Made by a program: the position numbers and the translations under genes. The notes beneath the pieces are model-generated. The model saw nothing but the letters and a program-made list of their open reading frames with translations. It ran no database searches and had not been told where the DNA came from. A stretch of 12,487 nt of DNA from Gemmatimonadota bacterium (lineage in GTDB: Bacteria; Gemmatimonadota; Gemmatimonadetes; Gemmatimonadales; GWC2-71-9): assembly GCA_036679645.1 (NCBI GenBank), contig JAZDCY010000094.1, positions 1 through 12,487 of the forward strand. Reading direction: 5' to 3'. Positions 1 to 12,487 of the stretch are shown here, piece after piece (within the stretch, counting starts at the first letter, position 1; every line of letters starts with the position of its first letter).

Positions 1-114
1 CGGCGCGCAGTTCCGCGATGGTCATTGCCGTGCCCCAGAGGTCGGCGGCACCGCCGAACACGTAGCGGAGGATCTCGCCCTTGCCGGAGTCGGCCACAGA
101 CTTGGCAGCGCCGA
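1..114. repeat. Terminal direct repeat, copy 1 (114 bp); circularisation overlap
   Basis: 1-114 (cggcgcgcag...ttggcagcgccga) is identical to 12374-12487, giving a unit length of 12,373 bp. Confidence 0.98.
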
Positions 115-556
115 GCGCCACGTCGGAGCCGTCGTACAACTGGCAGCGGATGTTGGCCCCGAGGCCCGCGAAGGACGCCCAGATATGCGCGGTGAAACCC
201 ACGAGCGTTGCGGGGCCTGGCGGAGCCAGTAGCACCCTGTCCGTTTCGATGAGCTTCATTGTGAGCGCGCCGGAACCGGCGTTCTGTGACGACGCGACGG
301 TGCCGTCCTCTGCGCCCTCTGCGTTTGCGAGTGAGTCGGTCCACGAGCTACCGGCCTCGATCTCCTTGATGGTGAAACCGTATCGGCCCTCGACGTCGGC
401 GTAGCCTGGCAGGATGTCAATGTCCATTTCCGGCGCGGCGGGGCCGCCCGACGTGCCGATGAGGGCGACCCGAGCGCCGGGGTCGGCGACGGTCGAGGGA
501 ATGATGCGGCGGCGCTCCTGCAAAAACTCTTGTACCACCTGGCCGACGCCGTCCAT
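1..556 (-). CDS. 5' part of junction-spanning 219-aa beta-rich protein, putative spike / receptor-binding protein (continues at 12373-12270)
   Basis: Absent from the ORF track because it crosses the end. Manual translation from ATG 556 (TAATG overlap with upstream stop): MDGVGQVVQEFLQERRRIIPSTVADPGARVALIG...GANIRCQLYDGSDVALGAAKSVADSGKGEILRY, in frame with the 12270..12470 ORF; 556+104=660 nt. Confidence 0.88.
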   Translation of the reverse strand, partial: MDGVGQVVQEFLQERRRIIPSTVADPGARVALIGTSGGPAAPEMDIDILPGYADVEGRYGFTIKEIEAGSSWTDSLANAEGAEDGTVASSQNAGSGALTMKLIETDRVLLAPPGPATLVGFTAHIWASFAGLGANIRCQLYDGSDVALGAAKSVADSGKGEILRYVFGGAADLWGTAMTIAELRA

Positions 557-1287
557 TACAACCACTCGCGCTGCACGATTACCGGCGAGGTGTAGATCTC
601 GACCTTGGCGTACCCGACAATGATGCGCGTCGCGGCCGGTGTGTCTACGTACGTGCCTCGCATGACGAGCGCCACGTCGAGCGTATCGCGCCGCGCGATG
701 CGCAGGGCGGCCGGGAGGAACCGGCGGGCGCTGAACGTCCGCGACGGGACCGCGTCGGTGAAGTTCCCGGCCGGGAATGATTCGGCGATCATGTAGTTGC
801 GTGCCGTGTCGGGCGTGACCTGTCCGGCGGCCTGGTCGTTCTCGATCGCGGGGAGATCGACACGTCGGCTGTTCCATTGGCCCGCCCGCAGGCCGAGGTT
901 GCGCTCGATGACGATGGCGGCGCTGATGCCGTTGGTGTCGCCCCATGCCGTTATGGTGCCCGCCGATGGAGTTGCGGCCCCCGTCGGGTCCGTCGGTCTC
1001 AAGTCGATGTCTGCGCCGTGAAACAGGAAGTCCCCCGCGTTCTTCGCGTCGATGGACTTCAAGAGCCACCATGCGCTTTCGCCGCTGGCGATGGCGTCCC
1101 CAGCGAGCACGGTCAACTCGTGGAACCATGCGCGGTACGGCCGCAACGGCGACATGATGTCGGTGAGCGGTGGGCGGGCTGGCTTGCGCGGACCTGACGC
1201 CCCCGGCGCGGCCTGGCTGCCAATGCTGACTGTGATGCCAGCCCTCGCGAGGCGCGGATTGGGGTGCGGTTGGCTGAGGGTGGTCAC
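556..1287 (-). CDS. Beta-rich structural protein, possible penton/vertex or minor jelly-roll capsid protein (243 aa; start uncertain)
   Basis: GTG start 3 nt after the upstream stop; stop overlaps the next ATG; C-terminal alternating hydrophobic strands (LRIARRDTLDVALVM...IIVGYAKVEIY); lies in the structural block. Confidence 0.7.
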   Translation of the reverse strand: MTTLSQPHPNPRLARAGITVSIGSQAAPGASGPRKPARPPLTDIMSPLRPYRAWFHELTVLAGDAIASGESAWWLLKSIDAKNAGDFLFHGADIDLRPTDPTGAATPSAGTITAWGDTNGISAAIVIERNLGLRAGQWNSRRVDLPAIENDQAAGQVTPDTARNYMIAESFPAGNFTDAVPSRTFSARRFLPAALRIARRDTLDVALVMRGTYVDTPAATRIIVGYAKVEIYTSPVIVQREWL

Positions 1288-1290
1288 GGG

Positions 1291-1812
1291 CTACAGGTTC
1301 TTGTTGATGCGCTTGCCCATGAGTGCGAGGCGGGCGGTTGGCGCGATGTTGTCCGAATCGTTGTAGAGAGTGCAGCGTATCTGCGCACCCGGCGCGGCGA
1401 CGAACTGATGCAGCGGGAAGATCTGGCCGCCGGGGATCGAACACAGCGCGGCGGCGGGGACGGGATCACTCTGCCAGCGTTGGCCGCCCGCTTCCAGTTC
1501 CATTCGGAAGTGAGAGAGCGAGAGCCCGGTGTTGAGCGTGCCGCTGGCGTTGGTGTTCTCAATCCAACCCGGACCAGCGCCCAGCGTCGAACCCTCCTCG
1601 TCGGCCACGTGCGCTGGTAACAGGAACATATTGGACACGACGAAAATGGTTTCGCTGTCAACGGTGACGGTGGCGTCGTCGCTGGTCAGCGTCCCGACGG
1701 CCGTATCCCACTCGATCATGTAGATGTAGCTGTAGTTGTTCGGCGCGTGGATCTGGCCGAGGTTGTCGATGCCCAAGTGTTGCAGAACGTCGGCGACGCT
1801 GTTCAGTTCCAT
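1291..1812 (-). CDS. Putative second single-jelly-roll capsid protein (173 aa)
   Basis: AGGAG RBS 7 nt before ATG; beta-strand pattern (YSYIYMIEW, TVTVDSETIFVVS, FRMELEA, IRCTLYN, ARLALMG); C-terminal half parallels the 227-aa upstream protein. Confidence 0.7.
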   Translation of the reverse strand: MELNSVADVLQHLGIDNLGQIHAPNNYSYIYMIEWDTAVGTLTSDDATVTVDSETIFVVSNMFLLPAHVADEEGSTLGAGPGWIENTNASGTLNTGLSLSHFRMELEAGGQRWQSDPVPAAALCSIPGGQIFPLHQFVAAPGAQIRCTLYNDSDNIAPTARLALMGKRINKNL

Positions 1813-1831
1813 GTGGTGGCTCCTGTTGTGA

Positions 1832-1864
1832 AAATGTCCCGCACACCGTTGGGTGTGCGGGCAT
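1832..1864 (-). terminator. Intrinsic terminator-like hairpin after the putative major capsid gene
   Basis: Minus strand CCCGCACACC-CAAC-GGTGTGCGGG (perfect 10-bp stem, 1838-1861) followed by ACATTTT, 17 nt after the stop at 1879. Confidence 0.7.
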
Positions 1865-1878
1865 GGAGGAGAGAGAGA

Positions 1879-2562
1879 TCAGAGGTTGGCGGGCGAGACG
1901 AGGATGCCCTCGATCTGGCAGACGAGTATGACGGGAGCCGCCACGGCTATGGCCACGTCGTTGGTGACGCGCACCCGCAGCGTCTTGCCGGGCAGCGCCG
2001 CAATCGGGTAGCGCAGTCCGTACTTGTTTGCGAGTGCCGGGATGCCGTTGGTGTACGCGATGGACTGGTGGTATACGGCGGCGATCTCGCTCGTGCATGA
2101 GGTCATCGCTGCGCCGATGCCGAGCGGGTAGTTTTCCATGCCTTGCCCGTCGATGAACGTCCGCGAGCCGATGGTCCCGACCACTCGGCCGAGCTGCATC
2201 ATGCCGCGTACGTCTTCCGCCTGCAAGATGGGGAGAACGCTAGCCAGACCGAGATCCGCACCCGCCTCTGCGGTGTAGTCGGTGCTGTGGCCGTGTATGA
2301 CGTTGAACCCGAAGTGAGTCACCCAGAGCGCGTGCTCCTCGGGGAGTCCCGACGCGCCCGGCCAGTTGGTGATGTACTCCGACTCCGACGCGCTGAAAAA
2401 CGTGCGCGACGTGAAGCCGCCGACGGCTACGTCGGTGCTGTGAAAGTACGTCGCGGGGCGCACGTTGTACTGCTGAAGATCCAAGGGCGTCACGCGCCCG
2501 GTGAGAACGCGGTCAAAGACGGCCGCTGTTTCGCTGTTGAGTCCGGGCCACTTGGTTGCCAT
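1879..2562 (-). CDS. Putative major capsid protein, single jelly-roll type (227 aa)
   Basis: AAAGGA RBS; followed by a terminator-like hairpin, suggesting high expression; beta-rich with RTFF...TNWPGASGLPEEHALWVTHFGF and PIAALPGKTLRVRVTND...ILVCQIEGIL. Fold assignment is inference. Confidence 0.65.
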   Translation of the reverse strand: MATKWPGLNSETAAVFDRVLTGRVTPLDLQQYNVRPATYFHSTDVAVGGFTSRTFFSASESEYITNWPGASGLPEEHALWVTHFGFNVIHGHSTDYTAEAGADLGLASVLPILQAEDVRGMMQLGRVVGTIGSRTFIDGQGMENYPLGIGAAMTSCTSEIAAVYHQSIAYTNGIPALANKYGLRYPIAALPGKTLRVRVTNDVAIAVAAPVILVCQIEGILVSPANL

Positions 2563-2684
2563 GGTACTGTCCTTTCAGGGTCGGCCCGCTTTGTTCGGCC
2601 GCGTGGATTCGTTCTGCCGGTTCGGTTTCGCGCTGGGGCTACGGGTCCAGCGCTCGGGGGTTCGTGCGTCTCCGTCAATTCAGG

Positions 2685-2702
2685 CGGCCCGTTCTCGGGC
2701 CG
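2685..2702 (-). other. GC hairpin just downstream of the basic-protein stop (mRNA stability/processing?)
   Basis: CGGCCCG-TTCT-CGGGCCG, 7-bp perfect stem, no U-tract, in the 150-nt leader of the putative MCP gene. Confidence 0.35.
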
Positions 2703-2713
2703 ATCGGTCGTCC

Positions 2714-3355
2714 TCACGTGCTGAGAGCGTCTGCGAGCGCTTCGAGTTCATCGACGGCCATTGCGTCCTCGCGGGCGTCGGTGATCTGCAACGGGTCGTT
2801 TGGGTCGTCTGACTCGCCGAGTGCGCCGCCCTCGATGCCCTTGAGTCCTGGCACCTTCGCGAGCATGCCGCCCGCCACGTCGAGCGCCGGGCTCATTAGC
2901 CCGCCGATCACGATGGCCCTGGTGTCGGCTGCGTTCAGCCCCGCGAATTTGCGCAGGACCATGCCGAGTGCGATGGCCGCGCCCGCCTTGGCGAAGATGC
3001 GAGACGTGCCCTTCTTGAACTGCGGTGGGATGGGTGCCTTGTCCACGATCAACTGGACGCCGATGAATCCGGCCGTGCCGAACGCGACTTGTTTCGGCGC
3101 ACCGGCGGGAATGAATGTGAACGCGCGGGCCTTCCGGGGTGTCCGCCGCTTCTTGCTCGTTTTCCTTCTGGCCACGGTTTTTCTCCTTGTCGGTTTCCGG
3201 GTGGTCCGGCGTTTGGCGGTCGTGCGCTTCTTGGTCGTGCGCTTCCTGGTGCTCTTGCGGGTCGTCTTCTTGCGAAGGTTCCGGCGGCGCGTGGCGCGTC
3301 CCTTGGCGAGTACTGCCAGTTGCTTACGTGAGAGTTTGCGTTTGCGCTTGGCCAT
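2714..3355 (-). CDS. Arg/Lys-rich histone/protamine-like protein with hydrophobic segments and acidic tail; putative genome-condensing core protein (213 aa)
   Basis: GGAGG RBS 8 nt before ATG 3355 (alternative ATG 3361); the first ~75 aa are dominated by K/R/T (RKKTTRKSTRKRTTKKRTTAKRRTTRKPTRRK), then Gly/Ala hydrophobic helices, then GALG followed by an acidic tail (ESDDPNDP...DELEALADALST). Confidence 0.85.
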   Translation of the reverse strand: MAKRKRKLSRKQLAVLAKGRATRRRNLRKKTTRKSTRKRTTKKRTTAKRRTTRKPTRRKTVARRKTSKKRRTPRKARAFTFIPAGAPKQVAFGTAGFIGVQLIVDKAPIPPQFKKGTSRIFAKAGAAIALGMVLRKFAGLNAADTRAIVIGGLMSPALDVAGGMLAKVPGLKGIEGGALGESDDPNDPLQITDAREDAMAVDELEALADALST

Positions 3356-3357
3356 GT

Positions 3358-4023
3358 TCATCGCCTCCCGAGGATGCGCCGGGGCGTGCGGGTAAAGAAC
3401 CAGAGGGCGGCGAGCCCGAGCAATACGCCGGTGCCTCCGAGTGCGAATCCAAACGATGCCGGTGTGATGCTGCGGATGGCCGTGACCATCGCCCCCTCGC
3501 TGGCGTTGTTCCAGTCGATGCGCGAGGTTGGCGGGTTGCGCTTCCACGGGTTGACGTTCTCGCCGCGGCGCTTCCGCTCTGCCTGCACGGCCACGAGCGC
3601 GTCCTGGCTCGCGTCGTCGGCCTGGTTCGAGCGGAGTTCGAGCACTGGCAGCAAGCGGCGCATCTCGCCCAGGTCGATCGCGACGGACAGCGCCCAGGAC
3701 TCAATCGACGGTACGCCGCGATGCGCCCGGCCCCGGTAGGGGTTGCGGGCGATGTCGGCGCGGGCTTCGTCAATGAGCACGCGAGCGAGCGCGGCGAAAC
3801 CCTCCAAGGTGCCGACGGACTCGCCGAACACGGCGAGCGGCGGGATGGACTTGCCGCCGAGTTTCCCGACCATGCTCTGGTGGAGTTTGCGCATGCCGAC
3901 GGTGCGGGCCTGGTACGCCATGAGCGCGTCAACTTGTAGAGCTGCTCTGCGTTGGTCTCGCGCGAGCACAAAGCCGACGCGGCCGAGTTCCCCGAGGTTG
4001 GTGTCTGCGTGTTCCAGGTACAT
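3358..4023 (-). CDS. Putative virion membrane protein with C-terminal TM anchor (221 aa)
   Basis: Likely start ATG 4023 (MYLEHADTNLGELG), 2 nt after the upstream stop; C-terminal FGFALGGTGVLLGLAALWFF followed by a basic tail RTPRRILGRR. Confidence 0.8.
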   Translation of the reverse strand: MYLEHADTNLGELGRVGFVLARDQRRAALQVDALMAYQARTVGMRKLHQSMVGKLGGKSIPPLAVFGESVGTLEGFAALARVLIDEARADIARNPYRGRAHRGVPSIESWALSVAIDLGEMRRLLPVLELRSNQADDASQDALVAVQAERKRRGENVNPWKRNPPTSRIDWNNASEGAMVTAIRSITPASFGFALGGTGVLLGLAALWFFTRTPRRILGRR

Positions 4024-4025
4024 GG

Positions 4026-4493
4026 TCAGCTTCCCAGTAGCAACAGTGCTGCCGCGCCGCCCGCAACCATGAGCGTCACGGGGTTCGTGCCCAGCGTCTT
4101 GGCGATCGACGTGATGTCCGCAACCGGCCTGCCCGTTATTTGTGATGCACGGGCCACCTGCGCCTGGATGGCCTTCACCCGCGCCCTGGCCTGCGCTTCG
4201 GCCGCCTGTTTGGCCTTCTTCTGTTTGAGCGCCGCCCTCTTGACGATGGCCCTCTGTTCCGGGTCGAGTTGCGCCCCGACGGCGAGTACGGCTCCGCCCG
4301 CCGCCGGTCCCCCGTAGATCGTCGCGGCGGTCGCGCCTGCGATGATCGCCGTTTTGGTGAGCGTGTTCTTGTTGCGCTTCACAAACTTCGAGAAGACCGA
4401 GCCCATCTGTCCCATACCCTGGTCCGACTGCGCAAAGCTGTCGATGTCGAGCCAGTCGATGAGCTGTGTGCTGTGTGCTTGTGCGGTGGTCAT
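4026..4493 (-). CDS. Putative virion membrane protein, DWLDIDS paralogue B (155 aa)
   Basis: Acidic leader IDWLDIDS..GMGQMG, internal hydrophobic stretch, basic helical region, hydrophobic C-terminus; shares two motifs with 4503..4874. Confidence 0.85.
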   Translation of the reverse strand: MTTAQAHSTQLIDWLDIDSFAQSDQGMGQMGSVFSKFVKRNKNTLTKTAIIAGATAATIYGGPAAGGAVLAVGAQLDPEQRAIVKRAALKQKKAKQAAEAQARARVKAIQAQVARASQITGRPVADITSIAKTLGTNPVTLMVAGGAAALLLLGS

Positions 4494-4502
4494 GGCTCAT
4501 AT

Positions 4503-4874
4503 TCAACGACGCTTTTTGACGATCAGGGCCACGGCGACTGCCGCGACAACTGCGGTGGCTACGGTCCCGACGAGTGCGGGCCTGGCGGACGACTGTGCTG
4601 AGGGCGCTGTAGCGCCCGGAATGACGATGATTTGCGGGGCGGCGGCGGCGGCGGATGCCGGGGCTCCGGACCTGGTTGCAAACGCCGACGCGAATTGCCC
4701 GGCGGTCTTGGTGAGCGTGGCGAGGTTGCGCTGCAGGAAGTTGCCGAACAGAGTCCCGGTACCGCCGGGGTTGTCGGTGATGGATGACGTCTGCAACGAG
4801 AGCGGGAGGATGGCCGCCCCGAGTGCGCCGTCGGTTCCCATGCTGTCAATGTCGAGCCAGTCTAAATCGAGCAT
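4503..4874 (-). CDS. Putative virion membrane protein, DWLDIDS paralogue A (123 aa)
   Basis: GGAG RBS; leader LDWLDIDSMGTDGALG; C-terminal TM LVGTVATAVVAAVAVALIV followed by KKRR. Confidence 0.85.
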   Translation of the reverse strand: MLDLDWLDIDSMGTDGALGAAILPLSLQTSSITDNPGGTGTLFGNFLQRNLATLTKTAGQFASAFATRSGAPASAAAAAPQIIVIPGATAPSAQSSARPALVGTVATAVVAAVAVALIVKKRR

Positions 4875-4901
4875 CGCTTTACTCCGGGCAAACGCTACCG
4901 A

Positions 4902-4939
4902 GACAACTGTCCCCGCCCTCGAGGGCTGGGACGTTCGTC
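4902..4939. promoter_or_regulatory. GACA-NN-TGTC box plus a degenerate second box upstream of the structural operon
   Basis: GACAACTGTC at 4902-4911 and GACGTTCGTC at 4930-4939 (within GGGAC-GTTC-GTCCC), 28 bp apart in a 66-nt intergenic gap; same motif and similar spacing as the 11697-11867 array. Confidence 0.6.
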
Positions 4940-4940
4940 C

Positions 4941-5258
4941 CTACGCGCCAAACTCTCCGCGCTTCGGTGGCTTCTTCGACGCCACGACGGGCCACGGGCC
5001 GGGCGACTTGCCGGTGTCGCGCGAGTATTTCCCGCGCAGGTCGTTGTACGCTTTTGAGTAGACCAGGCGTTGCTTCCACGCCCAAGTGGTGGTGGCCGTC
5101 TTCCAGAGGTACAGCGCCTTGAATCGGCTCGCGCTACCGGCGGCGGCTTTCACGACCTTCAACACCTTCGCGGGAGCGAACGCCATGCCGCCGCCCGTCG
5201 GTCCGCCCAATGGTCCTGGCATGGTGCCCGTTGGCATGAGTCCGGTGCCGATGCTCAT
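4941..5258 (-). CDS. Hypothetical basic protein with Gly/Pro-rich N-terminus (105 aa)
   Basis: AGGAG RBS; ATGA overlap with the upstream stop; Lys/Trp/Tyr-rich body. Confidence 0.7.
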   Translation of the reverse strand: MSIGTGLMPTGTMPGPLGGPTGGGMAFAPAKVLKVVKAAAGSASRFKALYLWKTATTTWAWKQRLVYSKAYNDLRGKYSRDTGKSPGPWPVVASKKPPKRGEFGA

Positions 5259-5473
5259 AGCTTTTCTCCTGCGGCTTCGAGCCTGGTGATGCGCTCGCCG
5301 TGGTTCTTCACGGTCTTCGTGGTCTCGTGCTGTGTCTCGTCCAGGTGCGTCAACGTGGCCTCTAGTCTTCCCATTGCGCGGGCCGTCTTGCCTGATGCGA
5401 GAAGCGTCCCGAGCGCTGAAGCGAGCGAGGCGAGGGCGACCGCCACGGCGGCTATTGCCACTGTGGCAGTCAC
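5255..5473 (-). CDS. Small membrane protein with coiled-coil tail, holin/XhlA-like (72 aa)
   Basis: GTGA overlap; N-terminal TM (VAIAAVAVALASLASALGTLLA) then heptad region ending HGERITRLE, an architecture common in phage lysis-cassette membrane proteins. Confidence 0.65.
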   Translation of the reverse strand: MTATVAIAAVAVALASLASALGTLLASGKTARAMGRLEATLTHLDETQHETTKTVKNHGERITRLEAAGEKL

Positions 5474-6048
5474 GCCCTCGTCACCGGATGCGGTGGCGCG
5501 GTGTGTCTCGCGCCGTTTATCTTTATGACCTTGTCTTTCCTGCGTGAGTCGGCGAACGAACCCGCGCCGAGTATCATCCCGGCCGTTCCCAACAGCGGTA
5601 ACAGTGTCGGCATCGCGGTGCCCGCCACGGCCGACAGCGCGTCAAACGCCATGCGCCTGGTTTCCTGCTCGCGCTCGAACGTCTCCCACGAGGCGCGTGC
5701 CGTCAGTTCCAGGGTGGCTACGGCCGTCGCTCGCTCCTCCGCTCGTTCGTCGGAGTCGCCCAGAGCGTTGGCAATGTCACGCTCGGCCTGGGCGGTGATC
5801 TGGGCGACGGTGCGCGCGGTGGCCCGTTCGTCCGCTCGCGCGTCGGCGTCGGCCTGGACGCGGGCTGATTCCAGTTCCGCGCTGAACTGCTCGGGGCTGA
5901 CCGCCTCGCCTGTGACGGCGCTGGTCAGCGTGCCCGCGCAGCCAGTCGGCGAGAACGCCACCCACGCGAGCATCAACGCGCCCGCGATGCTGATCGCGGT
6001 GTATCGGTTGTGGTCGATGGTCTTGAGGGCGCTGTGCGCGAGGTCCAT
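5470..6048 (-). CDS. Putative lipoprotein with helical central region and C-terminal hydrophobic anchor (spanin-like topology, 192 aa)
   Basis: Hydrophobic signal ending PTG-C (imperfect lipobox); Ala/Glu/Arg coiled-coil-like region; hydrophobic ALSAVAGTAMPTLLPLLGTAGMILGAGSFA then RRKDK. Confidence 0.7.
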   Translation of the reverse strand: MDLAHSALKTIDHNRYTAISIAGALMLAWVAFSPTGCAGTLTSAVTGEAVSPEQFSAELESARVQADADARADERATARTVAQITAQAERDIANALGDSDERAEERATAVATLELTARASWETFEREQETRRMAFDALSAVAGTAMPTLLPLLGTAGMILGAGSFADSRRKDKVIKINGARHTAPPHPVTRA

Positions 6049-6078
6049 GCCTCAGCGAACGCCCGCGGCGCGGTGCTG

Positions 6079-6345
6079 TCAACGCTTCGTTTTGCGATTG
6101 CCGCGCGTGCGCCGCTTGAAAGCCTGGAAGTCGGACCAGTCGGCCGACTCTGCCCATTGCATGAATGAGATCTCTAGCACCGCGCCGATGCGCATGAGCG
6201 TATCCGCCGATGGCATGGCCCCGCCTTCGATGCGCCGTATCGTCTCCCGGTGGAGTCCCGCCTGTCCCGCCACGTCGGCGATTGACAACTTGCGGTGGAG
6301 GCGTGCTTTCCTGACACGCTTGCCGATGGGCATGCGCCGGGTCAC
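6079..6345 (-). CDS. XRE/Cro-CI family helix-turn-helix regulator (88 aa)
   Basis: IGKRVRKARLHRKLSIADVAGQAGLHRETIRRIEGGAMPSADTLMRIGAVLEI is a classic HTH_3 pattern; GGAGG 8 nt before GTG 6345 (alternative ATG 6333). Confidence 0.9.
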   Translation of the reverse strand: MTRRMPIGKRVRKARLHRKLSIADVAGQAGLHRETIRRIEGGAMPSADTLMRIGAVLEISFMQWAESADWSDFQAFKRRTRGNRKTKR

Positions 6346-6475
6346 GGCTTCCGCCTCCGTGCCGCGTCGCGTCTCGCGATGCTCCGGTCCACCCACAGCC
6401 ACTTAGGAATCAGGCAGATGTTCACGACGATTGCGCACGCGCCCCACATGATGCGGCTGGCTCGCTCGCGCGGGC

Positions 6476-7036
6476 CTACACGTTTATCAGCCATACTTTG
6501 CGCCTTCCGTGGCGTGCCTCGTTGCCGACGCGCCGCATCTCCTGCGGGTCGAACGCGAGCGCCTTGCCGGACCCGGTGACGACTCCCGCGTAGACGTGCG
6601 AGAACGCGAAACCGCCCGGCTCGGCGATGGTGATGAACACGGGAGTGAACCCAGCGCCGAGCAACAGCGCGGCGGCGAGCGGTGCCGACTCGTCACAGTC
6701 AACGCACGCGCGTGCGCCGCCGGTCGTAGAGGCGGCGATCTCTTGTAGAATCAGGTCCGGGTGCTTGATCCGCTCGACGCCCTTGGGGTCCTTGCAAAAG
6801 TCTACGTTGCGCTGCATCCACTTGAACAAAGCCACGAGCCGCGCGGGGCGGGAGTCCGTCCCCGCCACGATCCGCGCGGCTGTGGCCCGTGTGTTCCCTC
6901 GCTCATTGGCATCTTGCACGAGCGAGCGCATGGACGCGATCGTATCGGCGACGCCCCGGTCCCCTTTGGCGAGCGGTATCCGCAGCGCTTGCTCAGTGTC
7001 CGGGTGATGGATTTCGAGAACGTCGCCGAGTGCCAT
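6476..7036 (-). CDS. Transglutaminase-like (papain-fold) Cys-His-Asp enzyme, putative cysteine protease (186 aa)
   Basis: GGAG RBS; ALFKWMQRNVDF..DP..VE, catalytic-type VDCDE, FSHVYA and AFDP motifs in the order typical of the transglutaminase-like superfamily. Confidence 0.85.
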   Translation of the reverse strand: MALGDVLEIHHPDTEQALRIPLAKGDRGVADTIASMRSLVQDANERGNTRATAARIVAGTDSRPARLVALFKWMQRNVDFCKDPKGVERIKHPDLILQEIAASTTGGARACVDCDESAPLAAALLLGAGFTPVFITIAEPGGFAFSHVYAGVVTGSGKALAFDPQEMRRVGNEARHGRRKVWLINV

Positions 7037-7039
7037 GGC

Positions 7040-7990
7040 CTACTCCTGAGCCATTTGTGCGTCTGCGTCGCCGGTGTCTTCGGCTTCGTCGATGAGTCTC
7101 TGCGCTTCCGCCTCTGCGTCGGCCGCCACATTGTCCCTGACCTGGCCCGTCACTGCGGCGACGCCCTTCGCGTTGCGCTCCATGTCCGCCGCGTGCTCCT
7201 CTGCGTCGTCGGCGAGCGCGTCCGATGCGTCCGCCCGGTTACGCGCCACGACCGCCTCGTTGTGCGCGTTGTCCGCCGCCTCTTGTGCGCCCTCGCGCGA
7301 GACTGCGAGTATGTCGTGCGGGTCTTCGTCGGTCACTCCATCAAGCGGGATCACTGGCCCGGTGACGATCGCGTGCGCGAGGCTCGCCACTGTCTCCTCT
7401 TTGGAACCGGTCGGCGCGTCGATGACGAGGTGCAGCGCCTCCGTCGCGGCCCCGTCTAGGCCGTGCGTTCGCACGATCCTCTTTGCTACTGACTCGGCCG
7501 CCGCTTGTATCTCTGGCGGTGGCGCTGTCGCGCCCGGCGCGTCCTCGCCGCCGATGAGCGCGTCCGCCAAGAGTGACGCTGTGGTTCCCAGGATTGCGTC
7601 GGCCGTGTCCCCGGTTTCCGCGAGCACTTCCTGCGCCGTCGCTACGTCGCGTTCGTCGATCGTGCCCGCCGCCTGCATGTTGCGCAGGTGATCCAGCGCC
7701 GCGGCGCATGGTGCCAGATCCTCGAACGGCTCCAGCGCCACGATTGCCAGTTCCAACTCGGCCTCCGGCTGGCTCGCGCCGTCTTGAAAGAGCGCACCGC
7801 CCTCGGGCGTCGGCAGCAATTCCATCCCGAACGCCCGCGCCACGGCCGCCAGATCCGCCGGGACTGGCACGAGCGCCGCGCCGCCCACTGTTACCAGCGT
7901 CTTGTTGGTCTGCCCCTTGACGCGCTCCAGTGCGCTCACCTTGTCCGCGTCGATGATGATGTCGTCTCCGAATTGCACTGGCTTCTGCAT
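7040..7990 (-). CDS. Acidic, Ala-rich helical protein with small N-terminal beta domain (316 aa)
   Basis: AAAGGA RBS before ATG 7990 (MQKPVQFGDDIIIDADKVSALE); long D/E/A-rich C-terminal region; stop 3 nt before the next gene. Confidence 0.8.
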   Translation of the reverse strand: MQKPVQFGDDIIIDADKVSALERVKGQTNKTLVTVGGAALVPVPADLAAVARAFGMELLPTPEGGALFQDGASQPEAELELAIVALEPFEDLAPCAAALDHLRNMQAAGTIDERDVATAQEVLAETGDTADAILGTTASLLADALIGGEDAPGATAPPPEIQAAAESVAKRIVRTHGLDGAATEALHLVIDAPTGSKEETVASLAHAIVTGPVIPLDGVTDEDPHDILAVSREGAQEAADNAHNEAVVARNRADASDALADDAEEHAADMERNAKGVAAVTGQVRDNVAADAEAEAQRLIDEAEDTGDADAQMAQE

Positions 7991-8016
7991 GTGTGGTCCT
8001 TTGCCCGTTCGGGCGG

Positions 8017-8334
8017 TTATTTGTCGGGCGTGAGGTGTGGGTACACGGTAAACGTTTTGTCTTTGCCGTCGTCGTCGCGGTCGCATTTCCTGGCCCACCT
8101 GACTACAGCGCCGAGTTCTAGGACTGTGATGTGGTTCAGGACGACAGCGCCGCCCTGGAACATGACGAGCGCCGCGCCGTGCACGAATCCGCCCGCCCCG
8201 CCGAGCGCGTTGGGCGGCGCTGGCGGGTTGGTGATGGCCTTGATACAGTTCGGGTCCACGTAGAGTTCTTGGCCCTTGACGCTTATGAACAGGAGCCCCA
8301 ACTCATACTCTGCCTTGAAACTGCTACGCTCCAT
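8017..8334 (-). CDS. Hypothetical protein, small beta domain (FlbD/SwrD-like pattern) (105 aa)
   Basis: GGAGG RBS; GQELYVDPNCIKAIT...ALVMFQGGAVVL pattern. Confidence 0.7.
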   Translation of the reverse strand: MERSSFKAEYELGLLFISVKGQELYVDPNCIKAITNPPAPPNALGGAGGFVHGAALVMFQGGAVVLNHITVLELGAVVRWARKCDRDDDGKDKTFTVYPHLTPDK

Positions 8335-8620
8335 GTGCGGCCTCCGTCCCCATCTCGTTCCCTACTTCGTTGACGTCCACAGTGTGCTGTCCGCCGTCCG
8401 ATGTTACGCCCGACGTTGGGTGCGTCGCCCCGTACCACTTCGCCATGTCGTCGATGTACGCAACGCCTGCGGCCATGAGTTGCTTGTCTCGCCTCGATAG
8501 CCTGATTAGGTCGGGCCTCCCGGCGCGGTTGTTCAGCCACGGCCGTACGCGCGTCGCGATCGACTGCAATCCCTGGATCCTGAGTTCACTGATCTGCGGC
8601 CGTCGGTTTTCCATGCTCAT
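8324..8620 (-). CDS. Hypothetical protein, 'AxWYG' paralogue B (98 aa)
   Basis: GGAGGA RBS before ATG 8620 (ATGA overlap); similar to the adjacent upstream gene. Confidence 0.8.
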   Translation of the reverse strand: MSMENRRPQISELRIQGLQSIATRVRPWLNNRAGRPDLIRLSRRDKQLMAAGVAYIDDMAKWYGATHPTSGVTSDGGQHTVDVNEVGNEMGTEAAHGA

Positions 8621-8937
8621 GCGCCGTCCTCCTGCACCTCGACGCGGCGCAGTTCCGTCGCCCGTTCGTCCATGACGCCGTACCACTCCGCCAGACCGCC
8701 GATGTAGGTGAGCGCCTCCTGCATATTCCGGCGCTGGCGGTTGCTCATGTGTATGTCGAACGACATTCGGCTACTGCCGAAGCGTCGGCTATCCAGCGCC
8801 TGCGCCATTATCGTGCGAATCGCTAGGAGTCCGCTCAGCTTCCGTCCGTCGAGGGCCGGTATGTCGGGCATTATCAGCGCCCATTCCCTCTGCTCCGCTG
8901 TGACCGTCGCCGTCGTCCTCTTCTTCTTCTTCTTCAT
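8617..8937 (-). CDS. Hypothetical protein, 'AxWYG' paralogue A (106 aa; alternative start ATG 8871)
   Basis: GGAG RBS before ATG 8937 (MKKKKKRTT); homology to 8324..8620 supports coding despite overlap with the 3' end of 8789..10093. Confidence 0.75.
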   Translation of the reverse strand: MKKKKKRTTATVTAEQREWALIMPDIPALDGRKLSGLLAIRTIMAQALDSRRFGSSRMSFDIHMSNRQRRNMQEALTYIGGLAEWYGVMDERATELRRVEVQEDGA

Positions 8938-10093
8938 GTCCGGTCTCCGGTGATGTGGTGAATGTGCGCATTTCGGCCTCGATCTCCGCCACCCAGTCTG
9001 CGTACGGCCCGAGTGCGGGCGCTGCGCCGACCAGCAGCGCCGCCACGTCGCCGACTTCGCCATCCGCTAGCGACTTGACCAGCGCCTCGGCCGTCCGTGC
9101 GACCGCGCCGCCCTGGTGTCTTGCGTGCTCGAGCCTGTCGAATAGGACCGATGCGTACGCGCTCGCCTCGGCACCCGGCGACTGCGCACCGCGCAGTAGG
9201 TCCTCGACAATTGCCCGCAGCAATGTGCGCGCTTCCTCGGCCTCCTTGCGCTCCTGGTCGATCTGCGGCGCGGCCGTGGTGGGCGCTGGGTCTGCTGTCG
9301 CCGCGCCCAGCGCTTCGCGGTTGGCTTTCAGTTCCGCCACGACAGAGGGCAAAGTGCTCTGGATGAGATCGGCGAGCAACGAACCGCCCTCGCCTCCGGG
9401 CGCTACGTCCGACGCGAGGTCGCGCATGGTCCTGATCGCCTCGGACAGTTCGCCCATCCCCGACCGCTTGTCCATCATCGCAATCAGGTCGAGCGTGCTG
9501 GGTCGGTTGTCCATGACCATCTTGAGGATCCCGGTGGCGGCGGTGATGCACGTTGGGAGAATCGCCACAAACTGGTTTTGCGCCGCCGGTTCGCGTCGGG
9601 TGCGCAGTGCTTCCAAGATCTCCGCGTGTTGCTCGCGCATCTCTTGTAGTTCGGCGGCCGACACGACCGCGCCCGTACGTGCAGGGCCTCGCGCCGGTGT
9701 GCGTGGCGAGTCCAGCGGTTTGGCGACGGTGAATCGCAGAGTCTTGTTGACGCCGCCGCCGCCGCCGGTCACGATCAAGCGCCGAACATAGTCGCCCGCA
9801 TCGACGCCCTCTGCGTACTCGCCTTCGTCCCACTGGCGCATGTCCACGTTGCCGAGCGTCTGCTCTGCCCCGTTTACGATGCGGCGCACGCGGTAGAAAG
9901 CTGAGTACGGGCCTGGGCTTGCGCGGCGGAACCGGCGGACCAGGTCGATGGTCTCGTGTGTGCTGTGATCTTCCGGTACCTGGAACCCTTCGGCGAGCGC
10001 GTCCTCTGGCAAACGCTGCTCCTCGGGCGTCGTGTCGGCGTCGTCCAGGTCGGGGGTGGCTGCTTCTGCGCTGTTGTCGTCCGTTGCTGTCAT
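8789..10093 (-). CDS. Hypothetical 434-aa protein (acidic N-terminus, small beta domain, long helical region, acidic tail)
   Basis: GGGAG RBS and ATGA overlap at 10093 (MTATDDNSAE); the ORF-track extension to 10477 overlaps rep and reads as off-frame sequence. Confidence 0.85.
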   Translation of the reverse strand: MTATDDNSAEAATPDLDDADTTPEEQRLPEDALAEGFQVPEDHSTHETIDLVRRFRRASPGPYSAFYRVRRIVNGAEQTLGNVDMRQWDEGEYAEGVDAGDYVRRLIVTGGGGGVNKTLRFTVAKPLDSPRTPARGPARTGAVVSAAELQEMREQHAEILEALRTRREPAAQNQFVAILPTCITAATGILKMVMDNRPSTLDLIAMMDKRSGMGELSEAIRTMRDLASDVAPGGEGGSLLADLIQSTLPSVVAELKANREALGAATADPAPTTAAPQIDQERKEAEEARTLLRAIVEDLLRGAQSPGAEASAYASVLFDRLEHARHQGGAVARTAEALVKSLADGEVGDVAALLVGAAPALGPYADWVAEIEAEMRTFTTSPETGHEEEEEEDDGDGHSGAEGMGADNARHTGPRRTEAERTPSDSHDNGAGAG

Positions 10094-11172
10094 TCGTGCT
10101 TGCTCCCTGCGTGAGTTTTGGCGCTGGTTTCGGTGGCGTCGAGCACCGCTACGACCGCATTTCGGAAAATCGGGCCGATCGCAATCTGCCGCGCCGTGCG
10201 TTCGCCGGATTTCAGTTTGCGGATGGCGTTGTCCGCCGAGCGCCGGGCGAACCCGTCGAGCGTGCCCGTTACTTCGTCGAGCGCGGCGAGGATCTGCGCC
10301 TCGTTGAACCGATCGAACGTCTGCTCTAGGGTGACGCGCTCGGCCTCGACGCGCTGTGCTTCCTGTGTTGCGTGCGCCGCGTCGGCCTCCGCCTGGCGTT
10401 GCCGTTGCTCGCGCGCTTCGTCGCCGCGTTGCTTGAGGTCGGCGCGCCGTGTTTCGTCCGCCTGAACCTCCGCGCAAAACTCCGGGTCATCCACGAGTTT
10501 CCCGACGAATCCGCGCACGTTTTTCGGCTTGCGCTCGTCCGCTCGCTTCAGCGCAGCCATGACGACGGCCGCGCCGACGTGGTTGCGCGTCGCCTCTGCC
10601 CTCTGTTCCGAAAACCCTAACAGAATCAACGCGGCGGCGGCGGCTTTGGCATCGGCCTCGCTATCGCGGGCGCACGCGTGCGTACGTGCGTGCGTGCGTT
10701 GGCCGCCGCCGTATTCTGTATTCCCTGGTTTTGAGGGGAAAGTGCGCAAAGGCTTGCGCCTTTGCTTCGCGCCCAGATCGGTCAGTTTTGACCGATTACC
10801 GGGTTCCAGATCGGTCACAATTGACCGATCTAGGTCGTCTAATTCGGTCAGTTCTGACCGATCTAGCTCCGCCAGTTCTGCAATCTGTTGCGCAGGCATC
10901 CCCCGTTTTGCCACTGGGATAAAAAAAACATGCTCGGGTTGTATTAGGTATCCCTGCCCTTTTTTTCCCATTCGGTCGGATTTCACCAATCCGACGGTTT
11001 CGAGCCGCGCGATGGAGCGCTGCACGCTCGACGTGCTCACACCGAGCGACCGCGCGATAGCGCTGTGCTTGGCGGTTAGGTGTCGGTGCTCGCTGGCTGT
11101 CCACATAGCTAAAAACACTCGTAAATCGCGCCCATCGACGGCCTGGGAGAGGGCGTTTAGGAGTTCTCGCAT
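10090..11172 (-). CDS. Replication initiator with N-terminal winged HTH and internal iterons (lambda O / DnaD-type organisation; 360 aa)
   Basis: GGAGG 9 nt before ATG 11172; HSAIARSLGVSTSSVQRSIARLETVGLVK wHTH; repetitive linker (LDRSELTE/LDRSIVTD/GNRSKLTD) and RTHARTHACAR; C-terminal KPKNVRGFV helical domain. Confidence 0.8.
   Translation of the reverse strand: MRELLNALSQAVDGRDLRVFLAMWTASEHRHLTAKHSAIARSLGVSTSSVQRSIARLETVGLVKSDRMGKKGQGYLIQPEHVFFIPVAKRGMPAQQIAELAELDRSELTELDDLDRSIVTDLEPGNRSKLTDLGAKQRRKPLRTFPSKPGNTEYGGGQRTHARTHACARDSEADAKAAAAALILLGFSEQRAEATRNHVGAAVVMAALKRADERKPKNVRGFVGKLVDDPEFCAEVQADETRRADLKQRGDEAREQRQRQAEADAAHATQEAQRVEAERVTLEQTFDRFNEAQILAALDEVTGTLDGFARRSADNAIRKLKSGERTARQIAIGPIFRNAVVAVLDATETSAKTHAGSKHE
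10775..10864. repeat. Three 24-bp palindromic iterons at 33-bp period; putative replication origin
   Basis: agatcggtca-gttt-tgaccgatta (10775), agatcggtca-caat-tgaccgatct (10808), aattcggtca-gttc-tgaccgatct (10841); core TCGGTCA-N4-TGACCGA; flanked by A/T-richer sequence. Confidence 0.85.
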
Positions 11173-11250
11173 CCGGTGCGTCCTCCGTTTCGGGTCGGTC
11201 AATCGTACTTGCGTCGGCCGCCCGATCGTATGGCCATAAAAACAACGGTG

Positions 11251-11267
11251 CGTATTCTAGGAATACG
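11251..11267. promoter_or_regulatory. 17-bp palindromic operator candidate upstream of rep
   Basis: CGTATTC-TAG-GAATACG, AT-rich in a GC-rich genome; contains a TAGAAT -10-like hexamer on the minus strand, ~80 bp upstream of the rep ATG. Confidence 0.5.
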
Positions 11268-11388
11268 AGCCGTTCCTCGATGATTCTGGACCCGCTCAGG
11301 GCCGCTCAGAGCCCGTCTGCGGTGTTCGGTGTGCTCCGGCGGACTCTGAGGGGTGTTTTGGGGCCGCGCCCGGTAGGAGCGGACCCCC

Positions 11389-11682
11389 TCAGCGGGCGGG
11401 CTTGTCCGGCATCGCGTGCGCCGCCACTGTTCGGAAGTCTTTGAGCGCGCGCGTGGCCTTGGCGGTGGACTTGTAGCTCCACCAGCCCTCGTAGCCGTCG
11501 CGCTTCACGTAGCCCTTGCGCATCATGCGCGTCAGCGTTTTGCTCGTCGATCCGACTGCCATCGGAGCGCCCCATCGGCTGAGTGTGCTGCGCAAGTTCT
11601 CTGGGTGCAGGCTTCCCGCGCCTGTGAGGGCTGAGATGATGAGTGCTTCTCTGATGTTGAGCAGTGGGGGGACTTCGCGCAT
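11389..11682 (-). CDS. Winged-helix regulator, BlaI/MecI/CopY- or PadR-like (97 aa)
   Basis: AGGAG RBS before ATG 11682; LNIREALIISAL...GSTSKTLTRMMRKGYVKRDGYEGWWSYKST fits the wHTH pattern (LxxxExxIxxxL...TxLxRLxxKGxVxR...Y). Confidence 0.8.
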   Translation of the reverse strand: MREVPPLLNIREALIISALTGAGSLHPENLRSTLSRWGAPMAVGSTSKTLTRMMRKGYVKRDGYEGWWSYKSTAKATRALKDFRTVAAHAMPDKPAR

Positions 11683-11696
11683 GACCAGGCTCCTGG

Positions 11697-11867
11697 GACA
11701 AGTGTCTTTCCGTCGATCGCTGACGAGACAATTGTATCCCGGGTCTGGCTCACAAGACAAGTGTCCCGGTGATGATCTCGACGAGACACCCGTCCAGGTC
11801 GAGATCTCGGCCGGAGCGCTCGAGGTGACATATGTCCGCCGCCGCCGGCGTGAGCGGGACAAGTGTC
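11697..11867. promoter_or_regulatory. Array of six GACA-NN-TGTC palindromic boxes
   Basis: GACAAGTGTC 11697, GACAATTGTA 11727, GACAAGTGTC 11756, GACACCCGTC 11785, GACATATGTC 11827, GACAAGTGTC 11858; spacings 30, 29, 29, 42, 31; fills the intergenic region upstream of the wHTH gene. Confidence 0.85.
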
Positions 11868-11884
11868 GTCCTGGCCGGCGGCGC

Positions 11885-12277
11885 TCAGATTGGCAGATCG
11901 TCGGCCGGGAACAGTAACAGGTTGTCGGTCGGGTCGAGCCTCGCGATCTCGTCAACCTGCAACTCGTTGGCGCGGGCGTCGCTGGTGATGCACAGCGCCA
12001 CGAGCACGTCCTGGCGATCGTACTCCGTCCCGCCGCGCCTGCGTCCCTGCGCGTCCTGGTCGGGCGAGATCGCCCAACTGCGAAAGTGGCGAGTGAGCGT
12101 GTCGAACAGTCGGCCGGTGTGTGACTCGCCGATGTACAGAACCTCGCGCGTGCGGGCGTCGATGATTGCGTACGCGCCGCTGGCATGTTTGTGGCGCAGG
12201 TCGTCGAGTCGAGCGACGTACTGCCCGTCGCCGTGCGCTGGAGCGAACGCCGTGCGTAGGCCCAGGGCTTTAGGCAT
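11885..12277 (-). CDS. GIY-YIG superfamily nuclease-like protein with non-canonical catalytic positions (130 aa)
   Basis: SGAYAI...EVLYIGES, L..T L.RHF and ANELQVDEIARLDPTDN correspond to the GIY, YIG, R-helix and E...I...P..N motifs; ATG 12277 overlaps the upstream gene end. Confidence 0.8.
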   Translation of the reverse strand: MPKALGLRTAFAPAHGDGQYVARLDDLRHKHASGAYAIIDARTREVLYIGESHTGRLFDTLTRHFRSWAISPDQDAQGRRRGGTEYDRQDVLVALCITSDARANELQVDEIARLDPTDNLLLFPADDLPI

Positions 12278-12487
12278 TGAATGTGTAGTGCGCAAAGAGT
12301 CGTATTGCGTCGATGTTGACGGTCGTCTCGCTGAGGTCTGTGACCTGGTACCACGCCGCCAGCTTGACGCCGTCGGCGCGCAGTTCCGCGATGGTCATTG
12401 CCGTGCCCCAGAGGTCGGCGGCACCGCCGAACACGTAGCGGAGGATCTCGCCCTTGCCGGAGTCGGCCACAGACTTGGCAGCGCCGA
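12270..12487 (-). CDS. 3' part of junction-spanning putative spike / receptor-binding protein
   Basis: ...SVADSGKGEILRYVFGGAADLWGTAMTIAELRADGVKLAAWYQVTDLSETTVNIDAIRLFAHYTFNA*. The FGGxxDLWG...IDxIRL pattern resembles beta-sandwich domains of phage/surface proteins (recalled, not searched). Confidence 0.85.
   Translation of the reverse strand, partial: GAAKSVADSGKGEILRYVFGGAADLWGTAMTIAELRADGVKLAAWYQVTDLSETTVNIDAIRLFAHYTFNA
12374..12487. repeat. Terminal direct repeat, copy 2 (114 bp)
   Basis: Exact copy of 1-114; it lies inside a coding frame, as expected for an assembly overlap of a circular molecule. Confidence 0.98.

Follow-up and report, generated by a model that had tools for sequence, protein, structure and literature searches.

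A circular genome with two predicted single-jelly-roll capsid proteins, a conserved hairpin between their genes and no Walker A motif

Two adjoining genes for candidate single-jelly-roll (SJR) capsid proteins, with a hairpin between them, raise the question of whether both proteins are abundant in the shell or whether one builds it and the other is minor. The locus lies in a 12,487-nt stretch of DNA (the window), which is the whole of contig JAZDCY010000094.1 in assembly GCA_036679645.1 (G000). A sequence-only reading had proposed one dominant capsomer with a minor paralogue, the two genes being separated by a terminator.

Circular genome and gene map

The start and end of the window carry an identical 114 nt, and an independent 12,403-nt contig (run X1) spans the window across this junction with 0 differences; the window is therefore a closed circular genome of 12,373 bp. 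Run X1 also contains, as record 2, a collinear relative of 11,970 nt; its depth is 84, that of the window's circle 52. Every gene given an assignment sits on the minus strand of the circle, and the features are listed below.

12374..12487, no strand: assembly overlap, a 114-nt copy of bases 1-114 of the circular genome
10090..11202, minus: winged-HTH (wHTH) protein, replication-initiator-like (PHROG replication-initiation matches, E 8e-5 to 5e-3)
6476..7036, minus: transglutaminase-like protein (BLASTP E 3e-6 to a Pfam Transglut_core protein of relative L249)
2714..3361, minus: Lys/Arg-rich (25%) protein with a hydrophobic C-terminal half, conserved directly upstream of A
1879..2562, minus: ORF A, 227 aa, predicted vertical SJR major capsid protein with predicted head-to-tail self-association
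1831..1864, minus: hairpin and U4 tail, likely a leaky terminator or mRNA-stabilising stem, with counterparts in 10/10 loci
1820..1824, minus: AGGAG, Shine-Dalgarno-like site of ORF B by sequence, with purine-rich sites before B elsewhere
1291..1812, minus: ORF B, 173 aa, predicted SJR with an N-terminal helix, likely minor capsid protein (penton-type)
556..1287, minus: ORF C, 243 aa, beta-rich, third gene of the module, likely a vertex or spike part by position
1..559 and 12373..12270, minus: 220-aa ORF crossing the circle junction (open frame)

The two ORFs of the pair were found as the sequence-only reading had described them, on the minus strand at 2562..1879 (227 aa) and 1812..1291 (173 aa), with the C-termini it had given. 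Judging from its sequence, the Lys/Arg-rich protein is likely a DNA-condensing, membrane-linked core protein; it has a weak histone H1-like HC2 match (E 0.023) that falls under the cut-off. The transglutaminase-like protein carries Cys, His and Asp at aligned places. Two adjoining small hydrophobic proteins (4026-4493 and 4503-4874, minus strand) have a common N-terminal motif (LDWLDIDS-like) and a 41-nt repeat, and they are likely paralogous membrane proteins. Within the wHTH gene, three palindromic repeats at 33-nt spacing (10772-10864) adjoin the lowest-GC stretch of the circle and form a possible replication origin. A 136-aa ORF (11885-12295, minus strand) has no Pfam match and contains a motif which we take to be GIY-YIG-like; ORFs resembling it come after the structural module in L018, L046 and L221, three of the loci discussed below.

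Predicted folds and the intergenic hairpin

Both proteins are predicted to be jelly rolls, in line with their earlier proposal as SJR capsid candidates, and the top three or four fold matches of each are vertical-SJR capsid chains. Structurally, A matches VP4 of SPV1 (PDB 6oj0) best, and VP4 is tied first for B, for which penton-type and major capsid protein (MCP) chains tie in the fold comparison. A is predicted as one barrel and its homologues have single-barrel length; the model of B shows an N-terminal helix followed by a compact barrel. The structural scores are middling throughout, and cellular jelly rolls rank close behind the capsid chains. A BFVD fold search brought up jelly rolls that were mixed or had no name; SPV1 VP4 came at rank 24 but had the top TMq among the matches listed. 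No Pfam, PHROG or PDB sequence match was obtained for A, B or C, nor any tblastn match for A among 50,697 phage records, and the nearest Atlas clusters are 85-100% viral.

The model of four A copies predicts head-to-tail self-binding, with a ring formed from A alone, and so leans towards the single dominant capsomer that had been proposed; an interface conservation test was negative. On the reading preferred here, A is the predicted sole major capsid protein, in the form of a vertical jelly roll that would make rings with itself, and B a predicted minor jelly-roll protein, probably the penton.

The alignment of the two C-termini made by eye was not recovered by BLASTP (E 0.21, in a different region) or by two-sequence profiles, but family profiles (149 versus 11 sequences) recovered it weakly, pairing A186-224 with B136-171 in exactly the same register (P 0.0034, probability 9.6%). 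This similarity is only suggestive of paralogy, and the case for paralogy draws on it and on the nearest fold that the two proteins share. Readthrough from A into B as a double jelly roll was considered and rejected: B is in frame with A in the window (69 nt including the stop) but in only 2/10 loci.

The perfect 10-bp hairpin reported earlier is present at 1838-1861 in the 66-nt spacer (CCCGCACACC, a 4-nt loop, GGTGTGCGGG). The 12,373-bp circle has only one other perfect stem of at least 10 bp, and base shuffles of the spacer gave a perfect 10-bp stem in 0/5000. Pairing of AUG with CAU beyond one bulged A lengthens the stem (1834-1864, -22.7 kcal/mol). As a terminator it falls short of the canonical form: the stem is present, but the tail has four U only (1831-1834) where a GC-rich stem with 5 or more U in 8 nt is canonical, and for this reason a consensus terminator scan with a threshold of 5 T in 8 does not call the hairpin at 1838-1861.

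Among the ten loci compared below, a hairpin lies within 75 nt of the A stop in all ten, differing in sequence each time, at -20 to -32 kcal/mol. These post-A hairpins have a mean z of -2.7 against -0.6 at 25 other gene ends (p 2e-4, 30 shuffles each), and their tails carry 3 or more T in 8 nt in 9/10 loci and 5 or more in 2/10. At the convergent gene ends of G000, which were crudely called in a genome that may not be the host, such a hairpin was seen in 43/128, with 3 or more T in 7/43. Since the U-tail does not reach canonical length, two readings are kept, and the hairpin is likely a leaky terminator or an mRNA-stabilising stem. Ahead of it, a pyrimidine run (UCUCUCUCUCCUCC, 1865-1878, minus strand) pairs in folding models with the ribosome-binding site or start codon of B, and this pairing could possibly act as a second, translational brake on B.

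Related loci, hosts and the packaging motor

Motif scans for relatives returned mostly chance matches. The A profile was passed by 8/215 loci, plus the distant L241 among 248, and motif-scan loci that failed it were left out; a class-level genome search (Phycisphaerae) added a region of G691 (L221). The ten loci are thus the eight A-profile loci, L221 and the window. Word-index protein searches recovered only one close relative each, plus two further B rows already known, and five related-locus scans found none; their one other return, L001, was rejected as a false positive (a polB-type phage). G542 (E 1.8e-4, one stop) was dropped after failing the ORF-level profile.

B follows A in 10/10 loci, a Lys/Arg-rich basic protein precedes A in all eight loci whose contig shows this gene whole, and a C homologue follows B in eight loci counting the window, while the remaining two stop too soon or were left unread. 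The A-B spacer measures 66-376 nt, and B has its own purine-rich start site in other loci too; in L221, a ~66-aa ORF sits between the hairpin and B. The most divergent gene of the module is B, with C more conserved (0.121 versus 0.075); the loci were found through an A motif, so this comparison favours A, yet C and the basic protein still exceed B. The module occurs on small circles and proviruses, together with the basic core protein, membrane-type proteins and a transglutaminase-like gene.

Two further observations concern gene content. L222:9200-11322 (G327, of the same class as G000) holds, after a basic/hydrophobic gene, three tandem and clearly alignable paralogues of 227-249 aa with short gaps between them; the A profile is matched by two of these (E 1e-10 and 6e-4). 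The array is possibly an MCP duplication in progress. In L161, a rolling-circle-type Rep-like gene takes the place of the wHTH initiator of the window, which suggests that replication modules have been exchanged.

As to hosts, a Phycisphaerales MAG carries L161 on a contig of 307 kb, and L161/L224 is flanked by host genes; L221, with an integrase, sits between the genes for Fur and gamma-glutamyltransferase. Protein P0156 is the B of L221 minus its first eight residues, and its source names a Phycisphaeraceae bacterium. Matches occurred in 3/401 Phycisphaerae genomes (one later dropped), in 4/401 Planctomycetota genomes and in 2/401 genomes of the window's own class, the window's included. For the proviruses, no attachment-site repeats were identified, nor a tRNA alongside. 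L161 and L074 lie near a proline-tRNA-ligase-like gene (labelled from its translation), and a ParE-type toxin-antitoxin pair adjoins the provirus integrase of L221 (L221:13532-14114). The tetranucleotide fit between the window and G000 is 0.95, compared with 0.97-0.99 for other contigs of that size, and because of this lower fit the G000 bin may not be the window's host. G000 had no spacer-length or att match to the window; by its rRNA, G000 itself would seem to belong to Gemmatimonadota.

No Walker A motif occurs in the six frames of the closed circle, and no ATPase family was found among the 22 ORFs scanned (Pfam, PHROG). A tblastn search with the P23-77 ATPase also found no match in the circle, at a sensitivity so low that the SH1 control reached E 0.16 only. 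The few Walker A matches in L221 and L161/L224 lie in frames that do not code or in a protein of low complexity. Three distant Planctomycetota loci (L249-L251, profile E ~1e-12) carry a Cys-rich KaiC/DnaB-like ATPase and a longer post-MCP gene, and the motorless state is therefore established only for the close clade. L249, L250 and L251 (G969, G935 and G808) are AT-rich proviruses with a distant A homologue, a next gene of 243-300 aa and a transglutaminase-like gene, and two of them have a hairpin after the MCP stop.

Capsid design and known systems

We consider it reasonably likely that the window is an SPV1-like tailless bacterial virus in which A is the single major capsid protein and B a minor one, probably the penton, stepped down by the hairpin. 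A and B would likely lie on one transcript. Most copies of it would stop at the hairpin 20-45 nt past the A stop, or be trimmed as far as that point; the U-tail, being short, would allow some of them to continue into B and C, each translated from a ribosome-binding site of its own. The capsomers would be homo-hexamers of A, and the twelve vertices would be filled by B, which would also bear C and the downstream parts of the spike. As no packaging ATPase is available, shell assembly would take place around DNA that the Lys/Arg-rich protein encoded just before A has condensed, and an inner membrane would probably be present, as in SPV1.

Because their sizes and folds fit, A and B could instead share the role of major capsid protein, as the two do in Halopanivirales, or be a double jelly roll that has been split; they would then form heterodimers and from these pseudo-hexamers, with the hairpin only tuning the ratio or stabilising the message. 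We regard this as unlikely, given that A is predicted to bind itself head-to-tail, that B is the most variable gene of the module and that no ATPase was found. The layout also differs from that of P23-77 and SH1, in keeping with the departure from their two-abundant-MCP design that the sequence-only reading had proposed: there the small gene comes first, with gaps of 9 and 1 nt, whereas here the large gene comes first, followed by a strong conserved hairpin in a far longer spacer. Nor is there sequence similarity, the profiles of A, B and C scoring 0.3 bits or less against VP16, VP17, VP4 and VP7, and those of A and B finding no match in VP9.

With A as the sole MCP, B might also be a minor protein other than the penton (cement, sub-capsomer or peripentonal), and the better-conserved C the penton or spike base. 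C is kept in the module more so than B, and within the SPV1 entry the best match of B is the hexameric VP4 chain, not a vertex chain; the N-terminal helix before the compact barrel, and a tie of B with HHIV-2 chain b, read as the VP9 penton from its absent first 40 residues, make this assignment quite improbable. We give very little credence to a plasmid-like or satellite element in which A and B are non-capsid jelly rolls (carbohydrate-binding or surface proteins). The middling scores, the cellular folds close behind and the missing database matches would agree with it, but the leading fold matches of both proteins are capsid chains, the nearest Atlas clusters are largely or wholly viral, and the module travels on small circles and proviruses with core, membrane-type and transglutaminase-like genes.

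In rank, the window probably stands at family level or above. The single-MCP motorless capsid (the SPV1 design) is the proposed ancestor of the Singelaviria capsid and is so far represented by two archaeal species only. In our judgement the odds are even that small bacterial viruses which keep this capsid form a large lineage, so far undescribed, and that the window is one of them; the lineage would comprise at least 150 clusters at 50% identity, with proviruses in Planctomycetota. If so, the window's relatives would seem to span the proposed steps: one MCP without an ATPase in the window's clade, a single MCP accompanied by a RecA-type ATPase in L249-L251, and tandem paralogues of the MCP, of which L222 has three; the duplication scenario would become testable on living genomes. 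Such a diverse bacterial lineage would widen the design discussed by Krupovic et al. to another domain and to ordinary habitats, and Planctomycetota would gain a new virus type. Pfam and PHROGs miss it, and IMG/VR largely does so too (1 confirmed locus, a distant one, among the loci of eight viral scans). The conserved hairpin would offer a simple, testable device for setting capsid stoichiometry.

Among known systems, the FLiP and Odin groups are also ATPase-less but have a fused double jelly roll, in contrast to the predicted single barrel of A. Charybdis elements were rejected as a match, being a different, 4.6-kb system (10.1101/2025.08.03.668216). We found no bacterial, ATPase-less, vertical-SJR group in the accessible literature; supplements or subscription papers could hold a description. 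Chains of Halopanivirales (Singelaviria: P23-77, Matshushitaviridae; SH1, HCIV-1 and HHIV-2, Sphaerolipoviridae) rank just below SPV1, and two adjoining vertical-SJR genes, of about 170-185 and 230-290 aa, are common to them and, as far as the models predict, to the window. In these viruses both proteins are abundant, with 12 VP4 to 15 VP7 per asymmetric unit (PMC6414509). The large protein of Halopanivirales has a second stacked barrel, whereas A is predicted as one, and these viruses encode an FtsK/HerA-type packaging ATPase; the window shows neither this ATPase nor sequence homology to them.

The nearer comparator is SPV1 (Portogloboviridae; VP4 hexamers, VP10 pentamers), with one major and one pentameric SJR protein, which the sequence-only reading had overlooked together with the missing packaging ATPase. 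VP4 has 178 residues in its model and A has 227 aa; when the two structures are aligned their identity is 12-13%, and their sequences as such show no match. The window's genome is smaller (12.4 kb versus ~20 kbp) and encodes a replication-initiator-like wHTH protein, which SPV1 lacks; its context is bacterial, with relatives integrated in Phycisphaerae genomes, whereas SPV1 infects Saccharolobus (Sulfolobales), and in host and replication gene the window departs from Portogloboviridae. SPV1 has an inner lipid membrane, a T=43 shell and a nucleoprotein coil (its nucleoprotein core is described in PMC8459092); the window encodes a basic protein and hydrophobic ones. Common to both are a circular genome, a pair of SJR proteins, predicted ones in the window, and the lack of a recognisable packaging ATPase, the last given for SPV1 in PMC8812541; the structural comparison covers VP4, and the models predict for the window a single-jelly-roll major capsid protein like it.

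What the first reader, a model, noticed from the sequence alone, without database searches (positions are those of the whole stretch)
2714..3355. Tripartite histone-like protein: polybasic N-terminus, membrane segments, acidic tail
About 75 N-terminal residues are dominated by K/R with repeated (K/R)(K/R)TT(K/R) units, followed by Gly/Ala hydrophobic helices and a D/E-rich tail. It sits directly upstream of the putative MCP. Inference: it condenses the circular DNA and tethers it to the membrane, allowing ATPase-free co-assembly; the acidic tail may be an intramolecular inhibitor or scaffold.
Basis: partly seen in the sequence, partly recalled or inferred. Interest (0 to 1): 0.7.

Follow-up and report, generated by a model that had tools for sequence, protein, structure and literature searches.

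The report
Two-size DNA-binding membrane protein, tailless virus
A small circular virus of bacteria that has no recognisable DNA-packaging motor carries, just before its likely coat-protein gene, a conserved gene whose product joins a very positively charged arm to three moderately greasy helices; it is likely made in two sizes and likely wraps the viral DNA against an inner membrane while the particle forms around it.

Summary
The three-part anatomy is real: 41 Lys/Arg and no acidic residue in the first 78 residues, three predicted Gly/Ala helices (only marginally hydrophobic) and an acidic tail. The window is a closed 12,373-bp circle with no Walker A motif. The next gene folds as a single jelly roll whose best, but middling, matches are SPV1 and halovirus capsid proteins. 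In 19 of 19 other capsid loci with enough upstream DNA (about six lineages) the same arm-plus-three-helix gene lies directly upstream. The basic arm and the helices are conserved. The acidic tail and the KKTTR-type units are not, so the inhibitor idea fails as a family mechanism. New here: a second in-frame start (GTG, codon 61) with its own ribosome-binding site, echoed in all seven lineages examined and codon-locked in 11 of 11 loci of one clade. This implies a long DNA-condensing form and a short membrane-scaffold form. Best reading: a core/membrane protein of an ATPase-less, portoglobovirus-like bacterial virus that I did not find described in print. DNA binding, membrane insertion, virion location and the isoforms are inferred, not shown.

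The parts
2714..3355 (-). Pre-capsid gene, long form, 213 aa (net +38)
   Evidence: homologue P0002 65% identical over 99% of residues 74-213
3364..3369 (-). Ribosome-binding site (GGGAGG) of the long form, 8 nt before ATG 3355
   Evidence: duplex energy -12.1 kcal/mol
3122..3355 (-). Polybasic arm, residues 1-78: 41 K/R, 0 D/E
   Evidence: a basic arm is present in 57 of 57 family proteins
3183..3188 (-). Internal Shine-Dalgarno-like AAGGAG, built from AGG-AGA arginine codons, 7 nt before an in-frame GTG
   Evidence: -8.3 kcal/mol, rank 2 of 71 codon positions in the arm
2714..3175 (-). Predicted nested short form starting at GTG codon 61 (153 aa, 10 K/R before the helices, net +7)
   Evidence: inferred, no protein-level evidence
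2825..3121 (-). Conserved core, residues 79-177: three Gly/Ala-rich helices (86-106, 118-138, 142-166) ending near a G-L/M-G motif
2717..2830 (-). Acidic tail, residues 176-213 (11 D/E); lineage-restricted
1879..2562 (-). Single jelly-roll protein, likely major capsid protein, 227 aa
   Evidence: AF2 pLDDT 93.5 with 115 sequences; top hit SPV1 6oj0 by Foldseek (E 3.8e-3) and VIA-align (Z 7.0, rmsd 4.0, 148 aligned); 120 library hits including itself
556..1812 (-). Two further conserved genes (173 aa and 243 aa) that follow the capsid gene in related loci; probably virion proteins, fold not determined
   Evidence: phmmer matches in 6 and 5 related loci; profile link to the capsid family weak (probability 7% and 0.2%)
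1..114 (.). Terminal direct repeat (copy at 12374-12487): the window is a closed 12,373-bp circle

Best explanation
This gene sits directly upstream of a single jelly-roll gene in a circular virus genome without a Walker A motif, and it likely encodes the internal core/membrane protein of the particle, likely made in a long and a short form from two in-frame starts. Shown: anatomy, conserved synteny, conserved basic arm plus three-helix core, absence of a P-loop motif in two complete circles, and conserved internal start signals. Inferred: (1) the three helices sit in or on a host-derived lipid layer, as true spans or as re-entrant/interfacial helices; (2) the long form's +41 arm binds and neutralises DNA without sequence preference and draws the circular genome onto that membrane patch; (3) the short form, with about 10 basic residues, fills the membrane lattice as scaffold, so the ratio of the two starts sets how much DNA-condensing charge is present per unit of membrane; (4) capsomers then assemble on the outside, enclosing the genome without a motor, much as proposed for PM2 and as the SPV1 architecture suggests. 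The acidic tail is a lineage-specific add-on, perhaps a solubility or capsid-facing spacer, and not a required inhibitor.
For: Synteny: of 88 loci scanned, 27 had a capsid-profile hit; 2 are the window, 6 have 139 nt or less upstream, and the other 19 of 19 carry the core gene directly upstream on the same strand (the core profile was built from 8 of these 19, and they fall into about six lineages). Independent homology test: a profile built without the target scores its core 16.7 bits, 1 of 2,000 shuffles reaches that, and it is the best of 18,373 ORFs of the host bin (E 0.16). Arm K/R fraction 0.24-0.51 in 57 of 57 proteins (46 are one clade). Capsid fold. No [GA]x4GK[ST] in any six-frame ORF of 60 aa or more in the window circle or the L008 circle, and no ATPase family among 21 window ORFs. 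Neighbouring small genes end in hydrophobic anchors (KD19 1.76, 1.52, 2.66), as expected of a membrane-containing virion. Nested starts: best internal ATG/GTG in each of 7 lineages gives a combined p of about 0.009; in one clade the codons GGA GGA GGT GAA are invariant 9 nt before an in-frame ATG in 11 of 11 loci whose genes are 59-91% identical and whose adjacent Leu codons vary; database entries P0178 and P0179 are exactly the short forms of L069 and L038. Precedents read: SPV1 nucleoprotein core inside a membrane (PMC8459092); no ATPase in SPV1 (PMC8812541); PM2 co-assembly on membrane proteins P3/P6 (PMC6356626).
Against: Hydrophobicity is marginal: only 7 of 27 best windows in nine cores reach KD19 1.6, and both inter-helix loops carry basic residues, which does not fit a simple three-span topology. 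The capsid match is middling (Z 7.0, in the range the tool calls common; in the predicted-virus library SPV1 VP4 is only rank 25). The model of the target has pTM 0.34. The internal start in the window itself has p about 0.03 on a generic anti-Shine-Dalgarno and was noticed by eye before it was tested; in L008 and L038 taken alone it is not significant (p 0.48, 0.24). ATPase absence was checked in only two complete circles; the other loci are partial, and in those the motif search gave 15 hits in 8 loci that I did not run against family libraries. There are no virions, proteomics or lipid data.
Confidence: 0.6

Rival explanations
1. It is a DNA-condensing core protein with no membrane role: the three helices form a soluble oligomerisation bundle that builds an inner protein shell or binds the underside of the capsomers.
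For: Marginal hydrophobicity and basic residues in both loops; the predicted three-helix bundle matches soluble and membrane bundles about equally (Z 6.9 or lower).
Against: Helices are 21-25 residues, Gly-rich and nearly free of charge in their centres across lineages only 17-29% identical; neighbouring genes carry hydrophobic anchors; the closest capsid folds come from membrane-containing viruses.
Confidence: 0.2
2. It is a transient assembly factor or precursor: it gathers DNA and membrane during assembly and is then cut by the virus's transglutaminase-like Cys-His-Asp protein, so that only fragments remain in the particle, as with adenovirus core precursors (recalled).
For: A Cys-His-Asp protein (6476-7036) is shared with L008 and L057; two clades punctuate their arms with repeated Asn-Pro (up to 7 per arm).
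Against: The window's arm, P0002, L008 and P0173 have no Asn-Pro; no conserved cut motif was seen in the alignment; internal starts already account for size variants; the enzyme's substrate is unknown and its family label is my recollection.
Confidence: 0.1
3. It serves at entry rather than assembly: the Gly-rich helices insert into or fuse with the host membrane and the basic arm pilots the DNA in.
For: Marginally hydrophobic Gly-rich helices are typical of proteins that switch between soluble and inserted states (general knowledge); basic arm.
Against: A strong ribosome-binding site and a fixed place directly before the capsid gene suggest a high-copy structural role; arm size varies from 16 to 66 K/R between lineages, which fits bulk charge neutralisation better.
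Confidence: 0.07
4. One reading: the acidic tail folds back on the basic arm as an intramolecular inhibitor until assembly.
For: Tail is -10 here and acidic in P0002, L069/P0178, L057/P0173 and P0181; it roughly equals the 10 basic residues of the predicted short form.
Against: Tail is neutral or basic in L008, L038, the L006/L048 clade and the L024 clade; -10 cannot mask +41.
Confidence: 0.1

Closest known systems
Portogloboviridae (Sulfolobus polyhedral virus 1): nucleocapsid protein VP1, subcapsomer proteins, single jelly-roll VP4/VP10 (PMC8459092, whole text read; PMC8812541, passages read)
   Same: Circular genome, single jelly-roll capsid as top structural match, no packaging ATPase, DNA expected to be protein-condensed inside a membrane.
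   Different: SPV1 infects Saccharolobus and has about 20 kb; VP1 is described as a nucleocapsid protein distinct from the membrane/subcapsomer proteins, whereas here arm and hydrophobic core are one chain with two predicted starts; no sequence link found.
Odin group viruses, conserved pre-capsid protein cons1 (Yutin et al. 2018, PMC5894146; section read, supplement 1 partly read and searched)
   Same: ATPase-less small genomes with a conserved non-enzymatic gene directly before the capsid gene, proposed to serve DNA packaging.
   Different: Odin capsids are double jelly rolls (395-aa query in the supplement); cons1 is described as small with no conserved polar residues, with no polybasic arm mentioned. 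I could not compare sequences.
Corticovirus PM2 membrane proteins P3/P6 (PMC6356626, passages read)
   Same: Proposed co-assembly of circular dsDNA, a virus-specific membrane patch and capsomers without an empty procapsid.
   Different: PM2 has a double jelly-roll capsid and encodes an ATPase (recalled); no long polybasic arm is described for P3/P6 in the passages read.
Helvetiavirae / Singelaviria (P23-77, HHIV-2, HCIV-1)
   Same: Single vertical jelly-roll capsid fold (ranks 2, 3, 10); several small membrane-associated proteins (PMC12429598, passages read).
   Different: They encode an FtsK-HerA ATPase and two major capsid proteins (PMC8812541); no Walker A motif here.
Adenovirus core proteins VII/mu, protamines, chlamydial Hc2 (first two recalled; Hc2 = PF07382)
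   Same: Low-complexity Lys/Arg arms that would neutralise DNA.
   Different: Composition only: PF07382 16.7 bits against cut-off 40, 1 of 16 members; none is known to me to be fused to a three-helix hydrophobic core.

Membership tests
Portogloboviridae | Single jelly-roll capsid protein of the VP4/VP10 type | tested here: inconclusive
   Single jelly roll predicted with pLDDT 93.5; SPV1 ranks first but at E 3.8e-3 and Z 7.0 (rmsd 4.0, 148 aligned), tied with halovirus capsids; rank 25
Portogloboviridae | Circular genome without a packaging ATPase | tested here: met
   Circle; no Walker A motif and no ATPase family. Size 12.4 kb against about 20 kb; strandedness in the virion not tested
Portogloboviridae | Host in Saccharolobus (Sulfolobales) | tested here: inconclusive
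   Contig is binned in a bacterial assembly (16S) and L008 in a Phycisphaeraceae bin, so a bacterial host is likely; binning is unconfirmed (depth 51.6 against 100.9; no shared stretch with the bin)
Portogloboviridae | Inner lipid layer and VP1 nucleoprotein coil | not testable with these tools
   Needs virions
Helvetiavirae (Singelaviria; Halopanivirales) | FtsK-HerA packaging ATPase | tested here: not met
   No [GA]x4GK[ST] in any ORF of 60 aa or more in the circle; no such family
Helvetiavirae (Singelaviria; Halopanivirales) | Two single jelly-roll major capsid proteins | tested here: inconclusive
   One shown; the 173-aa and 243-aa neighbours were not folded, and their profile link is weak
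Odin group (Varidnaviria) | [quoted passage not shown] | tested here: not met
   227-aa protein with one beta-sandwich
Odin group (Varidnaviria) | cons1 protein upstream of the capsid gene | not testable with these tools
   Same position, but no cons1 entry was found in supplement 1; the pptx supplements could not be read
Histone H1-like Hc2 (PF07382) | Score above the Pfam gathering cut-off | tested here: not met
   16.7 bits against 40; 1 of 16 members at E 0.01 or better

The most novel reading that the evidence does not exclude
A widespread, undescribed lineage of motor-less single jelly-roll bacterial viruses builds its particle from one gene read at two or more nested starts: long forms act as protamine-like DNA condensers, short forms as membrane scaffold, both locked into the same three-helix membrane lattice, so translation-initiation strength tunes how much genome a particle can enclose. 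This would be the bacterial counterpart of the portoglobovirus-like ancestor proposed for Singelaviria and a concrete mechanism for ATPase-free packaging.
Probability: 0.35. Interest if true: 0.8.

Novelty: new variant of a known kind. Interest (0 to 1): 0.58.

Why it matters
How membrane-containing icosahedral viruses without a packaging ATPase get their DNA inside is an open question (PMC5894146, PMC8812541). This family offers a single small, clonable protein that would do both halves of the job, on a 12-kb genome simple enough for reconstitution, and a testable two-start design. It also extends SPV1-like capsids from hot-spring archaea to what are probably bacterial hosts. The class recurs often in this scan's own notes, so this window is one small, complete example and not a unique case.

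Tried and rejected
Family scans of the target: only a sub-threshold HC2 hit in Pfam, nothing in PHROGs. Fold searches of the target model: no Foldseek match at E 0.001 or better; best Z 6.9 to PsaL-type three-helix proteins, below what the tool regards as meaningful for helical bundles. The capsid alignment had no PDB sequence match below E 0.49 and no shared Pfam family; tblastn of the window capsid and of the L068 capsid against 50,697 phage records found nothing. Peptide-pattern locus searches found no relatives in viral contigs or metagenome contigs; a DNA pattern did, a second pattern gave one locus without a capsid hit. Capsid profile in 400 other genomes of the bin's phylum: 1 distant hit. 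A structure prediction of capsid protein with the target's core and tail was not available (tool queue full), so capsid contact is untested. No RNA holder listed. ATPase searches in the longer metagenome records were not possible because those records are not held. ESM Atlas gave unnamed, mostly viral clusters (0.91-0.92 for the target core, 0.98 for the capsid): leads only. Charybdis elements (10.1101/2025.08.03.668216, abstract and passages) were considered and rejected: 4.6-kb marine elements with a double Greek-key protein. No Rfam match in the window. Literature: nine searches gave no paper describing this gene family; subscription journals are mostly not held, and the SPV1 primary papers (PMC6842630, PMC5469268) were not held, so absence from print is not proven. 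Passages of PMC13436329, 10.1101/2025.02.15.638363, PMC12714852 and PMC9719478 added nothing on this protein.

Full report
Observation. The ORF runs 3355..2714 on the minus strand (213 aa). Residues 1-75 contain 40 K/R and no D/E, residues 76-175 are one third Gly/Ala, and residues 176-213 contain 11 D/E. Three strict (K/R)(K/R)TT(K/R) units exist; 72 of 20,000 shuffles of the arm reach three, but the closest homologue P0002 (65% identical) has none. AlphaFold2 on a 16-sequence alignment gives helices at 86-106, 118-138 and 142-166, pTM 0.34. Their best 19-residue hydropathy windows are 1.17, 1.37 and 1.61, marginal for membrane spans.

Context. The window is a circle of 12,373 bp, reproduced without differences as one circular contig in run X1 (possibly the source sample). 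It is contig C95 of a 4.05-Mb bacterial bin, but it shares no stretch with the rest of the bin and lies at half the depth of one host stretch (51.6 against 100.9), so the host is not established. Of 21 ORFs scanned, only helix-turn-helix proteins passed a Pfam cut-off or gave clear PHROG hits, one of them resembling replication initiators. No ORF of 60 aa or more in six frames, junction included, has a Walker A motif; the same holds for the complete 14-kb circle L008.

The neighbour. The 227-aa gene 151 nt downstream has 120 library hits, itself included. With 115 of them aligned it folds as one beta-sandwich at pLDDT 93.5. SPV1 (6oj0) ranks first by Foldseek (E 3.8e-3, TM 0.46) and by VIA-align (Z 7.0, rmsd 4.0, 148 aligned), followed by HHIV-2 and HCIV-1. 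These scores are middling, and in the predicted-virus library SPV1 VP4 is rank 25 among assorted jelly rolls. 'Single jelly-roll capsid protein' is therefore well supported; 'SPV1 lineage' is a lead.

Synteny and family. A capsid-derived DNA pattern and one protein query fetched related loci. Of 88 loci scanned, 27 hit the capsid profile: 2 are the window, 6 have at most 139 nt upstream, and all of the remaining 19 carry directly upstream, on the same strand, a gene with the same three-helix core. Two of the 19 are cut at the contig edge or broken (L041, L074) and one is frameshifted (L057, whose intact equivalent is P0173). They represent about six lineages (L008; L038; L057; L069; L006/L048; a 13-locus clade around L024). 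Because the core profile was built from eight of them, I ran an independent test: a profile without the target scores the target core 16.7 bits, 1 of 2,000 shuffles reaches that, and it is the best of 18,373 ORFs of the bin. A database search returned 56 proteins. Among these plus P0002 (57 in all, 46 from one clade), every one has a basic N-terminal part (K/R 0.24-0.51), while only 3 have a tail of net -8 or lower. By last-40 counts the tail is acidic in the window, P0002, L069, L057 and P0181, and neutral or basic in L008, L038, P0180 and the two large clades. So arm and core define the family, and the tail does not.

Nested start. Inside the arm, codon 61 is GTG (3175..3173), 7 nt after AAGGAG (3188..3183), written with AGG-AGA arginine codons that make up 31 and 7 of 254 arginine codons in 15 other window genes. 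Its pairing energy, -8.3 kcal/mol, ranks 2 of 71 positions and exceeds that of all 15 other starts as I assigned them (some of those starts are uncertain). Each of seven lineages has an internal ATG/GTG with a purine-rich run before a final basic block; single p values run from 0.03 to 0.48, combined about 0.009 (the pattern was spotted by eye first, and a generic anti-Shine-Dalgarno was used). The strongest case is the L024 clade: GGA GGA GGT GAA is invariant 9 nt before an in-frame ATG in 11 of 11 loci, although the genes are 59-91% identical, adjacent Leu codons vary, and other Gly codons are mostly GGC/GGG (248 of 347). Database proteins P0178 and P0179 begin exactly at the internal starts of L069 and L038, while the longer frames have their own ribosome-binding sites and basic content. 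I noted this before reading the scan's earlier notes, one of which makes the same suggestion; those notes are leads, not support.

Mechanism. Shown: anatomy, synteny, conservation pattern, no P-loop motif in two complete genomes, start signals. Inferred: the core associates with a lipid layer (neighbouring genes end in hydrophobic anchors; the nearest capsids belong to membrane-containing viruses); the long arm condenses DNA; the short form acts as scaffold; capsomers assemble around the complex. Against a plain three-span topology, only 7 of 27 best windows in nine cores reach 1.6 and both loops are basic, so re-entrant or interfacial helices, or a soluble bundle, remain open. Capsid contact could not be modelled. 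I put the core/membrane reading at 0.6.

Comparison. It would work like SPV1's VP1 plus subcapsomer proteins (PMC8459092, whole text), like the co-assembly proposed for PM2 (PMC6356626, passages), and it occupies the place of Odin cons1 (PMC5894146, section). It is not a member of Helvetiavirae as defined with an ATPase (PMC8812541, passages), nor of the Odin group (double jelly roll), nor of Hc2; membership of Portogloboviridae is not established. Nine literature searches found no description of this family; key SPV1 papers and some supplements were unavailable.

Verdict. The added value is the two-start design and a small complete genome. New variant of a known kind; interest 0.58.

Noticed in passing
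window 10775-10864: Three 19-nt near-palindromic repeats spaced 33 nt apart inside the 370-aa helix-turn-helix gene that resembles replication initiators; they look like iterons of a replication origin within its own initiator gene.
   Followed up: no
window 6476-7036 (-): 186-aa protein with a Cys-Asp...His...Asp arrangement of the transglutaminase-like type (label recalled; no Pfam hit), shared with L008 and L057; could be a maturation protease or a cell-wall enzyme.
   Followed up: partly
window 4026-4493 and 4503-4874 (-): Two adjacent small genes with C-terminal hydrophobic anchors share an N-terminal motif and a 41-nt repeat at 73% identity: probably a tandem duplication.
   Followed up: no
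window 11885-12295 (-): 136-aa ORF with close homologues in L008 and L038 (E about 1e-30); looks like a GIY-YIG-type nuclease by motif (recalled, no Pfam hit).
   Followed up: partly
L008 604-1758: L008 shares the structural module but its likely replication gene has no match to the window's initiator and looks like a rolling-circle initiator by eye (recalled): the replication module appears to have been swapped.
   Followed up: no
L057 3813-4393: The pre-capsid gene is frameshifted between arm and core in this contig, while database protein P0173 is the intact equivalent; likely an assembly error.
   Followed up: partly
L006 4068-5108, L024 5634-6503 and relatives: Arms of two clades are punctuated by up to 7 Asn-Pro dipeptides; the window's arm has none.
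   Followed up: partly
L004 (G359:C36) 1-2486: A distant capsid-profile hit (E 8e-7) in another genome of the same order, flanked by similar-looking ORFs: a more remote member of the class.
   Followed up: no
window 2563-2713: 151-nt intergenic stretch between the target and the capsid gene, longer than the 19-125 nt seen in 18 related loci; function unknown.
   Followed up: no
window 8789-10093 (-): 434-aa strongly acidic protein (net -34) without family match, placed after the replication gene; L008 has a 333-aa gene at the same place, with no phmmer match between them at E 0.01.
   Followed up: no
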